Shown: piece by piece, positions 1-64,000 of the stretch
Position numbering within the stretch: the first letter of the stretch is position 1
Layout of the letters: each line of letters starts with the position of its first letter
Assembly (NCBI GenBank): GCA_015066385.1
Contig: SVOJ01000007.1
Coordinates: 17,448-81,447 of the forward strand
Direction of reading: 5' to 3'
Source of the DNA: Oscillospiraceae bacterium
GTDB lineage: Bacteria > Bacillota > Clostridia > Oscillospirales > Acutalibacteraceae
DNA: 64,000 bases
Translations under genes and position numbers: made by a program
Notes under the pieces: model-generated
Database searches by the model: none
Told to the model about the DNA's origin: nothing
What the model saw: the letters and a program-made list of their open reading frames with translations, nothing else

Positions 1-743
1 TGTCAGGCAGAGGCGAATTGCATCTTTCCATCCTTATCGAAACCATGCGCAGACAGGGCTATGAATTCCAGGTTTCCCGTCCGAAAGTTATTTTCAAAGA
101 GATCGACGGCAAACTGCACGAACCCATGGAACTGCTCATCGTTGAAGTTCCGCAGGACTATGTCGGCGCAGTTATGGAAAAAATCGGGTCCCGTAAAGGT
201 GAACTCGAAAACATGGGTACCCGCGACGGCGGCACGACCCACCTTGAATTCAAGATCCCCGCAAGAGGTCTTATCGGCTACCGTTCGGAATTCCTCACCG
301 ATACCAACGGTTACGGTATTATGAACAACCTCTTTGCAGGCTATGAACCCTACAAGGGCGATATTCAGATGCGTGAAAGAGGCTCCATTGTTTCGCACGA
401 AACGGGTGAAAGCACCGCCTACGGTCTGTGGAACACCCAGGAACGCGGCAGACTGTTCATCGGCCCCGGTGTTGATGTTTACGAAGGTATGATCGTCGGC
501 GAATGTGCTAAAAACGAAGACCTTGTCTGCAACGTCTGCAAGAAAAAGCAGATGACCAACACCCGTGCATCGGGTTCGGATGAAGCACTGCGTCTTGTGC
601 CGCCTTCAAGACTCAGCCTTGAACAGAGCATGGAATTCATCGGCGACGATGAACTGCTCGAAGTCACCCCTGTTTCACTTCGTCTGCGCAAGCGTGTTCT
701 CTCCAAGGAAATGAGACTCAAAGCCGAGCACAGAAAGAAATAA
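1..743 (+). CDS. typA: Translational GTPase TypA/BipA, C-terminal part (5' end outside window)
   Basis: The frame is open from the window edge. The peptide GRGELHLSILIETMRRQGYEFQVSRPKVIF ... LEQSMEFIGDDELLEVTPVSLRLRK matches the conserved C-terminal half of BipA/TypA. Confidence 0.9.
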   Translation, partial: SGRGELHLSILIETMRRQGYEFQVSRPKVIFKEIDGKLHEPMELLIVEVPQDYVGAVMEKIGSRKGELENMGTRDGGTTHLEFKIPARGLIGYRSEFLTDTNGYGIMNNLFAGYEPYKGDIQMRERGSIVSHETGESTAYGLWNTQERGRLFIGPGVDVYEGMIVGECAKNEDLVCNVCKKKQMTNTRASGSDEALRLVPPSRLSLEQSMEFIGDDELLEVTPVSLRLRKRVLSKEMRLKAEHRKK

Positions 744-745
744 TC

Positions 746-1117
746 ATGGACACTAAAAACATTTTAAAAATAACGGTAGGCGGGCAGACGTATAATCTTG
801 TCACCAATGACCGCACGCGCGAAGCAAAAGAACTTGCCGCTGACCTCGACAAGAAAGTGACCCGCCTGATGAAAGAAAACGCAGGCTGTACCTACACGCA
901 GGCGGTGGTATTGGCGGCACTCGACTATGCGCAGACCGCAAAACATGCCTCTGAATCCGAAGAAAAACTGCGCAGTGAGGTACGCGCTTATCTTGAAGAT
1001 TCCGCCAAAGCCAAAACTGAACGCGACAAGGCAAACCGCGAACTTGAACGCCTGAAACTCAAACTCAAGCGCTCGCAAAGCACAAGCAAATCCTCCCTGT
1101 GGGGAACGGAAGAATAA
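746..1117 (+). CDS. zapA: ZapA-like cell division protein with coiled-coil tail
   Basis: 123 aa starting 3 nt after the typA stop. The N-terminal pattern ILKITVGGQTYNLV...ELAADLDKKV...QAVVLAALDYA resembles ZapA. The C-terminus is charged. Confidence 0.6.
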   Translation: MDTKNILKITVGGQTYNLVTNDRTREAKELAADLDKKVTRLMKENAGCTYTQAVVLAALDYAQTAKHASESEEKLRSEVRAYLEDSAKAKTERDKANRELERLKLKLKRSQSTSKSSLWGTEE

Positions 1118-1120
1118 AAA

Positions 1121-1168
1121 AGAACAGCATCAACACATCCGATTGCGATGGAATGATGCTGTTTTTTA
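1121..1168. terminator. Rho-independent terminator between convergent genes
   Basis: The stem AACAGCATCA (1123-1132) pairs with TGATGCTGTT (1154-1163) and is followed by a T run. Confidence 0.7.
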
Positions 1169-1184
1169 TATCGATCTTTTCTGA

Positions 1185-1649
1185 TTATTGTGTCGGGAAA
1201 CGCTGAAACGGTGCTTTGCTTGTTATTTTTGTAATCGGGTACGGACAATATCGCGCGAGTGCTTTTTTAGCGGATCGTCCGTACTGAAAATACGGTTTTG
1301 CTTCTTCAATTTTCCTTTGTTCTTTGCGATCGGTGGTTGCAAATTCAAATTCAATGGAAGGAAGTCGGAATTGTGAGCCGATGCGCAAGGCTTTGATTTC
1401 TTCCCATTGGTATGTCCACAGAATGTTCTGCTTTTGAAGGCATGTAATTGCTTGTTCAGTCACTTCTATGTGCGGAGAAGAAAAGGCGATACAATTGAAA
1501 ATAAAGCACACAAGGATAAGCAACAGCATAATTAAAAGCAAAGGAGCAAACGGTTTGACACGGATCAGAAGGAATATATAGCAGGCTGTCGGAATTGCGA
1601 ATGCAATTGCCGATTCAATGACAATAAGTTCATCTCGCCGAAAACGCAT
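1185..1649 (-). CDS. Hypothetical membrane protein
   Basis: 154-aa ORF with two N-terminal hydrophobic helices. No recognisable family. Confidence 0.45.
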   Translation of the reverse strand: MRFRRDELIVIESAIAFAIPTACYIFLLIRVKPFAPLLLIMLLLILVCFIFNCIAFSSPHIEVTEQAITCLQKQNILWTYQWEEIKALRIGSQFRLPSIEFEFATTDRKEQRKIEEAKPYFQYGRSAKKALARYCPYPITKITSKAPFQRFPTQ

Positions 1650-1779
1650 TGAAGCTCATCCTTTCTTTTGTTCTGTTTACAGTATATCATATTTTGAACC
1701 AAAAGAAAACAGCAGAATGTGCAAAAAAGAAGGTATCTTTTTTGCAAAGAATGCATTTCTGTCTGTTCGAAGACAGACA

Positions 1780-1794
1780 GATAAACCGTAATTT
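1780..1794. repeat. Solo copy of the foldback-element terminus (GATAAACCGTAATTT)
   Basis: It shares the invariant 12-mer AAACCGTAATTT with the right ends of the elements at 13475-13742 and 57921-58442 and with the solo copy at 38491-38509. Confidence 0.5.
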
Positions 1795-1847
1795 ACCGCA
1801 CAAAAAGGAGCTGCTTTGGTTGCAACTCCTTTTGGTGATGACTGATT

Positions 1848-4079
1848 TTACCTTTTTCCGATTTTCTTTTTTGCCTGTTTTGATTCCAGGCGGCGCTGGG
1901 TTTCGAGGGCACGTTGTGCTTTCTGCTGTGCTTCCACTTTCAGCATCCGTGCATATTCTTCCTCCACACGTGCTTTTGCTGCATCGTAGTCTGCAAGGAA
2001 CGAATCAAGATTACGGTAGCAGTCGTCAAGAATCAGATTTCGTTTTGCCGCAAGATAGGGTTTTGTAACCTTTGCATAGCTGTTGCGCTCCCGCTTGGCA
2101 GTTCGGATGGCGGCACTGCGTGCCTTTTTCTGCTCGGCGGTGTTTGTGGGCATGTTGTATGCGTTTTCAAGGTCAGCCGGGTCGAAGGTCTGCACACCGT
2201 CGGGGTACTGTTTCTTAACAATGTTTGCAATGCGCGGCAGGCTTTTCAGCAGGCTGATCATATCGCGGCGCTGTGTTTTTTCTGCGCTTGTGGCACCCTT
2301 GGGCAGTGTTTTCGCAAGGTGCAGCAGTTCTTCTGCCTGTAAGAAATATCCGTTTTCGCCTGCAGATACGATTTTTTCACTCAGGTCGAGTATTGCCGCA
2401 CCGAACGGCGTATTGAATCGGTTCAGTTCCGTGTTGACAAAGGCGGCAATTTCAATTTCTTCATTGATGTGCTTCTTTTCTTTGTTTGCGGCACGTTCAT
2501 CCTTGTCTTTGGTGCGGATGATGGTCTGCTCTTGCTGATTTTCGTATTCCTTGGCTGCAAAAATGCCTTCGCAGGCTTCGCAATACAGTTTGTCGTCCAG
2601 CAGTCCTGCGGCTTTGTCCTCTGCCGCCGAGCGCAGGCGGATCACACGGATCACACCCTTTTGTCCCGCTTCGGTCAGGTCATAGAAGAACCACGGAATG
2701 ATGTCGATGACCGCGCCGACAAGGCTTATTTTCATCAGCACATCCAGCAGGGAATACAGCACATTGCCCTCGTTGTAGTTTCCGTTGTCATCATACACCA
2801 TCAGCACCGAATAGTCCGTGCCGTCAAAGCCGTTTTTGCGGTAGACCCACGGAACAAACAGGTTCGTGACGGCACCGACCGCACCGCCGACATAGTGTTC
2901 AACCAGTCCGAATGCGCCGTCAATGCGTTCACCCGACAGATATTGCTGATAATCGCGTATATCCGACTCGATGGCTCTGTCCACAACCTCCGTGGTGTCC
3001 CAGAAGCGGTTGAGGAAGAAGAACACGGCAATCAGGAAGATGCTCTTTTTGTAGGTCAGAAGCAGACCGAGGGTAATGAACACCTGACTTGTGTTTTTGA
3101 CGATTTTGAACTTGCGCTTGCCCAGCACACGGATGAGTGTGGGGGAAAACAGCATTGCCCACATGGATGAATTGTAGGTGAGGGTATCGATAACACCGTA
3201 CATGCTCATGGAGCCGACCTTGCCGTAGTGGAAAACCCACTGCAGCAGGATATTCTTGCACGATTCCATAAAATCGTTCCACGCGTCGGTGCACTTGATC
3301 CAGAAATATCTGTTGCTTGTGACCGCACGCAGGGCATCGAGGAAGCCAAGGTCTGCCACTTCGGAAACGGGCTGAATAATGCGCTCGCGCACACCGAAGT
3401 AGGCGGTCATGCTCATGGCACAGCCGACGATGATGAACACGGGGTAGATCATGCGGTAGGTGTTGATATTATACAGATTGCCGTCTGCAAACAGATCAGC
3501 CATCACGGGCATGATGATTCCCGTCAGGCTCGGTGCAAAGTTATGTACAAGGCTTGTCACGGTCATAATGCGCACGCGCTCTTGTGAATTCGGTGACAAA
3601 ACGTACACAAGGTTGCTCACGCCCGTGGAGTACCAGCCCTTGACATATCCCTCGATCTGTCCGATTAAGAACAGCGAAACGACCATTTTCATGTAGCCGA
3701 CCTTTTCATACGGGAAGAACAAGGCAAACATCGACAGTATCGCGGCAGGGATGGCAAGTTTCACATAAACACGGTATTTGCCGTCGCGGCTTCGCAGATG
3801 GTCAATGATATACGCATTCAGCGGAGCTGTGACATAGCCGATGGCTGTGCAGATATAGCCTAAAATAATCAGGTCGCGGTGGGTCATGTGCAGGGTGGTT
3901 GCCGTAAAGGCATCGTTGACACCGAAGCCGAAGCCGAACGAGGTGGCAAGGCGCATGCCCAACCAACCGATGGACAGCATAAAATATTCTTTGTATGCGA
4001 CATAGTCGCCCGGTGCGGGATGTTTCCAATAAGCACGCACATCGCGCACAAGAGAAATTCCTTTTTTGATGATGGTCAT
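1848..4079 (-). CDS. GPH/MFS_2-type transporter with ~275-aa charged C-terminal tail
   Basis: 743 aa. The N-terminal ~465 aa are polytopic and carry MFS_2-like motifs (DHLRSRDGKYR, SPNSQER, DYQQYLSGERIDG). The last ~275 aa are K/E/A-rich and non-membrane. The start overlaps the GH30 stop by 4 nt. Confidence 0.65.
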   Translation of the reverse strand: MTIIKKGISLVRDVRAYWKHPAPGDYVAYKEYFMLSIGWLGMRLATSFGFGFGVNDAFTATTLHMTHRDLIILGYICTAIGYVTAPLNAYIIDHLRSRDGKYRVYVKLAIPAAILSMFALFFPYEKVGYMKMVVSLFLIGQIEGYVKGWYSTGVSNLVYVLSPNSQERVRIMTVTSLVHNFAPSLTGIIMPVMADLFADGNLYNINTYRMIYPVFIIVGCAMSMTAYFGVRERIIQPVSEVADLGFLDALRAVTSNRYFWIKCTDAWNDFMESCKNILLQWVFHYGKVGSMSMYGVIDTLTYNSSMWAMLFSPTLIRVLGKRKFKIVKNTSQVFITLGLLLTYKKSIFLIAVFFFLNRFWDTTEVVDRAIESDIRDYQQYLSGERIDGAFGLVEHYVGGAVGAVTNLFVPWVYRKNGFDGTDYSVLMVYDDNGNYNEGNVLYSLLDVLMKISLVGAVIDIIPWFFYDLTEAGQKGVIRVIRLRSAAEDKAAGLLDDKLYCEACEGIFAAKEYENQQEQTIIRTKDKDERAANKEKKHINEEIEIAAFVNTELNRFNTPFGAAILDLSEKIVSAGENGYFLQAEELLHLAKTLPKGATSAEKTQRRDMISLLKSLPRIANIVKKQYPDGVQTFDPADLENAYNMPTNTAEQKKARSAAIRTAKRERNSYAKVTKPYLAAKRNLILDDCYRNLDSFLADYDAAKARVEEEYARMLKVEAQQKAQRALETQRRLESKQAKKKIGKR

Positions 4080-5470
4080 ACAAGCCCTCCTCTGAACACA
4101 AGCGTTGTTACACTGCGGGGAGAAAGCAGAAGGTTGTCTGCGCTGAATTGTTTCTGCGTAAGGTCATTTTCCGTATCCGTCACAAAGCCCTGCACGGTCT
4201 GCCCCGTAATCTGAGGCAGGCAGAGTTGCTGTGCCGTTTCGGATTTGTTCAGCACCACAACCACCGTTTCGCCGTCCTTTTCAAATGCGGCAGCTTTTAT
4301 GTTGTCGTTTTTGGTTTCGGCGGGCATGTATTTTGCACCCACGGGAATGTATTTCGAGAAATTGCCGAAGGCAAAATAGCGTTTTGTAAATTCAAAACCG
4401 GGTTTGTCAAGGTCAATATACAAAAGTCCGTCGCAGTAGTCCACGTTGGAAACCGCAATCCAGTTCTGCCATGCGCAGGCATGCAACAGGCAAATATCGT
4501 CGAGCATGGTTTCTGTTTGCACAAGTGCGGAATCCATGCCGTAATCCCGTCCGCCCTGCATGTGTGTCCACTCGCTCACACGCACCTTGGCATCGGGATA
4601 TTTTTTGTTAAGCCATCTGCGCCAGCGTTTGACGTAAGAGATTCGGTCATTCAGAAAATCCGTGATCGCACCTAAGTTTACGGGCAGCGGCAGGAAATAG
4701 GAATGCACGTCCACACCATCGGACATGGATTTTATCTTTTTATCCCCGAGCATAATGCGCGAGTAGGTTTTGTTGAACCAGCGGATGTCGCCGTTTTCCG
4801 CACCCGAAAGCAGAACACCGAGGTCTGCTTCTTTGAATTTGTCGGCACAGATGCGCATCAGTTCCCAAACCTGCCACGGACGGTAATGGCAGCCTTCCTG
4901 TCCGTTCTTTTCCGTCCATACCCACACGGGTTCATTGACGGGGGAAAAGAATTTTACGGGCACACCCAAAGACAAGAAGTGCTTTGTTACCTGCACACAA
5001 TAGTCGGCAAAGGGGGAAAAATTCTTGCGGCGGATGTTGATGCCGCCGGCTCTGCTTACACAGCTTTTGCCGTTGATGGTGTATTTTTCAGGCGGTGAAT
5101 TGCAGAACAGCACCACTTCTTCGCAACCGTTTTTTACGCAGGACAAAAGCATGCGCACGGCATTTTCATCTCGCGACCAGTCGTAAGTGCCGTCATTTTT
5201 CAGATGGCATTCCGCCATACGGCAGGTCTGATTGAATACGGAAGATTTGGAATTCTGCGAGCCGCCGCCGAGGTTGTGACGGTAACAGGTGATGCCGATG
5301 CCGTTTTCTTTGTCAAACAGCAGTTGTGCAATGCGCTCATAGACGGGCAGTCCGCTGTCGGGATCTGTTTGCATCCAGCCGCCGACTACCTGTGCCCACC
5401 ATGCGCCGCTTGCACCGAAGCCTTCCATGGTTTGTTGTGCGCGGTCGGGGTAAAGAATCAGTTTTTGCAT
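4076..5470 (-). CDS. Glycoside hydrolase family 30 (O-glycosyl hydrolase)
   Basis: 464 aa. It has the N-terminal MEGFGASGAWW motif, the acid/base-type SPVNEP motif and a later VSEW motif. No signal peptide. Confidence 0.8.
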   Translation of the reverse strand: MQKLILYPDRAQQTMEGFGASGAWWAQVVGGWMQTDPDSGLPVYERIAQLLFDKENGIGITCYRHNLGGGSQNSKSSVFNQTCRMAECHLKNDGTYDWSRDENAVRMLLSCVKNGCEEVVLFCNSPPEKYTINGKSCVSRAGGINIRRKNFSPFADYCVQVTKHFLSLGVPVKFFSPVNEPVWVWTEKNGQEGCHYRPWQVWELMRICADKFKEADLGVLLSGAENGDIRWFNKTYSRIMLGDKKIKSMSDGVDVHSYFLPLPVNLGAITDFLNDRISYVKRWRRWLNKKYPDAKVRVSEWTHMQGGRDYGMDSALVQTETMLDDICLLHACAWQNWIAVSNVDYCDGLLYIDLDKPGFEFTKRYFAFGNFSKYIPVGAKYMPAETKNDNIKAAAFEKDGETVVVVLNKSETAQQLCLPQITGQTVQGFVTDTENDLTQKQFSADNLLLSPRSVTTLVFRGGLV

Positions 5471-5561
5471 TGCAATCTCCCTCCAATCATTTTCTGCAAT
5501 ATTCCGGAATAAATTTAATCCGCAGGATATTTGATTTCGTTTTAAAAGTTTTTACGGAAGT

Positions 5562-7724
5562 TCAACGGGTTATTTTTGGTTCATTGAACGAGTTGATGAG
5601 TTCTTCTTCGGTCAGGTCGGTAGCAAGATACCGTCGCCCCGCCACAGGCAAAACCACCTTGCTGTCCCGTTCTGCAAGTTCGATCGGTACTCCGTCAGGG
5701 GTGTCCGCATACTGCAGTTTATCAGTACTGACGGCCAAAAGCAACTCACCCGTTCCTGTGTTGTGCCAAACGACCGCGCACTGCTTACCGCCGCGTTCAA
5801 AGCGGAATGCGGAAATGTTTTTGTCTTTTGTCTGCAACCGTTCACAGGCGGTCAGTTCGTATTCGTTTTTGCTGTTTTTCAACAAAATATGCTCGCTCTG
5901 CGCTTGTTGCAGGGCTTTTTTCTGTTCTTCGGTCAGAAGTCTGCGTGTGCGTACATCTTCCCAATCCGACAGCATCTGTGCTATGTCATCCATGCGTGGA
6001 TGTGTGCGGAATCGTTGCAGATTTCCTCTGAGCGTGGCAGGACAATCAAAGCCTGCCGCACGCGACGTGCCGTATTCAAGGGTATCGGTTTGCGTGTCGG
6101 CATAAAATTCCCACCAGCCGAAATTCAGCCGTGTGCGGTCCTGCCGCATCAAAGGTGCTTCGTGCAAAGGGTAACGGTCAATCATGGCTTTGAAAATGTC
6201 GGTCGGAAAAATATCAAACGCATTGCCGCCGCTGAGCATGTGCCAACTGAAGTGTCCCTTGGCGGCACCTTCACAGAACAGCGGTGCGGGATTACACTTT
6301 TTGTAAACACGCCATTGTGCAAGCGGGATGAAGTTTTCAAAGGGCGGGTTTGTCCCCTCCGAGCCGTCAAAATAAATAAAGCGGAAGCCCTGATTGTAAA
6401 CTGCGGCGATCTTATCGGCGATTTCATCGGGCAGGTCGGTACGCTGATCGGCATACACGCTCATCGCACCGAATTCGCTGACCCATACCACACCCGCCGC
6501 CGTTCCCGCTTCATGGGCAACGGCTTTTGTTCCGTTGAAACCGCGCGTGCAACCGCGGAAACAATACGGATATTCCTGCGAGACATCGGTATAGGAAATC
6601 AGTTCCCTGCCGATGCGAAGCAGTCTGCAATTCTGCGGCAGATCGGGATCAAAGCAGAATTGGTCGGTATAAATTTCGGTGTCGCTTGCGGAAACAGGCT
6701 TTGAGAGCGTGAGCATCTGCCGATGCAAAATACGGTGATCGGCTTCGGGAGTCATGTAACGGCTTTTCATGCCGATATGCGTCTGCAAAAAATGAAAACC
6801 GGGTAAGATGCCCGCCGCATACACTTTATCGAGCATGCTGCACACATCGGCAAGACCGTTCGGAAAATCCTCTTTGAAATCAAAATCCCCGTTGTAAAAA
6901 TAGCCGTCTTCCCTGAAAAAGCAGGTGTAATAGAACAGCATCAGGCGGAAGCCGCATTTTTTGGCATACGCAATATGTTCGTCAATGTTCTGCAGGTCGG
7001 CATCGTGCACCCAATAGACGGAGGCATTGATGTATTCACTTCTGCGGCTTTGCACCCCCAAGGGCAAATTATAATCCTTTTCAAAACGGTCGATGCGGTC
7101 AAGAAAGGTTTCGTTTGCATCCGCAAACAGTGCCGCCGTTGCACCTTGCAGCCGAAGACTTCTTGCGGCAACGGCAGACAGCAGAATATGCTCCTCTTTC
7201 TGTTGCGATTCTGCCCGCACAAGCACATCGGGCGTAGTCAGGCACACAGCAGTGCGTTCGTCGGACACAAGATTCATCCATGTACTGAACTGTTTTTTTC
7301 TGCACACGGGCAGTTGCAGAATGCAGAATTCGTCCACGGGCGGTTTTGGCATGTAAAGCCCTGCAAAGGATGTGTCGGGACAAAGGAATTTTTCCAATGT
7401 AAAGGTGAAATACTGTTCTTTGTCTTCCACCGTTATGACCGCTTCATAACGGACTTCTTCAAAACCGACGATCAGTCTGCCGTCGGCATAGCACAAGGAA
7501 TTACTCTGCAATGTTGTACGGCGGCTTGTGTGCATGAGTTTTGATTCGTTATCGTAAAACCGTTCCTGGGTGAGTGAACAAAGGGGCATAAGATGCACGG
7601 TATCCAGAAGTTCTTCCCCCGTCTGCAGGCAGACAAGTGAGTGTGCTTTTCCGTCCGTGCCGAGGGTGAGTTGCATAAAGGCATTTGACAGAACGATTTT
7701 GTTTTCAACACAGCGGACATTCAT
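5562..7724 (-). CDS. Hypothetical 720-aa protein, possible uncharacterised glycoside hydrolase
   Basis: Long ORF in an operon with GH30 and the transporter. I recognise no motif; the function is inferred only from context. Confidence 0.6.
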   Translation of the reverse strand: MNVRCVENKIVLSNAFMQLTLGTDGKAHSLVCLQTGEELLDTVHLMPLCSLTQERFYDNESKLMHTSRRTTLQSNSLCYADGRLIVGFEEVRYEAVITVEDKEQYFTFTLEKFLCPDTSFAGLYMPKPPVDEFCILQLPVCRKKQFSTWMNLVSDERTAVCLTTPDVLVRAESQQKEEHILLSAVAARSLRLQGATAALFADANETFLDRIDRFEKDYNLPLGVQSRRSEYINASVYWVHDADLQNIDEHIAYAKKCGFRLMLFYYTCFFREDGYFYNGDFDFKEDFPNGLADVCSMLDKVYAAGILPGFHFLQTHIGMKSRYMTPEADHRILHRQMLTLSKPVSASDTEIYTDQFCFDPDLPQNCRLLRIGRELISYTDVSQEYPYCFRGCTRGFNGTKAVAHEAGTAAGVVWVSEFGAMSVYADQRTDLPDEIADKIAAVYNQGFRFIYFDGSEGTNPPFENFIPLAQWRVYKKCNPAPLFCEGAAKGHFSWHMLSGGNAFDIFPTDIFKAMIDRYPLHEAPLMRQDRTRLNFGWWEFYADTQTDTLEYGTSRAAGFDCPATLRGNLQRFRTHPRMDDIAQMLSDWEDVRTRRLLTEEQKKALQQAQSEHILLKNSKNEYELTACERLQTKDKNISAFRFERGGKQCAVVWHNTGTGELLLAVSTDKLQYADTPDGVPIELAERDSKVVLPVAGRRYLATDLTEEELINSFNEPKITR

Positions 7725-7912
7725 GTTGATTCGTCCTTTCGTATGATTTTACGAATGCCTTTTTCGGCTTTCACACGCGGGATCATAAACATGTGACCGC
7801 AGCCGGTACAACGCAGTCTGAAATCCATGCCGACCCGCAACACGTCAAAACGGTTGCATCCGCAGGGGTGGTTTTTTTTCATTTCAAGTACATCGCCAAG
7901 GCGGATATCCAT
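7721..7912 (-). CDS. DUF951 family small protein
   Basis: MDIRLGDVLEMKKNHPCGCNRFDVLRVGMDFRLRCTGCGHMFMIPR is the typical DUF951 4-Cys pattern. I chose the internal ATG at 7912, which is preceded by GGGGAG. The stop overlaps the next start by 4 nt. Confidence 0.75.
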   Translation of the reverse strand: MDIRLGDVLEMKKNHPCGCNRFDVLRVGMDFRLRCTGCGHMFMIPRVKAEKGIRKIIRKDEST

Positions 7913-8009
7913 ATCGTTCTCCCCTTTTTTATGTCCATTATAGCATACTTTCACCGCAAGACAAATATATTTTTATAACAAGTCTTATTTTCCGAAAGGA
8001 TGCGAGTTT

Positions 8010-8930
8010 ATGGTTTTTTTGCCCGAGGGCAGTCTTTGGAATATACCGTCCAATCTTTCTTATATGAGCAGTGTTTCTTCCGTGCGCGATGCCATGAATG
8101 CACAGACCGTGCTCGAAGCGCGGGCGCTGAAATGCGATTCCGATCACAACCTGCACGTGGATTTAGGGTGCATGCGCGGGGTGATTCCGCGTGAGGAGGG
8201 TGCACTGGGCATTGCGGACGGCTCGGTACGTGATATTGCCCTCATCTCCCGCGTAGGGAAAGCGGTCTGCTTTGTAGTACAGGATCTTGCCTTTGACGGT
8301 AACGGACAGTTGTTTGCCCTGCTTTCACGCCGCCGTGCACAGGAGCTTTGCAACCAATATTATGTTTCGTCCCTTCGACCGGGGGATGTGGTGACGGTGC
8401 GTGTGACGCACTGCGAACCGTTTGGTGCATTCTGCGATATCGGCGCGGGAGTTGCAAGTCTTCTTCCCATTGATGCGGTGTCGGTGTCACGCATTCCGCA
8501 CCCGGGCGTGCGTTTTTTTGCAGGCCAAGAGATCCGTTGCGTGGTCAAAGGGACGGACAGCATCGGCAGAATTCTGTTAACACACAAAGAATTGCTCGGA
8601 ACATGGGAAGAAAACGCGGCATTGTTCACAACGGGGGAAACGGTGTCGGGTACGGTACGTTCGGTGGAATCGTACGGCATTTTTGTGGAACTGACTCCGA
8701 ATCTTGCGGGGCTTGCGGAATACACACCCGATGTGCGGGTTGGTCAGCGTGCCGCGGTCTACATAAAAAGCATTCTGCCCGAAAAAATGAAGGTCAAGCT
8801 GATTCTTGTGGATTCCTTCGACGAAAAAGCACACCATACCCCGCCGCGGTATTTCTTTGACGGCGAACACATGGATTCGTTTTTGTATTCTCCGCCGTGC
8901 GCCGCCAAGCGGATTGAAACGGTATTTTAA
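8010..8930 (+). CDS. S1 RNA-binding domain protein
   Basis: 306 aa with S1-like segments (GDVVTVRVTHCEPFGAFCDIG, GETVSGTVRSVESYGIFVEL). Confidence 0.7.
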   Translation: MVFLPEGSLWNIPSNLSYMSSVSSVRDAMNAQTVLEARALKCDSDHNLHVDLGCMRGVIPREEGALGIADGSVRDIALISRVGKAVCFVVQDLAFDGNGQLFALLSRRRAQELCNQYYVSSLRPGDVVTVRVTHCEPFGAFCDIGAGVASLLPIDAVSVSRIPHPGVRFFAGQEIRCVVKGTDSIGRILLTHKELLGTWEENAALFTTGETVSGTVRSVESYGIFVELTPNLAGLAEYTPDVRVGQRAAVYIKSILPEKMKVKLILVDSFDEKAHHTPPRYFFDGEHMDSFLYSPPCAAKRIETVF

Positions 8931-8933
8931 ATA

Positions 8934-8981
8934 AAGGGTCTGTTGCATTTAGTTTCTTTTTTCTAAATGCAACAGACCCTT
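8934..8981. terminator. Bidirectional terminator (perfect 19-bp stem)
   Basis: AAGGGTCTGTTGCATTTAG (8934-8952) pairs with CTAAATGCAACAGACCCTT (8963-8981) across a T-rich loop. It lies between convergent genes. Confidence 0.8.
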
Positions 8982-8995
8982 TGTCGGGTGTATTT

Positions 8996-10237
8996 TTAAG
9001 CAGTTTTACTGTTGAAATAATTCACCGATTCGCCTTCGGTTACTTTTACGCGCAAGGAACCGTCTTGCTGATAAGTATAATCACATTCCGCAACGGTCTT
9101 GTTGCCGGCATAATATTTGTTGCCTGCAAGGCGGCGCGATGCATCAAAAAAGGCATAAAGAGTTGTGTTCTGTGTGAAACTGCCGTCTGTGTGCAGATAA
9201 GGTCTGTTGAAATAAACAACCGTAAAAGAACCGTCCGCATTCAATTCACATACGGAACCCTGCCCGAATGCCTGCCCGACAACCACGGGAGCAGAGCCGA
9301 AATAATCCCCGCCGTCTGCACTGACGGTTTCCGAATGCCTGCCGAATCGGTCATATTGCAGGGTGCAGACGGGAATGCCGTATTCATTATAATTATATTT
9401 CACACTGCCGTCGGCAGAGAATGATGCCTGATATTCGCAAAGGGTTGTGCCGTTTTTGCTGTAAACGGCGGCGGTTGTGTCGAACGTGGCATTCACAACA
9501 ACATACAGGTCAAGTCCCGCATAGAAGGTGCCGTCCGAAAGGCGGTGCGTGCGGTCAGGGAAGTGCAGGGTGTAACTGCCGTCCGCGCCGACGGAAACCA
9601 CGGTGGCATTGCCGAATGCACCGCAGTTGATCCATGTGCCGACCACAATGCCGTAATCGGATGTGAACAACTGTGCGCCGTCAAAGGCAACACTGCGCAC
9701 ATGCCGCATTCTGCCGTTTTCCTGCCATACGCTCACAAAACCGCCGTCCGTACCGTAACGTGCCGTGATTTTTGCGAAGCGATTGTCCGAAAAATCCGTG
9801 TATTCTTTAAAAATTTCTTTGCCGTTTTCATAAGCGGTTTCTATTTTTTTGCAAGCCGCAACCGCACCGTTTGCGAGGGTGTAACCGTAACCCCTGTCGG
9901 CGGTCGCCTGCGAAATGACGGATGCAAGTGCACCGTTTTCATAGTGGAAGTCGGAACGGAACAGAACCGTACCCGTGACGGTGTCATATGTGAATTCCAC
10001 CGCCTTATTGCCGTCTTCATAATTGAATGCGGCATAATAGCAACTGCCGTCGGGGCTGTAAGATGTGACCATTGCACCGCCCGGAACATAAGAGCCGACG
10101 GCGGCATAAGGGGTGGCATTATAGGCGGCAACCGCGGTTTCCGATTGTACCTGAACAGACGGTTGCTGAACATCCTTTTGGCAGGCACAAAGCAGGATAA
10201 GGCACAAAAAAAGCATTGCAAGTATGCACTGTTTCAT
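8996..10237 (-). CDS. Hypothetical lipoprotein
   Basis: I chose the start at MKQCILAMLFLCLILLCAC (signal peptide plus lipobox). The mature part is rich in recurring DGS/DGT-x-Y beta-like segments. Confidence 0.6.
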   Translation of the reverse strand: MKQCILAMLFLCLILLCACQKDVQQPSVQVQSETAVAAYNATPYAAVGSYVPGGAMVTSYSPDGSCYYAAFNYEDGNKAVEFTYDTVTGTVLFRSDFHYENGALASVISQATADRGYGYTLANGAVAACKKIETAYENGKEIFKEYTDFSDNRFAKITARYGTDGGFVSVWQENGRMRHVRSVAFDGAQLFTSDYGIVVGTWINCGAFGNATVVSVGADGSYTLHFPDRTHRLSDGTFYAGLDLYVVVNATFDTTAAVYSKNGTTLCEYQASFSADGSVKYNYNEYGIPVCTLQYDRFGRHSETVSADGGDYFGSAPVVVGQAFGQGSVCELNADGSFTVVYFNRPYLHTDGSFTQNTTLYAFFDASRRLAGNKYYAGNKTVAECDYTYQQDGSLRVKVTEGESVNYFNSKTA

Positions 10238-10451
10238 CGGTTTTATCCCTGCTTTCTTTTGTAAAATATAATACAATATAACACAAATGCAGTAAAAAAT
10301 CAAGACGGGTAAAAAACAAATAAGACAGGCGAATGATGCAAAAAAGAGAAATATTGTTTGTCAAATTATTTAAAATTTTTGTTTTTTATCTTGCATTTTT
10401 TATTTATTTTGTTTATTATGTAGATATGCTATACAAAAGGGAGGGTTTTTT

Positions 10452-11591
10452 TTGGAAGGTGAAAACAAACGTATCTCCGAAGGAAAGTTGTTGTATGATC
10501 CGCTGTTTGATAAAAAACCGGATGTAAAAATCAGTGATGATCCCACAAAAGGCTTTTTCGGAAAGGCAATCATCAAAAAAGCGGCATTCGTGGTTATGTT
10601 GCTCATTTTTGTGTTTATTTCCATGTTTTTCAGTTTTAATTCCATTGCCAAAGATCTGTTTGCTTTTAAGGATAACGGCGACGGAACATTCATGCTCGAC
10701 GAATACCACGGCGGCAACCGCAATGTTCTGACGATTGACTATGTCAGAAGTGAAGAGAATATTCCCGATGCAACAAAACCCGTCACTTCGGTGCGCCGTT
10801 TTGCCGTGTGCTGTGACGAGTCGGTCAATTTCATTTTTATCGGCAAAGATGTGACGGAAATCGACTCCAAATCCTTTTACACCTGCAAAAATCTGTATGC
10901 GGTGATCGTAGATGCGGAAAATGAGAACTTTATTTCTTCGGACGGAGTGCTTTACAAATGTGTTGACGGCATGCCGACGGAATTGGTGCTGTATCCCATT
11001 GACAACGGCGAATACCGCACCGCATTGGCAATGGGTGTAAAAACACCTGCTTCTGCGGAAGATGTTCCCGCATTTCTTGCGGAAATCAAGCCGCTGATTG
11101 AAGCAGAAAAAAACGCCCAACCGGACGAAGACGGCAAAATGACCAAAAATGAATTTGATCTGCGTTTTGATGAAATCGGCACAAAATATGCAATTGCCGA
11201 AACGGTAACGGCGGTCGGAGAACTCGGCTTTGCCTATGCCGACAGATTACAGCAGATCAGTATTCCCGAAAAATTACAGCAAATCGGCAATCTTGGTTTC
11301 TTCAAGTGCCATCAGCTGCAGGCAATTTACCTGCCTGACGGACTTGTTTCCATCGGTTCGGATGCATTCACGGAATGCAGAGGACTGACCGATCTGTTCA
11401 TTCCCGCATCTGTTGAAACCATCGGTCACCATGCGTTCCACAAATGCGACAATGTTCCCGTTGTTCGTATGGCTGTTTCCGAAGAAGAAGCAAAGGAAAT
11501 GGAACTCGGACAGAATTGGTTGCCGCAGCAAAGAAAAGTATTGATGAAAGACATCGGTGTTGCCTATAATGACGCAAGGGAGGTGCATTAA
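10452..11591 (+). CDS. Membrane-anchored BspA-type leucine-rich repeat protein
   Basis: TTG start after AAGGGAGGG. One TM helix (AAFVVMLLIFVFISMFFSF). The C-terminal repeats IPEKLQQIGNLGFFKC, LPDGLVSIGSDAFTEC and IPASVETIGHHAFHKC are typical of LRR_5. Confidence 0.7.
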   Translation: MEGENKRISEGKLLYDPLFDKKPDVKISDDPTKGFFGKAIIKKAAFVVMLLIFVFISMFFSFNSIAKDLFAFKDNGDGTFMLDEYHGGNRNVLTIDYVRSEENIPDATKPVTSVRRFAVCCDESVNFIFIGKDVTEIDSKSFYTCKNLYAVIVDAENENFISSDGVLYKCVDGMPTELVLYPIDNGEYRTALAMGVKTPASAEDVPAFLAEIKPLIEAEKNAQPDEDGKMTKNEFDLRFDEIGTKYAIAETVTAVGELGFAYADRLQQISIPEKLQQIGNLGFFKCHQLQAIYLPDGLVSIGSDAFTECRGLTDLFIPASVETIGHHAFHKCDNVPVVRMAVSEEEAKEMELGQNWLPQQRKVLMKDIGVAYNDAREVH

Positions 11592-11592
11592 G

Positions 11593-13422
11593 ATGGCAGG
11601 AAAAGCAAAAGCATTTCTGACGGATATACGTCTTCACTGGAAAGAAGCAGACAGAAGCAAAGGCAGATATGTTTCGTTCCGTGAATATCTTGACATCTTC
11701 ATGGGTGTTACCTTCAATTACGGCGCACAGGCACCTTTGGGTTACATCGGATTCAGCGCAGGTTGTTACCTGATTATGTACCACTATGACCTGCCGTATC
11801 TTGCATTCTCCGTCATTTCACTCATCGGCATTCCGCTGAGTTATCTGTGGAATATCTTGGGCTGGCTTGTTTCCGACAATCTCGGTTTTATGCCAAAAAA
11901 GATGGAACGTACGGTTTATTCCATTTATTTGTCCGCTTTTGCATTGGCATTGTTCTTGTTGATTTTTGATGTGTCTTCGTTCCTGCCTGCGGACAGTCGC
12001 CTCATCCTCTTTCTCAACAGTCTTTCGGGCATCAATGCAAAGAGTTTCTTCAAAATTTTCGGCGTACAGCTTCTTTGCAGCGGCTTCGGCGGCGCAAGAG
12101 GTATTTTCTGGCGCAAACTGCTTGTTCCCAAGTTCGGCAGATACAAATATATTCTTTATTCCGATGTGGTGCAGAAGTGCATTATGATTATCCTCATCGG
12201 CTGGCTTCCCGTTTATAATGTGCCGGATGTCAATGACCGTCTGTGGATGGCATATCTGCTGTTCAGCCTGTACGGTTTGTATGATTTCGGCAACCGTATG
12301 GAAAGTTGTACGCAGGTTATCAGTCCCAATCCCGAAGAACGAATGATCGTGCGTGCTTACCCTGTCAAGATCGCGCATCTGCTCAATTCCGTGTTTGCGG
12401 CGGTCATTCCCGTGCTCGGCGCATTTGATGACATCAATTTCTTCCGTTGGGTCATCCCCGGTGTGTTCATTCCCTGTGCTCTTATTACACTGTATTTTGC
12501 AAAGAATGTCAAAGAGAGAATTCCGCAACCGCCCATTGAAAAGAAACAGCAGGTTTCGTTCTGGTACGGCATTTTCAGTGTGCTTCGTAACAAATATCAC
12601 CGACTCAACACCATTTCGGGCCTTATCGACTCTCTCGGTAACGGTATGATTGCGCTCAATACCGTTATTTTCCTTTACACACTGCGCCTGAGCGGGCTGG
12701 AATACAGCCTTGTGGCAAGTCTGCTGTGGGCATTCAGAGGAACCATTCCTGCCTTGCTTTCGCCCATTGTTCTTAAGCATTTCTCGTTCCGTCAGATGGC
12801 AATTTACAAGCAGATCGTGGAAGTTGTCAGCACGCTGATGAGCATTCTTGCGCTGACATATCTCGGGGACAATATCATCCTGTGCGGTTGGGTGCTGTTT
12901 GCATCGTTGTGGATCAGAGGCTTCATCATCGAACCTGCCAATTTCGCAAAGAGCGACATGAGCATCCGTCTGAACGACTATCAGATGTATCTGTCGGGCG
13001 AACGTATGGAGAGTTTTACGGGTGTATACGGTTGGTTCACAAGCCCTGTTACCACACTTGTCGGTCTGATTATCCCCGTTCTGCTTCTGCACAACGGCTT
13101 CAACAGCAACTGGGACGTTTTGTTCCTGGACGATGCAAGATTTGATATTCTTGTCATCCCGCTTTTGTTTGACCTTGTCGGCCATGCGCTGATGATCATT
13201 CCCTATATTTTCTGGGACTACAACACACCGCAGTATCTGTATGCCATGAAAGTTCTGCAACAGCGTGCACAGCTTGCGGAAGAAGGCTACACACCTGCCA
13301 ATTATGAAGGCGGTCTGGATTTTGAAGCAGGCGATGATGTCAAGAACGGTCTTCCCGCACACATCCGTCATCTGAAGTTTGAAAAACCGCCTAAAAAGGA
13401 AAAACAAAAAGTTGCAAAGTAA
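11593..13422 (+). CDS. Divergent GPH/MFS_2-like polytopic membrane protein
   Basis: Start MAGKAKAF is preceded by GGGAGG. It shares SPNPEER and DYQMYLSGERMES motifs and an N-terminal segment with the 743-aa protein at 1848-4079. Confidence 0.6.
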   Translation: MAGKAKAFLTDIRLHWKEADRSKGRYVSFREYLDIFMGVTFNYGAQAPLGYIGFSAGCYLIMYHYDLPYLAFSVISLIGIPLSYLWNILGWLVSDNLGFMPKKMERTVYSIYLSAFALALFLLIFDVSSFLPADSRLILFLNSLSGINAKSFFKIFGVQLLCSGFGGARGIFWRKLLVPKFGRYKYILYSDVVQKCIMIILIGWLPVYNVPDVNDRLWMAYLLFSLYGLYDFGNRMESCTQVISPNPEERMIVRAYPVKIAHLLNSVFAAVIPVLGAFDDINFFRWVIPGVFIPCALITLYFAKNVKERIPQPPIEKKQQVSFWYGIFSVLRNKYHRLNTISGLIDSLGNGMIALNTVIFLYTLRLSGLEYSLVASLLWAFRGTIPALLSPIVLKHFSFRQMAIYKQIVEVVSTLMSILALTYLGDNIILCGWVLFASLWIRGFIIEPANFAKSDMSIRLNDYQMYLSGERMESFTGVYGWFTSPVTTLVGLIIPVLLLHNGFNSNWDVLFLDDARFDILVIPLLFDLVGHALMIIPYIFWDYNTPQYLYAMKVLQQRAQLAEEGYTPANYEGGLDFEAGDDVKNGLPAHIRHLKFEKPPKKEKQKVAK

Positions 13423-13430
13423 ATAAATTA

Positions 13431-13470
13431 AAAAGCAGTTCCGTTTCGTTGCGGAGCTGCTTTTTCTTTT
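13431..13470 (+). terminator. Rho-independent terminator
   Basis: GCAGTTCCG ... CGGAGCTGC stem followed by TTTTTCTTTT. Confidence 0.65.
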
Positions 13471-13474
13471 AGCT

Positions 13475-13742
13475 GTAAATTACGGTTTGGTGGGGAGTAG
13501 CCAATCACGGGGACGAGTACCCTGATTGACTCTATGATATATCCAAAACAGTCAATCTGGGTTCCGTCCCCTGATTGGCGGCGATGTTTTTGGATATTTA
13601 TTTGTATTATTTTGTTTAAATTTGTGTGTGGTCGTAAATCAGGGGACAGTACTGCGATTGACATTTTGGAAAAATGATTATGTCAATCACAGTAGCCGTC
13701 CCCATGATTGACTCCCCAACTCCCCGCTAAACCGTAATTTGC
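13475..13742. mobile_element. Foldback MITE-like element, copy 1 (~268 bp, non-coding)
   Basis: Its termini GTAAATTACGGTTTGGTGGGGAGTAG (13475-13500) and CTCCCCGCTAAACCGTAATTTGC (13720-13742) are inverted repeats. The ~95-nt arms are imperfectly complementary around an AT-rich centre. Confidence 0.6.
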
Positions 13743-13800
13743 ATTTCCCTTAATCAAAAAATGCAACAACTTTCCGTGAAGAACCAAAAAAAGTCTTATT

Positions 13801-14289
13801 TCAGTTTGTCGGTGTATGATCAACCTGCAATTCCATATAGCGTTTTCGTTCCGTGTAACCGAGTTTTTCATAAAAGGGAAGCGCCGAATCGGGTACATTC
13901 CACACGTTCAGTGTCACACAGTCGCAGTTGCTTCGTGTTGCTTCTTCCTGTGCTTTTTGCATCAGCAAGGTTGCCGTGCCTTGTCCTCTGCAAACGGGGT
14001 CCACAAACAGATCATCCACATACAACTCTTTTCTGTCCTGCAACAAAAGGTGATCTTTCACCGTCTGCAGAATGCAGAAAACATAGCCGCAAACACCCGC
14101 ATCTTCGGCTACAAAAATACGGTATGTTTCATCTGCAAGCAAGGCTTGCAGTTCGGTGGTGGTGTATTTTGCCGCCCCTGTTTTGAAAATATCGGGCCGC
14201 GCCTGCCCATGAAAAGCAGCAATAGAAAGAAGCATTCTGTGTAAATCGGGAATATCGTCGTTGTGTGCGGCACGGATACGGACAGCCAT
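13801..14289 (-). CDS. GNAT family N-acetyltransferase
   Basis: 162 aa with an acetyl-CoA-binding type segment VDPVCRGQGTATLLMQKA. Confidence 0.75.
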   Translation of the reverse strand: MAVRIRAAHNDDIPDLHRMLLSIAAFHGQARPDIFKTGAAKYTTTELQALLADETYRIFVAEDAGVCGYVFCILQTVKDHLLLQDRKELYVDDLFVDPVCRGQGTATLLMQKAQEEATRSNCDCVTLNVWNVPDSALPFYEKLGYTERKRYMELQVDHTPTN

Positions 14290-14367
14290 GGTAAAACTCC
14301 TGTTTTTTTTGACTTATTATACATCTTTCCTGCCGTTTGCGCAAGCCTTGTTGGCAGAAATTCGGAA

Positions 14368-14396
14368 TTGACATTCTGCGATATTCGTTATATAAT
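14368..14396 (+). promoter_or_regulatory. Sigma-A-type promoter
   Basis: TTGACA (14368-14373), a 17-nt spacer, then TATAAT (14391-14396). Confidence 0.55.
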
Positions 14397-14465
14397 TAAA
14401 ATATATTATTATGCGCAATTATCATTATTTTTTTTGGCAGTGAATGGCAGAAAGGAGGCTTCGCA

Positions 14466-16646
14466 GTGAAACGGTTTTTGAAAATACTCCCCATCCTGAC
14501 AGTAATTATTTTGTTCGGTTCCGGATTTTTGTTTTCCGGTGCGCAGGCCAGTGACTGCGAGCACAGTTGGAGCGAATGGTCCGGACGGGACGGTCAGCAC
14601 CGCAGGGAATGTCAACTCTGCGGCAGCGTTGTTACCGGCGAATGTGAATATTACAGCATCATTTTAAGACCGACCTGTACCGTGGGCGGACACACCGAAA
14701 AGACCTGTACATTGTGCGGTGATACGATTTTTACGGATGAAACCCCTGCAGCGGGTCACACATGGGACGAGGGAACGCAGATTCTCGCACCGACCTGTGT
14801 TGCAGATGGCAAATTGCTGTATTCCTGCCTTGCCTGCGATGTAACCGGGGAGGAAGCGATTGCCGCAACGGGTGAACATACCGTTGTCAACGATCCTGCC
14901 GTTGAATCTACCTGTTCTGCAACGGGACTGACCGAAGGCGCACATTGCGGTGTCTGCGGTGAAGTTTTTATAGAACAGAAATTGGTTACCAAAAAAGCCC
15001 ATGAATGGGATCTTGAAAATATTACCGTGGTGATTGCCCCGACCTGCCAGCCCGGGCTTGAAGAAACCGGATGCAAAAACTGTGATGCCGTCGGACAGCG
15101 CACGCTTCCCGCCACGCAGGAGCATATACGCTTCGTGCAGACGATTGAAAAACGTGCCACTTGTACCGAGGACGGATGTACGCAGCATGTTATCTGTTCG
15201 GTTTGTGAAACGGTTCTGTTTCAGGGAGAAGTCATTCCCGCTGCGGGACATGAATGGAAAGAAAACATCCACAAACAGCCGACCTGCACAACAGACGGTC
15301 TGGTTGACCGCTATTGTGAAAAATGCGGCTCGAATGATATCGGACTTGTGATTCCCGCCATGGGTCACACCGTTGCAACAAATCCCGCCAAAGCCGCCAC
15401 CTGCACGCAGGGCGGTTATACGGCATCCGTAACCTGCTCCGTTTGCTTGTTTGTTTTTGCCGAATCGGTTACAACCCCGGCACTCGGTCACGATTATGAA
15501 GAAGCAGGTGTGCGTGAGCCGACCTGCACGTCAGACGGCAGAAAAACCTTTGAATGCAGTCGTTGTACAGCAAGTTATTACGATAAGATCGACAGACTCG
15601 GCCATGATATGTATATTTTTTCCACAACGGATCCTACCTGCACGGTCAGAGGTTTGATTCTGCAGAAATGCAGACGTTGTTCCCACACCCTTTCACAGAG
15701 TATTCCCGAGCTCGGCCACGAAGAACAGTACAATACCGTTGCGCCGACCTGTACCGAAGGCGGATACACGGAAATCACCTGTTCACGTTGCGATTATGCG
15801 GGTGTGATCAATGAAACGCAGGCAACGGGACACAGCGGGGAAGTGTATGAAACCGTTGCGCCCACCTGTACCGAGGGCGGGTATGAAAAACTGCGTTGCA
15901 CGGCCTGCGGGTTTGAATATGAAGACAATGCCGTATCTGCAAAGGGCCACACCTATACGCCGGGACTTGTTGTTGCCCCCACTTGTACCGAAGACGGATA
16001 CACTGTTTACAATTGCCTGTACTGTGATGACAGCAAAACCGAAAATCCCATTGCCGCAACCGGTCACAGTTTGTATGCATCCGAAAGCAACGGCGACGGC
16101 ACACACAGCGGTTATTGCAGCAAGTGTGCGCAGGCCGTGAAGGAGCCTTGCTCGGGCGGTGTTCTTTCCTGTCTGCAGGCGGCAGTATGTGCACACTGCG
16201 GCGGGAACTACGGTACGGTTACGGGGGAACACAGTTTTACAAAATACACTGTCGTAAATGACTCGTACCACCGTATTGACTGTGCCAACTGTCAGGCACA
16301 AGGCGAAACCACCGAAAAGCACAGTTTTGTCAGAGGGGAATTTGTTCCCGTTGCCCGCGGTTTTTTGTATACCTGCCGCATCTGTGCGCATCAGGTATGG
16401 GGCAGACCCATCGGGGATGCGGAAGGCAACGGCACAACAGGCGATGCGGGCGATGCAAGAGCTGCCCTGCGTTACAGTGTTGGTCTGGACAATCCGACCG
16501 ATGCCGACAAAGCCGCCGCCGATGCAGATCGGGACGGGGAAGTCACAGCCGCCGATGCAAGACTGATTCTGCGTGTGAGTGTCGGTCTTGAAGAAAAAAA
16601 CTGGAGCGTTTTATTTGTAAATGAAGACGGCAGTTTGCCGAATTGA
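14466..16646 (+). CDS. Secreted His/Cys-rich tandem-repeat protein with C-terminal dockerin
   Basis: GTG start after GAAAGGAGG, followed by a signal peptide. There are about a dozen ~40-aa modules of the form GH-x-PTC(T)-x-x-G-x-C-x-x-C. The C-terminal DADRDGEVTAADARLILRVSVGLEE is a dockerin repeat. Confidence 0.75.
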   Translation: MKRFLKILPILTVIILFGSGFLFSGAQASDCEHSWSEWSGRDGQHRRECQLCGSVVTGECEYYSIILRPTCTVGGHTEKTCTLCGDTIFTDETPAAGHTWDEGTQILAPTCVADGKLLYSCLACDVTGEEAIAATGEHTVVNDPAVESTCSATGLTEGAHCGVCGEVFIEQKLVTKKAHEWDLENITVVIAPTCQPGLEETGCKNCDAVGQRTLPATQEHIRFVQTIEKRATCTEDGCTQHVICSVCETVLFQGEVIPAAGHEWKENIHKQPTCTTDGLVDRYCEKCGSNDIGLVIPAMGHTVATNPAKAATCTQGGYTASVTCSVCLFVFAESVTTPALGHDYEEAGVREPTCTSDGRKTFECSRCTASYYDKIDRLGHDMYIFSTTDPTCTVRGLILQKCRRCSHTLSQSIPELGHEEQYNTVAPTCTEGGYTEITCSRCDYAGVINETQATGHSGEVYETVAPTCTEGGYEKLRCTACGFEYEDNAVSAKGHTYTPGLVVAPTCTEDGYTVYNCLYCDDSKTENPIAATGHSLYASESNGDGTHSGYCSKCAQAVKEPCSGGVLSCLQAAVCAHCGGNYGTVTGEHSFTKYTVVNDSYHRIDCANCQAQGETTEKHSFVRGEFVPVARGFLYTCRICAHQVWGRPIGDAEGNGTTGDAGDARAALRYSVGLDNPTDADKAAADADRDGEVTAADARLILRVSVGLEEKNWSVLFVNEDGSLPN

Positions 16647-16665
16647 AAATATTCTGGGGGAAACT

Positions 16666-19600
16666 ATGAGAAAATTGATTAAAAAATCCTTAGCGGTGCT
16701 TTTGGCTGTGCTGTTGATGGTTCCTTCCGTGACAGGACTGTCCGCATTTGCCGACTCGCTTTATGAGCAGACCTATTATATTGTCACATACATACTCGAC
16801 GGAGAGGAATATACCGCGCAAGCCTATCACTACGGCGATACAATTGTGTTTCCCGAACTGACGGTCAACACGGGCTATACCTTCTCGGGTTGGTCGGACA
16901 AGGATGGCACGATTTATGATGAAACTTCGGTCATTCTCGGCGATACGCAATTGTTCGGTTCTCTGACTTTGAATGACTACACGCTGACTTATATCGTCAA
17001 CGGCGAAATTTACAAGACACAAACCGCACATTATAACGATATGCTGGCCTATGTCACCCATCCGGTTGAAACGGGTTACAGTTTTGCGGGTTGGTATGCC
17101 GATGCCGGATGCACCGAAGCAGCTCCCGCTGTGATGCCTGACGGGGATCTTACCGTTTACGGCAAGTATACGCAGAACCACTACACGATCTCCTATTTTG
17201 TGGACGGTGTGGACACGGCACTCAAACAGGAAAACTACGCCTACGGTGATACAATCGAACCGTTGCGCAATTATGATGAAATTGAAGGCATGACTTTCTC
17301 AGGCTGGTATCTCGATTCTGCGCTGACCGAATCCATTCCCGAAACCATGCCTGATAACGATCTGATTTTTTACGGAAAACTGACACCGAACAAATATGTG
17401 CTGACCTATTATCTCAACGGCGGTTATCACACCTCGCAGACCTATGAATATAACCAGCCCATTACCTACCTTGCTTATGTTCCGCAGGAAGGTTTCACGT
17501 TCTCGGATTGGTTGCTGGCAGACGGCGCATACAAGCCTTTGCGCATGCCTGCACACAATGTCACCGTTTACGGCACCGTGACCAAAGTTTCGGCTGCAAA
17601 CGTCAACGGCGGAACGTATGGCAGTGTTACCGTCGGTGACAGCGTGGAAGTGACCGTTTCTCTGGATGCACCGTTCCTGACGGGGCTGACAATTTCCGAT
17701 TTTGTTTTTGATGACGATGTTTTTATGCTCGACAGCATTGAATGGCTGTGCGGCGGCACGCAGGAAATTGATCTGGGTAACCGCGTGGCAAGCGTTGTCT
17801 TTGATGAAAATACGGATCTTGACGGTGATGTGCTGACATTGACCTTTGTTGTGCTCAGCAATGCCGAGGTCGGCGAATATGATATTTCTTTCTCTGCCGC
17901 CGCTACCACCGACATGGGCATCGGTCCGGTCGATGTCAATACGGTCGTAACACCTGCAAAGGTACAGATCATCTGTGCTGCTCATGAATTTGCAGGCGGC
18001 AGAATCGTTGCCAATAAAAACAATACCCATTCGCTGTACTGCGCCAACGGTTGCGGCGTCAGCATCAATCAATCCTGTGACGGCGGTACGGCTACCTGCC
18101 TGCAGAAAGCAGTCTGCTCGGTCTGTGAAGCACAGTACGGACAGAAACTTGCACACAATTATTCCGGTTTGCCCAGAGGCAACGGCGACGGCACCCACTC
18201 TTACCGTTGTGTCAGCGGTTGCGGCGAATACGGAAAAGACAAAATCGGCTGTACCTACGGTGTTGCCCTGAATAACGGCGACAACACTTCGCATAAACTG
18301 TCCTGCACCGTCTGCGGCGAAAGTAAGAATGAAAATTGCTACGGCGGTACGGTAACCTGCCTTACCGTTGCAACGTGTGAGCGCTGCGGTGTCGCATACG
18401 GCGATGTTCTGCCGCATTCCTATACCGGCAATGTCAGAAACAACTACAACGGTACGCATGATTCTCTTTGTGTGAACGGCTGTGATTTGTACGGCGGTCG
18501 TACGGATTGTGAATACGCATGCACCAACAAAACGGCAGGTGTACACACAAAGACCTGTACATTGTGCAACTATACAATTGATGAATACTGTTCCGGCGGC
18601 AAGGCAAGCTGTCTTGCACCTGCAAACTGTGCATTCTGCGAAGCGGCTTACGGCGAACCTGTTGCACATTCTTACACGGGTGAAGCACGCAACAATGAAG
18701 ACGGTACGCATGCTCTGCAGTGTGTCAACGGTTGCGGCGAATACGGAGAAGCGGTTGCCTGCACTCCCGACACCTTTGTTTCCGATGGGGATGCAACCCA
18801 CAGTGCCGCATGTACGGTCTGTGAAGCAGTTCTGCACGGCGATTGCACGGGCGGTACAGCTACCTGTGCCGAATATGCAAAATGCGATGTCTGCAACGGT
18901 GCATACGGCGAATTGCTCAACCACGATTACAGCGGTGTGTTGGCTCCCAACGGGGACGGCACGCACAGCAGGCTTTGTGTCAACGGATGTGATCAGACGG
19001 GTAGTGATGTGCAGACTTGTACGTTCAGTGACTGGGTCGGCGACGGTATTTCCGCACATACCAAAACCTGTTCGGAATGTAAAGATCAGATCTCCGAAAA
19101 CTGCACGGGCGGCACTGCTACCTGTATCGAAAAGGCTGTTTGTGCGGTCTGTGCATCCGAATACGGAGAACTGCTTGCGCACACCTTCCCGCAAGGCGCA
19201 CAAGGACAGGCTGTTTCCAATAGCAACGGCACCCACAAGTGTTTCTGCACTGCCTGTGAACAGGATGTGGTTCTGCCGTGTGATTATTCGTGTATTCCCA
19301 ATCAGAACGGTACGCACATTGCAATCTGCAAATCCTGCAATTATACCGTGACGGATCAGCCCTGTTCCGGCGGAACGGCTACCTGCCTTGCGGCGGCTGT
19401 CTGCGAAGGCTGTCTTGCTTCTTACGGCGACCCGCTGAAACACGATTACAGCGGCTCTGCAAAAGACAACGGCAACGGAACACATTGTCTGCAGTGTGTC
19501 AACGGCTGTGAACAGTTCGGCGGTGAAAAAATCACCTGCAGACCCGATACATTCGTTTCCAACGAAAATGACACCCATTCCGCGCCTTGCCTTGATTGCG

Positions 19601-20136
19601 GCGCGACTCTGACCCAAAACTGTTCGGGCGGTGTTGCTTCCTGCGAAAAGCAGGCCGTTTGTGACTATTGCGGCAGCGGCTACGGCAAAGGCGGCGACCA
19701 CAGTTTTGAAACCGCCCATGACGATACCCACCATTGGGGGGTATGCAGCGGTTGCGGCAAAACAACACCTGCGGATGAACATACCTTTACCGCATGGACC
19801 ATCATAACGCAGGCTACCCCCCAGACCACAGGTCTGCGCAGACGTCTGTGCACAACCTGCGGTGCAGTCTACATCGAAACTTTACCGCGCCTCTTTGCAA
19901 TGGGTGACGTTGATTTTGACGGACAGATCACCGCCGGCGATGCCCGTCTTGTCCTGCGCGCTTCCGTAGGTCTTGAAACCCTGTCCGCTGCTGCTGTTGC
20001 TTCTGCCGATGTGGAAAAAGACGGTGCTGTCACGGCAGGTGATGCAAGACTGTTACTTCGCGCTTCGGTTAGTCTTGAGGATGCCTCTGCCTGGGGTAAT
20101 ATCGGACTTGACAACGAAGGCAATGTGATTTCATAA
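16666..20136 (+). CDS. Secreted multi-module protein: Listeria-Bacteroides (Flg_new) repeats, cohesin-like module, seven Cys-rich modules, dockerin
   Basis: Start MRKLIKKSLAVLLAVLLMV (signal peptide). It has four or five Y-[TS]-F-[SA]-G-W repeats and a ~130-aa cohesin-like segment at about nt 17580-17975. The module C-x-GG-x-A-x-C...C-x-x-C...YG occurs seven times. It ends with GDVDFDGQITAGDARLVLRASVGLE and ADVEKDGAVTAGDARLLLRASVSLE. Confidence 0.75.
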   Translation: MRKLIKKSLAVLLAVLLMVPSVTGLSAFADSLYEQTYYIVTYILDGEEYTAQAYHYGDTIVFPELTVNTGYTFSGWSDKDGTIYDETSVILGDTQLFGSLTLNDYTLTYIVNGEIYKTQTAHYNDMLAYVTHPVETGYSFAGWYADAGCTEAAPAVMPDGDLTVYGKYTQNHYTISYFVDGVDTALKQENYAYGDTIEPLRNYDEIEGMTFSGWYLDSALTESIPETMPDNDLIFYGKLTPNKYVLTYYLNGGYHTSQTYEYNQPITYLAYVPQEGFTFSDWLLADGAYKPLRMPAHNVTVYGTVTKVSAANVNGGTYGSVTVGDSVEVTVSLDAPFLTGLTISDFVFDDDVFMLDSIEWLCGGTQEIDLGNRVASVVFDENTDLDGDVLTLTFVVLSNAEVGEYDISFSAAATTDMGIGPVDVNTVVTPAKVQIICAAHEFAGGRIVANKNNTHSLYCANGCGVSINQSCDGGTATCLQKAVCSVCEAQYGQKLAHNYSGLPRGNGDGTHSYRCVSGCGEYGKDKIGCTYGVALNNGDNTSHKLSCTVCGESKNENCYGGTVTCLTVATCERCGVAYGDVLPHSYTGNVRNNYNGTHDSLCVNGCDLYGGRTDCEYACTNKTAGVHTKTCTLCNYTIDEYCSGGKASCLAPANCAFCEAAYGEPVAHSYTGEARNNEDGTHALQCVNGCGEYGEAVACTPDTFVSDGDATHSAACTVCEAVLHGDCTGGTATCAEYAKCDVCNGAYGELLNHDYSGVLAPNGDGTHSRLCVNGCDQTGSDVQTCTFSDWVGDGISAHTKTCSECKDQISENCTGGTATCIEKAVCAVCASEYGELLAHTFPQGAQGQAVSNSNGTHKCFCTACEQDVVLPCDYSCIPNQNGTHIAICKSCNYTVTDQPCSGGTATCLAAAVCEGCLASYGDPLKHDYSGSAKDNGNGTHCLQCVNGCEQFGGEKITCRPDTFVSNENDTHSAPCLDCGATLTQNCSGGVASCEKQAVCDYCGSGYGKGGDHSFETAHDDTHHWGVCSGCGKTTPADEHTFTAWTIITQATPQTTGLRRRLCTTCGAVYIETLPRLFAMGDVDFDGQITAGDARLVLRASVGLETLSAAAVASADVEKDGAVTAGDARLLLRASVSLEDASAWGNIGLDNEGNVIS

Positions 20137-20169
20137 AAACAAAAATCGGACGGATCGGAGCACAACGGA

Positions 20170-20844
20170 ATGGAACTTCTCAGCCTTGCCGTACAGTTTG
20201 CGGCTCAGAAACATGATGCCATGCGCCGTAAAGGCACAGACCTGCCCTATATTCTGCATCCGATGGAAACGGCATCCATTGTCGGTACCATGACGAGCGA
20301 TGTGCAGATTCTTGCGGCGGCGGTGCTGCATGATGTTGTGGAAGATACCGCAACCGACATAGCGGAAATCCGTGAACGGTTCGGGGAACGGGTTGCACAA
20401 CTCGTTGCCGCCGAAAGCGAAAACAAAAGGGAAGACCGTCCTGCGGCAGACACCTGGCTTATGCGTAAGCAGGAAACGATCGATGTGCTTCGTAACACAC
20501 AGGATGTCGGTATCAAGATGATCTGTCTGGGCGACAAACTTTCCAATCTTCGTTCCTTTAAGCGTGATTATGCGGCATTGGGCACGGTGTTTTATCAGCG
20601 GTTCAATCAGAAAAATCCGCAGATGCATCGTTGGTATCACCGCAGTATTGCCGATGCCATGCCCGAACTTAAACACTTCGATGCGTGGAAAGAATATGAT
20701 ATGCTGATCCGAACATTTTTTGATGGTGAAGAAAATGGAACAAAAAAGAACAAAACTGACTTTCAAACAACTCAGATACTATGCACGCATGGCGGCAGAT
20801 GCTTATGTGAGCGATCCTGTTCATATGTATGCGACCAAGCATGA
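20170..20844 (+). CDS. HD-domain (RelA/SpoT-type hydrolase-like) protein
   Basis: AAQKHDAMRRKGTDLPYILHPMETA and AAVLHDVVEDT are HD hydrolase motifs. The last ~40 codons overlap the next gene and look like a non-native extension. Confidence 0.7.
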   Translation: MELLSLAVQFAAQKHDAMRRKGTDLPYILHPMETASIVGTMTSDVQILAAAVLHDVVEDTATDIAEIRERFGERVAQLVAAESENKREDRPAADTWLMRKQETIDVLRNTQDVGIKMICLGDKLSNLRSFKRDYAALGTVFYQRFNQKNPQMHRWYHRSIADAMPELKHFDAWKEYDMLIRTFFDGEENGTKKNKTDFQTTQILCTHGGRCLCERSCSYVCDQA

Positions 20845-21346
20845 AAAGTGGAGAAAACGCTATGACTATCATTTTATGCTTGCCCGCCTGATGACTTCCA
20901 ACCGTGAAGATATCATCTATACCGACGAAGAGCACAGAGGAATCTGCATCTGGCGCGATGCACACAATGCCTATACCATTTTTGATTTCTGGCTTTGTCC
21001 GACATGGCCCATGCTTGCTGTCTATGCCAAAAGCACCATTAAAATTCTCAAGGCATACAGTCACCTTGATGCCGAGGTATTTGAAAAAAATACCCTCATC
21101 ATTTCTCCCGTATTCACTGACCCTGCCCATCAGGGCAAGGGCATTGCCACAAAACTGATCAAACAGGGCATTGCCGACCTTGTCCCCTTGGGCTATAAGC
21201 TCGGACTCGAAACCCAGAACCCCGCCAATGTTTCGTTTTATGAAAAACTGGGTTTTGAAACCGTGAAATATGTCTATTTCAAAGGCGAAAAGATTCATAA
21301 TTATTATATGGTATACAATCCCGATTCCGACAAAGCCGAAAAATGA
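20720..21346 (+). CDS. GNAT family N-acetyltransferase
   Basis: DPAHQGKGIATKLIKQGI and NVSFYEKLGFE motifs. The start is uncertain: ATG at 20720, 20732 or 20789. Confidence 0.7.
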   Translation: MMVKKMEQKRTKLTFKQLRYYARMAADAYVSDPVHMYATKHEKWRKRYDYHFMLARLMTSNREDIIYTDEEHRGICIWRDAHNAYTIFDFWLCPTWPMLAVYAKSTIKILKAYSHLDAEVFEKNTLIISPVFTDPAHQGKGIATKLIKQGIADLVPLGYKLGLETQNPANVSFYEKLGFETVKYVYFKGEKIHNYYMVYNPDSDKAEK

Positions 21347-21349
21347 TAA

Positions 21350-21380
21350 AAAAAACCGCCATCAATGGCGGTTCTTTTTC
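21350..21380. terminator. Rho-independent terminator
   Basis: AACCGCC (21354-21360) pairs with GGCGGTT (21367-21373). It is flanked by an A run and a T run. Confidence 0.7.
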
Positions 21381-21415
21381 GGTGTGTGCGGCCAATAAAG
21401 GTTCTTTTTGTCGGA

Positions 21416-21778
21416 TCAGGATCCGCAACAGCAACAGGAATCATCTTCAAACGGAATATCATTTTTGCGAAGATAATCCTTTGCGGCATTTTTGGCGGCA
21501 ACCGTTGCCATGTGCGAGCAGTAAAAGAACTGCGGCGGCAGGTCGTTTTCCATGTTGTAAACAATTGCCATGTTGGTCATCTGCAACACGTCAATCACGG
21601 GTTTTTCGGGCAGAACATCACACAAGGTGCGTGCGCAGTCATCTAAATATGCACTGCCTTCGACCGAATATCCGCAGGATGTGATCATACCGTCTTCACC
21701 GACCACCAATGTCACAACAACGGTTTCATCTGTATCAAGCGGCACACTTTTGCCGATTCCTAAATTCTTCATCTTCAT
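21416..21778 (-). CDS. Hypothetical protein, degenerate NifU/IscU-like fold with CCCC tail
   Basis: 120 aa whose layout resembles IscU-type scaffolds, but most ligand Cys residues are replaced. It ends in DDSCCCCGS. The start overlaps the ychF stop by 1 nt. Confidence 0.45.
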   Translation of the reverse strand: MKMKNLGIGKSVPLDTDETVVVTLVVGEDGMITSCGYSVEGSAYLDDCARTLCDVLPEKPVIDVLQMTNMAIVYNMENDLPPQFFYCSHMATVAAKNAAKDYLRKNDIPFEDDSCCCCGS

Positions 21779-22872
21779 TATACGTTAAATCTGAACAGTA
21801 CAATGTCGCCGTCTTTCATGACGTATTCTTTGCCTTCGGAACGCATAAGACCTTTTTCTTTGCAAGCGGCGGTGGATCCTTCGCGGATGAGGTCGTCAAA
21901 GGAAACCACTTCCGCACGGATGAATCCGCGTTCGAAGTCAGTATGGATCTTGCCTGCGGCCTGGGGTGCTTTGGTGCCTTTCTGAATGGTCCATGCACGC
22001 ACTTCGGGCTTGCCGGCGGTCAGATAAGACATAAGACCAAGCAGGTCATAGCCTTTCTGAATCAGTACATCCAGACCGCCCTTTTCGATGCCTGCATCAG
22101 AAAGGAACATTTCTTTTTCGTCTGCGGGCAGGTCTGCAAGCTGTGCTTCGAGTTCTGCACAGATAGGCAGACAAGCACTGCCTTCTGCGGCGGCAAGGTC
22201 GCAAACCGCTTTGTAGTAGGGATTTGCATCCACATTGCCCGCAAAATCTTCTTCACTCATGTTGCAGGCATAAATGACAGGTTTGAGGGACAACAGTGCC
22301 ACGGTTTCGGCAAGTTCGCGTTCTTTTTCGCTCATTTCGACCGCACGGGCATTGACGGCATTGTCAAGATTTTCTTTCAGGCGGTTGAAGAAAGCAATGT
22401 CGGAAGCAAGGCTCTTGTCACCCTTCATGGCTTTGGTGTCGCGGTCAATGCGGCGTGAGAGCACTTCCGTGTCAGCCATCACAAGTTCAAGATTGATCGT
22501 TTCAATATCGCGTACGGGGTCAATATTGCCTTCAACATGAACAATATCGTCATTTTCAAAGCAACGCACCACATGCACAATGGCATCCACTTCGCGGATG
22601 TGTGCAAGGAATTTATTGCCGAGGCCTTCGCCTTTGGAAGCACCTCTGACCAGACCTGCAATGTCAACAAATTCAACTGTTGCAGGGGTGATTTTATCGG
22701 GATCATACAGTTTTGCAAGTGCTTCCAGACGGCTGTCGGGCACGGGAACAATGCCGACGTTGGGTTCGATTGTGCAGAATGCATAGTTCGCTGCCTGTGC
22801 TCCTGCATTGGTCAAAGCATTGAAAAGTGTGCTTTTGCCGACATTGGGAAGTCCTACAATACCTAATTTCAT
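21778..22872 (-). CDS. ychF: Ribosome-binding ATPase YchF
   Basis: [21 protein letters not shown] ... [23 protein letters not shown] ... the C-terminal TGS-like part. Full length, 364 aa. Confidence 0.95.
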
Positions 22873-23029
22873 ATAAAAACCTCATTTCAAAACAAATTGC
22901 CGATATAAATTCAATTTATTGTAGCACGAAGTAAACAAAAAAGCAATGCAAAACAGAAAAATAAAAAACTTGCCTTTTGTTTTTCTTTATGTATAATAAA
23001 AATAAGAGCACCCGAAAGGAGGAATCGTC

Positions 23030-25633
23030 GTGAAGAAGCAAAAAGGGAAAGAACTGTTTGTCCGTTTTCGTCCCGTTTTGTTTTCATTTGCAGTGCCGTT
23101 TGTTTTTCTCGGCATGATCATGCTTTTTCTTTTTTTGAAAAACGGGATCGCAGTCATCGGCGGTGACTGCACCGGGCAGATGATTCCTTTTATGACTGAG
23201 TTCCGCCGCAAGATCTTGTCGGGCGAAAATCTGTTTTACTCGTGGTCGGGCGGCGGCGGTTATGATTTCTGGGCGGTTTACTGCTATTACCTTTCAAGCC
23301 CCTTTACATGGCTGAGCCTGCTTGTAAAAGAAGAAAGTCTGCCGCTGTTTGTCAATTTTTTGGTACTGCTGAAAATTTCTCTTTGCGGTGCAGGATTTTC
23401 GTATTATGCAGTCCGCAAAAATCTTTGTAAAACAGAAGCACAAACGGTGCTGTTTTCTGCACTGTATGCCCTGTGCGGCTATACGGCGGCATACAGCATC
23501 GACATTATGTGGATGGAAGCGGTTGCGCTGTTCCCGCTGTTGATGCTGGGTATGGACCGTCTTGTTTATGATAAAAAACCTGCCTTGTATACCTTGACTC
23601 TCGCACTTATTTTTATGTGCAACTATTATCTCGGCTTTACTGTTGCGGTCGGTGTGTTTTTTTATTACTTCACATTCCGTTTTGACAGTGTGCGTGATTT
23701 TTTTGCAAAAAGTGTCCGCATCCTCGGTTTTTCCTTGCTTTCGGCGGCAAATTGCGCGGTTTTTCTGTTCCCGAGTTTTCTTGTTGCAATGGAAGCGGGA
23801 CGTGCTGATGAAGAAGCACGATTCGGTTTTTTGGATAACTTTTGGGACAGTGTGCGTAATCTGCTGTTTTTTGACCCGCCTGCCACGGCAAGCGAATCGG
23901 CAAGTGTTGCCAATATTTATGTAACCGTTTTTGCTTTGTTTTTTGTATTTCTCTGGTTTTTTGCATCCAAAGCACCCAAACGCGAAAAAATCAGAAACGG
24001 TATTATTGTTGCATTTTTATTTTTGAGTTTTAATATAGGGACTCTTAATATGATTTGGCATGGTTTTCGTATGCCGATTCTGGTGCAGAACCGTTTTTCG
24101 TTTATGCTCTGCTTTATTTTGCTGGTCATGGCGGCGAAAGCCTTTTCCGAAAAAGAAAAACTTGACCGCACCATGGCGGCATGGGGCAGTGCGGCATTCC
24201 TGCTTTTTGCGGTCATTCTTTGTTTTGCAAATACCGAAAACAAAATCCGCATCGTTTTTTCTCTGCTTGCGGCGGTAGCTTACATTTTTGTTTTCTTCAA
24301 AATCAAAAAACAGCGTCTGCAGTTTGCCGTGTATTCCGTTTGTGCCGCTGTCGGTGTTTCTGTATGTTTTCTGCTTGCCGTGCAAAACGGAACCGGAGAG
24401 TATTCGGATTCTGTATATAATCCGGCGATTGCAGAAGCAGTGAGCGAAACACAGACAGATGATTTTTGCCGTGAAAAGAATCTTTGCATTGATGAAAATG
24501 CACCTTCCATAAACAGTTCGATACTGTATGGTTTGCGCGGATTTCCCATTTTCAGTTCTTATATCAATGCAAAACAAACTACGCAGTATATCCGTTTCGG
24601 ATTGGTAAATTTTTTGTGGGATTCTTATGCTATACAACATTTTGACGGACAAAATCTCGGAAATTATAATCTGCCCAATTCCGTCAATGTCGTGGCGGAT
24701 TCGTTGTCCGGAGTGAAGCACATTTATGCATATAAAGATATGGCGGTCAATTCCGATCTGTTGCGCCTCGCTTATGAAAAGGACAATATTGTCGTTTATG
24801 AAAATAATTACGCCTTACCTGTCGGTTTTCAACTGAAAAACAAAACGATTACAGATATAGGGAACACATCTCTTTTGCCGCATTCGGTGTATAACAGCAT
24901 CGGAAAAAGTCTGGATTGCGCGCTGTACAGATCCTGTACACTGACACTGGATGTGACAGAAAACACATTGTTTGAAAAATCGCAATATGCGACTTATACA
25001 TTTTATTCCGACAATGAAGAGCCGGTAAATGCAACCTTTAGGTACCGTGTTAAAGAAGATAACACGCCGTTGGTATTGTATTACGGCGGTATGACAAAAA
25101 TGAATGTTACAGTCCGTTGTAACGGTGAAGAGATATACAGCTGCAAGCAGTTCTTTTCCGATTTCCCGGAACTGGGAACTTTCAAAAAGGGCGATCAGAT
25201 TGAAATCAATATTTCTTCAATCAATGTTACTTCGCTTTCCGTTGAGTTAATGATCTTTGATGAAGATGCATTTGTGCGTATGCAACAGCAGTTGAATGAA
25301 GCTGCATTGCAGGTCACGGAAAGTGCGGATGACCGGATCATCGGCACGGTATCGGCAAAAGAAGATCATGTGCTGTTTACGAGTATTCCGTATTCCAAAA
25401 ACTGGAAAGCGTTTACGGACGGTGAAGAAACACAAGTCACTTCCTTGTCTGACGGTTTCCTCATTATTCCTCTGACGGCAGGCGAACATACCATCGAATT
25501 GCAATACACGCCGCCGCTGTTCCGGGAATGCCTCTGCATCAGCATTTTCGGCATTCTGCTTTCCTTTGTCACATTTTTTGTTTATCATAAAAAAATAAAA
25601 TCGAACAAATCACGAAAGGATGATTCAATATGA
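23030..25633 (+). CDS. yfhO: YfhO family polytopic membrane protein (putative glycosyltransferase)
   Basis: 867 aa with many TM helices, the N-terminal motif GDCTGQMIPFMTEFRRKILSGENLFYSW, a large extracytoplasmic C-terminal part and a final TM helix. Confidence 0.75.
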   Translation: MKKQKGKELFVRFRPVLFSFAVPFVFLGMIMLFLFLKNGIAVIGGDCTGQMIPFMTEFRRKILSGENLFYSWSGGGGYDFWAVYCYYLSSPFTWLSLLVKEESLPLFVNFLVLLKISLCGAGFSYYAVRKNLCKTEAQTVLFSALYALCGYTAAYSIDIMWMEAVALFPLLMLGMDRLVYDKKPALYTLTLALIFMCNYYLGFTVAVGVFFYYFTFRFDSVRDFFAKSVRILGFSLLSAANCAVFLFPSFLVAMEAGRADEEARFGFLDNFWDSVRNLLFFDPPATASESASVANIYVTVFALFFVFLWFFASKAPKREKIRNGIIVAFLFLSFNIGTLNMIWHGFRMPILVQNRFSFMLCFILLVMAAKAFSEKEKLDRTMAAWGSAAFLLFAVILCFANTENKIRIVFSLLAAVAYIFVFFKIKKQRLQFAVYSVCAAVGVSVCFLLAVQNGTGEYSDSVYNPAIAEAVSETQTDDFCREKNLCIDENAPSINSSILYGLRGFPIFSSYINAKQTTQYIRFGLVNFLWDSYAIQHFDGQNLGNYNLPNSVNVVADSLSGVKHIYAYKDMAVNSDLLRLAYEKDNIVVYENNYALPVGFQLKNKTITDIGNTSLLPHSVYNSIGKSLDCALYRSCTLTLDVTENTLFEKSQYATYTFYSDNEEPVNATFRYRVKEDNTPLVLYYGGMTKMNVTVRCNGEEIYSCKQFFSDFPELGTFKKGDQIEINISSINVTSLSVELMIFDEDAFVRMQQQLNEAALQVTESADDRIIGTVSAKEDHVLFTSIPYSKNWKAFTDGEETQVTSLSDGFLIIPLTAGEHTIELQYTPPLFRECLCISIFGILLSFVTFFVYHKKIKSNKSRKDDSI

Positions 25634-26505
25634 ACAACAAATTCCACGGCGTATTTCCCGCACTGCTGACCCCCTATGACAAAAACGGATTTGTCAACTG
25701 CGAAACCATTGAAGCTCTCGTTGAACACAATCTCAAAAAAGGCGTAACGGGATTCTATGTAGGCGGTTCCACCAGTGAAGCATTCCTGCTTTCCATGGAC
25801 GAACGCAAGACCATCCTTGAAACGGCTGTCAAGGCCGCCGCAGGCAAGGCTACCATCATTGCACACGTCGGTTGCGTTTCCACCGAACACACGGCAGAAC
25901 TTGCCCGCCATGCCGCAAAAGTCGGTGCAGATGCAGTCAGTGCCGTTCCGCCTTTCTACTATGGTTTCTCTTTCAACGAAATCAAAAATCATTACATGAC
26001 CCTTGCAGACGAAAGCGGTCTGCCCGTTATTATTTACAACTTCGTTGCCAACGGCGGCAGCAAGCTGTCGCAGGAAAATTTCGAAGTATTCCTCAAAGAT
26101 CCCCGTTTCCTCGGTGTCAAGCATACCAGTGCAGACATGTTCCTGCTTGAAAGACTCAAAGGCATGCGTGATGATGTTGTTGTGTTCAACGGCTTCGACG
26201 AAATGTTCATCAGCGGTCTTGCCGCAGGTGCAGACGGCGGTATCGGCAGCACCTACAACTTCATGGCTGAAAAGTTTGTCAAGATCGAAACCCTGTTCAG
26301 AGCAAACAAGATCGACGAAGCACGCGAAGAACAGAAAAAAGCAAACAACATCATTGCAGCCCTCATTCAGGTCGGTGTTATCCCCGGTTGCAAGGCCATT
26401 CTGCGTTCGCAGGGCTTTGACATGGGCGAAGCCAGACGTCCGTTCTCTCCGCTCACAGCCGAACAGAATGAAATGCTGCTGAAAGTTTACAGCGAAAACG
26501 TATAA
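25630..26505 (+). CDS. nanA: N-acetylneuraminate lyase-like (DHDPS/NAL family) aldolase
   Basis: YVGGSTSEAFLLS, SAVPPFYYGFSFNEI and the Schiff-base-type GVKHTS closely follow the NanA pattern. The start overlaps the yfhO stop by 4 nt. Confidence 0.7.
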   Translation: MNNKFHGVFPALLTPYDKNGFVNCETIEALVEHNLKKGVTGFYVGGSTSEAFLLSMDERKTILETAVKAAAGKATIIAHVGCVSTEHTAELARHAAKVGADAVSAVPPFYYGFSFNEIKNHYMTLADESGLPVIIYNFVANGGSKLSQENFEVFLKDPRFLGVKHTSADMFLLERLKGMRDDVVVFNGFDEMFISGLAAGADGGIGSTYNFMAEKFVKIETLFRANKIDEAREEQKKANNIIAALIQVGVIPGCKAILRSQGFDMGEARRPFSPLTAEQNEMLLKVYSENV

Positions 26506-26507
26506 AA

Positions 26508-27869
26508 ATGAACATCATCATTGCAGGCATCGGCAAGTTGGGTGATGCACTTGTCGAATATCTTGTTCTTGAAAATCACAACATCACCGTCATAGATACC
26601 AATCCGGCAACCGTTGATGCCGTCGTAAACAAATATGACGTGTTCGGCATAGTGGGGAACGGTGCAAGTTTGCCGATTCTGCAGGAAGCCGATGTGCACA
26701 ACACGGAATTGTTTATTGCGGTAACGGATTCGGACGAACTGAATCTTGTGTGCTGTATGGTTGCAAAAAAAGCGGGCGCACAACACACCATTGCCCGTGT
26801 CCGCAATCCCGAATATGCCAGACAAGGGGCATTTTTGCGCTCGGAACTGGGATTGAGCATGCTTGTCAATCCCGAATACGATGCGGCACATGAAATCTCA
26901 CGTCTGTTGCAATTCCCCGCGGCGGCAAAGATTGAAAAATTTGCCCGCGGCAGAGTTGACATGGTCGAAATTGCACTCACGGCAGGAAATCCCCTGTGCG
27001 GTTTGTCATTGAAGCAGATCGGCACGCGATTTGCAGAGCAGATCCTGATTTGTGCGGTCAGCCGTAAGGACGATGTGTTTATTCCGAAGGGTGACTTTGT
27101 GTTGCAGGCAGAAGACCGCATTTCCATAGTTGCCAGCCACAGCAATATTGCTTCGCTTTTCCGCACACTCGGCATCACAAAGAAAAAAATCCGCTCCGTT
27201 ATGATTATCGGCGGCGGAAAGATCGGCTATTACCTTGCCTCCCGTCTGCAGAAAACAGGCGGCATCAAGGTCAAAATCATTGACAACAACAAAGATACCT
27301 GTTATGAACTTGATAAACTTCTTCCGAAGTGCGAAATCGTCTGTGCTGACGGTACGGATTCGGATATTTTAGAAGAAGAAGGCATCAGCGAATGCGATGC
27401 TGTTGTTGCGTTGACGGGTATTGATGAAGAAAATATTATCATCTCGCTGATTGCAGATCTGAACAAGGTTGATAAGATTGTAATCAAAGTCAATCGTTCC
27501 TCTCTGAATCGTCTTTTGCACAAACTGCAGAGCGAAAGTTTTATTGCTCCCCGTTATATCACGGCGGCGAACGTTGTGCGCTACGTGCGTGCGGTTTCGC
27601 ATTCAAGCGGTATGAGCAAAATTCATGCCCTGCACAAACTGGTCGGTGATCAGTTGGAGGCCATGGAATTCATTGCTTCTTCCGATTTCCCCGGTTGCGG
27701 AGTAAAACTTAAAAATCTGAACGTTCGCAAAAATACCCTTGTTGCATGTATGCTTCGCAATGATACACTTATATACGCAAACGGGGATGCTGAAATTTTA
27801 CCTGACGACCGCGTTGTGGTCATCACCGCCAATGAAGCTGTTTCCGACCTGCGGGATATTTTGGAGTAA
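26508..27869 (+). CDS. trkA: Trk potassium uptake NAD-binding subunit TrkA
   Basis: 453 aa with two Rossmann/RCK halves (MNIIIAGIGKLG..., VMIIGGGKIGYYLA). Confidence 0.9.
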   Translation: MNIIIAGIGKLGDALVEYLVLENHNITVIDTNPATVDAVVNKYDVFGIVGNGASLPILQEADVHNTELFIAVTDSDELNLVCCMVAKKAGAQHTIARVRNPEYARQGAFLRSELGLSMLVNPEYDAAHEISRLLQFPAAAKIEKFARGRVDMVEIALTAGNPLCGLSLKQIGTRFAEQILICAVSRKDDVFIPKGDFVLQAEDRISIVASHSNIASLFRTLGITKKKIRSVMIIGGGKIGYYLASRLQKTGGIKVKIIDNNKDTCYELDKLLPKCEIVCADGTDSDILEEEGISECDAVVALTGIDEENIIISLIADLNKVDKIVIKVNRSSLNRLLHKLQSESFIAPRYITAANVVRYVRAVSHSSGMSKIHALHKLVGDQLEAMEFIASSDFPGCGVKLKNLNVRKNTLVACMLRNDTLIYANGDAEILPDDRVVVITANEAVSDLRDILE

Positions 27870-27878
27870 AAAAAGAAA

Positions 27879-29336
27879 ATGAATTACCGTATGCTTGCCT
27901 ATTTCTTCGGGCAGATTTTACGCATTGGCGGGCTGTTGATGTGCATTCCGCTGATTGTTGCACTCATTTACGGCGAAAGCCAAACCTATCTTTCATTCAT
28001 CATCCCCATTGCCGTGCAGTTGCTCGGCGGGTGTCTGCTTGTGCGGCTGTTGCCGAAAAACAGCAACATTTATGCACAGGAAGGGTTTGTATGTGTGGCA
28101 CTGACATGGATTCTTCTGTCTGCTGTCGGTGCATTGCCGTTTTTTATCAGCGGCTGCATGCCCAATTACATGGATGCATTTTTTGAAACCGTTTCGGGCT
28201 TTACCACGACAGGGGCTACGGTGCTTGCTGACATTGAAGCCATGCCGAAGGGGATATTGTTCTGGCGAAGCCTGACGCATTGGATCGGCGGTATGGGCAT
28301 TCTTGTGTTCGCCATGATGTTTTTGCCGAAAACGCAGACCAAAAAAACAAGCATGATGCATGTTATGCGTGCAGAAGTGCCGGGGCCGTCCGTCGGTAAG
28401 ATCGTGCCAAAGGTCGGTGATACGGCTCGTATTCTGTATGCAATGTATATCGTGTTGACCGTAGCGGAAGTGTTGTTATTGCTTCTGGGCGGTATGAATT
28501 TGTACGAAGCACTTATACATGCGTTCGGAACGGCAGGTACCGGCGGTTTCAGCTGCTTCAATTCCAGCATTGCAGAGCAATCACCATATCTGCAATATGT
28601 GATTATTCTGTTTATGTTGTTGTTCAGCGTCAACTTCAATCTGTATTATTTTGTTATTCTCAAAAAATGGAAAGAAGCACTCAAAAGTGAAGAGCTAAAA
28701 GTCTTTTTAATTATTGTTGCAGTCGTGATTGCCGTCATAACGCTGAACATCCGTTCGCAGTACGACACCATCGAACATGCATTCCGTGCTGCATCATTCC
28801 AGACAGCCTCCATCATTTCGACAACGGGCTTTGTTTCGGAAAACTTTGATTTGTGGCCTGTTTTGTCCCGCATACTGATGGTGGTTCTGATGTTTGTCGG
28901 TGCGTGTGCCGGTTCAACGGGGGGCGGCATGAAAATCAGCCGCATTATGATCCTTATCAAAGATGCAGTGCGTGACCTTGGTCAATTGGCCCACCCCAGA
29001 CGAGTCAAATCCATCCGGCTGGAAGGAAAACCCGTGGACGAACAGACAGTCAACAATGCTTCAACGTACCTGCAGTTTTATGTTATTTTGTTGGTGCTGT
29101 CCGTCATTCTCGTTGCGGCATTTGACGAAATGGACATGGTATCAACATTCACTTCGGTTGTGACGTGTCTGAATAATGTCGGACCGGGTATGGGTGAAAT
29201 TGTCGGTGCTGTCGGCAATTATGCAAGTCTTTCCATGGCAAGCAAAGCGGTGCTTTCATTCTGTATGATTGCAGGCAGACTTGAAATCTTCCCGATTCTG
29301 ATCATCTTTTTCCCGTCCACATGGAAAAGAGCATAA
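27879..29336 (+). CDS. trkH: Trk potassium uptake membrane subunit TrkH
   Basis: 485 aa, polytopic, with selectivity-filter-like GFTTTGA and TAGTGGF segments. Confidence 0.9.
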   Translation: MNYRMLAYFFGQILRIGGLLMCIPLIVALIYGESQTYLSFIIPIAVQLLGGCLLVRLLPKNSNIYAQEGFVCVALTWILLSAVGALPFFISGCMPNYMDAFFETVSGFTTTGATVLADIEAMPKGILFWRSLTHWIGGMGILVFAMMFLPKTQTKKTSMMHVMRAEVPGPSVGKIVPKVGDTARILYAMYIVLTVAEVLLLLLGGMNLYEALIHAFGTAGTGGFSCFNSSIAEQSPYLQYVIILFMLLFSVNFNLYYFVILKKWKEALKSEELKVFLIIVAVVIAVITLNIRSQYDTIEHAFRAASFQTASIISTTGFVSENFDLWPVLSRILMVVLMFVGACAGSTGGGMKISRIMILIKDAVRDLGQLAHPRRVKSIRLEGKPVDEQTVNNASTYLQFYVILLVLSVILVAAFDEMDMVSTFTSVVTCLNNVGPGMGEIVGAVGNYASLSMASKAVLSFCMIAGRLEIFPILIIFFPSTWKRA

Positions 29337-29348
29337 TAAAACGAATAA

Positions 29349-29385
29349 GGCGCTGTAAAACTTTGGTTTTACAGCGTCTTTTCTC
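29349..29385. terminator. Bidirectional terminator
   Basis: GCGCTGTAAAAC ... GTTTTACAGCG stem followed by a T run. It lies between convergent genes. Confidence 0.7.
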
Positions 29386-29391
29386 TTATAT

Positions 29392-31281
29392 TCATTTTTC
29401 CGCATGTTTCCACAATTGCAGATAGCCTTGTTCGAGAATCATTTCGTAAGGATGCTTTTCGATGAATTCGTACATCAGAGTGTTATACATATTGCCGTCC
29501 TGCCGTTTGTCGATTACATAGTAATCCGTAACTTGCAGTTGGTTGTAATGGTTCGGAACAGTGTACAGCACTTTCCGGTCATACAGATGCGGCACAACAT
29601 AGTCGCGAGCCGTAACGGTTGCATCATCGGGAATTGTGTCGAGCAGATCTTCCGAGAGTTCAATTTCTTGCGTATGTGATGCGGCAGATGAGAAGTAATA
29701 AGAGAATTTCGGAATCGCTGTGCTTGTGCCGAAAACCAGACACAAGAGCACGGATGCCGTTATGCAGAAGCGTCGTGTTTCTTCTTTCATCTGCGAGAAA
29801 ACAAGAATGCAGGAAAAAATGATGAGGCTTGCCGGCCCATAGGTATACTGATAAAAAATATCGTACTGTGAAGCGAGTGACGGCATAAGATTGATGACCA
29901 ACATGGGTATCAATAAGAGCAGTGACCACACGTTTCGGGTCAGGAACGGGCCGAACACCACGGGAAGCAGCATCCACAAAAGGAATTCAAGCCGTTCTTT
30001 TGTTACGATTATTTGCAGAAGATAGCCGATATTCACAACAACGGTTTTGATAATGCCTGCCCATGAACCTTCCGCATCGGAATAATAGGCACTGAAGCGT
30101 GTGACCATAGGCTCACCGCCGAAATATTCAATCATGCCCGTTGCAAAAACAAACCACACAAGTGCCGATGCAATAAGGGCGAATCCCGTTGTTTTTTTCT
30201 TTTTTGCAAACAGACAGTAAAGACCGATGCAAACAATATAGATCGCCGCATCTTCCTTGACCGACAACGATAAAAGCGTACAAACCGCGATACCGATGCG
30301 TTTGTTTTCAATAATCTGCGACAACAACCAGAACAGCATCAACGGCAGAAATTTGTTTTCATGGAAGTCATTGCAACAGCCCAGAGCCACGGACGGATAA
30401 AACAGCCATATAAAGCCCATTGCCGTGCTTGCAAGCGGATTCAATCCCATTGATCTGCAGATTCTGCGGATGGGAAACACGCAAAGACCCAATGCAAGAG
30501 CCTGTATCATCAGCAGATAGGACGGATGGCTCCAAACCATGTATCCCGGCAGAAGCAGGTAGTAAACGGGCGAAAAATGCACCGCAAAATGGCTGACAAG
30601 GCCGGCGCGCTCCACTGTGGTATACGGAACACCCGTGGTTCGCATATACTCAAACATCTGCGTGAAAATACCTAAATCAAAGGTAGCCCCGCCGAAATTG
30701 GTGTAGCGCACAACCGTGGATATGCCGACAATGAGCGTAAACAGAATACAGCCTGCTGTCAGGCAGATGGTGCTGCTTTTCCGCGAAAAACGGCTTTTTG
30801 AAAGTGACAGTTTGTCCGCTTGTGTCAGATAACGCACCGCAATGAAGACCACAATGCCGATTGCAATGCACAGATACAGATCTCTGTGTTTTTTCGAAGC
30901 GAGCAGACAGGCATACAGAGCGGTCAGCACAAACATTGTCCAATGGCCGATTTTTTGTGACTTAATGAAGATGGACATGCCTGCCGTTATCGCGCTGACA
31001 CAGACGAAAACCATGCAGTACAGCGGCAGACTGACACTCTGCGTGAATTCTTTTGTTCCGAAATTGTGCCCCATAAAATGAGCCGTAATTGATGCCGCAA
31101 GAAAACCGCAAAAGGCAATTACGATCAGATAGCCGGGTGTGACGGCATATTTTTCAAAAATTGTCGTTAATTTCCCCCAAAAAGAAATCAAACGGTCGAG
31201 CCGCCGTTTTTGCGGCAGCCCGACCTCATTTGCGGATGTTTTGTTTTTTTGTTTTCCAAAAAGAGATTTGAAATTTTTCAT
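29392..31281 (-). CDS. DUF2079 family polytopic membrane protein
   Basis: 629 aa. FDLGIFTQMFEYMRTTG ... HFAVHFSPVYYLLLPGY matches the DUF2079 signature region. Confidence 0.7.
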   Translation of the reverse strand: MKNFKSLFGKQKNKTSANEVGLPQKRRLDRLISFWGKLTTIFEKYAVTPGYLIVIAFCGFLAASITAHFMGHNFGTKEFTQSVSLPLYCMVFVCVSAITAGMSIFIKSQKIGHWTMFVLTALYACLLASKKHRDLYLCIAIGIVVFIAVRYLTQADKLSLSKSRFSRKSSTICLTAGCILFTLIVGISTVVRYTNFGGATFDLGIFTQMFEYMRTTGVPYTTVERAGLVSHFAVHFSPVYYLLLPGYMVWSHPSYLLMIQALALGLCVFPIRRICRSMGLNPLASTAMGFIWLFYPSVALGCCNDFHENKFLPLMLFWLLSQIIENKRIGIAVCTLLSLSVKEDAAIYIVCIGLYCLFAKKKKTTGFALIASALVWFVFATGMIEYFGGEPMVTRFSAYYSDAEGSWAGIIKTVVVNIGYLLQIIVTKERLEFLLWMLLPVVFGPFLTRNVWSLLLLIPMLVINLMPSLASQYDIFYQYTYGPASLIIFSCILVFSQMKEETRRFCITASVLLCLVFGTSTAIPKFSYYFSSAASHTQEIELSEDLLDTIPDDATVTARDYVVPHLYDRKVLYTVPNHYNQLQVTDYYVIDKRQDGNMYNTLMYEFIEKHPYEMILEQGYLQLWKHAEK

Positions 31282-31296
31282 AACAACCGATCTGTG

Positions 31297-31725
31297 TTAT
31301 TTTCCTTCCGTCGGAAGGTTTGTTTTGATGGTGGCAAGATGGCGGATGATGGTACTGCGCTTGATAATGCCGATAAACATTCCTCTGTCGTCAACCACGG
31401 GAACAAAATTCTGCGTGATGGCTTTGTTGAAAACGGCATCAATGGTAACATTTGCCGTTACACAAGGGTTGAAATCGGGACGGATAATATTCTTCAAGGG
31501 TAGTTTTTCAAGTTCCGATCGCTTGGGGTTGTCATCATCATAAAGTGCCCACAGAAAATCGCCCAGTGTGACAGAACCGAAATAATGTCCTTTTTCGTCG
31601 ATCACGGGAATTTCCGCATAACCGTGGTACTTCATTTTTTCAAGCCCCTGGCGAAGTGTGAAGTCAGATTCAAGATATTCCACTTCCGCTTTCGGGGTCA
31701 AAAATCGCATAATATTCAAAATCAA
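31297..31725 (-). CDS. CBS domain pair protein
   Basis: 142 aa with two CBS-like halves (HGYAEIPVIDEKGHYFGSVT, NFVPVVDDRGMFIGIIKRS). Confidence 0.75.
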   Translation of the reverse strand: MILNIMRFLTPKAEVEYLESDFTLRQGLEKMKYHGYAEIPVIDEKGHYFGSVTLGDFLWALYDDDNPKRSELEKLPLKNIIRPDFNPCVTANVTIDAVFNKAITQNFVPVVDDRGMFIGIIKRSTIIRHLATIKTNLPTEGK

Positions 31726-31758
31726 TCACCTGTTAAAATATACCGTTCATTTCTGCAA

Positions 31759-33162
31759 TTATACTGAAATGCCGAAATAAGCGGCGGCATTGCCGAACGA
31801 AATGGCTTTCACCATGGCTTCAAGGGTTTCCATGTCGGCGGGATACTGTCCGCTTTCCACAAGATTGCCTAAGAATTCGCAGACAATGCGCCTGAAATAT
31901 TCGTGACGGGGGTAGGACAGGAACGAACGCGAATCCGTGACCATGCCGATGAATTTGCCGATGACACCGAGATTGCCGAGTGCTTTGATCTGTTCACGCA
32001 TGCCGTCAATGTTGTCATTGAACCACCATGCCGTACCGAACTGCACTTTCGAGCCGATCTCATCCGACTGGAAGTTGCCGAGCATCGAACCGAGCACATA
32101 GTTGTCCTTCGGATTGAGTGTAAACAGCACCGTCTTCGGCAAACAACCTTCCGTTTCAAGGGAGTCGAGAAGCCGCGACAGATTTTCGGCAATGTTGTAA
32201 TTGTCAATCGAATCGTAACCCGTGTCGGGGCCCAGTGTCTTGAATTTCGGGGTGTTGTTGTTGCGCATGGCACCGATGTGGATTTCGCAGCCCCAGCCGC
32301 GGGAGTGGTATTCCTTTGCAAGGAAGCGGAACAGTTCGGTGCGGTAAGCATCGGCTTGTTGTCTTGTAAGAGGCTCGCTGTTCAGGGCGGCGGCAAAAAT
32401 GGTTTCAAGTGTGTCTTCGTCGGCGCGTTCAAAGGGAACCCATGTGAACGCATGGTCAGTCGCACGGCAACCGCACTCAGCAAACACTTCAATACGAGAA
32501 AGCAGTACTTCCTTGAGTTTCGCATAAGTTTTGATTTCGGTTCCTGCGGTCTTTTCAAGGGAAGAAAGCCACGGCAGGAATGCGGGAAGGTCAATACCCA
32601 GTGCCTTGTCGGGACGGAATGCGGGAAGAACCTTGCAGTTGAACGTTTCGTCAGCCGCAATCAGACGGTGATATTCGAGTGTGTCGGCGGGGTCATCCGT
32701 TGTGCAAACACAGGCAACATTGCTCTTTTCAATCAGTTGGCGGGGGGTGAATCCGCCGGAAGCAATCTGTGCATTGCAGTTTTCCCAGATCGCATCGGCA
32801 GTTTTTGCACTCAGAGTTTCGAAAATGCCGAAATAACGTTGCAGTTCAAGGTGTGTCCAGTGGTAAAGGGGGTTGCCGGGCATCTGCGGCAAAGCGGATG
32901 CATAGGCTTTGAACTTTTCATAAGCCGAGGCATCGCCCGTAATGTATTTTTCATTGATGCCGCAACCGCGCATGCCGCGCCATTTGTAATGGTCACCGCC
33001 GAGCCACAGCTCGGTGATATGGGCAGGGGTCTTGTTTTCATAAATTTCCTTGGGTTGCAGATGGCAGTGCCAGTCAAAGATGGGTTCATCCTTGCAAGCG
33101 GCAAACAGTGCCTTTGCAGTGGGGGTAGAAAGCAAAAAGTCAGCATCCATAAAAGGTTTCAT
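31759..33162 (-). CDS. uxaC: Glucuronate isomerase
   Basis: 467 aa. The N-terminus MKPFMDADFLLSTPTAKALF...PIFDWHCHL is typical of UxaC. The start overlaps the rnfB stop (ATGA). Confidence 0.9.
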   Translation of the reverse strand: MKPFMDADFLLSTPTAKALFAACKDEPIFDWHCHLQPKEIYENKTPAHITELWLGGDHYKWRGMRGCGINEKYITGDASAYEKFKAYASALPQMPGNPLYHWTHLELQRYFGIFETLSAKTADAIWENCNAQIASGGFTPRQLIEKSNVACVCTTDDPADTLEYHRLIAADETFNCKVLPAFRPDKALGIDLPAFLPWLSSLEKTAGTEIKTYAKLKEVLLSRIEVFAECGCRATDHAFTWVPFERADEDTLETIFAAALNSEPLTRQQADAYRTELFRFLAKEYHSRGWGCEIHIGAMRNNNTPKFKTLGPDTGYDSIDNYNIAENLSRLLDSLETEGCLPKTVLFTLNPKDNYVLGSMLGNFQSDEIGSKVQFGTAWWFNDNIDGMREQIKALGNLGVIGKFIGMVTDSRSFLSYPRHEYFRRIVCEFLGNLVESGQYPADMETLEAMVKAISFGNAAAYFGISV

Positions 33163-34016
33163 CGGTTTGCGCCCTCTTTCTCTGTATTTTTCGGTTCCAG
33201 TTTAATGATACCTGCCTGCACGGTAATGATTTCGATGGCACCCGTCGGGCAAGCCGTTTCGCATTCACCGCAGGCAACGCACTTGTCATAGTCAACATGA
33301 GCGAGGTTGTTTTCGACTGTAATGGCTTCGTTCGGGCATACTTTTTTGCACTTCTGGCAGCCGATACAGCCTGCCGAACAGGCTTTTTTGGTCACAACAC
33401 CCTTTGCGGTGCTCTTGCAAAGCACGGCGGCGGTGACTTTTTCAAGCGGAACCATTTCGATAATATGCTTCGGGCAAGCCGCCACGCAGACCTTACAGCC
33501 TCTGCACACGGCGGGATTGATTCTTGCCACACCGTCACAGATGTGAATGGCACCGTAGGGGCAGGCGCGTTCGCAGTCACCCAAACCTAAACAGCCGTAC
33601 ACACACTCCTTTGCGCCGCCGAACAACTGGGTTGCCATGCGGCAGCTGTCAACACCGTCGTAGTTCATTTTCTGTTTTGCATTTGCGCAATTGCCCTGAC
33701 ACATCACAACAGCCGCCATGGGGATGACACTGCCGGCTTCCAGTCCGAGCAATTCTGCAATTTGTTGGCTCACTTCATTACCGCCGGGATTGCAAAGGGC
33801 GGTGTCGGTTGTTTTGCCTTCGCTCAGGGCCGCGGCATAGCCCGCACAGCCCGAAAAACCGCAACTGCCGCAGTTTGCACCGGGAAGAATTTCATTGATG
33901 GCCTCTGCTTTTTCATCGGTTTCCACTGCCATAATCTTGGAAGCAACGGCAAGCGCAATACCGCCTACAAGTCCGATCACGCTGACAATGGCAACCGCCA
34001 TAAGAATTTCAGTCAT
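33159..34016 (-). CDS. rnfB: Rnf complex subunit B (polyferredoxin)
   Basis: N-terminal TM helix, a CGSCGFSGC motif and several CxxCxxCxxxCP clusters. Confidence 0.9.
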   Translation of the reverse strand: MTEILMAVAIVSVIGLVGGIALAVASKIMAVETDEKAEAINEILPGANCGSCGFSGCAGYAAALSEGKTTDTALCNPGGNEVSQQIAELLGLEAGSVIPMAAVVMCQGNCANAKQKMNYDGVDSCRMATQLFGGAKECVYGCLGLGDCERACPYGAIHICDGVARINPAVCRGCKVCVAACPKHIIEMVPLEKVTAAVLCKSTAKGVVTKKACSAGCIGCQKCKKVCPNEAITVENNLAHVDYDKCVACGECETACPTGAIEIITVQAGIIKLEPKNTEKEGANR

Positions 34017-34034
34017 ATTGTTCTCCTTTCCGGC

Positions 34035-34664
34035 TTAAATAGCAGTCAGCAGACCGAAGCCTTCCACAAGACCGCCGAATCCGAGGAAACTGACGGAAAC
34101 AATGGAAGCCGCAATCAGCGTAATGGGAAGTCCCTGCAGGGATTTCGGAATGTCTGCCGCTTCAAGGCGGGACCGCACACCTGCGAACAGTACCATGGCA
34201 AGCAGGAAGCCGAGACCTGCGGCAAGCGAGTTGACCATGGCATGTGCAAAGCCGTAGTTGACGGCATAGCTTTCCGCAAAAGTGGCAACATTGTCCACGT
34301 TGAGCACCACAACACCGAGCACGGCACAGTTGGTGGTAATCAGCGGCAGATAAATACCGAGTGCCTTGTAAAGCGAGGGAATGTATTTGCGAAGTACGAT
34401 CTCAACGAGCTGCACCAGTGCCGCAATAACGAGAATGAAGACAATGGTTTGCAGATAAGAGAGATCATTTTTTTCGAGCAAGGTGTTAATGGGATAGCAG
34501 ACCGCGGTTGCAAGGCACATAACGAAAATAACCGCCACGCTCATGCCGACCGCGGTGTTGAGTTTTTTGGAAACACCTAAAAACGGACAGATGCCGAGGA
34601 ATTTTGCAAGAACAAAGTTCTGTGTCAGAATGCCCATGATGAGCAAAGCAATAAATACTTTCAT
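34035..34664 (-). CDS. rnfA: Rnf complex subunit A
   Basis: I chose the start at MKVFIALLIMGILTQNFVLAKFLGICPFLGVS. This ATG overlaps the rnfE stop (ATGA). Confidence 0.9.
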   Translation of the reverse strand: MKVFIALLIMGILTQNFVLAKFLGICPFLGVSKKLNTAVGMSVAVIFVMCLATAVCYPINTLLEKNDLSYLQTIVFILVIAALVQLVEIVLRKYIPSLYKALGIYLPLITTNCAVLGVVVLNVDNVATFAESYAVNYGFAHAMVNSLAAGLGFLLAMVLFAGVRSRLEAADIPKSLQGLPITLIAASIVSVSFLGFGGLVEGFGLLTAI

Positions 34665-35401
34665 TGTGCATCCTCCTTGAGTGTGCTTCTTGAGCAGCTT
34701 GCCGCCATCGGGCAGTGTTCGCAACCGTGCAATTCTGCTTTCGGTAAGCCCTTGCCCTGTGCGATTTTGTTGGTAAAGGCCATCAGAATGCCGAACACAA
34801 AGAAACCGCCTGCGGGAAGAATGAAGATGGTAACGGGTGCAAGCCCGATGTTTGCAAGGCCCTCGCTGAAATCAAAGCCGTTGAAGCCGCCGATGTTCAC
34901 AAGATCCTGAATGCCTGCAAGGAAGGTCCCTGCACCGAGAATTTCACGCACCGTACCCATGCAGAACAGTGCGGCGGTGAAGCCCAGTCCCATGCCAAGG
35001 CCGTCGGCCGCACTCAGCAGAACGGGATTTTTGCTTGCAAATGCTTCGGCTCTGCCGAGAATGATGCAGTTTACAACGATCAGCGGCAGGAAAATACCGA
35101 GGGATTCGTCCAGAACGGGTAAAAATGCTTTTACCACCATCTGCACGATCGTTACGAACGAAGCGATGATAACAATATAAGCCGGAATACGCACTTTGGA
35201 CGGGATGACCTTACGCAGTGCGGAAATAACAACATTGGAGCAAATCAGGACGACCGTGGCGGCAAGTCCCATGCCGATTGCATTGACTACGCTTGTGGTA
35301 ACGGCGAGGGTCGGACAAGTGCCGAGCACAAGGCGCATGGTCGGGTTTTCACGAAGAAGACCTTTGGTAAACTCCTTCATGCAGGATTTTTTCTCAGCCA
35401 T
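34661..35401 (-). CDS. rnfE: Rnf complex subunit E
   Basis: ENPTMRLVLGTCPTLAVTTS motif. It also has an unusual Cys-containing C-terminal extension (HGCEHCPMAASC). Confidence 0.9.
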   Translation of the reverse strand: MAEKKSCMKEFTKGLLRENPTMRLVLGTCPTLAVTTSVVNAIGMGLAATVVLICSNVVISALRKVIPSKVRIPAYIVIIASFVTIVQMVVKAFLPVLDESLGIFLPLIVVNCIILGRAEAFASKNPVLLSAADGLGMGLGFTAALFCMGTVREILGAGTFLAGIQDLVNIGGFNGFDFSEGLANIGLAPVTIFILPAGGFFVFGILMAFTNKIAQGKGLPKAELHGCEHCPMAASCSRSTLKEDAQ

Positions 35402-35948
35402 TCAATTCCGCCTCCTTTATACTTTCATATATCCCCAGAGCCTTGTTCACAGCCGAGGTGACAGCTTTGGTGGTGATGGTCGCGCTTGTGATTGCCTGTA
35501 CGGTGCCGGGGGCAGACGAACCGTCCTTGACAACGGTCAGAATTCCCGATGCATCGACAAACTGTTGCAGAAAACTTTCATTTTTGGCTTTCATGCCAAG
35601 CCCCGGCGTTTCATTGATTTCGAGCAGGGAAACGCCTGTGACTTTACCGTGCAGGTCAATACCCGTCATCAGTTTGACAGCACCGCCGTAACCGTTGGCG
35701 GATGTGGTGAAGATGTAGCCGAGCACCTTTCCGTTTTCATCGAGTGCAACGGAATAAGCAGTGCCGTCGAGGTCTTTGTCTTCATAACTTGCGGCGGGAA
35801 TCAATTCGCTTTTTGCCTCCACAACCGTCTGTGCGGCAAGGTCGGCAATGCGGTCTTTGGTGATCATATTGACACCGCCCAGCAGGGCGGAAGACACAAG
35901 ACAGATCAGAAGAAGGGAGATTACGGGAATAATAATATCTTTTTTCAT
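35394..35948 (-). CDS. rnfG: Rnf complex subunit G (FMN-binding)
   Basis: N-terminal TM helix and an FMN-binding domain with the flavinylation-type AITSATITTKAV. Confidence 0.9.
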   Translation of the reverse strand: MKKDIIIPVISLLLICLVSSALLGGVNMITKDRIADLAAQTVVEAKSELIPAASYEDKDLDGTAYSVALDENGKVLGYIFTTSANGYGGAVKLMTGIDLHGKVTGVSLLEINETPGLGMKAKNESFLQQFVDASGILTVVKDGSSAPGTVQAITSATITTKAVTSAVNKALGIYESIKEAELNG

Positions 35949-37018
35949 GCCGCCGATTCCTCCTTCTTTTTCTTTGCCTTTTCAACACCGAAGGGACGGG
36001 GCTTTGTTGCCGCTTCAATCAGCGGGCAGGCAATGTTCATCACAAGAATGGCATACGAAACGCCTTCTGCCATGCTTGCATACAGACGAATGACCGAGCA
36101 GAGTACGCCGCAACCGATGCCGAAAATAATTTTGCCTTTGGTTGTGATGGGGCTGGTGGTGTAGTCGGTTGCCATGAAAATTGCACCGAGCAGAAGACCG
36201 CCGCCGAGAAGTTCATAAGCGGTGAAGGTGAGGTTGCCGCCGCTGACAGCGAACATGAAAACAGCAACCGTGCCGACAAAGGATACGGGGATGGCGGGGG
36301 AGATGACGCCGCGCATGAGAAGATATACACAGCCGAGAATCAGCAACAGACCGCTGACTTCGCCGATGCAGCCGCCCTTGATGCCGATGAGCATATAGAA
36401 CAGGTCGGGTAAGTATCCTTCCGCCGAAAGTTCAGTCAGCTGTGCGGAAATATTACCCGCACGGTCAAAAAGGGTCGCATCCGAAAGCACACCGAGGGGC
36501 GTGGCGGATGTTACGGCATCCACGGCAAGGCGTGGTGTGGTGAAGGCGGTCATGGCAGAGGGAAAGGACACAAGCAACACGATTCTGCCCACAATGGCGG
36601 GGTTTGCAAAATTCTGTCCCAGACCACCGAAGAATTGCTTTGTCACAACAATGGCGAAGAATGAGCCGACCGCACACAGAAGCACGGTCATGACCGTGGC
36701 TTTCCACATTTTGCCGTCGAATTTTGCCACATCGAGGACAGGTATGTTGTAAGCGAGCAGAAGTCCCGTAACAACGGCACTCAGGTCACTTAAAGTATTG
36801 GATCGTTTCATGATTTTCCGGCTTGCATATTCAAAAAGAACACTGAAAAATACGCAAAGACCGATGACAAGCAGTGCTCTGCCGCCGAAAATGACCGTTC
36901 CTGCAATGCCTGCCGGAATCAGCGCAATGATTACATCCAGCATAATGCGCTGTGTGGTATCATTTGATTTTACATGGGGGGATGCACTGACGGTTAAAAT
37001 TTTGTTTTCATCAGGCAT
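35945..37018 (-). CDS. rnfD: Rnf complex subunit D
   Basis: I chose the ATG at 37018, preceded by AAGGAG. Polytopic, with a VDAVTSATPLG flavinylation-type motif. Confidence 0.9.
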   Translation of the reverse strand: MPDENKILTVSASPHVKSNDTTQRIMLDVIIALIPAGIAGTVIFGGRALLVIGLCVFFSVLFEYASRKIMKRSNTLSDLSAVVTGLLLAYNIPVLDVAKFDGKMWKATVMTVLLCAVGSFFAIVVTKQFFGGLGQNFANPAIVGRIVLLVSFPSAMTAFTTPRLAVDAVTSATPLGVLSDATLFDRAGNISAQLTELSAEGYLPDLFYMLIGIKGGCIGEVSGLLLILGCVYLLMRGVISPAIPVSFVGTVAVFMFAVSGGNLTFTAYELLGGGLLLGAIFMATDYTTSPITTKGKIIFGIGCGVLCSVIRLYASMAEGVSYAILVMNIACPLIEAATKPRPFGVEKAKKKKEESAA

Positions 37019-37051
37019 GTTCCGACACTCCTTTCTCAATTACACCGGTTT

Positions 37052-38404
37052 TCATTTCTTTGTTCCTGCCTCTCTCACAATTTCTTTGGCAAGGCGCATG
37101 TGCTGTACAAGCGGTTTGCCGGACGGACAGGAGAATGCACAACTGCCGCATTCCATGCATACCCCGATGCCGCACTTTTCGAGCATTTCGGCATCTTTGA
37201 GTTTGACAAATTTTTCAATCTGTGTCGGGATCAGCCCCATCGGACATGCCGCATGGCATCTGCCGCAACGGATGCAATCGCGTTCGGGCTTACAGACTGC
37301 GGAAGATGCCGAGAATGCAAGCACGGCATTGTTGCTCTTGAGAAGCGGGACCTGTGTATCAATCAGGGCCGTGCCCATCATCGGGCCGCCTGCAATGATC
37401 TTGACGGGATCTTTTGTGAAACCGCCGCACGCATCAATGATCTGCTGAACGGATGTACCGACGGGTACGCGGATGTTCTGCGGATTTGCAATGCAGTCCC
37501 CACTGACGGTCACGGTGCGGCTTGTCAGCGGTTTGCCTGTTTTTAAGTAACGGTTAACGAATGCCACACTGCCGACATTCATAACAATACAACCTGCATC
37601 GGCGGGCAGTTTACCTGCGGGAACCACTCTGCCCGTGGCAGACAGCACCATCATTTTTTCCGCACCCTGCGGATATTTCGATTTTAAAGTCATCAAGCGG
37701 ACTTTATTGCCTGCATCAATGTCATGGTCGGCAATTTCCTTGAGCACCTGAATGGCTTTGGGTTTGTTGTCTTCCACACAGATGACAACCTGTTTGAGGT
37801 TGAGCATATCCGCAAGCAGATACACACCGCCGAAAATGTTTTCGGCATTTTCCATGCATTCGCGGTAGTCAACGGTTATGTAGGGTTCACACTCTGCGGC
37901 ATTGACAACAAGGGTATCCACATTTTTGTCGGCGGGAATATTGAGCTTGACGTGGGTGGGGAAGCCTGCACCGCCAAGACCGACAAGACCCGAAGCGCGC
38001 ACAGCCTGCAACAATTCTTCGCGGTTGGTGACTTTCGGCGGGGCGATCCCCTCAAACAAACGGTCCTCACCGTCGTTTTCAATGGTCACTGCGGGAGCCA
38101 TTCTGCCGTTGGCAAGACGGACTTCCGCAAGGGATGTCACTTTGCCCGAAACCGAAGCATGGATGGGTGCGCTGACATATTTGTCGCTGTCACCCACCAC
38201 CTGACCGATACTGACAATGTCGCCGACCTTGACCGTGGGGGTGCAAGGTGCGCCGATGTGCTGTTGCATGGGGAGCACCACTTTTTCGGGCGGTGCAATA
38301 CGCACGGATTCCATTTCAGCCGTCAGCTTGTTATGCGTCGGCATAACGCCGCCGCGCACGCGGCCGACAGCCTTTAAAATGGCATCACCGGGTAGGTTTT
38401 TCAT
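37052..38404 (-). CDS. rnfC: Rnf complex subunit C
   Basis: 450 aa with GLVGLGGAGFPTHVKL and two 4Fe-4S motifs (CIRCGRCHAACP, CMECGSCAFSCP). Confidence 0.95.
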   Translation of the reverse strand: MKNLPGDAILKAVGRVRGGVMPTHNKLTAEMESVRIAPPEKVVLPMQQHIGAPCTPTVKVGDIVSIGQVVGDSDKYVSAPIHASVSGKVTSLAEVRLANGRMAPAVTIENDGEDRLFEGIAPPKVTNREELLQAVRASGLVGLGGAGFPTHVKLNIPADKNVDTLVVNAAECEPYITVDYRECMENAENIFGGVYLLADMLNLKQVVICVEDNKPKAIQVLKEIADHDIDAGNKVRLMTLKSKYPQGAEKMMVLSATGRVVPAGKLPADAGCIVMNVGSVAFVNRYLKTGKPLTSRTVTVSGDCIANPQNIRVPVGTSVQQIIDACGGFTKDPVKIIAGGPMMGTALIDTQVPLLKSNNAVLAFSASSAVCKPERDCIRCGRCHAACPMGLIPTQIEKFVKLKDAEMLEKCGIGVCMECGSCAFSCPSGKPLVQHMRLAKEIVREAGTKK

Positions 38405-38490
38405 AGAATCATCAACCTCTTTCTCTTTCTGAAAATGTATGAGTTTTGATTTTTAATAAAAGCAATGCGGGAATTATTTGCAAGCAAAAA

Positions 38491-38509
38491 CCCCGATAAA
38501 CCGTAATTT
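38491..38509. repeat. Solo copy of the foldback-element terminus (CCCCGATAAACCGTAATTT)
   Basis: Its reverse complement AAATTACGGTTTATCGGGG is identical to part of the left terminus at 57923-57941. It abuts the apbE stop codon. Confidence 0.55.
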
Positions 38510-39574
38510 TTATCTGCTTGTGTTGGCTATGGCATCTTCTAAATCACCGAGTGTCCATGTGTCATCCGTGACGGTAATTTTATCGGCAAGCGAATCGCTG
38601 ACCAGGATGGTACCGTCCTTGCACAGAAATACCGCGCCCACACGGTAGTCACGCAAAACCTGCAGACTTTGCTGTGTGAGTCCGTGTATATACAGCACCG
38701 TGGACAGTGCATCGCTGACCAAACCACCCTCTGCTACGACCGTAACACCGAGCAGATCGTTTTCTACGGGCATTCCCGTGGTTTTGTCAAGGATATGATG
38801 ATAGGTTTTGCCGTCTTTTTCAACGGTTTTTTCGTAATTGCCCGAGGTGGAAACAACGAGTTTGCCGCCGTTTCCCTGTGTGCGCAGGGCAAGAGTGGCG
38901 CAGTAATCATCGGCAGTGCCGTGCGGGTCGCGGACACCAACCGTCCAGTGGTCTTCATCGGGATGGTTGCCGTACAACAGAATCGTACCGCCGACGGAAA
39001 GAACGGCAGGCGAGAACTCTCTCTGCAAGGCAGGCAGTGCGCTTGTGCAGGCAATGCCTTTGCCGAATGCGCCCAGGTCAAGTTTTTGCCCCTCTTTTTT
39101 GTTGACGGTCAGGCGTTCTTCGGTCAGTAATAAATCCTGCTGATTCACCGTCTGCAATGCGTCGGCAAGGGAATTTGCATCGGGTAAAGTCGGATTTTCG
39201 CTGTCAAATCCCCACAATTCACTGACCGCACCGATGGTGATATCAAGCACATTGCCCGTGGTGTTGCACACCGAAAGGCAATCACCGATGAGATTGAATG
39301 TGTCGCGGCTGACGACCTGTCCTTTTTCGGATTCGTTGATTTTATAAACATCTGAATCGGCGATGTTTGCCGAAATCAGATTGTCGGTTTCGTTTATGTA
39401 AGTAAGAACATCCTGTGCAATCTGCTGTGCCTGTTGCGAGCCGTAAATGCGGATCGTAACGACACTGCCCATGGCAAAGCCGATTTTTTCATAATATTCG
39501 GTTTTGGTTTTGCAAGCACCGAGCGAAAGCAAAAGAAGCACCGCTGTCAGCAGGGCAACGAATTTTTTGCGCAT
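38510..39574 (-). CDS. apbE: FAD:protein FMN transferase (ApbE family) lipoprotein
   Basis: Signal peptide with the lipobox LSLGAC. ApbE-type core (FAMGSVVTIRIYG ..., GAFGKGIA). It lies just upstream of the rnf genes, whose D and G subunits need flavinylation. Confidence 0.85.
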   Translation of the reverse strand: MRKKFVALLTAVLLLLSLGACKTKTEYYEKIGFAMGSVVTIRIYGSQQAQQIAQDVLTYINETDNLISANIADSDVYKINESEKGQVVSRDTFNLIGDCLSVCNTTGNVLDITIGAVSELWGFDSENPTLPDANSLADALQTVNQQDLLLTEERLTVNKKEGQKLDLGAFGKGIACTSALPALQREFSPAVLSVGGTILLYGNHPDEDHWTVGVRDPHGTADDYCATLALRTQGNGGKLVVSTSGNYEKTVEKDGKTYHHILDKTTGMPVENDLLGVTVVAEGGLVSDALSTVLYIHGLTQQSLQVLRDYRVGAVFLCKDGTILVSDSLADKITVTDDTWTLGDLEDAIANTSR

Positions 39575-39586
39575 GAGGTCACCAAC

Positions 39587-41032
39587 TTATTTTAAAATTT
39601 TACTACACACTTCGTCATAAATTTCCGCTTTGAACCAACCTGTTTTCTGTGTGCTGACATTTTTTGCAGACAGAATGCTGAAGCCGATTCTGCCGAATTT
39701 GCCTTTCTGCATAAAAACATTGGTATGCAGTCTGCATTCCTGTATATCGGGGTATAAAAATCTGCCTGTTTTTTTGTTTAAAATTCCGCTTGAACAACTC
39801 AATACGTTTTCTTCGAGGCTTATCGTGCGTGTTTTCTGTGAAAGTACACCCGAAACCATGCCGAAAACAAAAACGGCAACAGGCAGAATATAGCCGTACG
39901 GCGGAAACGCAAAGGTCATCATTGCCGCGACTGCCGTTGCGAGGGCTGTCAGCAGAAATGCGGGGATAAGTGCTGCTTTTTCCGACACAAGCGGGTTTTT
40001 TGTGCTTGTGTAAGCGGGCAGCAGTTCTTCAATCAACCGTTCTGCACGATCTTTTTTGACAAGCAGGCACAGACGGGGCGATTCGTTTTTTTCATTGCCC
40101 AGTCCCACCACCGCCAGTTCCACACTGCAAAAACCGAACAACCTTGCAAGCAGGCTTTGTTTAAGAAACACGGCTTTGACTCTTGTTTTTTCAAACGCAT
40201 AATTCTGCGTACGCAGTTTGCCGTGGGAAATGTAAATCCGTTTTCCGTCGGTTTCAAGGCGAAAATCCGCAAGATTGAGCACACCGAACACCAATGACCC
40301 CGCATACATCACAGCCGAAACGGCGAGTGCTGTCAGTGCATCTTTCAGAGCTGCCGTTTCAACGATGAACATCGGCAAAAACACGGCGAGGACTGTCAGA
40401 ATCTGCACAAATGGTATACTCAGCAGTTGGTGACGGAATGCATCGGCAGTCGAAAATGCGGCAAGAATCATACGGGGCAGATTTTCCTGTTTTTCTTGCC
40501 TGTTCTGCAGGCTGAGCAATGCATCCTTGAACTGTTGTGCCGTTTCTTTTTTCAGAATAAAAACAAAATCGGATTTGTCGGCGGTGGCGGCGGAGTTAAT
40601 GTCGATTTTTACCTTTGCCGTGCCGACCATCTTTTCAAAAAGATTCTGCGAAATGTTGACGGTGGTAATGCTGTTGACGGGCAGTTTTGAAGTTTTTTTC
40701 AACAGTGTTTTACGCTCTGAAAACAGCAGTTCGTCTTCAATGTGAAAAAAAGTACGGTTCCATCGCAGAACACTCACGCAGATGACAACAAACAGAAAAA
40801 GAAGAACACCCGCGGACGATAAAAGCACCGAAAAATTGCCGCTCAATAATTGTGAAAACACCATTTTCCAGTAGTGCAGTGTCACAAGTTCTGCCATGTT
40901 CTGCGTGTTTGCGGTCAGAATATTGCCTGCGAGGAGAGCGAGGAATAAAAAATATGCACCGATTTTTTCGAGTATATATGTCGGGTGATTGCGAAGCGGT
41001 TTGTCAAACATGGTCTTCACCCTTTTGTTCAC
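39587..41032 (-). CDS. YdbT-like membrane protein with bacterial PH (bPH_2) domains
   Basis: 481 aa with alternating TM pairs and PH-like segments. It is paired with an upstream YdbS-like gene (29-nt overlap). Confidence 0.65.
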   Translation of the reverse strand: MNKRVKTMFDKPLRNHPTYILEKIGAYFLFLALLAGNILTANTQNMAELVTLHYWKMVFSQLLSGNFSVLLSSAGVLLFLFVVICVSVLRWNRTFFHIEDELLFSERKTLLKKTSKLPVNSITTVNISQNLFEKMVGTAKVKIDINSAATADKSDFVFILKKETAQQFKDALLSLQNRQEKQENLPRMILAAFSTADAFRHQLLSIPFVQILTVLAVFLPMFIVETAALKDALTALAVSAVMYAGSLVFGVLNLADFRLETDGKRIYISHGKLRTQNYAFEKTRVKAVFLKQSLLARLFGFCSVELAVVGLGNEKNESPRLCLLVKKDRAERLIEELLPAYTSTKNPLVSEKAALIPAFLLTALATAVAAMMTFAFPPYGYILPVAVFVFGMVSGVLSQKTRTISLEENVLSCSSGILNKKTGRFLYPDIQECRLHTNVFMQKGKFGRIGFSILSAKNVSTQKTGWFKAEIYDEVCSKILK

Positions 41033-41501
41033 GCAGTTTGTGCGTGATAACGCGGTTGAGCAATTCGCAGATTTCTTCTGCTTTTTCGAGTTCCAAAAAC
41101 CGCATGGTCGCTTTTGCGCCTGCTGTGGTCACGGTCACCTTGGCAATGCCGAAACGGTTGTCGATCGGCCCTCTTGTGATGTCGATCTGATGAATGCGGT
41201 CAATGGGTACGATTGTGCGGCGGATATAAAAAATTCCTTCCACGATTTCGATTCTGTCATCCGCAATGCAGTATTTATAACGGCGAAAACGCACGATCGG
41301 GGTGACAATTGCCCACAAAAGGGCAAACAGAACCGTCACCGCCGTGCCGAGCAGACGGATCGGGTTTATATTTCCCATGCCGTAGAGCGGAATGCTCCAT
41401 ATTGCGGCACAGCAAATACCTGTAAAAACAAGTGACTGTATGGCGGCGGTGATAAACAGAACGGGTTTTGCTTTTTGTGAAAGAGATGTATATTGCATCA
41501 A
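41004..41501 (-). CDS. YdbS-like bPH_2 domain membrane protein
   Basis: 165 aa with two TM helices, then RFRRYKYCIADDRIEIVEGIFYIRRTIVPIDRIHQIDITRGPIDNRFGIAKVTV. Confidence 0.7.
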   Translation of the reverse strand: MMQYTSLSQKAKPVLFITAAIQSLVFTGICCAAIWSIPLYGMGNINPIRLLGTAVTVLFALLWAIVTPIVRFRRYKYCIADDRIEIVEGIFYIRRTIVPIDRIHQIDITRGPIDNRFGIAKVTVTTAGAKATMRFLELEKAEEICELLNRVITHKLREQKGEDHV

Positions 41502-42952
41502 TTGTTATTTCCTTTGAAAAAGTTTACAATCATTTCCTTGTTGACCGTGCCCGTAAAAAAGGATGCGGTGCCGAACAGACGGCTGACGGGGTTCGGATCC
41601 CAATCTTGCGGTGCGGCGGCTTTGATGCAGATTTCTTCCAGCAGGGGCAACAGGGCGGTGATTCGTTTTTTGAAATCTTTGTAATTCTTATTTTCTGCTT
41701 TTGACCAGCCTGTTTCGCTGACCGCCGCAAAACGCGGCCATGTCATATAGCAAAGACGGTCAAAATCACGCACATGTTCGGTCCAGATGGGGGCTTCCAC
41801 ACCAATGGTGTTTTCTTTTTTGCGTTGTCCCGCAATCACGGGATCGGCATTGTAGGTTTTGGACACGGGTGTCATGGTATAGGGATAGTCTGTATAGTAG
41901 TGGTAGTAATCCGAATAAATCAGTTTGCCGCCGTTGTTTGCGAACGAGGGGCATTTTTTCTTTTTGTCCATCCAGTTCTGGATGATAAGCCCTTCGGGCA
42001 AAATGTCGCTTGCAAGGGTTTCGTTCCAGCAAATTACCTTGCGCCCTTTTGTTGCAAGATATTCCGCAATGCGGGTTGTCATGTATCCCTGCAGTTGTTC
42101 TTCGTCCGTAAAACCGAGTTCCGCTTTGCGTTTCTGGCAATGCGGGCAGGTTTTCCAATATTTTTTCGGGGCTTCGTCACCGCCGATGTGAATGTATTCA
42201 TCGGGGAACACTTCGCACACTTCGTCAAAGAGTTTAAAGAGAAAATCAAAGACTTCCTCTTTGCCTGCACACAGAATGTCGGGGAAAATGCCGGCCGTGG
42301 TTTTGATTGCAACGCTCTCTCTCTTGCAGGAAAGTTCGGGCTTTGCATGCAAAACGGCACTCATGTGGCCGGGCAGGTCAAATTCGGGGATCACGGTCAT
42401 AAACCGCTCGTGGCAGAAATTGATGATCTCTTTTATCTGTGCCTTGGTGTAATATCCGCCGTAGGGGGTGCTGTCGTGTACCTTGCCGAAGTCCGAAGAC
42501 GGACGCACGGAAGATTCTTTTGTAAGTTCCGGAAAAACTTCGCTTTCAAAGCGGAAGCCCTGATCGTCACTTAAATGCCAGTGAAAAACATTGAATTTGA
42601 ACAAAGCCGCCGCTTCAATGAATTTTTTGATTTCTTCAATGCTCTGCATGTGGCGCACCGAGTCCAGCATGACACCTCTGTGTTGATAGCGGGGGGCATC
42701 CGAAATAGAGAAACAGGGGATTTGGTCACCGTAAACGGCTTTCAGTTGCCGCAAGGACTGCTGTGCATAGAAAAATCCTCTTTCATCCGCCGCCGCAATC
42801 ACCGTTTTGTCCGCATATAAAAACATATCGTAACTGCCTGAAGTATCAAATTTTTTGTCGATTTGTTTTTCAATGTTTTCAATATTTGCATATTTGTCAG
42901 GCGTGTTGATGCTGCAACGAATGGGCTTGGGTACAATGTTTACGAAATCCAT
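41498..42952 (-). CDS. Beta-N-acetylhexosaminidase, GH20
   Basis: HRGVMLDSVRH, FHWHLSDDQGFR and HIGGDE catalytic motifs. I preferred the start at 42952 (AAGGGA upstream) over 42985. Confidence 0.85.
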   Translation of the reverse strand: MDFVNIVPKPIRCSINTPDKYANIENIEKQIDKKFDTSGSYDMFLYADKTVIAAADERGFFYAQQSLRQLKAVYGDQIPCFSISDAPRYQHRGVMLDSVRHMQSIEEIKKFIEAAALFKFNVFHWHLSDDQGFRFESEVFPELTKESSVRPSSDFGKVHDSTPYGGYYTKAQIKEIINFCHERFMTVIPEFDLPGHMSAVLHAKPELSCKRESVAIKTTAGIFPDILCAGKEEVFDFLFKLFDEVCEVFPDEYIHIGGDEAPKKYWKTCPHCQKRKAELGFTDEEQLQGYMTTRIAEYLATKGRKVICWNETLASDILPEGLIIQNWMDKKKKCPSFANNGGKLIYSDYYHYYTDYPYTMTPVSKTYNADPVIAGQRKKENTIGVEAPIWTEHVRDFDRLCYMTWPRFAAVSETGWSKAENKNYKDFKKRITALLPLLEEICIKAAAPQDWDPNPVSRLFGTASFFTGTVNKEMIVNFFKGNNN

Positions 42953-43112
42953 GTTCTCATCCCTTTTTATTTTTTTTGCCTGCATTTTTTTGTTAAATTA
43001 TTCACAAATTTCAGGCACTTTTACCATAAACTAATTTATTATATCACTTTATTTTTATTTAGTAAAGAGATACAGAAAAATATTTTATAAAAGGTGACAG
43101 AGAAGTCGCAAT

Positions 43113-43988
43113 TTACTTTTCTTCCAAAGCCGTTCGGATTGCGTTCAGTACCCGTTTTTTGTCGGCACTCCAAAGTGGGGCAATGAGTTGTCTTTTGTCG
43201 CCGTCCCCCGTGATTCTGTGCACGCTGACTTCGGGCGGAATCAAGGGAAGCAATACCGTCAGCAGGTGAATGTATTGCTCCATGGTAAACACTTCAAACT
43301 GCCCCGCAAGAAAATCCGTTGCAAGGTCGGTGTCTTTTAATATATGCAGAAGTTGCAGTTTTACCGCATCCGTGCCCGCTTGTAAAGCAAAAAGCAGGCT
43401 GTTTTTCATGTCTTCTTCCGTTTCGTGCGGAAGACCTAAAATCAGGTGTGTTACGCAGTAAATCCCTCGTTTTTTTAAGTTTTGCACCGCTTGCAGATAT
43501 ACTTCGTTTTCATACCCTCTGCGGATGTATGTTACGGATTCTTCTTTGCTTGTTTGTAAGCCTAATTCCACCCAAACGGGCTTGGATTTATTGAGTTCTT
43601 CCAGCAAATCGAGTACATCATCACCAAGACAATCGGGACGGGTTGCAATGTCAAGCACTTCCACCCCCGGAAATCTGACGGCACACAAAAAACGCTCCCG
43701 CAGAACTTCTACCGGAGCGTATGTGTTTGTGAATGCCTGAAAATAGGCAATATATCCCTGTGGTTTTTTTGAAACAATGCGGGCAATTGCATTTTCGAGC
43801 TGCTGTGTAATGTCTGTGCCTTTTTCGGCAAAAGCCCCCGATCCGTCCGCAGAACAGAAAATACAGCCCCTTGTGCCGCATGTTCCGTCGCGGTTGGGAC
43901 AGGTAAAACCGCCGTCTACGGAAAGCTTGTAAAGCTTTTTGCCGAATCGGGATAAGCAATAATCGTTTAAAGAAGTGTAAGAGATCAT
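43113..43988 (-). CDS. TIGR01212-family radical SAM protein
   Basis: The start MISYTSLNDYCLSRFGKKLYKLSVDGGFTCPNRDGTCGTRGCIFCS overlaps the traX-like stop (ATGA). The longer ORF in the track (to 44354) is a read-through artefact. Confidence 0.8.
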   Translation of the reverse strand: MISYTSLNDYCLSRFGKKLYKLSVDGGFTCPNRDGTCGTRGCIFCSADGSGAFAEKGTDITQQLENAIARIVSKKPQGYIAYFQAFTNTYAPVEVLRERFLCAVRFPGVEVLDIATRPDCLGDDVLDLLEELNKSKPVWVELGLQTSKEESVTYIRRGYENEVYLQAVQNLKKRGIYCVTHLILGLPHETEEDMKNSLLFALQAGTDAVKLQLLHILKDTDLATDFLAGQFEVFTMEQYIHLLTVLLPLIPPEVSVHRITGDGDKRQLIAPLWSADKKRVLNAIRTALEEK

Positions 43989-44749
43989 GATAACAAAGAA
44001 GCCGTCAACCCTAAAATCAGCAGATGGGCAGGGTAGTAGGCATAGAAAAAGTATTTGTTGATGCGTAGATTTCCGCGTTCGCCGTTGTATTGCAAAATCA
44101 GGAACAATGCGGGCAGACTGCCGAAAAACTGCATGCAGGAATTTTCGATGTAAGCAAAAGCAAAATCGTTCTGCACGATCTGCCACGGTCTTGCAATCAG
44201 AAGCAGGCCGAACACAAGTACGGAAATTCGTACGGCATTTTTCTGTTCCCGTGTTACCGCACACAGCCATATAAACAGTACACCGTACCACGAATAATCC
44301 GTCGAGAGAAAATACGCACTCAGGCACAGCAGAGCCGCAACGGGCACTGACCACAGAATGTGCTTTCCGTTTTCTTGCAGAATACGCACAACGTAGCAGG
44401 CGGCAAGCCCCAAAAACAGCGTGAAATACACATTCTGTGCACTGCTGTCACGCCATGTGCCATTGCCTGCAATGTTGTAAGGAATTTCGGAAACAACGGC
44501 AAAAACAGCCAGCAGACCGAAATATTTTTTTATGTTTTTTGTGTAGCGACACCCCTCGGCGATCATGAACGCATACAGCGGGAACGCGATTCTGCCGATT
44601 GTGCGAAGCAGCAGATAAAGCAATCCGAAAGCGGAGGATGCGGTCATCATCGGGATGTAAAATACATGACCGATGTGGTCAATGGTCATGCAAACAAGGG
44701 CAATTATTTTTAATGTTGCCGATGTAACGGCCTTTTTTTCAGTCGGCAT
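43985..44749 (-). CDS. TraX family membrane acyltransferase-like protein
   Basis: LKIIALVCMTIDHIGHVF and a polytopic profile typical of TraX. Confidence 0.7.
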   Translation of the reverse strand: MPTEKKAVTSATLKIIALVCMTIDHIGHVFYIPMMTASSAFGLLYLLLRTIGRIAFPLYAFMIAEGCRYTKNIKKYFGLLAVFAVVSEIPYNIAGNGTWRDSSAQNVYFTLFLGLAACYVVRILQENGKHILWSVPVAALLCLSAYFLSTDYSWYGVLFIWLCAVTREQKNAVRISVLVFGLLLIARPWQIVQNDFAFAYIENSCMQFFGSLPALFLILQYNGERGNLRINKYFFYAYYPAHLLILGLTASLLS

Positions 44750-46173
44750 TATGCGTTTTCCTGTTCTGCTTTTTCAAGTCTTGCCTGCTTGGCGGCGGTC
44801 ACCTTGGCGGTGATGTCTTCCATGTATTTGCCGTGCAGTCTGAACTTGATGGAAAATACGATCAGCGATGCAATCATGAACATAAAGGGAAGAACCAGCA
44901 TCATCACGCTGAATGCGGACTTGACCGCAGGGCTGTTTGCACCGTGCAGGTCGCCGTTATAGCCCGTAATGCTCATGCCGAGATACATGATAAGGGTCTG
45001 AATGGTATAAGCCATTTTCTGCAAAAAGCCTTTCATGGAGAAGGTGACGGATTCCGCACGGAAGCCCATCTTGACTTCGCCGTAGTCCACAATGTCGGCA
45101 AGGAAAACGGTCTGCGAAACGAACATGGCGGCAGTGCCTACCTGTGCGATCAGATTGAAAATATACATGACCATCAACTGACTTGCAAAGAGTTTGTAGG
45201 CGGCAAACATGCCCGCAAAGCCTGCGGCGGCAAGACCGAGCGAGAACTGATAGGTTCGTCTGCGGCTTGTGAATTTCATACCGATGGGAATAACGGCAAG
45301 ACCGAGAATCGAGCCGACCGCGCCGAGGGTGTTGAACAGACTCTGTTTTCCTGCATCGCCCACAACAACGTCGAAGAAGTATACCCCCACACCCGAAATC
45401 ATATAGTGTGCCGTATTGGAAAGCATGGCGAACAGCATAAAAATAAGAAGCTGGTCGTTGCCTTTTGCGATCTGAATGACTTTGCCGAAGGTGAATTTTT
45501 CTTCCTGTTTGATGACAACATTTTCTTTGGTTTTGAGCATTGCCATACAGGCGAAGAACACAAGACCCACCGAGCAGATGACGGAAATAATCGAAAAACT
45601 TCTTTCATCCCACACGGGTGTGCCGTCCGCGGAAAGCGTGGTGCTGAGCACCTTCATCAGCATCGGTGCACCGATGGAAACAAGCCCCTGACCGAGTCCC
45701 GAAAATGTGCGGGCAATGGTGGCGATCATGGAACGCTCCTTGGGGTCGCTTGTGAACGAAGGTACCATCGACCAGTAAGGAATATCCGCAAGGGTGTTGG
45801 ACATACCCCAGCCGACATACAGAATCGAAATATACACATAGATCCATGCGGAATCGGTGGGAATACCGGGGTTGTTGAACAGAAATGCAAGCACAATTGC
45901 ATTCAGCAGGGAGCCGCGCAGCACCCACGGGCGGTATTTGCCCATTTTGGTGTTTGTGTTGTCAACAATGGTACCCATCATCGGGTCGTTGATGCCGTCC
46001 CATATACGGGCAATGGGAGTCAGGATGGTTAAAAAGTTGGATTTGAGTTTCAGCACGTCCGTCAGGTATTTGTTCAGAAAACTGTAGAACATGCCGTAGC
46101 TTAAATCAAGACCGATCGCACCCGAGCCGTACCACAGCTTCGAGCCGAAAGAGAGTTTGTCGTTCGCTTTCAT
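44749..46173 (-). CDS. GPH family glycoside/pentoside/hexuronide:cation symporter
   Basis: I chose the start at MKANDKLSFGSKLWYGSG. Canonical motifs are present: WDGINDPMMGTIVDNTNTKMGKYRPW and DYGEVKMGFRAE. Confidence 0.85.
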   Translation of the reverse strand: MKANDKLSFGSKLWYGSGAIGLDLSYGMFYSFLNKYLTDVLKLKSNFLTILTPIARIWDGINDPMMGTIVDNTNTKMGKYRPWVLRGSLLNAIVLAFLFNNPGIPTDSAWIYVYISILYVGWGMSNTLADIPYWSMVPSFTSDPKERSMIATIARTFSGLGQGLVSIGAPMLMKVLSTTLSADGTPVWDERSFSIISVICSVGLVFFACMAMLKTKENVVIKQEEKFTFGKVIQIAKGNDQLLIFMLFAMLSNTAHYMISGVGVYFFDVVVGDAGKQSLFNTLGAVGSILGLAVIPIGMKFTSRRRTYQFSLGLAAAGFAGMFAAYKLFASQLMVMYIFNLIAQVGTAAMFVSQTVFLADIVDYGEVKMGFRAESVTFSMKGFLQKMAYTIQTLIMYLGMSITGYNGDLHGANSPAVKSAFSVMMLVLPFMFMIASLIVFSIKFRLHGKYMEDITAKVTAAKQARLEKAEQENA

Positions 46174-46252
46174 AAAAACCTCCCGTAAGGAAAAAATAAC
46201 ATTATAATCCATCTTACCCCATTATACCATATTTTTTATTATAATTCAAGAC

Positions 46253-46280
46253 TTGCGTTTGCATGATTTAATGTTATAAT
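46253..46280 (+). promoter_or_regulatory. Putative sigma-A promoter of helD
   Basis: TTGCGT, a 16-nt spacer, then TATAAT with an upstream TG. Confidence 0.4.
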
Positions 46281-46351
46281 GAAGAGTATAATGGCGCAGA
46301 CCGCCCGAAAAACAGGGATGAACATCTGCCGTTTTTTTACAGAGGTGCCGA

Positions 46352-48424
46352 ATGGACAAGCAGGAATTGAAGTATTTGCAGAATGTACAATCGTTTATTG
46401 ATGCACAGATGCAGTATCTGTCGCAACTGAAAACGGAACAACTTGCAGAAGCCCGTGCCGAGGGAGCCCAATTTTCGTTGGACAATCCTTACGGTGCGGT
46501 ATACGGTCATGCGTTCGACCTGCAGGAATCCATCGGCAAAAAAATGGACACTGTCAACCAGTGCATCTCCACCCGTTATATTCTTGAAAAAATGCGGTCT
46601 GCACCCTATTTCGGCAGGGTCGATTTTCAGGAGGACGGCTACGAAACGGAAGAAATCTATGTCGGTCTTCGTACGTTGATGGACTCCGATACGCTGTTTG
46701 TGCATGTTTATGACTGGCGTACCCCTGTCTGCTCGTTGTTTTACACGGGTGAAACGGGTCGGGCTTCTTATACCGCCCCGATGGGGCTTATTGAAGGCGA
46801 AATTCAGAAAATCCGTCAGTATCAGTTCAAGGACGGCGAACTTGCCGCTTGCTGGGATGCGGATCTTCGCATTGATGACACGGTGCTTCGCAATGTGCTT
46901 TCGGGGGCATCGAGCGACCGTCTGAAAGTCATTGTCTGTTCCATTCAGCGTGAGCAGAACCGCTGTATCCGTTTTGATACCAAAAAGAGCCTTGCCGTGT
47001 TCGGTCCCGCGGGGTGCGGAAAAACCTCCATCGGCATGCACCGCCTTGCATGGCTGTTGTATGAACTGCGGACAAGCCTGATTTCCAAAGATATTCTTCT
47101 GTTTACGAATAATGTGGCATTTCTGCACTATGTTTCGGGCGTGCTTCCCGACCTCGGCGAAGAAGAAGTGCGCTCTTGCCTGTTCTCGTCTTTGCTCGAA
47201 CAATATCTGCCCGAATACACCGTGACAGATTATTATGAATTGGCAGAAGCGGTGCTTGAAGGGAATGAATACCGAACAAAAACGGTCAATGCCGTTTATG
47301 ACCCCGATTTTCTTTCCTATGTGGATCGCTGTCTGGATCTGATGCACTGCCGCTTTTTTGATATCCGCGTGTTCGGCGAAGTTGCACTGTCTGCCGAAAC
47401 CATGAAAAAGAAATACGAGGCGTTTTCCGTCAATTTGTCCGTGCATGCAAGATTGCAACTGCTGCTGGAATGGGCAAGGGATGAAATTGATGATTATTTT
47501 CTTATCAATCGTCTTGACCTGACGAGCAAACTGCTTGAAAAGCACGAAAGCCATGAGCCTTTGCAGAAACTCATGGAAAATTTAAAAAACAGTGTGCTCG
47601 GCAACCTCGAAATGATGATCAACAGTGCCGTGGCACAGGATACCGTACCGCTTTACTACCGCTTTTTCCGTGCATGGTGCAAGGACAAAAAACTTGCGGA
47701 TGATCTTGCACACCGCATGGGCAACCGCCTTCTGAATTTTGAAGATGCCGTTATGGCATTGTATATTGCCGCGAAACTGGGTAACTGTGAACAGGAGGAT
47801 CCCCCTGCACACATTCTGCTTGATGAAGCACAGGATTATTCTGTTTTGCAGCACAAAATTCTGCGTTTGCTGTATCCCAAAGCCGTGTTCACTTTGCTTG
47901 CCGACACCAATCAGGCACTTGTGCCGCAACTCAACACCACAAGCGAAGCACAGCTTTGTGAAATTTACGGTGCATCTGTGATGAAACTCGGCAAAAGCTA
48001 CCGTGCCACCAAACAACTCAGTGAATTTTCAAAACAATTCCTGGACGGTGCGGATTATGATGTCTTTGACCGCGAAGGACAAGCACCTTTCGTGTATCAC
48101 ACCGACAATCTTGCCGGAACTGCCGCCGAAATTGCAAAAAATGTTCCCGCAGACTACAATTCCGTCTGCATTCTGACCGATACCGCGGCAACAGCGGCAA
48201 GATTCTATAAAGAAATAAAAAAATATCTGCCCGATTGCGAGCTGGTCAACACCGCTTATGCTCGCATGAGCAGTAAAGTCATTATTATGCCCGTCACATT
48301 GAGTAAAGGGCTTGAATTCGATGCAGTTATTATCCCGCATGCCGAAGATCTTGAGAAAAACAGACGTGTGGCTTATATGATGACCACCCGTGCGTTGCAC
48401 GAACTGCATCTGCTTTACGAATAA
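46352..48424 (+). CDS. helD: HelD-type UvrD-like helicase (RNA polymerase recycling factor)
   Basis: 690 aa. The N-terminal coiled region and PYFGRVDF ... YVGLRTL segment are typical of HelD. Walker A is GPAGCGKT, and the C-terminus is UvrD-like (KGLEFDAVII). Confidence 0.8.
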   Translation: MDKQELKYLQNVQSFIDAQMQYLSQLKTEQLAEARAEGAQFSLDNPYGAVYGHAFDLQESIGKKMDTVNQCISTRYILEKMRSAPYFGRVDFQEDGYETEEIYVGLRTLMDSDTLFVHVYDWRTPVCSLFYTGETGRASYTAPMGLIEGEIQKIRQYQFKDGELAACWDADLRIDDTVLRNVLSGASSDRLKVIVCSIQREQNRCIRFDTKKSLAVFGPAGCGKTSIGMHRLAWLLYELRTSLISKDILLFTNNVAFLHYVSGVLPDLGEEEVRSCLFSSLLEQYLPEYTVTDYYELAEAVLEGNEYRTKTVNAVYDPDFLSYVDRCLDLMHCRFFDIRVFGEVALSAETMKKKYEAFSVNLSVHARLQLLLEWARDEIDDYFLINRLDLTSKLLEKHESHEPLQKLMENLKNSVLGNLEMMINSAVAQDTVPLYYRFFRAWCKDKKLADDLAHRMGNRLLNFEDAVMALYIAAKLGNCEQEDPPAHILLDEAQDYSVLQHKILRLLYPKAVFTLLADTNQALVPQLNTTSEAQLCEIYGASVMKLGKSYRATKQLSEFSKQFLDGADYDVFDREGQAPFVYHTDNLAGTAAEIAKNVPADYNSVCILTDTAATAARFYKEIKKYLPDCELVNTAYARMSSKVIIMPVTLSKGLEFDAVIIPHAEDLEKNRRVAYMMTTRALHELHLLYE

Positions 48425-48486
48425 ACAATTCAAAACTGCATAAACTGTATTATCTTCCGAAAAGCGGTTTGCTTTGCGATTTTGTA

Positions 48487-48515
48487 TTGACAAGATTGAA
48501 TTTATATGCTACAAT
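48487..48515 (+). promoter_or_regulatory. Consensus sigma-A promoter of the type III TA locus
   Basis: TTGACA (48487-48492), a 17-nt spacer, then TACAAT (48510-48515). Confidence 0.7.
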
Positions 48516-48518
48516 TCA

Positions 48519-48617
48519 ATTGAAGATCAGGTGCGAGGATAACACCTTTATAAAGAAATTCCGATTCAAGATCAGGTGTGAGGGTAACACCTTCATAAAA
48601 AAATCCCAACGGAAGAT
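48519..48617 (+). ncRNA. Type III antitoxin RNA: 2.2 tandem 45-nt repeats
   Basis: Units 48519-48563 and 48564-48608 are 38/45 identical by my count. Each contains an AGGTG...CACCT hairpin and an A-rich tract. A partial third unit GGAAGAT follows. Confidence 0.75.
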
Positions 48618-48653
48618 AGCCCTTGTACTTCGGTGCAAGGGCTTTATCTTTTT
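48618..48653 (+). terminator. Intra-operon terminator between antitoxin repeats and toxin gene
   Basis: An 11-bp stem, AGCCCTTGTAC / GTGCAAGGGCT, with a TTCG loop and a following U-rich tract. Confidence 0.75.
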
Positions 48654-48665
48654 GTATGAGGTATT

Positions 48666-49133
48666 ATGAAAACAAAAAAGATTTACGAATTACATTATTT
48701 GTCGGCAGAATTTTATAATAAGTACAACACATCAGAATATCCCGAAATTGAACATAAGATACAGCGACCTTATATTGTACTTTTGATTCAGGTAGATAAC
48801 AACACTTTTGCACTGCCTTTAAGAACAAATATCAAGCATGGTAATTGTTATAAATTTCAGTATTCATCAAGACCGACAGATAGTATTACCGGCATTGATT
48901 TTTCAAAAGCGGTCATAGTGAACGAAGCAAGTTATATAGGTGAAGCTGCTGAAATTGATAATAAGGAATATGTGGAGTTGAATGACAGAATTGCTTTTAT
49001 CGTCAGCAAATTCCGCACATATGTAAAAGGTTATTACACCTATGCGGCAGGAAAAGCGAATGAATATCAGGCAAAGAGATATAAATATACAACGCTAAAA
49101 TATTTCCATGAAGAGCTTGGTATATCGGAGTAA
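48666..49133 (+). CDS. Type III TA toxin, ToxN/AbiQ/CptN-like endoribonuclease (putative)
   Basis: 155-aa AT-rich ORF 12 nt after the terminator. The segment RPYIVLLIQVDNNTFALPLRTNIKH parallels the AbiQ/ToxN segment ...IGIVLEI.GHKYLAPLTSPK. The locus architecture is diagnostic. Confidence 0.7.
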   Translation: MKTKKIYELHYLSAEFYNKYNTSEYPEIEHKIQRPYIVLLIQVDNNTFALPLRTNIKHGNCYKFQYSSRPTDSITGIDFSKAVIVNEASYIGEAAEIDNKEYVELNDRIAFIVSKFRTYVKGYYTYAAGKANEYQAKRYKYTTLKYFHEELGISE

Positions 49134-49241
49134 ATCCGTGAGTACAAAAATTTTCGGCAATCAAATTATATCACAAAAAATCGTAAAAATTTAAATTATA
49201 ATCACAATTATTATAATAACGATAAAACAAGAGAAAACACA

Positions 49242-50141
49242 ATGATTAACTGTACACTTTGCCCCCGCAATTGCAAAATTGACCGCAGTCAGCACAAAGG
49301 ATTTTGCGGTCAGAAAGAAGCCCTTGTGCTTGCAAGGGCGGCTTTGCATTTTTGGGAAGAACCGTGTATCAGCGGTTCGGGAGGCAGCGGAACGGTCTTT
49401 TTCAGCGGTTGCAATCTGCGGTGTGTGTTCTGTCAGAACCGCAGGATCAGTGCCGATGGCTTCGGTGAAGCCGTCACCGTGAAGCGGCTTCGTGAAATTT
49501 TTGAAGAACTCGTATGGCAGGGTGCGGACAACATCAACCTTGTCACGCCGACCCATTTTGCCGCACCGATCGCCGAAGCACTCGACGGTTTTTCGCACAA
49601 TGTGCCCGTCATCTGGAATTCGGGCGGGTATGACAGTGTACAGACCCTGAAAATGCTCGAAGGAAAAATTGATATTTATATGCCCGACTTTAAATACAGT
49701 GCCGTTGCACCCGCCAAAAAATATTCTGCGGCGGCAGATTACCCCTTCCGTGTGCGTGCGGCACTCAAAGAAATGTACCGTCAGGTCGGTGATGTGCAGT
49801 TCGATGATTTCGGTATGTTGCAAAAAGGACTTCTTGTTCGGCATCTTGTTCTGCCGGGTGAACTTGAAAACACATACGGTGTTATTGATACTTTTGCATC
49901 CCTGTTTCCAGACGGGCAGGCTTTGTTCAGCCTGATGGGGCAATACACCCCGCCCGCCGAACCGCTTGCATTTGAAAATTTAAACCGTAAACTCACCGAA
50001 GAAGAATACGAAAAGGCGGAGGATTATCTGTATTTGTGCGGCATTGAAGACGGATTTGTGCAGGAACTGACCAGTGCCGAAGCACAATTCACCCCGCCGT
50101 TTGACCTGACGGGCGTACAAGAAGCGGATTTGCAGGACTGA
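49242..50141 (+). CDS. Radical SAM protein (PflX-like activase family)
   Basis: CPRNCKIDR ... FFSGCNLRCVFCQN, which contains a CxxxCxxC motif. Confidence 0.8.
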   Translation: MINCTLCPRNCKIDRSQHKGFCGQKEALVLARAALHFWEEPCISGSGGSGTVFFSGCNLRCVFCQNRRISADGFGEAVTVKRLREIFEELVWQGADNINLVTPTHFAAPIAEALDGFSHNVPVIWNSGGYDSVQTLKMLEGKIDIYMPDFKYSAVAPAKKYSAAADYPFRVRAALKEMYRQVGDVQFDDFGMLQKGLLVRHLVLPGELENTYGVIDTFASLFPDGQALFSLMGQYTPPAEPLAFENLNRKLTEEEYEKAEDYLYLCGIEDGFVQELTSAEAQFTPPFDLTGVQEADLQD

Positions 50142-50158
50142 ATAAATTGTAATTTTTA

Positions 50159-50187
50159 TTGCAATTTATGTCGGATTGTGCTATAAT
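50159..50187 (+). promoter_or_regulatory. Promoter of the small-peptide gene
   Basis: TTGCAA (50159-50164), a 17-nt spacer, then TATAAT (50182-50187) with a TGn extension. Confidence 0.6.
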
Positions 50188-50278
50188 TTTTTCGGGCAAG
50201 GCCGACCTTAAACGGTAGGCGGTTACCTTCCGATTACGAAGGGTGTCTTTTTTCCCTCCGGGAAGGAGGGAGGTGCAC

Positions 50279-50386
50279 ATGGTATCACTTGGAGATCTTA
50301 TTGGAATATTAAGTCTTCTTGTTGCAACTGTTGCAGTTGTTATTAGCATGGTGAACCTCATCATCAACATAACAAAAAAGAAATAA
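50279..50386 (+). CDS. 35-aa hydrophobic peptide, candidate type I toxin (holin-like toxin type)
   Basis: MVSLGDLIGILSLLVATVAVVISMVNLIINITKKK. The SD GGAGGG (50265-50270) is 8 nt upstream and can pair with CCCTCC (50254-50259). The ORF is shorter than the ORF-track cutoff. Confidence 0.6.
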   Translation: MVSLGDLIGILSLLVATVAVVISMVNLIINITKKK

Positions 50387-50463
50387 CCGCCCATCCAGCT
50401 TCCAACTGAGGCGGTTATTTCTGCTTTAACGGAAGACAAACCGTCTATCGGTTTGCCTTGTTC
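50375..50463 (-). ncRNA. Candidate antisense antitoxin sRNA (~90 nt)
   Basis: Predicted from the minus-strand consensus promoter and the shared hairpin, which on the minus strand is followed by T6. It is complementary to the 3' end of the peptide mRNA. The ends are inferred. Confidence 0.5.
50381..50420. terminator. Bidirectional terminator shared by peptide mRNA and antisense RNA
   Basis: AAATAACCGCC (50381-50391) pairs with GGCGGTTATTT (50410-50420). Both sides are T-rich. Confidence 0.7.
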
Positions 50464-50469
50464 ATTTAC

Positions 50470-50498
50470 ATTATATCAATCTTTTTTCATTCTGTCAA
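50470..50498 (-). promoter_or_regulatory. Consensus sigma-A promoter on the minus strand
   Basis: The reverse complement reads TTGACA (50498-50493), a 17-nt spacer, then TATAAT (50475-50470). Confidence 0.65.
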
Positions 50499-50522
50499 CA
50501 CCTGTTTTTCAGGTGTTTTTTC
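50497..50522 (+). terminator. Second plus-strand terminator
   Basis: AACACCT (50497-50503) pairs with AGGTGTT (50511-50517) and is followed by a T run. Confidence 0.6.
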
Positions 50523-50747
50523 AAATGATTTCTCACAACAAACTTTCCCCCGCATATAGTGTCTTTGGGGACACAATCCGCGGGGGTGCACGGCGGTACG
50601 GTTTGTTTCCGTCCCCGATTGACCGCTGTCATACGGCCGCCGCTGAAAACACTCTGTCGGACAAAATGCCCTCCCGACAGGGTGCAGACCCGTTGCCGGG
50701 TGCAAAAATTTTTTACAATCATTCATTAAATGCAAGGAAGTGAACGC

Positions 50748-52016
50748 ATGGCTCAGCCGCTTGCCGAACGAATCCGACCGCAATCCATTGATGAGGTTGT
50801 GGGACAAAAACACCTGATCGCAGAGAATGCACCGCTGTGTAATATTATCCGATCGGGTCATTTGCCCAATATGATTTTCTACGGTCCTTCGGGGACAGGG
50901 AAAACCACGGTTGCCCGTATTCTTGCGGCGGCAACCAAGCGAAAACTGCACATTCTCAACGGCACCAATGCATCCATTTCGGATGTGCGTGCCGTCATCG
51001 GTGAGGTCAACACCCTCGCCGCCCCCAACGGTGTGCTTTTGTATCTCGACGAAATTCAGTATTTCAACAAAAAACAACAGCAATCCCTGCTCGAATACAT
51101 CGAAAACGGAACCGTTACCCTCATTGCCGCCACCACCGAAAATCCGTATTTTTATATCTATCCCGCTATTCTCAGCCGCAGCACCGTGTTTGAGTTCAAG
51201 TTCGTCACGCCTGAAGACATTCTGCCCGCGCTGGAACGTGCCTTTGCCGTGATGGCAGAAGATTTCAAAGAGGAATTTGAAATTGAAGACGGGGTGCTCA
51301 TGCACATTGCCCGCGGTTGCGGCGGGGACGTGCGCAAGGGGGTTAATTCGGTTGAATTGTGTGTGCTGTCGAGCAATATTCCCGATGTCGGACAGAAGCG
51401 AAAAATTCTGCTTGAAACCGCAAAAGCCGTCACCCAGAAAACCGCCCTTCGCTATGACCGCGAGGGGGACGAGCATTACGATCTTTTGTCTGCTTTTCAG
51501 AAATCCATGCGCGGCTCTGATCCGAATGCAACGCTTCACTACCTTGCCCGCATTTTAGAAGCGGGGGATATGCCTTCGGCTTGCAGAAGACTCATGGTCT
51601 GTGCGGCGGAGGACGTCGGACTTGCCTATCCGATGATCATTCCCATTGTCAAAGCCGCTGTGGACATGGCTTTTCAGGTCGGCATGCCCGAGGCTCGCAT
51701 TCCGCTTGCCGATGCCGCCGTGCTGGTGGCAACAAGCCCGAAATCGAATTCCGCGTATCTCGGCTACGATGCAGCACTGTCCGATTTGCAGGCAGGAAAA
51801 GCAGGTCCCGTGCCGCGCACCTTGCAGAACAAGCATTTTGACGGCGAAGATGCGGCCGTGAAAGGGCAGTTTTACAATTATCCGCATGCCTACCCGAATC
51901 ATTGGTGCAAGCAACAATACCTGCCCGATAACCTCAAAAATATCACCTATTATCAGTTCGGCGAAAACCGCACCGAGCAAGCGGCAAAAGAGTATTGGGA
52001 TAAAATTAAAAAATAA
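50748..52016 (+). CDS. rarA: Replication-associated recombination protein A (AAA+ ATPase)
   Basis: I chose the start at MAQPLAERIRPQSIDEVVGQKHL, after AAGGAAG. Walker A is GPSGTGKTT, and a MgsA C-terminal domain is present. Confidence 0.9.
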   Translation: MAQPLAERIRPQSIDEVVGQKHLIAENAPLCNIIRSGHLPNMIFYGPSGTGKTTVARILAAATKRKLHILNGTNASISDVRAVIGEVNTLAAPNGVLLYLDEIQYFNKKQQQSLLEYIENGTVTLIAATTENPYFYIYPAILSRSTVFEFKFVTPEDILPALERAFAVMAEDFKEEFEIEDGVLMHIARGCGGDVRKGVNSVELCVLSSNIPDVGQKRKILLETAKAVTQKTALRYDREGDEHYDLLSAFQKSMRGSDPNATLHYLARILEAGDMPSACRRLMVCAAEDVGLAYPMIIPIVKAAVDMAFQVGMPEARIPLADAAVLVATSPKSNSAYLGYDAALSDLQAGKAGPVPRTLQNKHFDGEDAAVKGQFYNYPHAYPNHWCKQQYLPDNLKNITYYQFGENRTEQAAKEYWDKIKK

Positions 52017-52033
52017 AACCGCAAAACACGAAC

Positions 52034-52070
52034 AAACCCGTATCGGAGGTATCATCCGGTACGGGTTTTC
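52034..52070. terminator. Terminator between convergent genes
   Basis: AACCCGTA ... TACGGGTT stem followed by a T run. Confidence 0.6.
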
Positions 52071-52130
52071 TGTCGTCGGGGTATTTTTCGTTTTTCTGCA
52101 CAATTGTATCAGAGAGGTTTTCAGATTGTT

Positions 52131-52649
52131 TTATACCGGAGAAATGAAAATGCCGATCTGCGGCGGAGAATATGTCCACACCAAAAAGCACACTGCCGTC
52201 AATGCTGCCGACACACGGCACAGCGGCACACAGACGGGGGATGAAAACCGATCGGTTCTTACATACTTATAAGAGAACCGCCATGCGACTGCCGCACCGA
52301 TAAAATACAACGAAATGTTGATAAAATCAACATTTCTCCCCAGTATCCCAGCGTAAGTGTAAACTGCAATTGTGATAAAACTCATCCCAACCACGGCTGC
52401 AAGGTATTTGACGCACAGAAAATTCTTTTGTTTTTTTCCGTACACAAAATATTCAATGATCGCAAACAGCACAATCGGGACCCATAACAATTTCAGGTGT
52501 TCCCATGTGCTCTCGTTGGTGGCAGAAAATGCGGCAATAAATTTGTTTTGTCCCGTCCAATTGTACAAAAAATGCAAAAGCGTGCCTGCAATGCAGGTGA
52601 AGACAAAGCCTGCCATGTGGATTTTTTTCAGCGGTGAAAATTTTTTCAA
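52131..52649 (-). CDS. Hypothetical polytopic membrane protein
   Basis: 172 aa with about five hydrophobic helices. I cannot assign a family with confidence. Confidence 0.55.
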
Positions 52650-52725
52650 ACTTGCATCACTCCGTATTGAAATTTTTGTTTTTTTAATGTATAATATTAT
52701 AATCTATGAGCAAAGGAGGATAACC

Positions 52726-53364
52726 ATGTTCGATCGGCTTCGGGAAGACATTGCAAGTGTCCGTGAACGCGACCCTGCGGCAACGAGCACGATTGAAATC
52801 CTGTTTTTATATCCGGGACTTCGTGCCATCCGCTCGCACCGTAAAGCGCATTGGTTCTATACCCATAATATGCACTTTATCGCACGATGTATCTCGCAGG
52901 CATCCGCAAGAAGAACGAACATAGAGATCCATCCGGGTGCAAAAATCGGCAAACGTTTTTTTATTGACCACGGTACGGGAGTTGTCATCGGCGAAACCGC
53001 CGAAATCGGCGACAATGTCACTATCTATCAGGGCGTTACCCTGGGCGGTACGGGTAAGGATGTCGGCAAACGCCATCCCACCGTCGGCAACAATGTCCTC
53101 ATCGGTGCAGGAGCGAAGGTATTGGGGCCGTTCAAAATCGGTGACAATACCAACATCGCCGCCGGCAGCGTGGTACTCAATGAAATCCCCGCAAATTGCA
53201 CGGCGGTCGGTACTCCCGCAAGGGTCGTCAAACGCGACGGCAAGCGAGTGGTTGATGACCTTGATCAGGTGCACATTCCCGACCCCATCCAACAGGAAAT
53301 TGACAAACTGCACCGCCGTATAGAAGAACTTGAAAAACAAATTGCAAAAGGAGATACACAATGA
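52726..53364 (+). CDS. cysE: Serine O-acetyltransferase
   Basis: The start [19 protein letters not shown] follows AAAGGAGG. Hexapeptide repeats are present ([38 protein letters not shown]). Confidence 0.9.
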
Positions 53365-54761
53365 AAGTTTATAATACACTTACCAGACAAAAAGAAGAAC
53401 TCATTCCCCTCAAGGAAGGCGAAGTCGGCATCTATGCCTGCGGCCCGACCGTTTATAACTACATCCACATCGGCAATGCCAGACCCATCTGCGTGTTTGA
53501 CGTGCTGCGTCGTTATCTTGAATACATCGGCTATAAAGTAAACTTTGTGCAGAACTTTACCGATATTGATGATAAGATTATCAACCGTGCAAATGACGAA
53601 GGTACGGATTATCTGACCGTTTCCGAAAAATACATTGCCGAATATAAAACCGATGCAGGCGGACTCAACGTCCGTCCCGCAACCGTGCATCCCAAAGCCA
53701 CCGAAAATATTGACGAAATCATTTCCATCATTTCCAAACTCATCGAAAAAGGCTATGCTTATGAAGCACAGGGAGATGTCTATTTCAGCACCCTTAAATT
53801 TGACGAATACGGCAAACTGTCCCATCAGCCGATGGAAGACCTGCTTGCAGGTGCCAGAATCAACATTGGCGAAGTCAAAAAAGAAGCGGTTGACTTTGCG
53901 CTGTGGAAGTCTTCCAAACCCGGTGAACCCTGGTGGGAATCCCCTTGGGGCAAGGGCAGACCCGGCTGGCACATTGAATGCTCGGCCATGTCGCGCCGTT
54001 ATCTGGGCGAAACTATCGACATCCATTGCGGCGGTCAGGATCTTGTGTTCCCCCACCATGAAAACGAAATTGCACAGAGCGAATGCTGCAACGGCGTTCC
54101 CTTTGCACGTTACTGGATGCACAACGGCTTTATTACCGTTGACAACGAAAAGATGAGCAAATCCAAGGGCAATTTCTTCACCGTGCGTGACGTTGCGCAA
54201 CAGTTCGGCTATGAACCCATCCGCTATCTGATGATCTCCTGTCAGTACAGAAGCCCCATCAACTATTCCTATGATTCTCTTGAACAGTGTAAGGCGTCTC
54301 TGACCCGTCTTTACAACTGCCGCGAAGCACTTGATTTTGCCCTCAAGAACGCTTCCGAAGAAGCCAACGAAGAAGCAATCAAGGTTGCAAGCGAAGGCTG
54401 TGCCGCCGCAAAGAAAGCATTCTGCGAAGCCATGGACGATGATCTCAACACCGCCGATGCCATTGCTGCCGTGTTTGATTTTGTCCGATTTATCAACAAA
54501 TCCGTGCTGACCGATACCCCCGTCAAAGCGGCCGTTGAAGAAGCCACTAAGTTGTTTGACGAACTGACCAATGTTCTCGGTCTTGTCTATAACCGCAAGA
54601 CCGAATCCCTTGACGACGAAGTCGAAGCCCTCATCGCCGCCCGCACCGAAGCCAGAAAGAGCAAGAACTGGGCAGAAGCCGACCGTATCCGCGATCAGCT
54701 CAAGGAAATGGGCATCGTCCTTGAAGACACCCCGCAGGGTGTCAAATGGTCAAGAGTATAA
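53361..54761 (+). CDS. cysS: Cysteine--tRNA ligase
   Basis: [14 protein letters not shown]..., HIGNARP (HIGH motif), KMSKS, and a 4-nt overlap with cysE. Confidence 0.95.
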
Positions 54762-54983
54762 CAAACGTATCCCCCTCCCGATTATTTAATGGTATTCAAA
54801 AAGCATCAGATACTCACACTTAAAAAATAGTGTTTCTGAATAAAAATTGTTCGGAAAACTCAGAGGCAGATCGGTTGTGCTGTTATTAAGGGCAATATGA
54901 TTTTTTGCTATCAGTTAACAAGATATTTCATTTTATAGAAACATTTTAGTAATAGTCTTAAAAAAACAAACGAGGTGAAGAAT

Positions 54984-57290
54984 ATGGCAAAAGGAAAACG
55001 TGCAGAATCTCGTTGTAGATACTTGGTAAGAGAAATAGCTAATCAAAAAGGGTGGAATATAAAACATCCTCAACGGGGTGGCGATTTTTTAGAGGAACAA
55101 GAAATTGAAGATTATTTTCCTGACACCGGATTAGGGAAGACAAAACCCGATTTTTTGATCTGTAAACAGTACGCACCAATTATCGTTGTTGAAGCTAAAA
55201 ATGATCTCAAGAAAATTGAAACGGCTCTTTCTGAGGCTATTGACTACGCTAATACAATCAACAAGTACGGAAATTATTCCGTTAGCATTGCAATTGGAGT
55301 TGCCGGCGAAGAAGATAATGGTTATCTTTTCAAAACAGTCATACTTAATGATGGGGAATGGATACCACTTGCTTCTCATGGTTTCAACTTAACAAGTTTT
55401 CCGAGTGTTAGTGAAGTTGAAACAGCATTGTTAACCAAAAATGGTACAACAGAAGTAGCGATTCCAAAAGTTTCTGACTATATAACGACTGCAATAGAGT
55501 TATCAGCTGTTTTACGTTCAGCAAAGATTGAACCGTCCCTACGTCCGAAAGTATTAGGCGCTGTAATTACAGCACTTTATCAAGGCGAAATTGACTTGGA
55601 ACAAGGAAAAGAATTGTCCTCTGTGAATGGATTGGTTGAGGCTGCTATTGCTACAACAGATCATTTTGAAGAGTCCAAGAAAAATCAGTTAGTTGAAACA
55701 CTTCGCCTTTCTGAGACGGATTACGCAAGATTAGCCCCTAAAATAGGGAAAATTGTCCATACGTTAAAGGCACTTAACATTAAATCCATTTTGAGAACAG
55801 ATACAGACTTTTTGGGATTACTGTATGAAGCATTTATTCGTTATGGCTATGATAACAATTCTTTGGGAATTGTTTTCACCCCACGACATATCACTAAGTT
55901 TTGTGCTGAATTGATTGATGTTACAGCACAAGATACCGTTATTGATATTGCTTGTGGGTCGGGCGGATTCTTGGTTGCATCGTTTGATAGAATGCTGAAG
56001 ACATCAAAAGAACTTGGTGTTTCTTATTCAATAATTCGCGAATCTCTTTATGGATTTGATACGAACCCGACTGTATGGGCTCTTGCTGCTTTAAATATGT
56101 TTTTCAGAGGCGACGGAAAAAGCCACATCGAAAACGTGAGTTGTTTTGATTCTCACAGTAAAGAAAGTGTAAAAGGTCGTTTTACAAAAGCACTCATTAA
56201 CCCACCTTTCTCGCAGGAGGAGGAACCTGAACGCGATTTTATTGATGCCGCAATGGCAGCATTGCATAAAACAGGCTTACTTGCAGTGGTTGTGAAATCC
56301 GGTATTTTTGCGGATGAAGATAATGCGCCTTGGCGAAATAATTTTTTGGTTAGTAACGCAGTGATAGGTATGATCAGCCTTCCTGGTGACCTGTTCTATC
56401 CCACTGCTGTTGACACAACAATTATGATTGCGGCACCTCGCAGCCAGCGAACAACAGATGACGTTTTCATGGCAAAAATATGGAATGATGGATATCGTAA
56501 ATTAAAAGGGAAACGAGTAGAAGCATCCGGTTCCCAACTCGAAGAAATTCTTCAAGAGTTTATCAAATTCAGATCCGGTCAGCCGGTGTCCTCTGATCTT
56601 GCAACTGTAATTAAAGCGGAGAAAATCATGCGCAGAGGTGCGGAATTTTGCCCTGAGGCATATCTTCCTCAACCGGAATTTCCGCAAGAGGAACAAGAAC
56701 GATATCGAGACGAAATCACAAAATCCATTCTTACAACGGCTGTATGTGTAGAAGATATCGCCGACGAAGTTCTGCCGGACTTTCCCTCATGGAATAATCT
56801 TCCGCTAATGCCATACGGAGAAACGGACAGCATTGAACGATTTTTCACTGTTATGGGTGGAAAGTCGAGTGGTGAAAGCAATTATCACACCGGTTCATGT
56901 CCATATATTTCTTCTGGTGATCCTCAAAACAGTGTTGTTCGTTTGGTTGGGGATGTTGATAATGAGGTATTCTCTGACGGTGCAATTACAGTAACTTGTT
57001 TTGGTAGGGCCTGTGTTCAGCCGTGGAGATTTATGGCACGAGGAAATGGTGGTAGTGCCGTGCGTGTGTTAGTTCCTAAGTATGCTATGACCTATTCAGA
57101 ACTGGTTTGGTTTGCTGCGCAGATAAATATGCAAAGATGGCGATTCTTCTACGGAAGAATGGCGATTCTAAAAAGGCTCAAGCAAATTAAGTTAACTGCA
57201 CCGAAACAACAGTTACCGGATAGTGGTATAACAATAGCGAAAAAGGTTTCGGAATTGTCAGAAAAAGTAATTGATATTATGAAACAATAA
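54984..57290 (+). CDS. Fused restriction-modification enzyme, type IIG-like (PD-ExK nuclease + gamma-class N6A methyltransferase + TRD)
   Basis: The N-terminus KPDFLICKQYAPIIVVEAK is an HsdR-N-type PD-(D/E)xK motif. The middle carries FTPRHI, DIACGSGGFL (motif I) and NPPF (motif IV). The C-terminal ~200 aa resemble a half-TRD of specificity subunits. I chose the ATG at 54984, after GAGGTG. Confidence 0.7.
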   Translation: MAKGKRAESRCRYLVREIANQKGWNIKHPQRGGDFLEEQEIEDYFPDTGLGKTKPDFLICKQYAPIIVVEAKNDLKKIETALSEAIDYANTINKYGNYSVSIAIGVAGEEDNGYLFKTVILNDGEWIPLASHGFNLTSFPSVSEVETALLTKNGTTEVAIPKVSDYITTAIELSAVLRSAKIEPSLRPKVLGAVITALYQGEIDLEQGKELSSVNGLVEAAIATTDHFEESKKNQLVETLRLSETDYARLAPKIGKIVHTLKALNIKSILRTDTDFLGLLYEAFIRYGYDNNSLGIVFTPRHITKFCAELIDVTAQDTVIDIACGSGGFLVASFDRMLKTSKELGVSYSIIRESLYGFDTNPTVWALAALNMFFRGDGKSHIENVSCFDSHSKESVKGRFTKALINPPFSQEEEPERDFIDAAMAALHKTGLLAVVVKSGIFADEDNAPWRNNFLVSNAVIGMISLPGDLFYPTAVDTTIMIAAPRSQRTTDDVFMAKIWNDGYRKLKGKRVEASGSQLEEILQEFIKFRSGQPVSSDLATVIKAEKIMRRGAEFCPEAYLPQPEFPQEEQERYRDEITKSILTTAVCVEDIADEVLPDFPSWNNLPLMPYGETDSIERFFTVMGGKSSGESNYHTGSCPYISSGDPQNSVVRLVGDVDNEVFSDGAITVTCFGRACVQPWRFMARGNGGSAVRVLVPKYAMTYSELVWFAAQINMQRWRFFYGRMAILKRLKQIKLTAPKQQLPDSGITIAKKVSELSEKVIDIMKQ

Positions 57291-57383
57291 CCTGTATAAA
57301 GACGGGAGAGGGCTGTTACAACTCCGGTGTTGGAATTTGCAATAGTCCCCCCTTTTTTTATTGTTTTGTATGCAAAATTATTT

Positions 57384-57896
57384 TTATTGTTTTGCCACAA
57401 CTGCATCGTCATACGTCAAAATGCCCGTAATGCTCAACGGGGTCGAAAAAAATGTGAACGAATATCGTCCTTTTGTTGCCGTGCCCGTGTGGTCGGAAAA
57501 CAAAACATCCGCACCCGTCAGACCCGCTTCTTCAGCCATGGCGGCGGCCTCATATTCGCTTACTCCGCAAAAAGAAGCAATCAGCAATTGTGTGAATGCA
57601 AGAAAATCATCCGTCGGGGCGGTTTCCTGTTCTGCCGTCAGCAGAATTTGCGTCAGTTGCCCTTTTTCGTCTTCTTTGCAACTCAACAACAGGTCTTCCT
57701 CTTGCATGAGTGAAAACGGAATCTGATAATAGCCGTTATACAGTGTCACACCGTCCAACGAAAACGCATACCGTTCGTTTTGCTGTTCCAGCCGCCGTGA
57801 CAATTCCTGCATGCCGAAGCGTCGGGGGGCATTGCATCCCGCGCACAACACAAGAGTGATTGCAAGAAAAAGTGAACAGAATCTTTTAATTTTCAT
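57384..57896 (-). CDS. Hypothetical lipoprotein
   Basis: MKIKRFCSLFLAITLVLCAGC is a signal peptide plus lipobox. Confidence 0.6.
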   Translation of the reverse strand: MKIKRFCSLFLAITLVLCAGCNAPRRFGMQELSRRLEQQNERYAFSLDGVTLYNGYYQIPFSLMQEEDLLLSCKEDEKGQLTQILLTAEQETAPTDDFLAFTQLLIASFCGVSEYEAAAMAEEAGLTGADVLFSDHTGTATKGRYSFTFFSTPLSITGILTYDDAVVAKQ

Positions 57897-57920
57897 TTGA
57901 AACGCTCCTTTTGAGTGTAT

Positions 57921-58442
57921 GTAAATTACGGTTTATCGGGGAGTAGAAAGTTGGTCGCTCGTCAGTCACATTAAAAGTTTTGGTCAAGCTTTTTCAAAAG
58001 CTTGTGGGTTCAAAGGGCAACGCCCTTGCCGCTCGTCGCAACGAGCGGAATTCCTTATGCTTCAAAAAGCGCAGGAAAGTTTTTAAGAAAACCCTCGCCG
58101 GGGGTTTTCTTAAGTGCGAAGCACTAAACGAACTAACGGAACTTTTATGGTAAATTGATAAACGAACATTACAAATTTAATTTATTTATTATTTTATAAT
58201 TAAGTTAACTGTGTTTAATGTTGTGCTGTCGCACAATAGAGAACCCCCGGCGAGGGTTCTCTACGAAAAACAGTCCACCGGACTGTTTTTCTACTCTCCT
58301 GCGCTATTGGGCGGAATGGGGATTTCGCCCGTTGCGACGGGCGACGAAAGGCTCCGCCTCTCGACACCGCAAACTTTTGAAAAAGTTTGATCAAAACTTT
58401 TAACGACTGACGATCAACACACACCGACAAACCGTAATTTAT
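57921..58442. mobile_element. Foldback MITE-like element, copy 2 (~520 bp, non-coding)
   Basis: The left terminus GTAAATTACGGTTTATCGGGGAGTAG (57921-57946) nearly matches copy 1, and the right end is CCGACAAACCGTAATTTAT (58424-58442). The arms are long imperfect inverted repeats built from short hairpins around an AT-rich centre. Confidence 0.6.
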
Positions 58443-58512
58443 CTCCTTTTCATTCCTATTCATTTCCATATAAAAAAAGACCGATGCACCCGCATCGATC
58501 TTTCGGTTATCT

Positions 58513-59862
58513 TTATTCGTGGGTTAGTTGTTTGATCCATTTGAATCGGTTGACCTTGACCACCGCTACGGCGCATTTTGTGATCTGATCGCTCTTTAAA
58601 AGGAAAAAAGTAACGGGAATCGGCCATTTGAATACAAATGCAGACAAGAAAGACAACGGCAATACAATGCCCCACATGAAAATGAGGTCATTTTTGAGCA
58701 CGAATTTTGTGTCGCCGCCACCCGAAACGATTCCGCAAAGACAGGGGGCTTCATACGATGAGCCGATGACCGTAATCGACAGAATGATCAGGAACGTGTT
58801 TGCAAGTGCCGCCGTTTGTTGCGAAACATCATAAAATGAAAGGATCAGCCCCTTGCTTGCAAGCAGAATCGCACAGGAAATGCCTCCGATTGCAAGGAAC
58901 ATCCATTGCAGTGTTTTTGCATATTTTTTGACACGGTCTGTGTCACCCTCTCCGACGGTCTTGCCGATAATAACACCTGCGGCATTGGATGAGGACGAAT
59001 ACAGCACGCTGATGACCTGATAAATCGGTGCGGCAATGGCATTTGCGCCGATGGCGGCTTCGCCGAGTCTGCCGATAATGGCAGTCTGCACCGTCATGGC
59101 AATGCCCCAGGAGCTGCCCGACAGAATGATCGGTACCCCCGTCTTTATGTAGTCACGCATATACACTTTTTCAACACTGAAAAAGTCTTGCGGGCGCAGT
59201 TTCAGTTTTTTGTCCATGAACAGCACATAAATGAGTACCGTCAGCAGTTCCGCAATTCTTGCTGTGATGGTGGCATAAGCCGCACCCTTGACACCCAACT
59301 GCGGGAAACCGAGGTTGCCGAAAATCAGGCAGTAGTTGAGGAAGATATTCACAACCAACGCCACAAGCGACACCGCGAAGCCGATTTTTACGCTTTCCAC
59401 CGAACGCATCAGGGCAATGAGCAGATTGGTTATTGCAAAAATAACATACGAAAAGCCCATAATACGCAGGTATACGGCTCCTGCTTCCACAATGGCGGCT
59501 TCGTTGGAGAGCAGATAAAGCACTTGTTGCGGAAAGGCACTGACAATCAGCCCCAACAACAGGCTCAGCCCCGATGCAAGCAGAAAGCCTGCCGAAAAAA
59601 TTTTGCGGATGGGGGCAATCTGCCGTTTGCCCCAGTATTGGGATGCAATCACAGCCACACCGTTTGCCGCACCGTTCACAAGCATCTGCAACAGAAACTG
59701 AATCTGGTTGGCAAGGCTGACACCGCTCATGGCAACTTCGGAAAAACTGCCGAGCATGATATTGTCAACAAGGTTTACACTGAAAATGATGATATTCTGC
59801 AGAGCCATAATGCCTGCAAGGCTGAAAAAGGTCTTGTAAAAGGAAGAATTTTTCTGTTTCAT
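58513..59862 (-). CDS. MATE family efflux transporter
   Basis: 449 aa with 12 TM helices. The N-terminus is typical of MATE: FFSLAGIMALQNIIIFSVNLVDNIMLG. Confidence 0.85.
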   Translation of the reverse strand: MKQKNSSFYKTFFSLAGIMALQNIIIFSVNLVDNIMLGSFSEVAMSGVSLANQIQFLLQMLVNGAANGVAVIASQYWGKRQIAPIRKIFSAGFLLASGLSLLLGLIVSAFPQQVLYLLSNEAAIVEAGAVYLRIMGFSYVIFAITNLLIALMRSVESVKIGFAVSLVALVVNIFLNYCLIFGNLGFPQLGVKGAAYATITARIAELLTVLIYVLFMDKKLKLRPQDFFSVEKVYMRDYIKTGVPIILSGSSWGIAMTVQTAIIGRLGEAAIGANAIAAPIYQVISVLYSSSSNAAGVIIGKTVGEGDTDRVKKYAKTLQWMFLAIGGISCAILLASKGLILSFYDVSQQTAALANTFLIILSITVIGSSYEAPCLCGIVSGGGDTKFVLKNDLIFMWGIVLPLSFLSAFVFKWPIPVTFFLLKSDQITKCAVAVVKVNRFKWIKQLTHE

Positions 59863-59989
59863 CTTTTATTTCCTCTTCATTTCATCCGAAAATCAATCCC
59901 ATTGTAGCATATATTCAGAAAAAGAAAAAGAAAAAATGCAAAAATTTTATTTGAATTCAAAAAAAAGGAGAAAATCACCAAAAGAATAT

Positions 59990-60018
59990 TTGACAAAAGC
60001 AGATTTTTCGTTTATAAT
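59990..60018 (+). promoter_or_regulatory. Consensus sigma-A promoter
   Basis: TTGACA (59990-59995), a 17-nt spacer, then TATAAT (60013-60018). Confidence 0.65.
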
Positions 60019-60052
60019 GAAAACGAACATACTATGAAAGGAGCCTAAAACC

Positions 60053-60208
60053 ATGTATAACGAAATAATGAACACAATCCCCGATTTTGTCCATGTTATT
60101 CTTTCTTGGTTGGAAGTAATTTTCGCAACTTTGCTTGAAGGTCTCGGAATTATTAAAGTTCCTTCCCACGAAGGCACAGATGTCGGCGGCGAAGAAGCAG
60201 CTGAATAA
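60053..60208 (+). CDS. 51-aa small protein (one hydrophobic helix, acidic tail), hypothetical
   Basis: MYNEIMNTIPDFVHVILSWLEVIFATLLEGLGIIKVPSHEGTDVGGEEAAE. An AAAGGAG SD lies upstream, and the gene has its own promoter and terminator. It is below the ORF-track cutoff. Confidence 0.5.
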   Translation: MYNEIMNTIPDFVHVILSWLEVIFATLLEGLGIIKVPSHEGTDVGGEEAAE

Positions 60209-60227
60209 TCAAAAATAATCGATAAAA

Positions 60228-60258
60228 ACAGCACGGCTTGTCCGTGTTGTTTTTTTTC
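60228..60258 (+). terminator. Rho-independent terminator
   Basis: ACAGCACGG pairs with CCGTGTTGT (one G-U pair) and is followed by T8. Confidence 0.7.
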
Positions 60259-60293
60259 TTGACAAAAATGAATATGTACGTTATAATGTACAT
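60259..60293 (+). promoter_or_regulatory. yefM-yoeB promoter with palindromic operator
   Basis: TTGACA (60259-60264), a 17-nt spacer, then TATAAT (60282-60287). The inverted repeat ATGTAC (60274-60279) / GTACAT (60288-60293) brackets the -10 element. Confidence 0.65.
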
Positions 60294-60315
60294 ATAATAG
60301 CAAAGAGGTGATCTT

Positions 60316-60564
60316 ATGACAACTACAACAATAACAAATTTCAGACAAAATCTGTTTGAATATATAAAATCTGCCATTGAGTATAACGATATTATTGATG
60401 TAACAACCAAAGACGGAAATGCTGTTGTTATGAGCAAGGATGAATATAACGGCTTAATGGAGACGTTATATCTGCTTTCGCATCCGAAAACTGCTGAAGA
60501 AATTCTTTCATCAAAAAACGATCCTGCTGAAGAATTTACTTCTTTGGAGGATGTTGAGTGGTAA
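60316..60564 (+). CDS. yefM: Type II antitoxin, Phd/YefM family
   Basis: TNFRQNLFEYIKSAIEYNDIIDVTTKDGNAVVMSKDEYNGLMETLYLL is a typical YefM sequence. Confidence 0.9.
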   Translation: MTTTTITNFRQNLFEYIKSAIEYNDIIDVTTKDGNAVVMSKDEYNGLMETLYLLSHPKTAEEILSSKNDPAEEFTSLEDVEW

Positions 60565-60830
60565 TGTATAATGTAGTTTTATCAAAAGCGGCAGTCAAGC
60601 ATACCAAACTTTTGTCGGGTGCAAAACTGGCGGAAAAAGCAAAATCATTGCTTGCGGTATTAAAGAACGACCCTTTTCAGAACCCGCCGCCTTACGAACA
60701 ATTGGTTGGTGAGTTCAAAGGCTTGTATTCAAGGCGCATAAACTATCAGCACAGATTGGTATACAGTGTTGATAAAGAAACAAATACAGTGTATGTCATG
60801 AGTATGTGGACACACTACGAAACGATATAA
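60564..60830 (+). CDS. yoeB: Type II toxin, Txe/YoeB family mRNA interferase
   Basis: LYSRRINYQHRLVYSV ... MWTHYE matches YoeB. The ATG overlaps the yefM stop (TAATG); an alternative GTG start is at 60558. Confidence 0.9.
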   Translation: MYNVVLSKAAVKHTKLLSGAKLAEKAKSLLAVLKNDPFQNPPPYEQLVGEFKGLYSRRINYQHRLVYSVDKETNTVYVMSMWTHYETI

Positions 60831-61005
60831 CGGAATACAGGTAAAGATGTTTTAACCACCTGCTGGTGGTTTTATTTTTTGTCATTTTGAATGAGAAAAC
60901 ATTGTGATATCTGTCTATAATGTGCAAGTTTTTTCTTGTGTGTTGCAAACTTTGTTTTTATATGTTATTATAAAATATATATGCAAAAAAACGGAGGGGT
61001 GCACC

Positions 61006-62583
61006 ATGGCTGAACAGCTTGAAAACCGTCAGTATACCGATGAACAACTCGGTTATGTGTATGAAAACAGACGTTACGTCGGCATGAAGGAGACCGTCGG
61101 CTTTATCGTCTGGGATGCAACGCAGAGTTTCAACATCAATGCCTATACCAACCGCTTTATCACCAATATCGTCAAAGTTGACCTCGGTTATCAGACTCTC
61201 GCAAAAACCATCAACAGCGTGTGGGATATCGTCAATGATATTTTCACTGCCGCCATTGTCGAAAAGACCCGCACCCGTTGGGGCAAATTCCGTCCTTATT
61301 TGTTGGGACTTGCTCTGCCGGGTTGTCTTGTGACGTTGCTTTATTGGTTCATGCCGATGCTCTTTGCGGGCAAGTCCTCGCTTTCCGTCGGTAAATTTGT
61401 ATTCTATCTGCTTCTTGAAATTATGCGTGAAGCCGTCACCACCTTCCAGAATATCGCAAGAACGGGTTTAATGGCAACCATCACGCCGCACCCCGTGGAC
61501 CGAACGAGACTGATTACCATTGCCAACTTCGCTTCGGGCTTCTTTGGCGAAAACCTGCCTGCACAGATCATGACCGTTCTGCTTGATCTCATTGACAATA
61601 AGGCATTCAAGAGCAAGATGTCTGTTGATGCACAGCTGAGCGGTGCATTTATGGGCATGGGTGCCGCAACGACCATTGTTGCAAGCGGAATGTCGTTCTG
61701 GTTCTTCTCCATGTCCAAAGAGCGTGTCATGCAGTCCATTTCCACGCCGAGCATCAAAGATTCTTTGCGTTCTGTCATCAACAACAAACCGATCTTGCTG
61801 CTGACCTTGTCCGAATTCCTTGCAGGCTTCGGCATTTCGGGCAGCGAAACGGATTACTACATAGACGTTCTGCATTTTGCATCCATGGTGCTGCTTGCGG
61901 GCATTCCCGCCGCGCCCATCACGCCCATTTCTTATTCCTTTGTACCGTGGTTCAGACGCAGATTCTCCAGCCGTCTGCTGTATATCGTAGGTAAGAACAT
62001 CGGCAATATTCTTTATATTTTCGTGTTCCTGTTCGGCTGTATCGGATTCAATCCCAAAACCTACAAAGGCGGTCTGTATCGCAAAAAACTGCCCATGTTT
62101 TTTGCCATGGCACTGTGGGAAATGATCTTCTGCCTGTTCTACGGTCTTCGTTCCGTCATCAGTACCGAACTGTATAATGAATCCATGGACTACTGCGAAT
62201 GGAAAAACGGTTACCGTACCGAGGCCATGACCAGTGTTGCCAAAGGGCTTGCCGCAAAGGTATCGACTTCGGTCAGCGGCATTGTCACTACGGCACTCAA
62301 AAAACTGGTCGGCTACGATCAGAGCGCATGGGCAGATGACAGGGAACAGACCGACAAGGTCAAATTCTTCATCTTTGCTATGTTCACCATCATTCCCGTG
62401 CTCACGGGATCATTCGGCATCATTCCGATGCTGTTCTATGATCTGGGCGGCAAAAAGAAAGAAATGATGTATGCGGAGCTGCTTGCACGCAGAAAAGAAG
62501 CAAGCATTTCCGCTTCCGAGGGCGATCTTGATTCCATCCGCGAAATGGAAGAAAAACTCAAAGCCGTCCGCGATCAGAAGTAA
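61006..62583 (+). CDS. GPH/MFS_2 family transporter
   Basis: I chose the start at MAEQLENRQY, after GGAGGGG. Motifs: DIVNDIFTAAIVEKTRTRWGKFRPY and DYCEWKNGYRTE. Confidence 0.8.
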   Translation: MAEQLENRQYTDEQLGYVYENRRYVGMKETVGFIVWDATQSFNINAYTNRFITNIVKVDLGYQTLAKTINSVWDIVNDIFTAAIVEKTRTRWGKFRPYLLGLALPGCLVTLLYWFMPMLFAGKSSLSVGKFVFYLLLEIMREAVTTFQNIARTGLMATITPHPVDRTRLITIANFASGFFGENLPAQIMTVLLDLIDNKAFKSKMSVDAQLSGAFMGMGAATTIVASGMSFWFFSMSKERVMQSISTPSIKDSLRSVINNKPILLLTLSEFLAGFGISGSETDYYIDVLHFASMVLLAGIPAAPITPISYSFVPWFRRRFSSRLLYIVGKNIGNILYIFVFLFGCIGFNPKTYKGGLYRKKLPMFFAMALWEMIFCLFYGLRSVISTELYNESMDYCEWKNGYRTEAMTSVAKGLAAKVSTSVSGIVTTALKKLVGYDQSAWADDREQTDKVKFFIFAMFTIIPVLTGSFGIIPMLFYDLGGKKKEMMYAELLARRKEASISASEGDLDSIREMEEKLKAVRDQK

Positions 62584-62607
62584 TTTTACCGTGGGGAGGA
62601 AGAAAAT

Positions 62608-64000
62608 ATGAATAATACAACGGGAAAAGCAACAGCTCCCATTGTTTTTGTCACCGGCATCGGACAGACGTGGTCGTCCCTGAAAAGCGATACCGACCAC
62701 CGCTGGAACCTGTTCCCGGGCGATACGGAAGTTCTGTTCCATGACTTCCCCAAGGGTGGCAAGCGCCGCATTGCAGGGTTTGCTCTGCAGGCACTTCGTA
62801 CCGCACTGACGGGATCTGACTGCGTAAAAGAAAAGCACATCGACGGTGTGCTCAAAGATCTTCTTCGTTGGTGCATTGTGGATAATGACGGCAATCTGCC
62901 CGCAGAAGTGGATGTGCGCATTTACGGTGCACGCTCGTTTGAAAAACTTAAAAATGTTGATTTTGCCACGGGTGAATATACCGAAGACGAAGGTAAGAGC
63001 CTTTTAAAACGCATTTATGTTGATGTGCCCTGCAAAGATCTTGCCGCTGTCTACGGTGCCCAAAATATGTACTGTTTCAACTATTCCACCTTTTCCGATC
63101 TTTACACGGATGCAGATAAACTGCACGAAATGATCAAAGCGGTCATTGAAGACCAGAAGGATAAAACAGGTGCAAAGCAGGTTATTCTCATTCCCATGAG
63201 CATGGGGGCTACCGTGGTCAGTGCGTATCTTGACAAGTATTATACCGACGAAGGCAGTGTCGGTGAAAATCTTGTTTCCAAGGTCATTTCCATTGTCGGT
63301 GCATGGGACGGCAGTCACGGCATGGCAGACCTGCTTGAATGCAACGGCGGCAAGGACTGGAACGAAAAGTTTTATGACTCCTTCCTGCGTGAAACCGTAG
63401 ATAATGAGAGTCTTTTCAAATGCCTGAATCTGATGAACAGGGATGCGGTCAATAAGCTGCTTGTCAAACTTGTGAACGGACTGCTTGACAATCTGCTTCT
63501 CAACACAAGTGCATTCATGGCACTGATCCCGAAAGACCGTTTTGACAAACTTTCCCCGAAACTCTTCAGTGCCGAACGCATGGCAAAAGTTCCGCGTCTT
63601 GGCTTTGTCAAAGCGGAAGCCGAGCGTTATCATGCCGCACAGTGCAATCTGCAAAACCGCATGAAGGCCCTGCATGAAAAATGCGGCATCGGCTTTTATT
63701 TCCTTGCAGGCTACAATATGCCCTTCGGCGGCATCAAATCCGATTTTGAATTCCTGGGTCTTCTGGGCAGTGCAAAAAATGCCAACACAGACACCGTCAT
63801 TCAGGTGGAATCCACCGTGCCCGGCACAAGAAGCGTGCCTTTTGGTCAGAAACTGTCGGCAAATGAAAACAGCCGTCTTTCTCCCGACGGCAGTGTAGAT
63901 GCCGCTACAGCGTGGTTTGCAGATACGAGTTGGTATTTTGAAGGGCAGGAACATGAACTGGGCACCAATAACACCGCCCTGAAACTGGCTGTGGATATCG
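62608..64000 (+). CDS. Alpha/beta-hydrolase (lipase/esterase-like) protein, 3' end outside window
   Basis: This ORF is not in the supplied track because it has no stop in the window. I translated frame 1 by hand from the ATG at 62608 (after GGGGAGGAAG) and found it open to 64000. It has PIVFVTGIGQTW and a nucleophile-elbow-like ILIPMSMGA. Confidence 0.6.
   Translation, partial: MNNTTGKATAPIVFVTGIGQTWSSLKSDTDHRWNLFPGDTEVLFHDFPKGGKRRIAGFALQALRTALTGSDCVKEKHIDGVLKDLLRWCIVDNDGNLPAEVDVRIYGARSFEKLKNVDFATGEYTEDEGKSLLKRIYVDVPCKDLAAVYGAQNMYCFNYSTFSDLYTDADKLHEMIKAVIEDQKDKTGAKQVILIPMSMGATVVSAYLDKYYTDEGSVGENLVSKVISIVGAWDGSHGMADLLECNGGKDWNEKFYDSFLRETVDNESLFKCLNLMNRDAVNKLLVKLVNGLLDNLLLNTSAFMALIPKDRFDKLSPKLFSAERMAKVPRLGFVKAEAERYHAAQCNLQNRMKALHEKCGIGFYFLAGYNMPFGGIKSDFEFLGLLGSAKNANTDTVIQVESTVPGTRSVPFGQKLSANENSRLSPDGSVDAATAWFADTSWYFEGQEHELGTNNTALKLAVDI

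Follow-up and report, generated by a model that had tools for sequence, protein, structure and literature searches.

A probable REP/BIME-type palindromic element of gut Clostridia and the conserved intergenic slots that it shares with unrelated repeat families

Introduction

REP and REPIN sequences are short extragenic palindromic repeats which, together with the genes of REP-associated tyrosine transposases (RAYTs), form the so-called REPtrons, described in Enterobacteria and Pseudomonas (Nunvar 2010, PMC2817692; Bertels and Rainey 2011, PMC3116915). High-frequency repeats flanking the gene have been reported only for RAYT groups 2 and 3, and group 1 has merely been noted in Clostridia (Bertels 2017, PMC5581495). 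So far, REP/REPIN sequences and domesticated transposases have been studied almost only in Proteobacteria. In E. coli, REP units are also found in BIMEs (bacterial interspersed mosaic elements), which are mosaics of units in alternating orientation with set linkers, sited after genes and between convergent genes. In addition, TIRtrons (or TIRYT) are known, in which a tyrosine transposase gene stands between inverted repeats belonging to a dispersed family (Di Nocera 2013, PMC3733652).

The element described here can be compared with all three systems. It shares with the REP/REPIN-RAYT systems the short extragenic palindromic units, the inverted doublets of units that form hairpins, the near-single-copy Y1 transposase gene flanked by its own units in inverted orientation, the absence of target duplication and the restriction of the repeats to one lineage. 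It differs from them in its host, a genus of gut Clostridia, and in its unit, which has a GGGGAC core between CAATCA and TGATTG stems, whereas the known REP is a GTAG-tagged GC stem. Moreover, the RAYT here carries a stop codon, and the units travel as a fixed four-unit composite of 266 bp inside a second terminal motif. With the BIMEs it shares the mosaic of alternating units with set linkers and the position after a gene and between convergent genes; unlike them, it has defined inverted outer termini, which are common to unrelated interiors. Some TIRtron repeats are GGGG-rich (GGGGWSAS, PMC3733652), and unit 3 of the present element, GGGGACAG, is alike in this respect. What is new is an element of the REP/BIME kind in Clostridia with slot-and-cassette behaviour; its unit is distinct, its transposase gene is decaying, and its structure has two layers.

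Structure of the Insert

The window is the whole stretch of 64,000 nucleotides that was analysed; it lies on contig C6 of the assembly that holds it (G000; 3.17 Mb, 52 contigs). At window positions 13476-13741 there is a foldback insert of 266 bp, which reads TAAATTACGGTTTGGTGGGGAG ... CTCCCCGCTAAACCGTAATTTG. An earlier note on this DNA had placed an insert of about 268 bp directly after the terminator of the upstream gene, and this was confirmed: the intrinsic terminator of the 621-aa gene (11557-13422) occupies 13430-13471 on the + strand, with a hairpin at 13430-13465 and then a T-run, and the insert starts 5 nt past this T-run. On the other side lies a convergent GNAT acetyltransferase gene (13801-14289), whose stop codon is 60 nt beyond the insert end. 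The ends, which had been described as inverted repeats matching at 19 of 21 positions, do form 19 Watson-Crick pairs within those 21 nt, and the terminal inverted repeat as a whole pairs 13474-13498 with 13719-13743 (25 nt, 88% complementarity). The arms are imperfect reverse complements, as had also been noted, with 50 nt at 76% and 31 nt at 77%.

The left slot terminus, TAAATTACGGTTTGGTGGGGAG (13476-13497, + strand), is composed of the 12-mer AAATTACGGTTT, two variable bases and a CGGGGAG-like sequence, and the right slot terminus, CTCCCCGCTAAACCGTAATTTG (13720-13741, + strand), is the most variable part among the youngest copies. Between them, the four CAATC..GGGGAC..GATTG units recognized in the earlier note were all recovered, with their limits slightly revised. 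Unit 1, at 13502-13528 on the + strand, reads CAATCA-CGGGGACGAGTACCC-TGATTG and has GTAG in front; unit 2, at 13553-13577, is on the - strand (CAATCAGGGGACGGAACCCAGATTG); unit 3, at 13636-13660 on the + strand (AAATCAGGGGACAGTACTGCGATTG), starts with AAATC, not CAATC; and unit 4, at 13684-13710, is again on the - strand (CAATCATGGGGACGGCTACTGTGATTG). The consensus of these REP-like units is about 26 nt long, CAATCA-GGGGAC-N9-11-TGATTG, and its orientation alternates across the four. The GTAG tag is found before unit 1 and within unit 4, and is missing at units 2 and 3; GTAG-tagged hairpins are clear in a second family of repeats, the 314-bp family, which will be discussed below.

Units 1 and 2 are predicted to pair into a left REPIN-like hairpin (13499-13581), and units 3 and 4 into a right one (13634-13714). 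The AT-rich central spacer between them (13582-13633) was searched for a promoter-like site, and none was found. Two folds are predicted to be possible for the whole element, namely a single long foldback or a Y with two arms, each arm being a hairpin. The predicted folding energy is -129.1 kcal/mol (z = -12.8) on the + strand and -121.9 kcal/mol (z = -12.3) on the - strand, so that z is about -12.5 against shuffled sequence on both strands, and the earlier description of the insert as a foldback is borne out. Rfam gave no match at gathering thresholds, and chance-level hairpin matches only at E up to 1.

Copies of the Element in the Genome

The element is a multi-copy, non-coding, non-autonomous selfish repeat. 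In G000, its 266-bp family comprises 12 full-length copies (75-100% identity), five fragments cut by contig ends and two truncated copies, and further copies occur in the related genome G007. Together with the presence/absence polymorphism between species, this agrees with the family of non-autonomous elements proposed in the earlier note. The six youngest full-length copies are 98.5-100% identical to one another; eight of the 278 columns of their alignment vary, and five of these eight fall in the last 22 columns, i.e., in the right terminus. The C14 copy is a chimera in which a 314-type left end is joined to a 266-type body, with the junction inside the interior. The end signature GGTGGGGAGTAG is common to another family in the closest relative, G050.

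No flanking direct repeat, and hence no target-site duplication, was found at any of the 12 copies. Clean comparisons with G050 gave no support either to a split target (AAATTT or AATT) or to target duplications of 2-9 nt. Self-comparison of the genome revealed no long multi-copy element with these ends. As for empty sites within the species, four loci were checked, and every contig found was filled; the six metagenome contigs at the C6 site all have one orientation, which is a weak test of inversion. In a relative at about 92% identity, the flank contigs end within the element, and short element-matching contigs are at least 99% identical while the flanks differ by 8%; these contigs are 4-5 times deeper, so that several copies have probably been merged in them.

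Nearly all contig ends of G000 fall in some repeat. Metagenome contigs from other samples (loci L068 and L070) join the C6 locus to the flank of another copy, and these are probably chimeras that arose in assembly across the repeat. This is a warning that repeats of this kind give rise to chimeric joins when metagenomes are assembled.

The Outer Termini

The outer end pattern can be written as TAAATTACGGTTT-RY-CGGGGAG; position counts over 109 ends show that the conserved part consists of the 12-mer, two variable bases and CGGGG. With the 16-mer AAATTACGGTTTRYCG and up to two mismatches, 126 ends were found in G000, dispersed over most contigs. They form 33 left-right pairs with spans of 31-606 bp, and about 60 ends are solo. 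The size classes of the pairs include minimal hairpins of 41-42 nt, the family of 264-266 bp and several families of about 510-540 bp. Within the window, the 21-nt end is matched three times where chance would give none, including at 13720-13740 on the - strand and at 57923-57943. As the earlier note had observed, the termini recur around a different interior: a second slot at 57923-58440 (+ strand) has identical termini and an unrelated interior of 518 bp. The solo ends that it listed are likewise real, one at about 1783-1794 (- strand), beside a short hairpin and after a terminator of the other strand, and one at 38498-38509 (- strand). Excision of a whole element would leave a junction of CCGTAATTT joined directly to AAATTACGG.

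The ends tend to lie behind terminators. A perfect-stem terminator is present within 50 nt outside 14% of the ends versus 0.6% of random positions, and a run of five Ts within 20 nt of 24% versus 5.5%, enrichments that are overstated because the control positions included coding DNA. About 16 ends have CCCACAACTTTCCGTGAAGAACC and an A-run 10-30 nt outside them, including the right side of the window copy, where this outer accessory repeat, GCATTTCCCTTAATCAAAAAATGCAA-CAACTTTCCGTGAAGAACC-A(n), occupies 13741-13792 on the + strand; it adjoins about 16 termini genome-wide. Some slots lie between the arms of an outer inverted repeat, GGTTCTTCACGGAAAGTTGTGGGAT ... ATCCCACAACTTTCCGTGAAGAACC, of which G000 has about 16 copies and G050 many more; its sites include window 13741-13792 and, in G000, C21:132080-132310, C33:109770-109970 and C44:21800-22420, and in two places it stands directly upstream of a ribosome-binding site.

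No end pair in G000 encloses a transposase. In the sole pair separated by more than 650 bp, a MATE transporter gene and other ordinary genes lie between the ends, and the pair was therefore rejected as a parent element. Phage and plasmid collections contained no match to the element, and a scan of viral contigs for the terminus gave single matches per contig only. The insertion-sequence ends that are collapsed at G000 contig ends all differ from these termini.

The RAYT Gene and Its Flanking Units

On G000 contig C23, a gene at positions 9192-9956 exceeds the cut-off of 80 bits for NCBIfam NF047646 (REP-associated tyrosine transposase) with a score of 85.4 bits, and reaches 63-65 bits with PF01797. 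On its two sides it has inverted copies of CAGGGGACGGTTCTATG (17 of 17 bases), of which the upstream one is part of a full unit, CCAATCAGGGGACGGTTCTATGATTGAC, and the downstream one overlaps the stop codon. The same 17-mer is also present inside 266-like copies of G007. The same arrangement surrounds the RAYT homologues of G015 (67% identity) and G018 (46%), and in G018 the stem of the unit has co-varied to AGACA. The four units of the insert are cognate repeats of the C23 RAYT, and therefore this is DNA of the REP/REPIN/BIME type, so that the element no longer stands outside the named families, as it did in the earlier note. In total, 67 units were found in G000, 61 of them in or beside slots; the six elsewhere include a stand-alone doublet at C33:165374/165437 and units by a RAYT remnant on C35.

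Around the RAYT, the outer AAATTACGGTTT termini are absent; in this, and in the protein scoring as a RAYT, the system differs from the TIRtrons. The reading frame of the C23 gene is interrupted by a single TGA, at the position of a conserved Trp in the intact G018 protein, and the gene was called as two in all five metagenome contigs read. Because of this stop and this split, the C23 RAYT may be dead. G050 and G007 retain C-terminal RAYT fragments only. In the surrounding region (C23:8500-10500; locus L250, with metagenome loci L275 and L276), the gene is located just downstream of a 2560-aa RHS/YD-repeat gene, and its upstream unit sits within the 3′ end of an orphan reading frame of 105 aa.

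Distribution among Relatives

The exact terminus pattern has 50 matches in G000, 83 in G007, 80 in G050, 26 in G012 and 12 in G052, and at most one in each of 56 other genomes of the genus and order, which delimits a subclade of five species. Where G000 and G050 have ACGG, G007 mostly has ATGG. A scan of all-species genomes for the terminus returned mainly chance single matches; the genomes with several matches were labelled Acutalibacteraceae or Clostridia from goat or sheep gut, so that the present genus is probably one of the Acutalibacteraceae. One goat MAG contained a pair of ends 5.4 kb apart, which looks like two separate small elements. The 266-bp family itself is abundant in G000 and G007, and related arms occur in G003. 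Some G007 copies are 99% identical to G000 copies, and their flanks about 80% identical.

The unit core is more widely spread: of the 37 genomes of the genus, 25 contain it, and 24 other families do not exceed background level. Eight of the genus's genomes have 8-37 matches each, and outside the genus there are about none. In several genomes the core is found in same-strand clusters, e.g., at G050 C64:33559-38868.

Occupancy of the Slots in Related Species

In order to read the corresponding sites, the flanks of the 12 full-length G000 copies were joined and searched against the relatives, and the loci were then read. In G050, where the flanks are 87-100% identical, nine of the 12 sites hold an unrelated repeat family of 314 bp (at one of them as a 103-nt derivative). 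At five of these nine sites the boundaries are base-identical by sequence; the remaining four were assigned from adjacent coordinates, which for two of them agree only to within 11-21 nt. The boundaries are identical at C22 and C38, and at C17:62210, where the 103-nt element has a different interior. At C7, a 314-bp copy begins at the left boundary, and the right boundary has been kept; this copy is split over two contigs, and its right end resembles a 266-type end. At C10, C14, C17:15467, C32 and C47, the coordinates of 314-bp copies abut the flanks (to within 11-21 nt for C32 and C47). Three further G050 sites are occupied by the same family, with base-identical boundaries; their G000 counterparts are a 536-bp element, a 111-nt element and the second slot of the window (57923-58440). 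The copies of this family in G050, at 96-100% identity, number at least 12 in full and about 20 at contig ends; G000 has remnants only.

The other three sites of G050 hold less. At the C6 site, i.e., that of the window copy, there is a 58-nt deletion derivative with the same boundaries, G007 has a minimal palindrome of 30 nt, and G012 a degenerate relic. At C13:82427, a bare TAAACCGTAATTTA is left, which is a deletion between two TAAA repeats. At C19:2279, a site that follows the stop codon of trkH and precedes the ribosome-binding site of trkA, there is nothing in G050, G007, G012 and G003; G000 has an insertion there that is new to its species. It consists of 20 nt of extra sequence, the element and 14 nt of extra sequence, with no duplication, and the search for a donor of the extra sequence gave only a weak 42-nt resemblance in G050. 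Because of its position, this copy (C19:2245-2560) is probably co-transcribed within the operon.

Replacements were seen against G007 and G012 too. Where G000 contains a member of a family of about 520 bp, the G007 occupant is a 266-bp copy, and G007 also carries copies at sites without any in G000. At C22 the 266-like occupant is common to G000 and G007, so that the change there happened in G050. The terminal 12-mers at one slot sometimes differ between species; consequently, exchange by homology in the ends alone does not explain everything. The 314-bp copy at G050 C16:63588-63900 has two flanks that map to different G000 contigs, C22:17647 and C18:16185, and G000 keeps a 27-nt remnant at C18:16158. 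The split flanks may reflect a rearrangement through the repeats.

Discussion

Taken together, the insert is probably one copy of a composite extragenic palindromic element of the REP/BIME type (BIME/REPIN-like), mobilised by an HUH enzyme, with the contents of its slots replaced by recombination at shared ends. Judging from the units around the gene, the RAYT, a Y1 HUH enzyme, would mobilise the units. HUH enzymes act on folded single strands, and this would explain both the hairpins and the absent target duplication. The outer motif defines conserved intergenic slots, mostly just downstream of terminators, whose boundaries persist between sister species while their contents are swapped for unrelated repeat families. 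The replacement itself may proceed by recombination or gap repair, with the shared termini as homology. In Drosophila, P-element replacement (targeted transposition by gap repair) swaps an element for another with the same ends at the exact site and leaves the flanks untouched; since the P element is a eukaryotic DDE transposon with target duplication, it can serve as an analogy for the mechanism only. The evolution of REP sequences by gene conversion is an old idea (Higgins 1988, as cited in PMC3733652), and a literature search brought up no case in which one repeat family had taken the place of another at a given site. Several observations count against the REP/BIME-type reading, namely the stop and the split of the C23 RAYT, the absence of the outer termini around that gene, the terminal 12-mers that differ between species at one slot, the occurrence in G007 of copies 99% identical to those of G000 though the G007 RAYT is only fragmentary, and the unexplained extras of 20 nt and 14 nt outside the termini of the C19 insertion.

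The MITE-like label of the earlier note, if taken as that of a classical MITE, would make the element an internal-deletion derivative of a DDE-type insertion sequence, moved in trans via its 22-nt inverted ends. The terminal inverted repeats (25 nt, 88% complementarity), the inverted ends common to many size classes, the copies that break the assembly, the patchy distribution within the genus and the one insertion new to the G000 species are all as a MITE would have them. It is nevertheless an unlikely explanation, because target duplication is seen at none of 12 copies, nor at the insertion that is new relative to G050, and because no autonomous element or transposase-bearing master copy with these ends was found in G000 or in the phage and plasmid collections, the insertion-sequence ends collapsed at contig ends being all unlike these termini. 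The right end is, moreover, more variable than the interior among the youngest copies, and random transposition is not expected to give replacement at identical boundaries. That replacement, with exactly conserved boundaries, unrelated interiors swapped, no target duplication and some slots occupied by minimal palindromes of 30-42 nt, would suit ends that are the sites of a site-specific recombinase, with the interiors as exchanged non-coding cassettes in the manner of folded integron attC sites or Xer-dependent modules. Here, however, each boundary is half a site and not a full recombinant site, the attC cores RYYYAAC / GTTRRRY are absent (the ends being AAATTACGGTTT), the sites are dispersed rather than arrayed, no recombinase is linked to the ends, and the junction of the chimeric C14 copy falls inside the interior, so that this explanation is improbable as well. 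Of the ideas in the earlier note, that of a recombination module agrees better with how the slots behave from one species to another.

If the element instead served the host as a structure, whether as an insulator, as a back-up to the terminator or as a hairpin that stabilises mRNA, it would be kept by selection and not by mobility. The strong predicted fold, the enrichment of ends after terminators (14% versus 0.6%) and the identity of at least 99% among the element contigs of the relative at about 92%, despite the 8% difference of the flanks, speak for it. It is very unlikely all the same, for the same slot holds unrelated sequences in sister species, slots are empty or cut to 14-58 nt without visible consequence, and Rfam has no match. 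More speculatively, and with some doubt on our part, the AAATTACGGTTT termini could mark dedicated docking slots for non-coding DNA, between which unrelated palindromic cassettes are exchanged precisely, driven by some enzyme or by the RAYT acting on folded ends. If so, one family could spread through every slot of a genome, as happened with the 314-bp family in G050, and there would be a cassette-exchange system for selfish hairpin DNA instead of ordinary transposition.

The most striking point is that, at a divergence of a few percent, the same intergenic positions hold completely different repeat families, with boundaries that are base-identical wherever read. If this is confirmed, the system could be used to measure competition and replacement among intragenomic repeat populations.

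Other Mobile Genes and Repeats

Two other genes were considered as mobilisers and set aside. The IS200-type tnpA at C52:87821-88294 has ends unrelated to the terminus motif; it is intact and single-copy with typical hairpin ends, G007 and G050 each have a similar gene in single copy, and the left end of the G007 one adjoins a 266-like element. The other is a second Y1-like gene, located in G052 at 1.2 kb from a terminus; it has no homologue in G000. Lastly, about 19 G000 contig ends stop in one insertion sequence with the ends CAGACTGTCGAAAAA..., for example those of C11, C28, C29, C31, C39, C40, C43, C7 and C8, and of C14, C15, C18, C25, C2, C5 and C38. This insertion sequence is always located directly after a terminator-like hairpin, and one of its copies interrupts a 314-type element.

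What the first reader, a model, noticed from the sequence alone, without database searches (positions are those of the whole stretch)
48487..49133. Type III (RNA-antitoxin) toxin-antitoxin / abortive-infection locus
What the sequence shows: a consensus promoter TTGACA-17-TACAAT (48487-48515); two tandem 45-nt units (48519-48563 and 48564-48608, 38/45 identical by my count) plus a ~10-nt partial third unit; an 11-bp stem/UUCG-loop terminator (48618-48653); and, 12 nt later, a 155-aa AT-rich ORF. Each repeat unit keeps an AGGTG...CACCT hairpin and an A-rich tract. The layout of promoter, short direct repeats, leaky terminator and toxin defines type III TA systems (ToxIN, CptIN and TenpIN families), which act in abortive phage infection. 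The ORF segment RPYIVLLIQVDNNTFALPLRTN parallels the ...YLAPLTSPK segment of ToxN/AbiQ. The 45-nt period, the roughly two copies and the Firmicutes host are most like the cptIN family. Protein-based annotation does not see the RNA partner, so the ORF would probably be labelled hypothetical. A 60-nt spot count inside the ORF gives about 35 percent GC against roughly 50 percent in the neighbours, which suggests horizontal acquisition.
Basis: partly seen in the sequence, partly recalled or inferred. Interest (0 to 1): 0.82.

Follow-up and report, generated by a model that had tools for sequence, protein, structure and literature searches.

The report
TenpIN RNA-antitoxin toxin–antitoxin module
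This is a real, intact toxin–antitoxin cassette in which a small repeated RNA neutralises a toxic RNA-cutting protein; it belongs to the already described TenpIN family (not CptIN, as first guessed), so it is a good catch but not a new kind of system.

Summary
The type III toxin–antitoxin reading is supported, but the family assignment is wrong. The ORF matches NCBIfam NF047358 (TenpIN toxin, equivalog) at 144 bits against a cut-off of 90. It is 36% identical to the toxin of a founding tenpIN locus on plasmid pACIX905. It shows no sequence match to any solved structure, CptN included.

Of the 120 related loci with a located ORF, 88 have upstream units and 78 have exactly two. In 39 of 40 distinct two-unit loci a terminator follows directly. 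Fifty distinct units support an H-type pseudoknot: all 10 base pairs show compensatory changes, and 90.9% of cells pair against 36–49% in slid controls. The AlphaFold model (pLDDT 90) is closest to ToxN (4ATO, TM 0.62), then MazF. The toxin is under purifying selection (dN/dS 0.04–0.09). The RNA array is more conserved than synonymous sites. The ~0.7-kb module sits in unrelated contexts in other genomes.

Verdict: a new member of a known, poorly characterised family. Toxicity, RNA processing and phage defence are inferred, not shown.

The parts
48437..48458 (+). Conserved upstream element (TGCATAAACTGTATTATCTTCC; consensus GCATAAAATATAATATCTTCC). It marks the upstream edge of the mobile module. 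Function unknown.
   Evidence: In the alignment of window, L001, L003, L004 and L005, similarity begins here and the flanks further upstream are unrelated.
48487..48515 (+). Sigma-70-type promoter: -35 TTGACA, 17-nt spacer, TG-extended -10 TACAAT. The predicted transcription start is at about 48522, the first base of unit 1.
   Evidence: 11 of 12 consensus matches, the best site in the region. The -35, the -10 and a 6-nt gap to the first GAAGAT are conserved in the five closest loci.
48522..48566 (+). TenpI antitoxin unit 1 (45 nt). Boundary motif GAAGAT 48522-48527. Stem 1 AGGUG 48529-48533 pairs with CACCU 48543-48547. Loop GGA 48537-48539 pairs with tail UCC 48560-48562 (pseudoknot stem 2). 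A-rich linker 48548-48559.
   Evidence: Tandem repeat; nhmmer unit hit at 41.9 bits; pseudoknot pair counts on 50 units.
48567..48611 (+). TenpI antitoxin unit 2 (45 nt). Boundary motif CAAGAT 48567-48572. Stem 1 AGGUGU 48574-48579 pairs with ACACCU 48587-48592. Loop GGG 48582-48584 pairs with tail CCC 48605-48607. A-rich linker 48593-48604.
   Evidence: The A-to-G change in the loop and the U-to-C change in the tail between units 1 and 2 are compensatory. The two units are distinct conserved lineages.
48612..48617 (+). Third boundary motif (GAAGAT), the 'partial third repeat'. It is inferred to supply the 3' processing site of unit 2.
   Evidence: In the distinct arrays listed, a motif matching or resembling NAWGAW starts each unit and recurs just before the terminator.
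48618..48653 (+). Intrinsic (Rho-independent) terminator between the antitoxin array and the toxin gene: 11-bp stem, UUCG loop, U-rich tail.
   Evidence: A terminator-like hairpin starts within about -8 to +2 nt of the last boundary motif in 39 of 40 distinct two-unit loci, with unrelated stem sequences.
48658..48661 (+). Putative Shine-Dalgarno sequence (GAGG) for the toxin gene.
   Evidence: Read directly from the sequence; GAGGT is conserved in the close loci.
48666..49133 (+). tenpN: 155-aa TenpN-family toxin, a predicted ToxN/MazF-fold endoribonuclease.
   Evidence: NCBIfam NF047358 at 3e-42, 144 bits against a cut-off of 90. AlphaFold pLDDT 90.3. Best PDB fold match is ToxN 4ATO, TM 0.62/0.58, probability 0.99, followed by MazF entries. 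dN/dS 0.04-0.09. Invariant R34, Y36, P51, R53, H58, G76, D78, K81.

Best explanation
The locus is a complete TenpIN-family type III toxin-antitoxin module, about 0.7 kb long, inserted between housekeeping genes of an Oscillospiraceae genome.

Proposed mechanism:
1. One strong promoter starts transcription at or next to the first GAAGAT.
2. Most transcripts end at the intrinsic terminator and yield only the two-unit TenpI precursor.
3. A minority read through and are translated into TenpN, a ToxN/MazF-fold endoribonuclease.
4. TenpN cuts the precursor at the NAWGAW boundary motifs into two ~45-nt RNAs.
5. Each RNA folds as an H-type pseudoknot: a 5-7-bp stem 1, a 3-bp stem 2 between the hairpin loop and the 3' tail, and an A-rich linker lying along stem 1.
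6. The RNAs stay bound to the toxin in a closed, inactive ribonucleoprotein.
7. When antitoxin supply fails, for example on transcription shut-off during phage infection or on loss of the module, free TenpN cleaves cellular or phage RNAs and stops growth.

What is shown here: the architecture and its conservation, family membership of the toxin, the ToxN-like predicted fold, covariation support for the pseudoknot, purifying selection on both parts, and mobility of the module. What is inferred by analogy with ToxIN, CptIN and Photorhabdus TenpIN: terminator read-through, self-processing, complex formation, toxicity and phage defence.
For: - **Architecture:**
- **TenpN family membership:** NCBIfam NF047358 equivalog, 144.2 bits against a cut-off of 90, covering profile positions 1-141 of 141. 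BLASTP gives 36% identity, E 8e-20, to the toxin of the pACIX905 tenpIN locus listed by Blower 2012. That locus has the same RNA design.
- **TenpN signature residues:** the conserved R-x-Y, P-x-R, H and G-x-D-x-x-K residues reported for TenpN (PMC12283969) are invariant here as R34/Y36, P51/R53, H58 and G76/D78/K81.
- **Fold:** pLDDT 90.3. The top PDB hit is ToxN_Bt 4ATO (TM 0.62/0.58, probability 0.99), followed by MazF toxins.
- **Conservation of the layout:** 88 of 120 related loci have TenpI units and 78 have exactly two. In 39 of 40 distinct loci a terminator follows directly.
- **Pseudoknot:** 10 of 10 pairs show double changes, 90.9% of cells pair against 36-49% for slid partners, and 0 of 500 shuffles reach the observed value. 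Stem 2 is 99.3% paired and includes GGA:UCC, GGG:CCC, GAG:CUC and UGG:CCA; GAGC:GCUC in L095 is visible in the alignment, and CGGU:ACCG in L074, which is not among the 50 units, in the repeat listing.
- **Selection:** toxin dN/dS 0.04-0.09. The RNA array is 91-95% identical where third codon positions are 53-71% identical.
- **Mobility:** GC 0.33. Homology ends at the module edges. Homologs 80-87% identical sit next to fucose isomerase, next to RuvB, or inside a MobC/relaxase element.
- **Published function:** TA activity and abortive infection were shown for Photorhabdus TenpIN (PMC3401426).
Against: - There is no experimental evidence for this locus or any close relative: no transcript data, no toxicity or rescue assay, no phage assay.
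- The Foldseek E-values are weak (0.04), and the profile-profile match to ToxN/AbiQ has only 6% probability.
- No TenpN structure or TenpIN complex has been solved, so stoichiometry and cleavage site are guesses.
- The pseudoknot model was derived from inspecting the same sequences used to test it, which inflates the contrast with the slid controls. Stem 2 has only 3 bp.
- CptIN loci from Firmicutes gave no phage protection in E. coli (PMC3401426), so an abortive-infection role cannot be assumed for a gut Firmicute system.
- PADLOC 2.0 and Pfam do not recognise the protein.
Confidence: 0.88

Rival explanations
1. It is a CptIN-family type III system, forming a CptIN-like complex with CptI-type RNA.
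For: The 45-nt period, about 2.1 copies, the Firmicutes host and the chromosomal location match the cptIN ranges (40-48 nt, 1.9-3.4 copies; PMC3401426, Table 2). The A-rich linker resembles the A-minor twist loop of CptI (PMC4627078).
Against: Families are defined by toxin sequence. The toxin scores as a TenpIN equivalog and is homologous to a listed tenpIN toxin. Neither the single sequence nor the 27-sequence profile finds any PDB chain at E up to 10, CptN 4RMO included. The best fold match is ToxN, not CptN. The repeat metrics also lie within the tenpIN range (39-57 nt, 1.9-3.0 copies).
Confidence: 0.03
2. It is a genuine TenpIN module, but its role in this host is selfish persistence or stabilisation of a genomic region (post-segregational killing), or stress-induced growth arrest, and not abortive phage infection.
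For: The module is a minimal self-contained cassette scattered among housekeeping genes and on a mobilisable element. There is no dense defence island around it; the only defence-like neighbour is an N6-methyltransferase 6 kb away. CptIN stabilised plasmids but did not abort phage in E. coli (PMC4627078). L002 has lost the toxin but kept the antitoxin array, as expected for addiction modules.
Against: The only tested TenpIN (Photorhabdus) reduced plating efficiency of three of the six coliphages tested, in two cases to below 1e-7 (PMC3401426, Table 3). Homologs occur on phage and prophage contigs, which fits a role in phage-phage or phage-host conflict. The two roles are not mutually exclusive.
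Confidence: 0.3
3. The repeats are only a cis-acting leader or attenuator, or DNA operator sites, that regulate the downstream ORF, and not a trans-acting RNA antitoxin.
For: The array lies between a promoter and a terminator directly upstream of the ORF, as in many leader-based attenuators. Rfam has no family for it.
Against: Covariation maintains a pseudoknot within each unit, not an anti-terminator alternative with the terminator. The units are duplicated in register with n+1 boundary motifs. The pairing between hairpin loop and 3' tail cannot be explained by a DNA palindrome. The same design precedes a toxin in a family whose repeats were shown to neutralise the toxin in trans (PMC3401426).
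Confidence: 0.04

Closest known systems
TenpIN type III toxin-antitoxin family (prototype: Photorhabdus luminescens TT01; Blower et al. 2012, PMC3401426; catalogue of 722 TenpN, Nadig et al. 2025, PMC12283969)
   Same: - The toxin passes the NCBIfam TenpIN equivalog model and is 36% identical to the toxin of the listed pACIX905 locus.
- It has the same layout: promoter, about 2 repeats, terminator, toxin.
- Repeat length (45 nt) and copy number (2.1) lie within the family ranges.
- The repeats are non-identical, carry an A-rich tract and have a two-stem pseudoknot, as described in 2025.
- The predicted core is ToxN-like with a long helix.
   Different: - The host lineage is an uncultured gut Oscillospiraceae.
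- The two units are conserved as separate lineages across loci, distinguished by a compensated stem-2 pair (A:U in unit 1, G:C in unit 2).
- This clade is only about 30-39% identical to plasmid-borne TenpN.
- Nothing about this clade has been tested experimentally.
ToxIN / AbiQ (Pectobacterium atrosepticum pECA1039, B. thuringiensis pAW63, Lactococcus AbiQ; PDB 2XDD, 4ATO, 4GLK)
   Same: The genetic architecture and presumed mechanism are the same. The best structural match of the model is ToxN_Bt 4ATO (TM 0.62). The beta-hairpin plus P-L-(R/T)-(T/S) segment aligns with ToxN ...YLAPLTS....
   Different: There is no Pfam ToxN_toxin match at E up to 1, and the profile-profile probability is only 6%. 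ToxI units are mostly shorter (mean 38 nt) and often more numerous, up to 5.6 copies. ToxIN forms 3:3 triangular complexes; the TenpIN stoichiometry is unknown.
CptIN (Eubacterium rectale; PDB 4RMO)
   Same: It has 45-nt units, about 2 copies, a Firmicutes chromosomal location, an H-type pseudoknot and a long A-rich loop (the A-minor twist in CptI). A two-unit array would match a 2:2 heterotetramer.
   Different: No toxin sequence similarity is detectable. CptN lacks the kinked helix seen in ToxN (PMC4627078) and predicted for TenpN (PMC12283969). CptI repeats are near-identical, whereas these two units differ at 7-9 of 45 positions.
MazF/Kid type II toxins
   Same: The endoribonuclease core fold is shared; ranks 2-50 of the fold search are MazF entries apart from one low-probability hit (9nk4), with TM 0.25-0.38.
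   Different: MazF has a protein antitoxin and no upstream RNA repeats. The toxin here is larger and has an added C-terminal helical bundle.

Membership tests
Type III toxin-antitoxin systems (general) | Tandem direct repeats lie immediately upstream of the toxin gene on the same strand | tested here: met
   45-nt period, 2.1 copies, 48519-48617, on the same strand as the ORF. It is the only strong tandem repeat in 64 kb. Of 120 homolog loci, 88 have unit hits and 78 have exactly two.
Type III toxin-antitoxin systems (general) | A single promoter lies upstream of the repeats and a Rho-independent terminator lies between repeats and toxin | tested here: met
   Promoter with 11 of 12 matches and an 11-bp terminator. 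The terminator is present in 39 of 40 distinct loci. Actual transcription and read-through cannot be tested with these tools.
Type III toxin-antitoxin systems (general) | Each repeat RNA folds into a pseudoknot | tested here: met
   Ten of 10 pairs show compensatory changes, 90.9% of cells pair against 36-49% in slid controls, and 0 of 500 shuffles reach the observed value. Caveat: the structure was derived from the same sequence set.
Type III toxin-antitoxin systems (general) | The toxin is a ToxN/Kid-fold endoribonuclease | tested here: inconclusive
   The high-confidence model (pLDDT 90.3) best matches ToxN 4ATO (TM 0.62, probability 0.99) and then MazF toxins, but all E-values are at least 0.04. 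Enzymatic activity cannot be tested here.
Type III toxin-antitoxin systems (general) | The toxin is toxic, is neutralised by its RNA in trans, and processes the repeat precursor | not testable with these tools
   This needs expression and rescue assays and RNA end mapping.
TenpIN | Toxin sequence homologous to TenpN (the families are defined by toxin sequence) | tested here: met
   NCBIfam NF047358 'type III toxin-antitoxin system TenpIN family toxin' (equivalog): E 3e-42, 144.2 bits against a cut-off of 90, profile positions 1-141 of 141. BLASTP to the pACIX905 TenpN gives 36% identity, E 8e-20.
TenpIN | Conserved TenpN residues: R36, Y38, P53, R55, H60, G75, D77, K80 in E. faecium numbering (PMC12283969) | tested here: met
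   R34, Y36, P51, R53, H58, G76, D78 and K81 are invariant in 27 homologs. The correspondence rests on identical spacing within each motif, not on a direct alignment to the E. faecium sequence.
TenpIN | Repeat units of 39-57 nt in 1.9-3.0 copies, often non-identical, with an A-rich tract in the second half | tested here: met
   45 nt in 2.1 copies, 38/45 identical, with AUAAAGAAAU and AUAAAAAAAU tracts. Ranges are from PMC3401426 Table 2; the non-identical repeats and A-tract are described in PMC12283969.
CptIN | Toxin sequence homologous to CptN (e.g. E. rectale CptN, PDB 4RMO) | tested here: not met
   No PDB chain is matched at E up to 10 by the single sequence or by the 27-sequence profile. 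CptN is not among the top 50 fold matches. The only NCBIfam type III hit is TenpIN.
CptIN | Repeat units of 40-48 nt in about 2 copies | tested here: met
   45 nt in 2.1 copies. This feature does not discriminate cptIN from tenpIN.
ToxIN/AbiQ | Toxin matches the ToxN/AbiQ sequence family (Pfam ToxN_toxin) | tested here: not met
   No Pfam family is matched at E up to 1. hhalign against a ToxN/AbiQ profile gives probability 6%, E 0.006, over 37 columns only.

The most novel reading that the evidence does not exclude
In this clade the two non-identical TenpI units are not redundant copies but two distinct RNAs. Each is conserved as its own lineage (u1-u1 93%, u2-u2 91%, u1-u2 82%) and has its own compensated stem-2 pair and its own 3' tail. 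The array would then encode exactly one asymmetric closed complex, with two TenpN, one TenpI-a and one TenpI-b. That would be a hetero-RNA quaternary arrangement not seen in ToxIN (3:3, identical RNAs) or CptIN (2:2, identical RNAs). It would also answer the open question of whether both non-identical tenpI repeats are functional.
Probability: 0.15. Interest if true: 0.5.

Novelty: new member of a known kind. Interest (0 to 1): 0.3.

Why it matters
[quoted passage not shown] It has no solved structure, no mapped cleavage site and no known stoichiometry. This locus and its roughly 90 relatives from gut and rumen metagenomes give a clean comparative data set with three uses:

- It supports a specific H-type pseudoknot for TenpI through many independent compensatory changes.
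- It points to a conserved NAWGAW boundary motif, present n+1 times, as the likely processing site.
- It shows both non-identical units under constraint, which suggests both are functional.

It also illustrates an annotation gap. The protein is deposited as 'hypothetical', Pfam and PADLOC 2.0 miss it, and there is no Rfam model for the RNA partner. Such defence or addiction modules are therefore invisible in most gut-microbiome annotations. None of this changes the understanding of type III systems; it extends a known family.

Tried and rejected
- **Pfam and PADLOC scans of the ORF:** no real hit. The PADLOC 'Specificity_I' hit at E 0.023 was rejected as noise.
- **Rfam:** nothing credible on the locus at E up to 10 or on the whole window at gathering thresholds. 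The snoRNA and L10-leader matches score far below gathering.
- **PDB sequence searches:** single sequence and profile both found nothing, so no TenpN structure is available for comparison.
- **Single-sequence MFE fold of the array:** it gave an alternative long hairpin in unit 2 (GUGUGAGGGU/ACCUUCAU). I rejected it because it needs mismatches in unit 1 and is not the structure supported by covariation.
- **RNAalifold:** it recovers only stem 1, because it cannot predict pseudoknots.
- **Genome-contig scan with the single protein:** it returned only two loci. The metagenome and viral scans with the alignment were needed.
- **blastn of the module against plasmids:** no match.
- **Search of the supplement of PMC12283969 for this accession:** no supplementary text is held, so I cannot say whether MBE6812397.1 is among the 722 catalogued TenpN.
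- **CptIN assignment:** rejected (see the membership test).
- **Defence-island context:** not supported. The neighbours are an MFS transporter, a UvrD-like helicase, a radical-SAM protein, MgsA, and (from the gene table of the matching contig L123) a hexapeptide-repeat transferase and cysteinyl-tRNA synthetase; one N6-methyltransferase lies 6 kb away.
Full report
**1.

- The promoter is TTGACA, 17 nt, TACAAT with an upstream TG. It matches 11 of 12 consensus positions and is the best site in the region.
- Tandem Repeats Finder reports a 45-nt period with 1.9-2.1 copies over 48519-48617. This is the only tandem repeat scoring at least 80 in the 64-kb window.
- An 11-bp, UUCG-looped hairpin with a U-rich tail (48618-48653) is called as a terminator.
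- A GAGG precedes the ATG at 48666, and the ORF of 155 aa ends at 49133.
- GC falls to 0.33 across 48400-49200, against 0.47-0.52 in the flanking genes.

**2. The protein is a TenpN, not a CptN**

- Pfam and PADLOC 2.0 do not recognise the ORF.
- NCBIfam model NF047358, 'type III toxin-antitoxin system TenpIN family toxin' (equivalog), matches end to end at E 3e-42 and 144 bits against a cut-off of 90.
- tblastn against plasmids finds 86 records, all annotated 'hypothetical protein' or unannotated among those listed. One is pACIX905 of Granulicella tundricola MP5ACTX9, which Blower et al. list as a tenpIN locus (PMC3401426, Table 1). BLASTP to that toxin gives 36% identity, E 8e-20.
- The pACIX905 upstream region has the same RNA design: boundary GAUG, stem GUGG/CCAC, loop GGGUAA, an A-rich tract, a CCC tail and a terminator.
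- An alignment of 27 homologs has invariant R34, Y36, P51, R53, H58, G76, D78 and K81. These have the same motif spacing as the conserved TenpN residues reported by Nadig et al. 2025 (PMC12283969).
- No PDB chain is matched by sequence or by profile, so no TenpN structure exists and CptN (4RMO) is not detectably related.

**3. Predicted fold**

- AlphaFold2 with the 27-sequence alignment gives pLDDT 90.3 and pTM 0.86.
- Foldseek against the PDB ranks ToxN of B. thuringiensis (4ATO) first, with TM 0.62/0.58 and probability 0.99. MazF toxins follow at TM 0.25-0.38. All E-values are weak, at least 0.04.
- I recovered verified ToxN and AbiQ sequences from the PDB output and built a small profile. 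hhalign then pairs RPYIVLLIQVDNNTFALPLRT with ToxN KAFIGIVLEIQGHKYLAPLTS.
- The ToxN/MazF-type endoribonuclease fold is therefore likely. The catalytic-residue correspondence remains a hypothesis.

**4. The RNA**

- Scans of genome, metagenome and viral contigs gave 122 related loci.
- Including the window, an ORF could be located in 120 loci. A unit HMM finds TenpI-like units upstream of the toxin gene in 88 of them, and 78 have exactly two. Among loci with a toxin at least 39% identical the units usually lie at about -145 to -48 from the start codon, with some exceptions.
- In the distinct arrays I listed, each unit begins with a motif matching or resembling NAWGAW (GAAGAT or GATGAT), and a further copy sits just before the terminator stem.
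- In 39 of 40 distinct two-unit loci a terminator-like hairpin follows, starting within about -8 to +2 nt of the last boundary motif. The stem sequences are unrelated between clades.
- On an alignment of 50 distinct units (A2) I tested an H-type pseudoknot: stem 1 is columns 7-13 with 22-28, and stem 2 is loop columns 16, 18 and 19 with tail columns 47, 46 and 45.
- All 10 pairs show changes on both sides, and 90.9% of cells form standard pairs against 36-49% when partners are slid by 1-3 columns. No shuffle out of 500 reaches the observed pairing or covariation score.
- Stem 2 is 99.3% paired. Its variants among the 50 aligned units include GGA:UCC, GGG:CCC, GAG:CUC and UGG:CCA, with GAGC:GCUC in L095. 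L050 probably pairs GUG:CAC, but an insertion misaligns it and it accounts for the one unpaired cell. L074, which is not in that alignment, carries CGGU:ACCG.
- In the window, the unit 1 / unit 2 difference is itself compensatory: A48539:U48560 in unit 1 becomes G48584:C48605 in unit 2.
- RNAalifold, which cannot predict pseudoknots, recovers stem 1.
- The A-rich linker would lie along stem 1, as in CptI (PMC4627078) and as proposed for TenpI (PMC12283969).
- Caveat: I derived the structure from these same sequences, which flatters the slid-partner control.

**5. Constraint and mobility**

- Against four loci with toxins 79-88% identical, dN/dS is 0.04-0.09. Third codon positions are only 53-71% identical, yet the 96-nt RNA array is 91-95% identical. 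Both parts are therefore under selection.
- Homology between these loci starts about 50 nt upstream of the -35, at a conserved element (GCATAAAATATAATATCTTCC; window 48437-48458), and ends at the stop codon. Beyond those edges the flanks are unrelated.
- The exact window toxin occurs on 19 contigs. The two places shown share the context UvrD-like helicase / TenpIN / radical SAM, and the 17 places not shown were grouped with them as similar.
- Homologs 80-87% identical lie between fucose isomerase and a SASP gene, after RuvB, or inside a MobC/relaxase element.
- Together with the GC trough, this supports horizontal movement of a ~0.7-kb cassette.
- The host is an Oscillospiraceae/Ruminococcaceae MAG, and the protein is deposited as hypothetical.

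**6. Mechanism**

By analogy with ToxIN and CptIN (PMC4627078, PMC5086642) and with the tested Photorhabdus TenpIN (PMC3401426):
1. The promoter drives an RNA that mostly stops at the terminator.
2. Read-through produces TenpN.
3. TenpN cuts the precursor at the boundary motifs.
4. Each ~45-nt pseudoknot remains bound and closes an inactive ribonucleoprotein.
5. Loss of antitoxin supply frees the RNase.

The predicted transcription start (about 48522) coincides with the first GAAGAT, and the 6-nt gap between the -10 and that motif is conserved in the five closest loci. The architecture, the family, the fold similarity, the pseudoknot and the selection are shown here. Processing, complex formation, toxicity and phage defence are inferred.

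**7. Novelty and score**

TenpIN was defined in 2012 and expanded to 722 sequences in 2025, when non-identical repeats, A-tracts and putative pseudoknots were already described (PMC12283969). This locus is therefore a new member of a known kind.

The modest additions here are:
- quantitative covariation support across 50 units;
- the boundary motif present n+1 times;
- evidence that the two non-identical units of this clade are separately conserved lineages (u1-u1 93%, u2-u2 91%, u1-u2 82%).

The last point hints that both units are functional and possibly non-equivalent. Interest is 0.3.

Noticed in passing
L002:4820-5200: A Clostridia MAG locus keeps the promoter, both TenpI units and the terminator intact, but the toxin gene has an internal deletion and frameshift, leaving a 29-aa ORF. 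It looks like an orphan antitoxin array left after toxin loss.
   Followed up: partly
window 48437-48458: A 21-22-nt element (consensus GCATAAAATATAATATCTTCC) lies about 30-50 nt upstream of the -35. It is conserved in the window, L001, L003 and L004 and marks the upstream edge of the mobile module. Its function is unknown; it could be an operator, a second promoter or an insertion-site remnant.
   Followed up: no
window 54975-57290 (+): A 771-aa N6-adenine DNA methyltransferase, type I or type IIG-like by PADLOC (best hit MTase_I, E 1.3e-37), lies about 6 kb downstream of the TA module. I did not look for adjacent restriction or specificity subunits.
   Followed up: partly
window 46352-48424 (+): The 690-aa UvrD-like helicase directly upstream gives only weak, partial GajB-like PADLOC hits (E about 1e-8). 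It stays adjacent to the TA module in the two contigs shown that carry the exact toxin (the other 17 were grouped with them as similar), but not in other species.
   Followed up: partly
L127:1300-5000: A toxin 80% identical (P0014) lies just downstream of MobC/NikA-like and relaxase genes and next to several HTH regulators. This copy rides on a mobilisable element.
   Followed up: partly
L083, L090, L095 (IMG/VR viral contigs): Phage or prophage contigs carry TenpN homologs 28-42% identical. Some have recognisable TenpI units with fully different but still complementary stems (for example CUGUCG/CGACAG with GAGC/GCUC), in line with the 2025 report of viral tenpIN.
   Followed up: partly
L026, L028, L040, L051, L052, L053, L057, L060, L061: My automatic ORF caller returned toxin ORFs of 50 aa or fewer at these loci, although tblastn matches cover most of the protein. 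They may be further disrupted toxins or simply miscalled start codons.
   Followed up: no
L130:330-500 (plasmid pACIX905, NC_015060.1 about 92510-92680): The Acidobacteria tenpIN locus listed in 2012 has the same RNA design as the window: two ~54-nt units starting GAUG, loop GGGUAA, an A-rich tract, a CCC tail and a GGGCCC hairpin terminator. Its toxin is still annotated 'hypothetical protein'.
   Followed up: yes

Follow-up and report, generated by a model that had tools for sequence, protein, structure and literature searches.

Features of the Locus

The stretch of DNA analysed here (64 kb, hereafter the window) contains a block of ~365 bp with two convergent predicted transcription units (Table 1). 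The plus strand would give an mRNA with a short ORF for a membrane peptide, the putative toxin. The minus strand carries a promoter within the 3′ UTR of this mRNA, and the RNA predicted to start there, the putative antitoxin, would end at the hairpin of the toxin stop codon (SL3).

The original prediction for this site had named a plus-strand promoter TTGCAA-17-TATAAT with a TGn extension, the occlusion of the SD GGAGGG by CCCTCC, a 35-codon ORF for one hydrophobic helix with a KKK tail, a perfect minus-strand promoter, a 7-bp hairpin at 50437–50455, an antisense RNA of ~90 nt sharing the hairpin at the ORF end, and a second plus-strand terminator. All these elements were found. The hairpin and U6 on the minus strand lie where an RNA of ~92 nt would end, and the antisense RNA is nested upstream of SL4, the second terminator, which consists of a hairpin and a U-rich sequence. 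The shared stem had been placed at 50381–50391/50410–50420; it is present and is followed by U6 on the minus strand, but it is slightly longer, with 13 bp.

Table 1. Features of the locus in window coordinates, with the basis of each assignment.
Feature	Position	Strand	Basis and details
Toxin promoter, TTGCAA-17-TATAAT with TGn extension	50159–50187	+	10/12 consensus matches; predicted start G50194
Predicted full-length toxin mRNA, ~329 nt	50194–50522	+	Fold; end of the conserved block at the U-run after SL4
P1, 5′ strand, GGGCAAGGC / GACC / GGUAGGCGGUU	50194–50224	+	Predicted fold
Leader hairpin, CCUUC/GAAGG	50226–50242	+	Predicted fold and covariation
Anti-SD/SD hairpin, UCCCUCC-GGGAA-GGAGGGA	50253–50271	+	7 bp, 50253–50259/50265–50271; −12.9 kcal/mol
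35-codon ORF encoding MVSLGDLIGILSLLVATVAVVISMVNLIINITKKK	50279–50386	+	SD spacing, allele comparison
SL3, 13-bp hairpin, AGAAAUAACCGCC/GGCGGUUAUUUCU	50379–50422	both	RNAfold; arms 50379–50391/50410–50422
Predicted antisense antitoxin RNA, ~92 nt	50463–50372	−	5′ hairpin, then terminator hairpin and U6
P1, 3′ strand, AACCGUCUAUC / GGUU / GCCUUGUUC	50436–50463	+	Predicted fold
Antitoxin promoter, TTGACA-17-TATAAT with TGn	50498–50470	−	12/12 consensus matches; predicted start G at 50463
SL4, intrinsic terminator, AACACCUG-UUUUU-CAGGUGUU, then U-run	50497–50522	+	RNAfold; stem 50497–50517

In all family members, the −35 box of the toxin promoter is kept as TTGCAA, TTGAAA or TTGACA and the −10 box is also conserved, while the DNA upstream of the promoter is unrelated between them. 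The predicted mRNA folds with a minimum free energy (MFE) of −115.6 kcal/mol (z = −7.85; no shuffled sequence was as good). Its SD, GGAGGG at 50265–50270, lies 8 nt upstream of the ATG and pairs with CCCTCC at 50254–50259 with a probability of ~1.0. This anti-SD/SD hairpin is conserved in 12/12 distinct family sequences. The leader hairpin upstream of it covaries in alignments of relatives (CCUUC/GAAGG vs. CCCUC/GAGGG), and its 3′ arm is GGAGGG in most of them, identical to the SD.

SL4 overlaps the −35 box of the antisense promoter. Its stem covaries among relatives (CACCTG/CAGGTG, CACCC/GGGTG, CACCCG/CGGGTG), and the hairpin is missing in three of the homologous loci (L011, L049 and L053). 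A simple terminator scanner flagged neither SL4 nor the minus-strand hairpin at the stop codon, although RNAfold supports both. These misses probably come from the 18-nt loop of SL3 and from the SL4 stem absorbing part of the T-run.

The ORF and Its Peptide

Direct reading of MVSLGDLIGILSLLVATVAVVISMVNLIINITKKK gives 35 residues, uncharged from residue 7 to 32, with a KKK tail. The length is 35 codons in 9/9 alleles, with no frameshift and no internal stop. The ratios of synonymous to nonsynonymous changes between close allele pairs are 5:1, 4:2, 6:2 and 2:0. In L053, the ORF has a 7-codon deletion, which is in frame. The conserved frame and length, the synonymous bias of close pairs and the SD 8 nt upstream all point to a coding ORF. 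An extension from an upstream GTG (50243) to 47 aa was discarded, as relatives have a 1-nt indel in their leader that breaks this frame, and the SD is placed for the ATG.

A purely non-coding structured RNA with a fortuitous ORF is hardly credible. The very strong predicted structure of the mRNA and the high DNA conservation would suit such an RNA, but the synonymous bias among close alleles, the frame and length kept in nine alleles, the in-frame nature of the sole length change, the SD spacing and the homology to Hol_Tox described below all argue for a translated peptide.

Homologues of 35 aa are called by gene callers elsewhere, and few gene callers report an ORF of the window type. When the window peptide was searched with HMMER against 1.84 billion representative proteins, it retrieved only itself and one 71%-identical relative, which suggests that the peptide family is small or rarely called.

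A resemblance to the holin-like toxins (Pfam PF16935, Hol_Tox), for which a profile search had been suggested, is borne out through relatives and not by the window peptide itself. The window peptide scores 12.2 bits (E 0.17), below the gathering threshold of 23.3 bits (whole-protein score). Of the peptides encoded at this position in homologous modules, that of L053 (P0010) reaches 35.3 bits and that of L049 23.2 bits; others score 15.3 (P0005), 13.9, 12.6 and 11.3 bits. BsrG, whose sequence is 100% identical in SPbeta, reaches 34.5 bits, and the TxpA sequence used here reaches 31.3 bits. P0010, a full Hol_Tox member from an Acutalibacteraceae MAG, has the NCBI name “putative holin-like toxin”. 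The homology of the window peptide to Hol_Tox is supported through these intermediates only. By direct reading, the window peptide has the traits of the family: a length of 28–60 aa, one transmembrane helix and a K-rich C-terminus. The N-terminal motif M-x-T-[YF]-E-[AS]-[LIM], seen in BsrG, TxpA, P0009 and P0010, is absent from the window peptide, which starts with MVSLGDL. The syntenic allele (L058/L010) starts with MVTYEAL, and the paralogue L011 with MVTYETL.

Long-Distance Helix and Covariation

In the predicted fold, the first ~31 nt of the mRNA pair with a segment of the 3′ UTR to form the helix P1. The 5′ strand of P1 resembles the 5′ end of the antisense RNA and pairs through wobbles and a bulge. 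The 3′ strand also holds the local hairpin at 50437–50455, which is the template of the 5′ hairpin of the antisense RNA. The sequence CCGTCTATCGG..TGCCTTG in this 3′ region is kept even in the distant relative L049.

P1 is present in 12/12 independent MFE folds of 12 distinct family sequences. Its duplex energy is −35 to −46 kcal/mol (z −5 to −8.5), and 0/500 shuffled sequences were as good. The RNAalifold consensus recovers P1, the SD hairpin and SL3. Covariation was counted among 10–12 related sequences, from which the tested structure itself was derived: 95% of the cells in the RNAalifold structure are paired, vs. 39–57% with the partners slid, and seven pairs are changed on both sides, vs. 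one to three in the slid controls (0/500 shuffles reach seven). MAFFT shifts L053 by one column in P1, and the changes of this sequence are scored as broken cells in these counts; its compensatory changes were read by hand and with duplexfold. Across 10 aligned sequences, two G·U pairs of P1 never vary; some lineages have additional wobbles and a bulge. In SL3, a compensatory change is seen in L049 (AACCGCC/GGCGGUU to AAUCGCC/GGCGAUU). The compensatory changes support both P1 and SL3 as predicted structures.

The Predicted Antisense RNA

SL3 begins within the last codons and the stop codon of the ORF. Read on the minus strand, it would be the terminator of the antisense RNA followed by U6, and the KKK codons give the U-tract. 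The predicted antisense RNA has an MFE of −39.9 kcal/mol (z = −6.3; no shuffled sequence was as good) and is fully complementary to the last five codons, SL3 and the 3′ strand of P1. Perfect promoters of the TTGACA-17-TATAAT type occur four times in the window, vs. 0.02 expected by chance. The −35 box of the antisense promoter is invariant in 12/12 distinct sequences. The −10 box is TATAAT in 10/12, TACAAT in L049 and GATAAT in L057, and the spacer has diverged in sequence at a constant length of 16–17 nt. Conservation of the ORF and of this promoter had been proposed as a check, and both are kept in relatives among the 12 distinct sequences. This sequence evidence predicts an antisense RNA that is encoded in cis, has a promoter and a terminator of its own and overlaps the toxin mRNA.

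The 3′ UTR could instead hold no more than the 3′ strand of P1 together with elements that stabilise the mRNA, the minus-strand promoter being incidental or inactive. P1 alone would account for the conservation of 50436–50463. The promoter stretch 50464–50498 lies outside P1, however, and P1 leaves unexplained an invariant −35 box and a −10 box at or near the consensus, held at a fixed distance of 16–17 nt across a diverged spacer. A 12/12 promoter match is expected 0.02 times per window, the hairpin and U6 come exactly at the expected end of the transcript, and SR4 is encoded at the homologous position in bsrG. The lack of a functional antisense RNA is therefore very unlikely.

Copies and Genomic Context

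The module was found in at least seven unrelated genomic contexts and is present twice in one Acutalibacteraceae MAG. The conserved block begins at the toxin −35 box and, in aligned copies with SL4, ends at the U-run of SL4. No second copy of the module or of the peptide was seen in the window. The neighbours in the window are a radical SAM enzyme upstream and an RarA/MgsA ATPase downstream, and the flanks consist of non-phage cellular genes. Other copies adjoin genes for melibiase, MutS2, Met gamma-lyase and the like.

The family name “holin-like” and the location of bsrG and txpA on prophage elements could suggest a phage holin or the remnant of a prophage. Such an origin is highly improbable given the non-phage neighbours of this and the other copies. 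Moreover, BLASTN of the locus against phage and plasmid collections gave no match, and two DNA-pattern scans of IMG/VR revealed no true copy of the module. The 24 IMG/VR matches to a pattern of 15 specified bases and one R were chance matches according to blastn.

The Rfam model of BsrG (RF01412) had no match in 49000–52000 at E up to 10, nor in the whole window at the gathering score; as a positive control, the real bsrG (L061) scores 185 bits. Around the locus, Rfam gave chance matches at most at E up to 10.

At a Hol_Tox locus of Sporosarcina (L054), an SD hairpin and complementarity between the 5′ and 3′ parts were seen by eye; inspected in the same way, this locus gave no convincing antisense promoter.

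Proposed Mechanism

The locus is probably a compact chromosomal type I toxin–antitoxin cassette of the TxpA/BsrG (Hol_Tox) kind. What is observed in silico are the elements and their conservation, the signs of coding, the covariation of P1 and SL3, and the Hol_Tox link; from these we infer the two transcripts, the toxicity of the peptide, the involvement of RNase III and the order of binding.

The plus-strand promoter would produce an mRNA of ~330 nt for a single-helix membrane peptide of 35 residues. The constitutive anti-SD/SD hairpin would keep its translation low, and P1 would close the mRNA. The very strong convergent promoter within the toxin 3′ UTR would give an antisense RNA of ~90 nt, terminated by the complementary strand of the toxin stop-codon hairpin. 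Judging from bsrG/SR4 and txpA/RatA, this RNA may first touch the stop-codon hairpin, loop to loop. A perfect duplex of ~90 bp could then form, displacing the wobble-containing 5′ leader from P1. The toxin mRNA would be degraded because the duplex would be a substrate of RNase III. If the antisense RNA falls, the mRNA would survive and the peptide would enter the membrane. A switch of SD accessibility as in SR4 was also tested. In constrained partition-function folding of 12 sequences, the SD is paired at ~0.9–1.0 both with and without the antisense RNA and shows no consistent shift upon binding. Translational control of the SR4 type is thus unsupported in these predictions.

The peptide might be a small membrane protein with a physiological role, whose level is tuned by the antisense RNA. 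Fozo 2010 found an antisense RNA opposite yhzE-2 but observed no toxic effect, and reasoned that the “toxins” of chromosomal type I systems may serve other roles (PMC2887945). BsrE is toxic on overexpression only, and low expression would be expected here because the SD is predicted to be constitutively occluded. Against this role, the peptide is tied to Hol_Tox, which matches the proven lytic toxin BsrG as well as TxpA. The module is also multi-copy, lies in many contexts and shows gene conversion, as is typical of selfish toxin–antitoxin cassettes, and its antisense promoter is predicted to be far stronger than the toxin promoter (12/12 vs. 10/12 matches). The non-toxic role appears rather unlikely, and the toxin–antitoxin cassette remains the preferred reading.

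It can be speculated, with considerable doubt, that this cassette represents a distinct clostridial sub-design of the BsrG type, marked by a nested antitoxin, competition between leader and antitoxin, and gene conversion between paralogues. A complete antitoxin gene may be nested in the toxin 3′ UTR, and the 5′ leader may be a copy of the antitoxin 5′ end that has been weakened by design. The wobbles and the bulge of such a copy would let leader and antitoxin compete for one site in the 3′ UTR. The locus contains a series of repeated elements (anti-SD, SD mimic, anti-SD, SD, and a third copy of GGAAG in the 3′ UTR), and this relay could couple the competition to ribosome access. Gene conversion between paralogues may exchange the leader together with the toxin N-terminus, as one block.

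Significance

According to reviews, systems like txpA and bsrG are confined to a few species of Bacillus and a Paenibacillus (PMC6562991), and searches for homologues of known type I toxins came back nearly empty in Clostridia (PMC6563280). The module suggests that uncultured gut Acutalibacteraceae have the BsrG-type design in full: the peptide family, P1, the stop-codon hairpin doubling as antitoxin terminator, and the 3′ antisense RNA. It would be a minimal form of ~365 bp, which standard tools overlook: the ORF misses the Pfam threshold, no Rfam model matches, and only a small number of gene callers pick up the ORF. As a compact self-contained cassette, it could be used for annotating similar loci and for studying the competition of a 5′ leader and an antisense RNA for one site. 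The present understanding of type I systems is unchanged by it.

Comparison with Known Type I Systems

The likeness to TxpA/RatA and BsrG/SR4 that was noted at the outset turned out to be closer still: it extends to P1, the SD stem and the use of the complement of the stop-codon hairpin as antitoxin terminator. In the bsrG mRNA, nt 1–35 pair with nt 232–262 (P1), as mapped experimentally; the SD is in a stem, the stop codon is in the 5′ part of SL3, and the terminator loop of SR4 contacts loop 3 of bsrG (PMC3834814). As we read it, the KKK codons of bsrG also form the U-tract of the SR4 terminator. The module resembles bsrG/SR4 (B. subtilis prophage SPbeta, Jahn & Brantl 2013) in its short single-helix toxin of the Hol_Tox family ending in KKK, in a predicted mRNA closed by P1 with ~30 nt per side and an SD in a stem, and in the placement of the stop codon within the 5′ part of SL3; on the opposite strand, SL3 serves as the antitoxin terminator and the K codons give its U-tract. 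A P1 layout with the antitoxin covering the 3′ strand, as in bsrG/SR4, is predicted for the module and backed by covariation. In both systems, binding of the antitoxin to this strand must free the 5′ leader.

The differences lie mainly in the arrangement of the antitoxin gene. SR4 has 183 nt, its promoter is beyond the bsrG terminator and the overlap is 123 nt, whereas the antitoxin predicted here has ~90 nt, its promoter is upstream of the toxin terminator and it is fully nested in the toxin transcript. The combination of an antitoxin of 160–220 nt, an overlap of 100–140 bp, an outside promoter and a prophage location, which marks the bsrG/SR4 type, is not seen in the module. Its SD hairpin already has 7 bp, and no extension is predicted upon antitoxin binding. 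Over 33 aa, the window peptide shares 27% identity with BsrG, and the Rfam BsrG model does not match at the locus. The module comes from a gut species of the Clostridia and lies outside a prophage.

With txpA/RatA (B. subtilis skin element; E. faecalis EF3263 locus), the module shares the toxin family, as TxpA matches Hol_Tox. RatA overlaps the 3′ end of txpA and acts only via RNase III-dependent decay, with the SD unchanged (PMC6562991). Decay without a change at the SD is also the mode predicted for the module. TxpA has 59 aa and RatA 222 nt, with an overlap of 100–140 bp, unlike the module, and DNA similarity is undetectable. Fozo 2010 reported an antisense RNA of ~110 nt over the 3′ UTR of EF3263, assigned proteins with a holin-like toxin annotation to the TxpA family, and found that YhzE-2, a family-like peptide, was not toxic in tests (PMC2887945). 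Compared with Hol_Tox members in general, the window peptide is alike in length, single hydrophobic helix and basic C-terminus, and differs in starting with MVSLGDL rather than MVTYEAL.

In hok/sok and aapA1/IsoA1, the full-length toxin mRNA is closed by long-distance pairing of the 5′ and 3′ ends, as predicted for the module. There, the 5′ region is the target of the antisense RNA, and the mRNA becomes active through 3′ processing, whereas the antisense RNA of the module would target the 3′ strand of the closing helix itself. A description of the H. pylori system is given in PMC5416894.

The type I systems of C. difficile (CD2517.1/RCd8 and others) consist of convergent overlapping genes, and their toxins have a hydrophobic N-terminal part and a lysine-rich C-terminus (PMC6563280). 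Compared by description, the module is like them in its host of the class Clostridia, its convergent genes and its toxin layout. It differs from them in its link to Hol_Tox and BsrG.

Elements of the Locus

All elements named in the original prediction, for a plus-strand peptide mRNA and a minus-strand antisense RNA, are found at 50159-50522 of the window. The proposed pairing of the SD with CCCUCC corresponds to a 7-bp hairpin of -12.9 kcal/mol in the predicted fold. Compared with shuffles, the fold energies of the predicted mRNA and antisense RNA have z = -7.85 and z = -6.3, respectively. On the plus strand, the stop-codon hairpin SL3 is followed by a weak U-rich tail, so a shorter toxin mRNA is possible, which would end at SL3 and lack the 3' strand of P1, the long-range helix between the mRNA 5' end and the 3'UTR.

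Sequence features of the type I module and the neighbouring TenpIN locus (window positions)
Feature	Position	Strand	Basis or remark
Toxin promoter TTGCAA-17-TATAAT, TG before -10	50159-50187	+	Sequence match
SD GGAGGG, 8 nt ahead of ATG	50265-50270	+	
35-codon ORF, product MVSLGDLIGILSLLVATVAVVISMVNLIINITKKK	50279-50386	+	Translation
SL3, 13-bp hairpin starting within the last codons	50379-50391/50410-50422		Followed by U6 in minus-strand reading
SL4, final hairpin and U-run	50497-50522	+	
Antisense promoter, perfect TTGACA-17-TATAAT, also with TG	50498-50470	-	Sequence match
P1 segment	50194-50202 x 50455-50463		
P1 segment	50204-50207 x 50450-50453		
P1 segment	50214-50224 x 50439-50449		
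TenpIN promoter TTGACA-17-TACAAT	48487-48515		
TenpIN tandem repeat, 45 nt, 2.1 copies	48519-48617		
TenpIN terminator hairpin	near 48615-48652		
TenpIN toxin ORF, 155 aa	48666-49133		NCBIfam NF047358, 144 bits (cutoff 90)

Coding Status and Family of the Peptide

The sequence argues that the 35-codon ORF is coding. The frame is kept in relatives: all nine distinct alleles are 35 codons long and share their start and stop, and the changes in close allele pairs are mainly synonymous (synonymous:nonsynonymous 5:1, 4:2, 6:2, and 2:0). The more distant locus L053 has an in-frame deletion of 7 codons; the peptide of L049 is of this type too, but differs and is 29 aa long. A longer GTG-initiated ORF was rejected, since an indel in relatives breaks its frame.

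The expected match to Hol_Tox (Pfam PF16935; cutoff 23.3 bits) is found in relatives and not in the window peptide itself, which scores 12.2 bits, under the cutoff. The peptide at the equivalent position of L053, MVTYEAMFLFGSLIVAIIALVINITKKK, scores 35.3 bits and is named "putative holin-like toxin" by NCBI; that of L049 scores 23.2 bits. BsrG, whose sequence was confirmed by 100% identity in phage SPbeta, scores 34.5 bits, and TxpA scores 31.3 bits. The TxpA family includes proteins annotated as holin-like toxins, and TxpA-like sequences were seen in Clostridiales (Fozo et al. 2010, PMC2887945). The window peptide thus belongs to the TxpA/BsrG family as a divergent branch, an assignment that comes from the intermediates and from module-wide homology rather than from its own score.

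The Sporosarcina (Bacillales) locus L054 (1900-2240), encoding the bona fide Hol_Tox peptide P0009, shows by eye an SD-sequestering hairpin, a stop-codon hairpin, and 5'/3' complementarity. No convincing antisense promoter is seen there, and the Rfam BsrG model has no match in this region.

Distribution of the Module

Relatives of the peptide are few: 5.8 billion protein sequences contain P0001-P0008, and a set of 1.84 billion adds a single further representative. In the DNA around them, a block of ~365 bp recurs between differing genes on differing contigs. The contexts are radical SAM and RarA (MgsA-type ATPase) genes (window, L010, L058-L060), melibiase or nucleotidyltransferase and a 197-aa protein with MutS2 (L001-L008, L057), TraX and an 806-aa protein (L009), Met gamma-lyase and a 131-aa protein (L051, L052, L056), an upstream DUF5696 protein (L053), and human-gut contigs (L049, L040). 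One Acutalibacteraceae MAG (class Clostridia) contains two copies on separate contigs, L010 and L011. The window shares synteny with one of the two, and its origin is therefore probably in this family. The first alignment shows identity running from the toxin -35 to the U-run after SL4, between unrelated flanks; SL4 is absent in three relatives. No copy was found in the phage, plasmid, and viral-contig collections searched. The module is a discrete, conserved unit present in multiple contexts.

The syntenic allele (L058/L010) is a mosaic of window-like and L011-like segments. In its promoter, SL3, 3'UTR, and SL4, identity to the window is 99-100%, while its leader and ORF codons 1-27 (50194-50359) show 85-99% identity to L011 and 64-85% to the window. 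This pattern points to a gene-conversion tract of ~170 bp, by which leader and toxin N-terminus are exchanged together (MVSLGD to MVTYEA).

Antisense Gene

The 64-kb window contains four perfect TTGACA-17-TATAAT promoters, where shuffles lead one to expect 0.02. The antisense promoter hexamers are kept in relatives. Among 12 distinct sequences the -35 is invariant; ten have TATAAT as the -10, L049 has TACAAT, and L057 has GATAAT. The 16-17-nt spacer has diverged in sequence. This combination is as expected of a working promoter, and it is not explained by P1.

The antisense RNA is predicted to start with G 50463, which is complementary to the final P1 nucleotide. With a predicted end at the hairpin and U6 near 50372, the RNA would be ~92 nt long, and its complementarity would take in the final five codons of the ORF, SL3, and the entire P1 3' strand.

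Predicted Fold of the mRNA

In the minimum-free-energy fold, the first 31 nt of the 329-nt mRNA pair with 50439-50463. Each of the 12 distinct family sequences, folded independently, shows P1, with duplex energies of -35 to -46 kcal/mol equalled by none of 500 shuffles. The RNAalifold consensus contains P1, the SD hairpin, and the stop-codon hairpin. Its paired cells reach 95%, against 39-57% with slid partners, and both partners differ in 7 pairs, compared with 1-3 pairs in slid controls; 0/500 shuffles do as well. The test favours this structure, as it was derived from the same 10 sequences.

Further compensatory changes, which MAFFT misaligns, were added from hand inspection: L053 has AGAGGCUACC x GGUAGCCUCU, compared with CAAGGCAGACC and GGUCUGCCUUG in the majority of relatives. 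A single P1 position varies among G-C, G.U, and A-U, and in SL3 of L049 AAUCGCC/GGCGAUU replaces AACCGCC/GGCGGUU. Two G.U pairs of P1 are invariant in the 10 aligned sequences, so the leader copies the antisense 5' end imperfectly. The antisense RNA, being complementary throughout, would be expected to outcompete the wobble-pairing leader for the 3'UTR site.

Possible Mode of Action

B. subtilis antitoxins pair at the toxin mRNA 3' end and promote decay, usually via RNase III, and SR4 additionally tightens the SD stem (PMC6562991). By analogy, the antitoxin here would bind the toxin mRNA 3' end, promoting decay, usually via RNase III. In family-wide constrained folding, the SD is ~90-100% paired with or without the antisense target blocked, with no consistent shift. 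A decay-only mode, similar to RatA/SR5, atop constitutive SD occlusion is therefore favoured by these models. The leader contains the repeat series CCUUCC, G[AG]AGGG, CCCUCC, and GGAGGG, and the 3'UTR contains GGAAG. In RNAalifold, CCUUCC, the first repeat, prefers its long-range partner, with two covarying pairs. The repeat series is suggestive, and a switch would be the less favoured alternative.

Neighbouring Loci

A complete TenpIN-family type III toxin-antitoxin locus lies at 48487-49133. Its toxin ORF has no match in Pfam, PADLOC, or PDB sequence. The syntenic contig L058 lacks the whole insert, and there the genes for the UvrD-like helicase and the radical SAM protein are directly adjacent. 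Directly upstream of it, the 690-aa UvrD-like helicase (46352-48424) has weak GajB-like PADLOC matches (E ~1e-8); helicase and insert together possibly form a small island of defence or TA genes. Downstream of another of the four perfect promoters (60259-60287) is a type II pair, Phd/YefM antitoxin (60316-60564) and YoeB-like toxin (60564-60830). Types I, II, and III are thus seen within 12 kb. In the region 59990-60258, a perfect promoter (59990-60018) precedes a 51-aa ORF (60053-60208), MYNEIMNTIPDFVHVILSWLEVIFATLLEGLGIIKVPSHEGTDVGGEEAAE, with a strong SD and then a terminator; this ORF has no Pfam match. The fourth (14368-14396) is upstream of a GTG-initiated ORF (~14466), whose N-terminus resembles a signal peptide.

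Comparison with Known Systems

According to reviews, txpA/bsrG-like systems occur only in some few Bacillus species and one Paenibacillus (PMC6562991), and Clostridia have almost no homologues of the type I toxins known so far (PMC6563280). The module, as predicted from sequence, takes the BsrG design into gut Acutalibacteraceae in a minimal form, and adds no new principle.

The Rfam BsrG model has no match at this locus. The suggested likeness to bsrG/SR4 is borne out by the predicted fold, which shares the layout probed for bsrG mRNA. [quoted passage not shown] A further likeness, on our reading of the bsrG locus, is that its KKK codons supply the U-tract of the antitoxin terminator. In contrast to known systems, the antitoxin predicted here is roughly half as long as usual. 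Its promoter falls between P1 and SL4, inside the transcription unit of the toxin, and the locus is outside a prophage.
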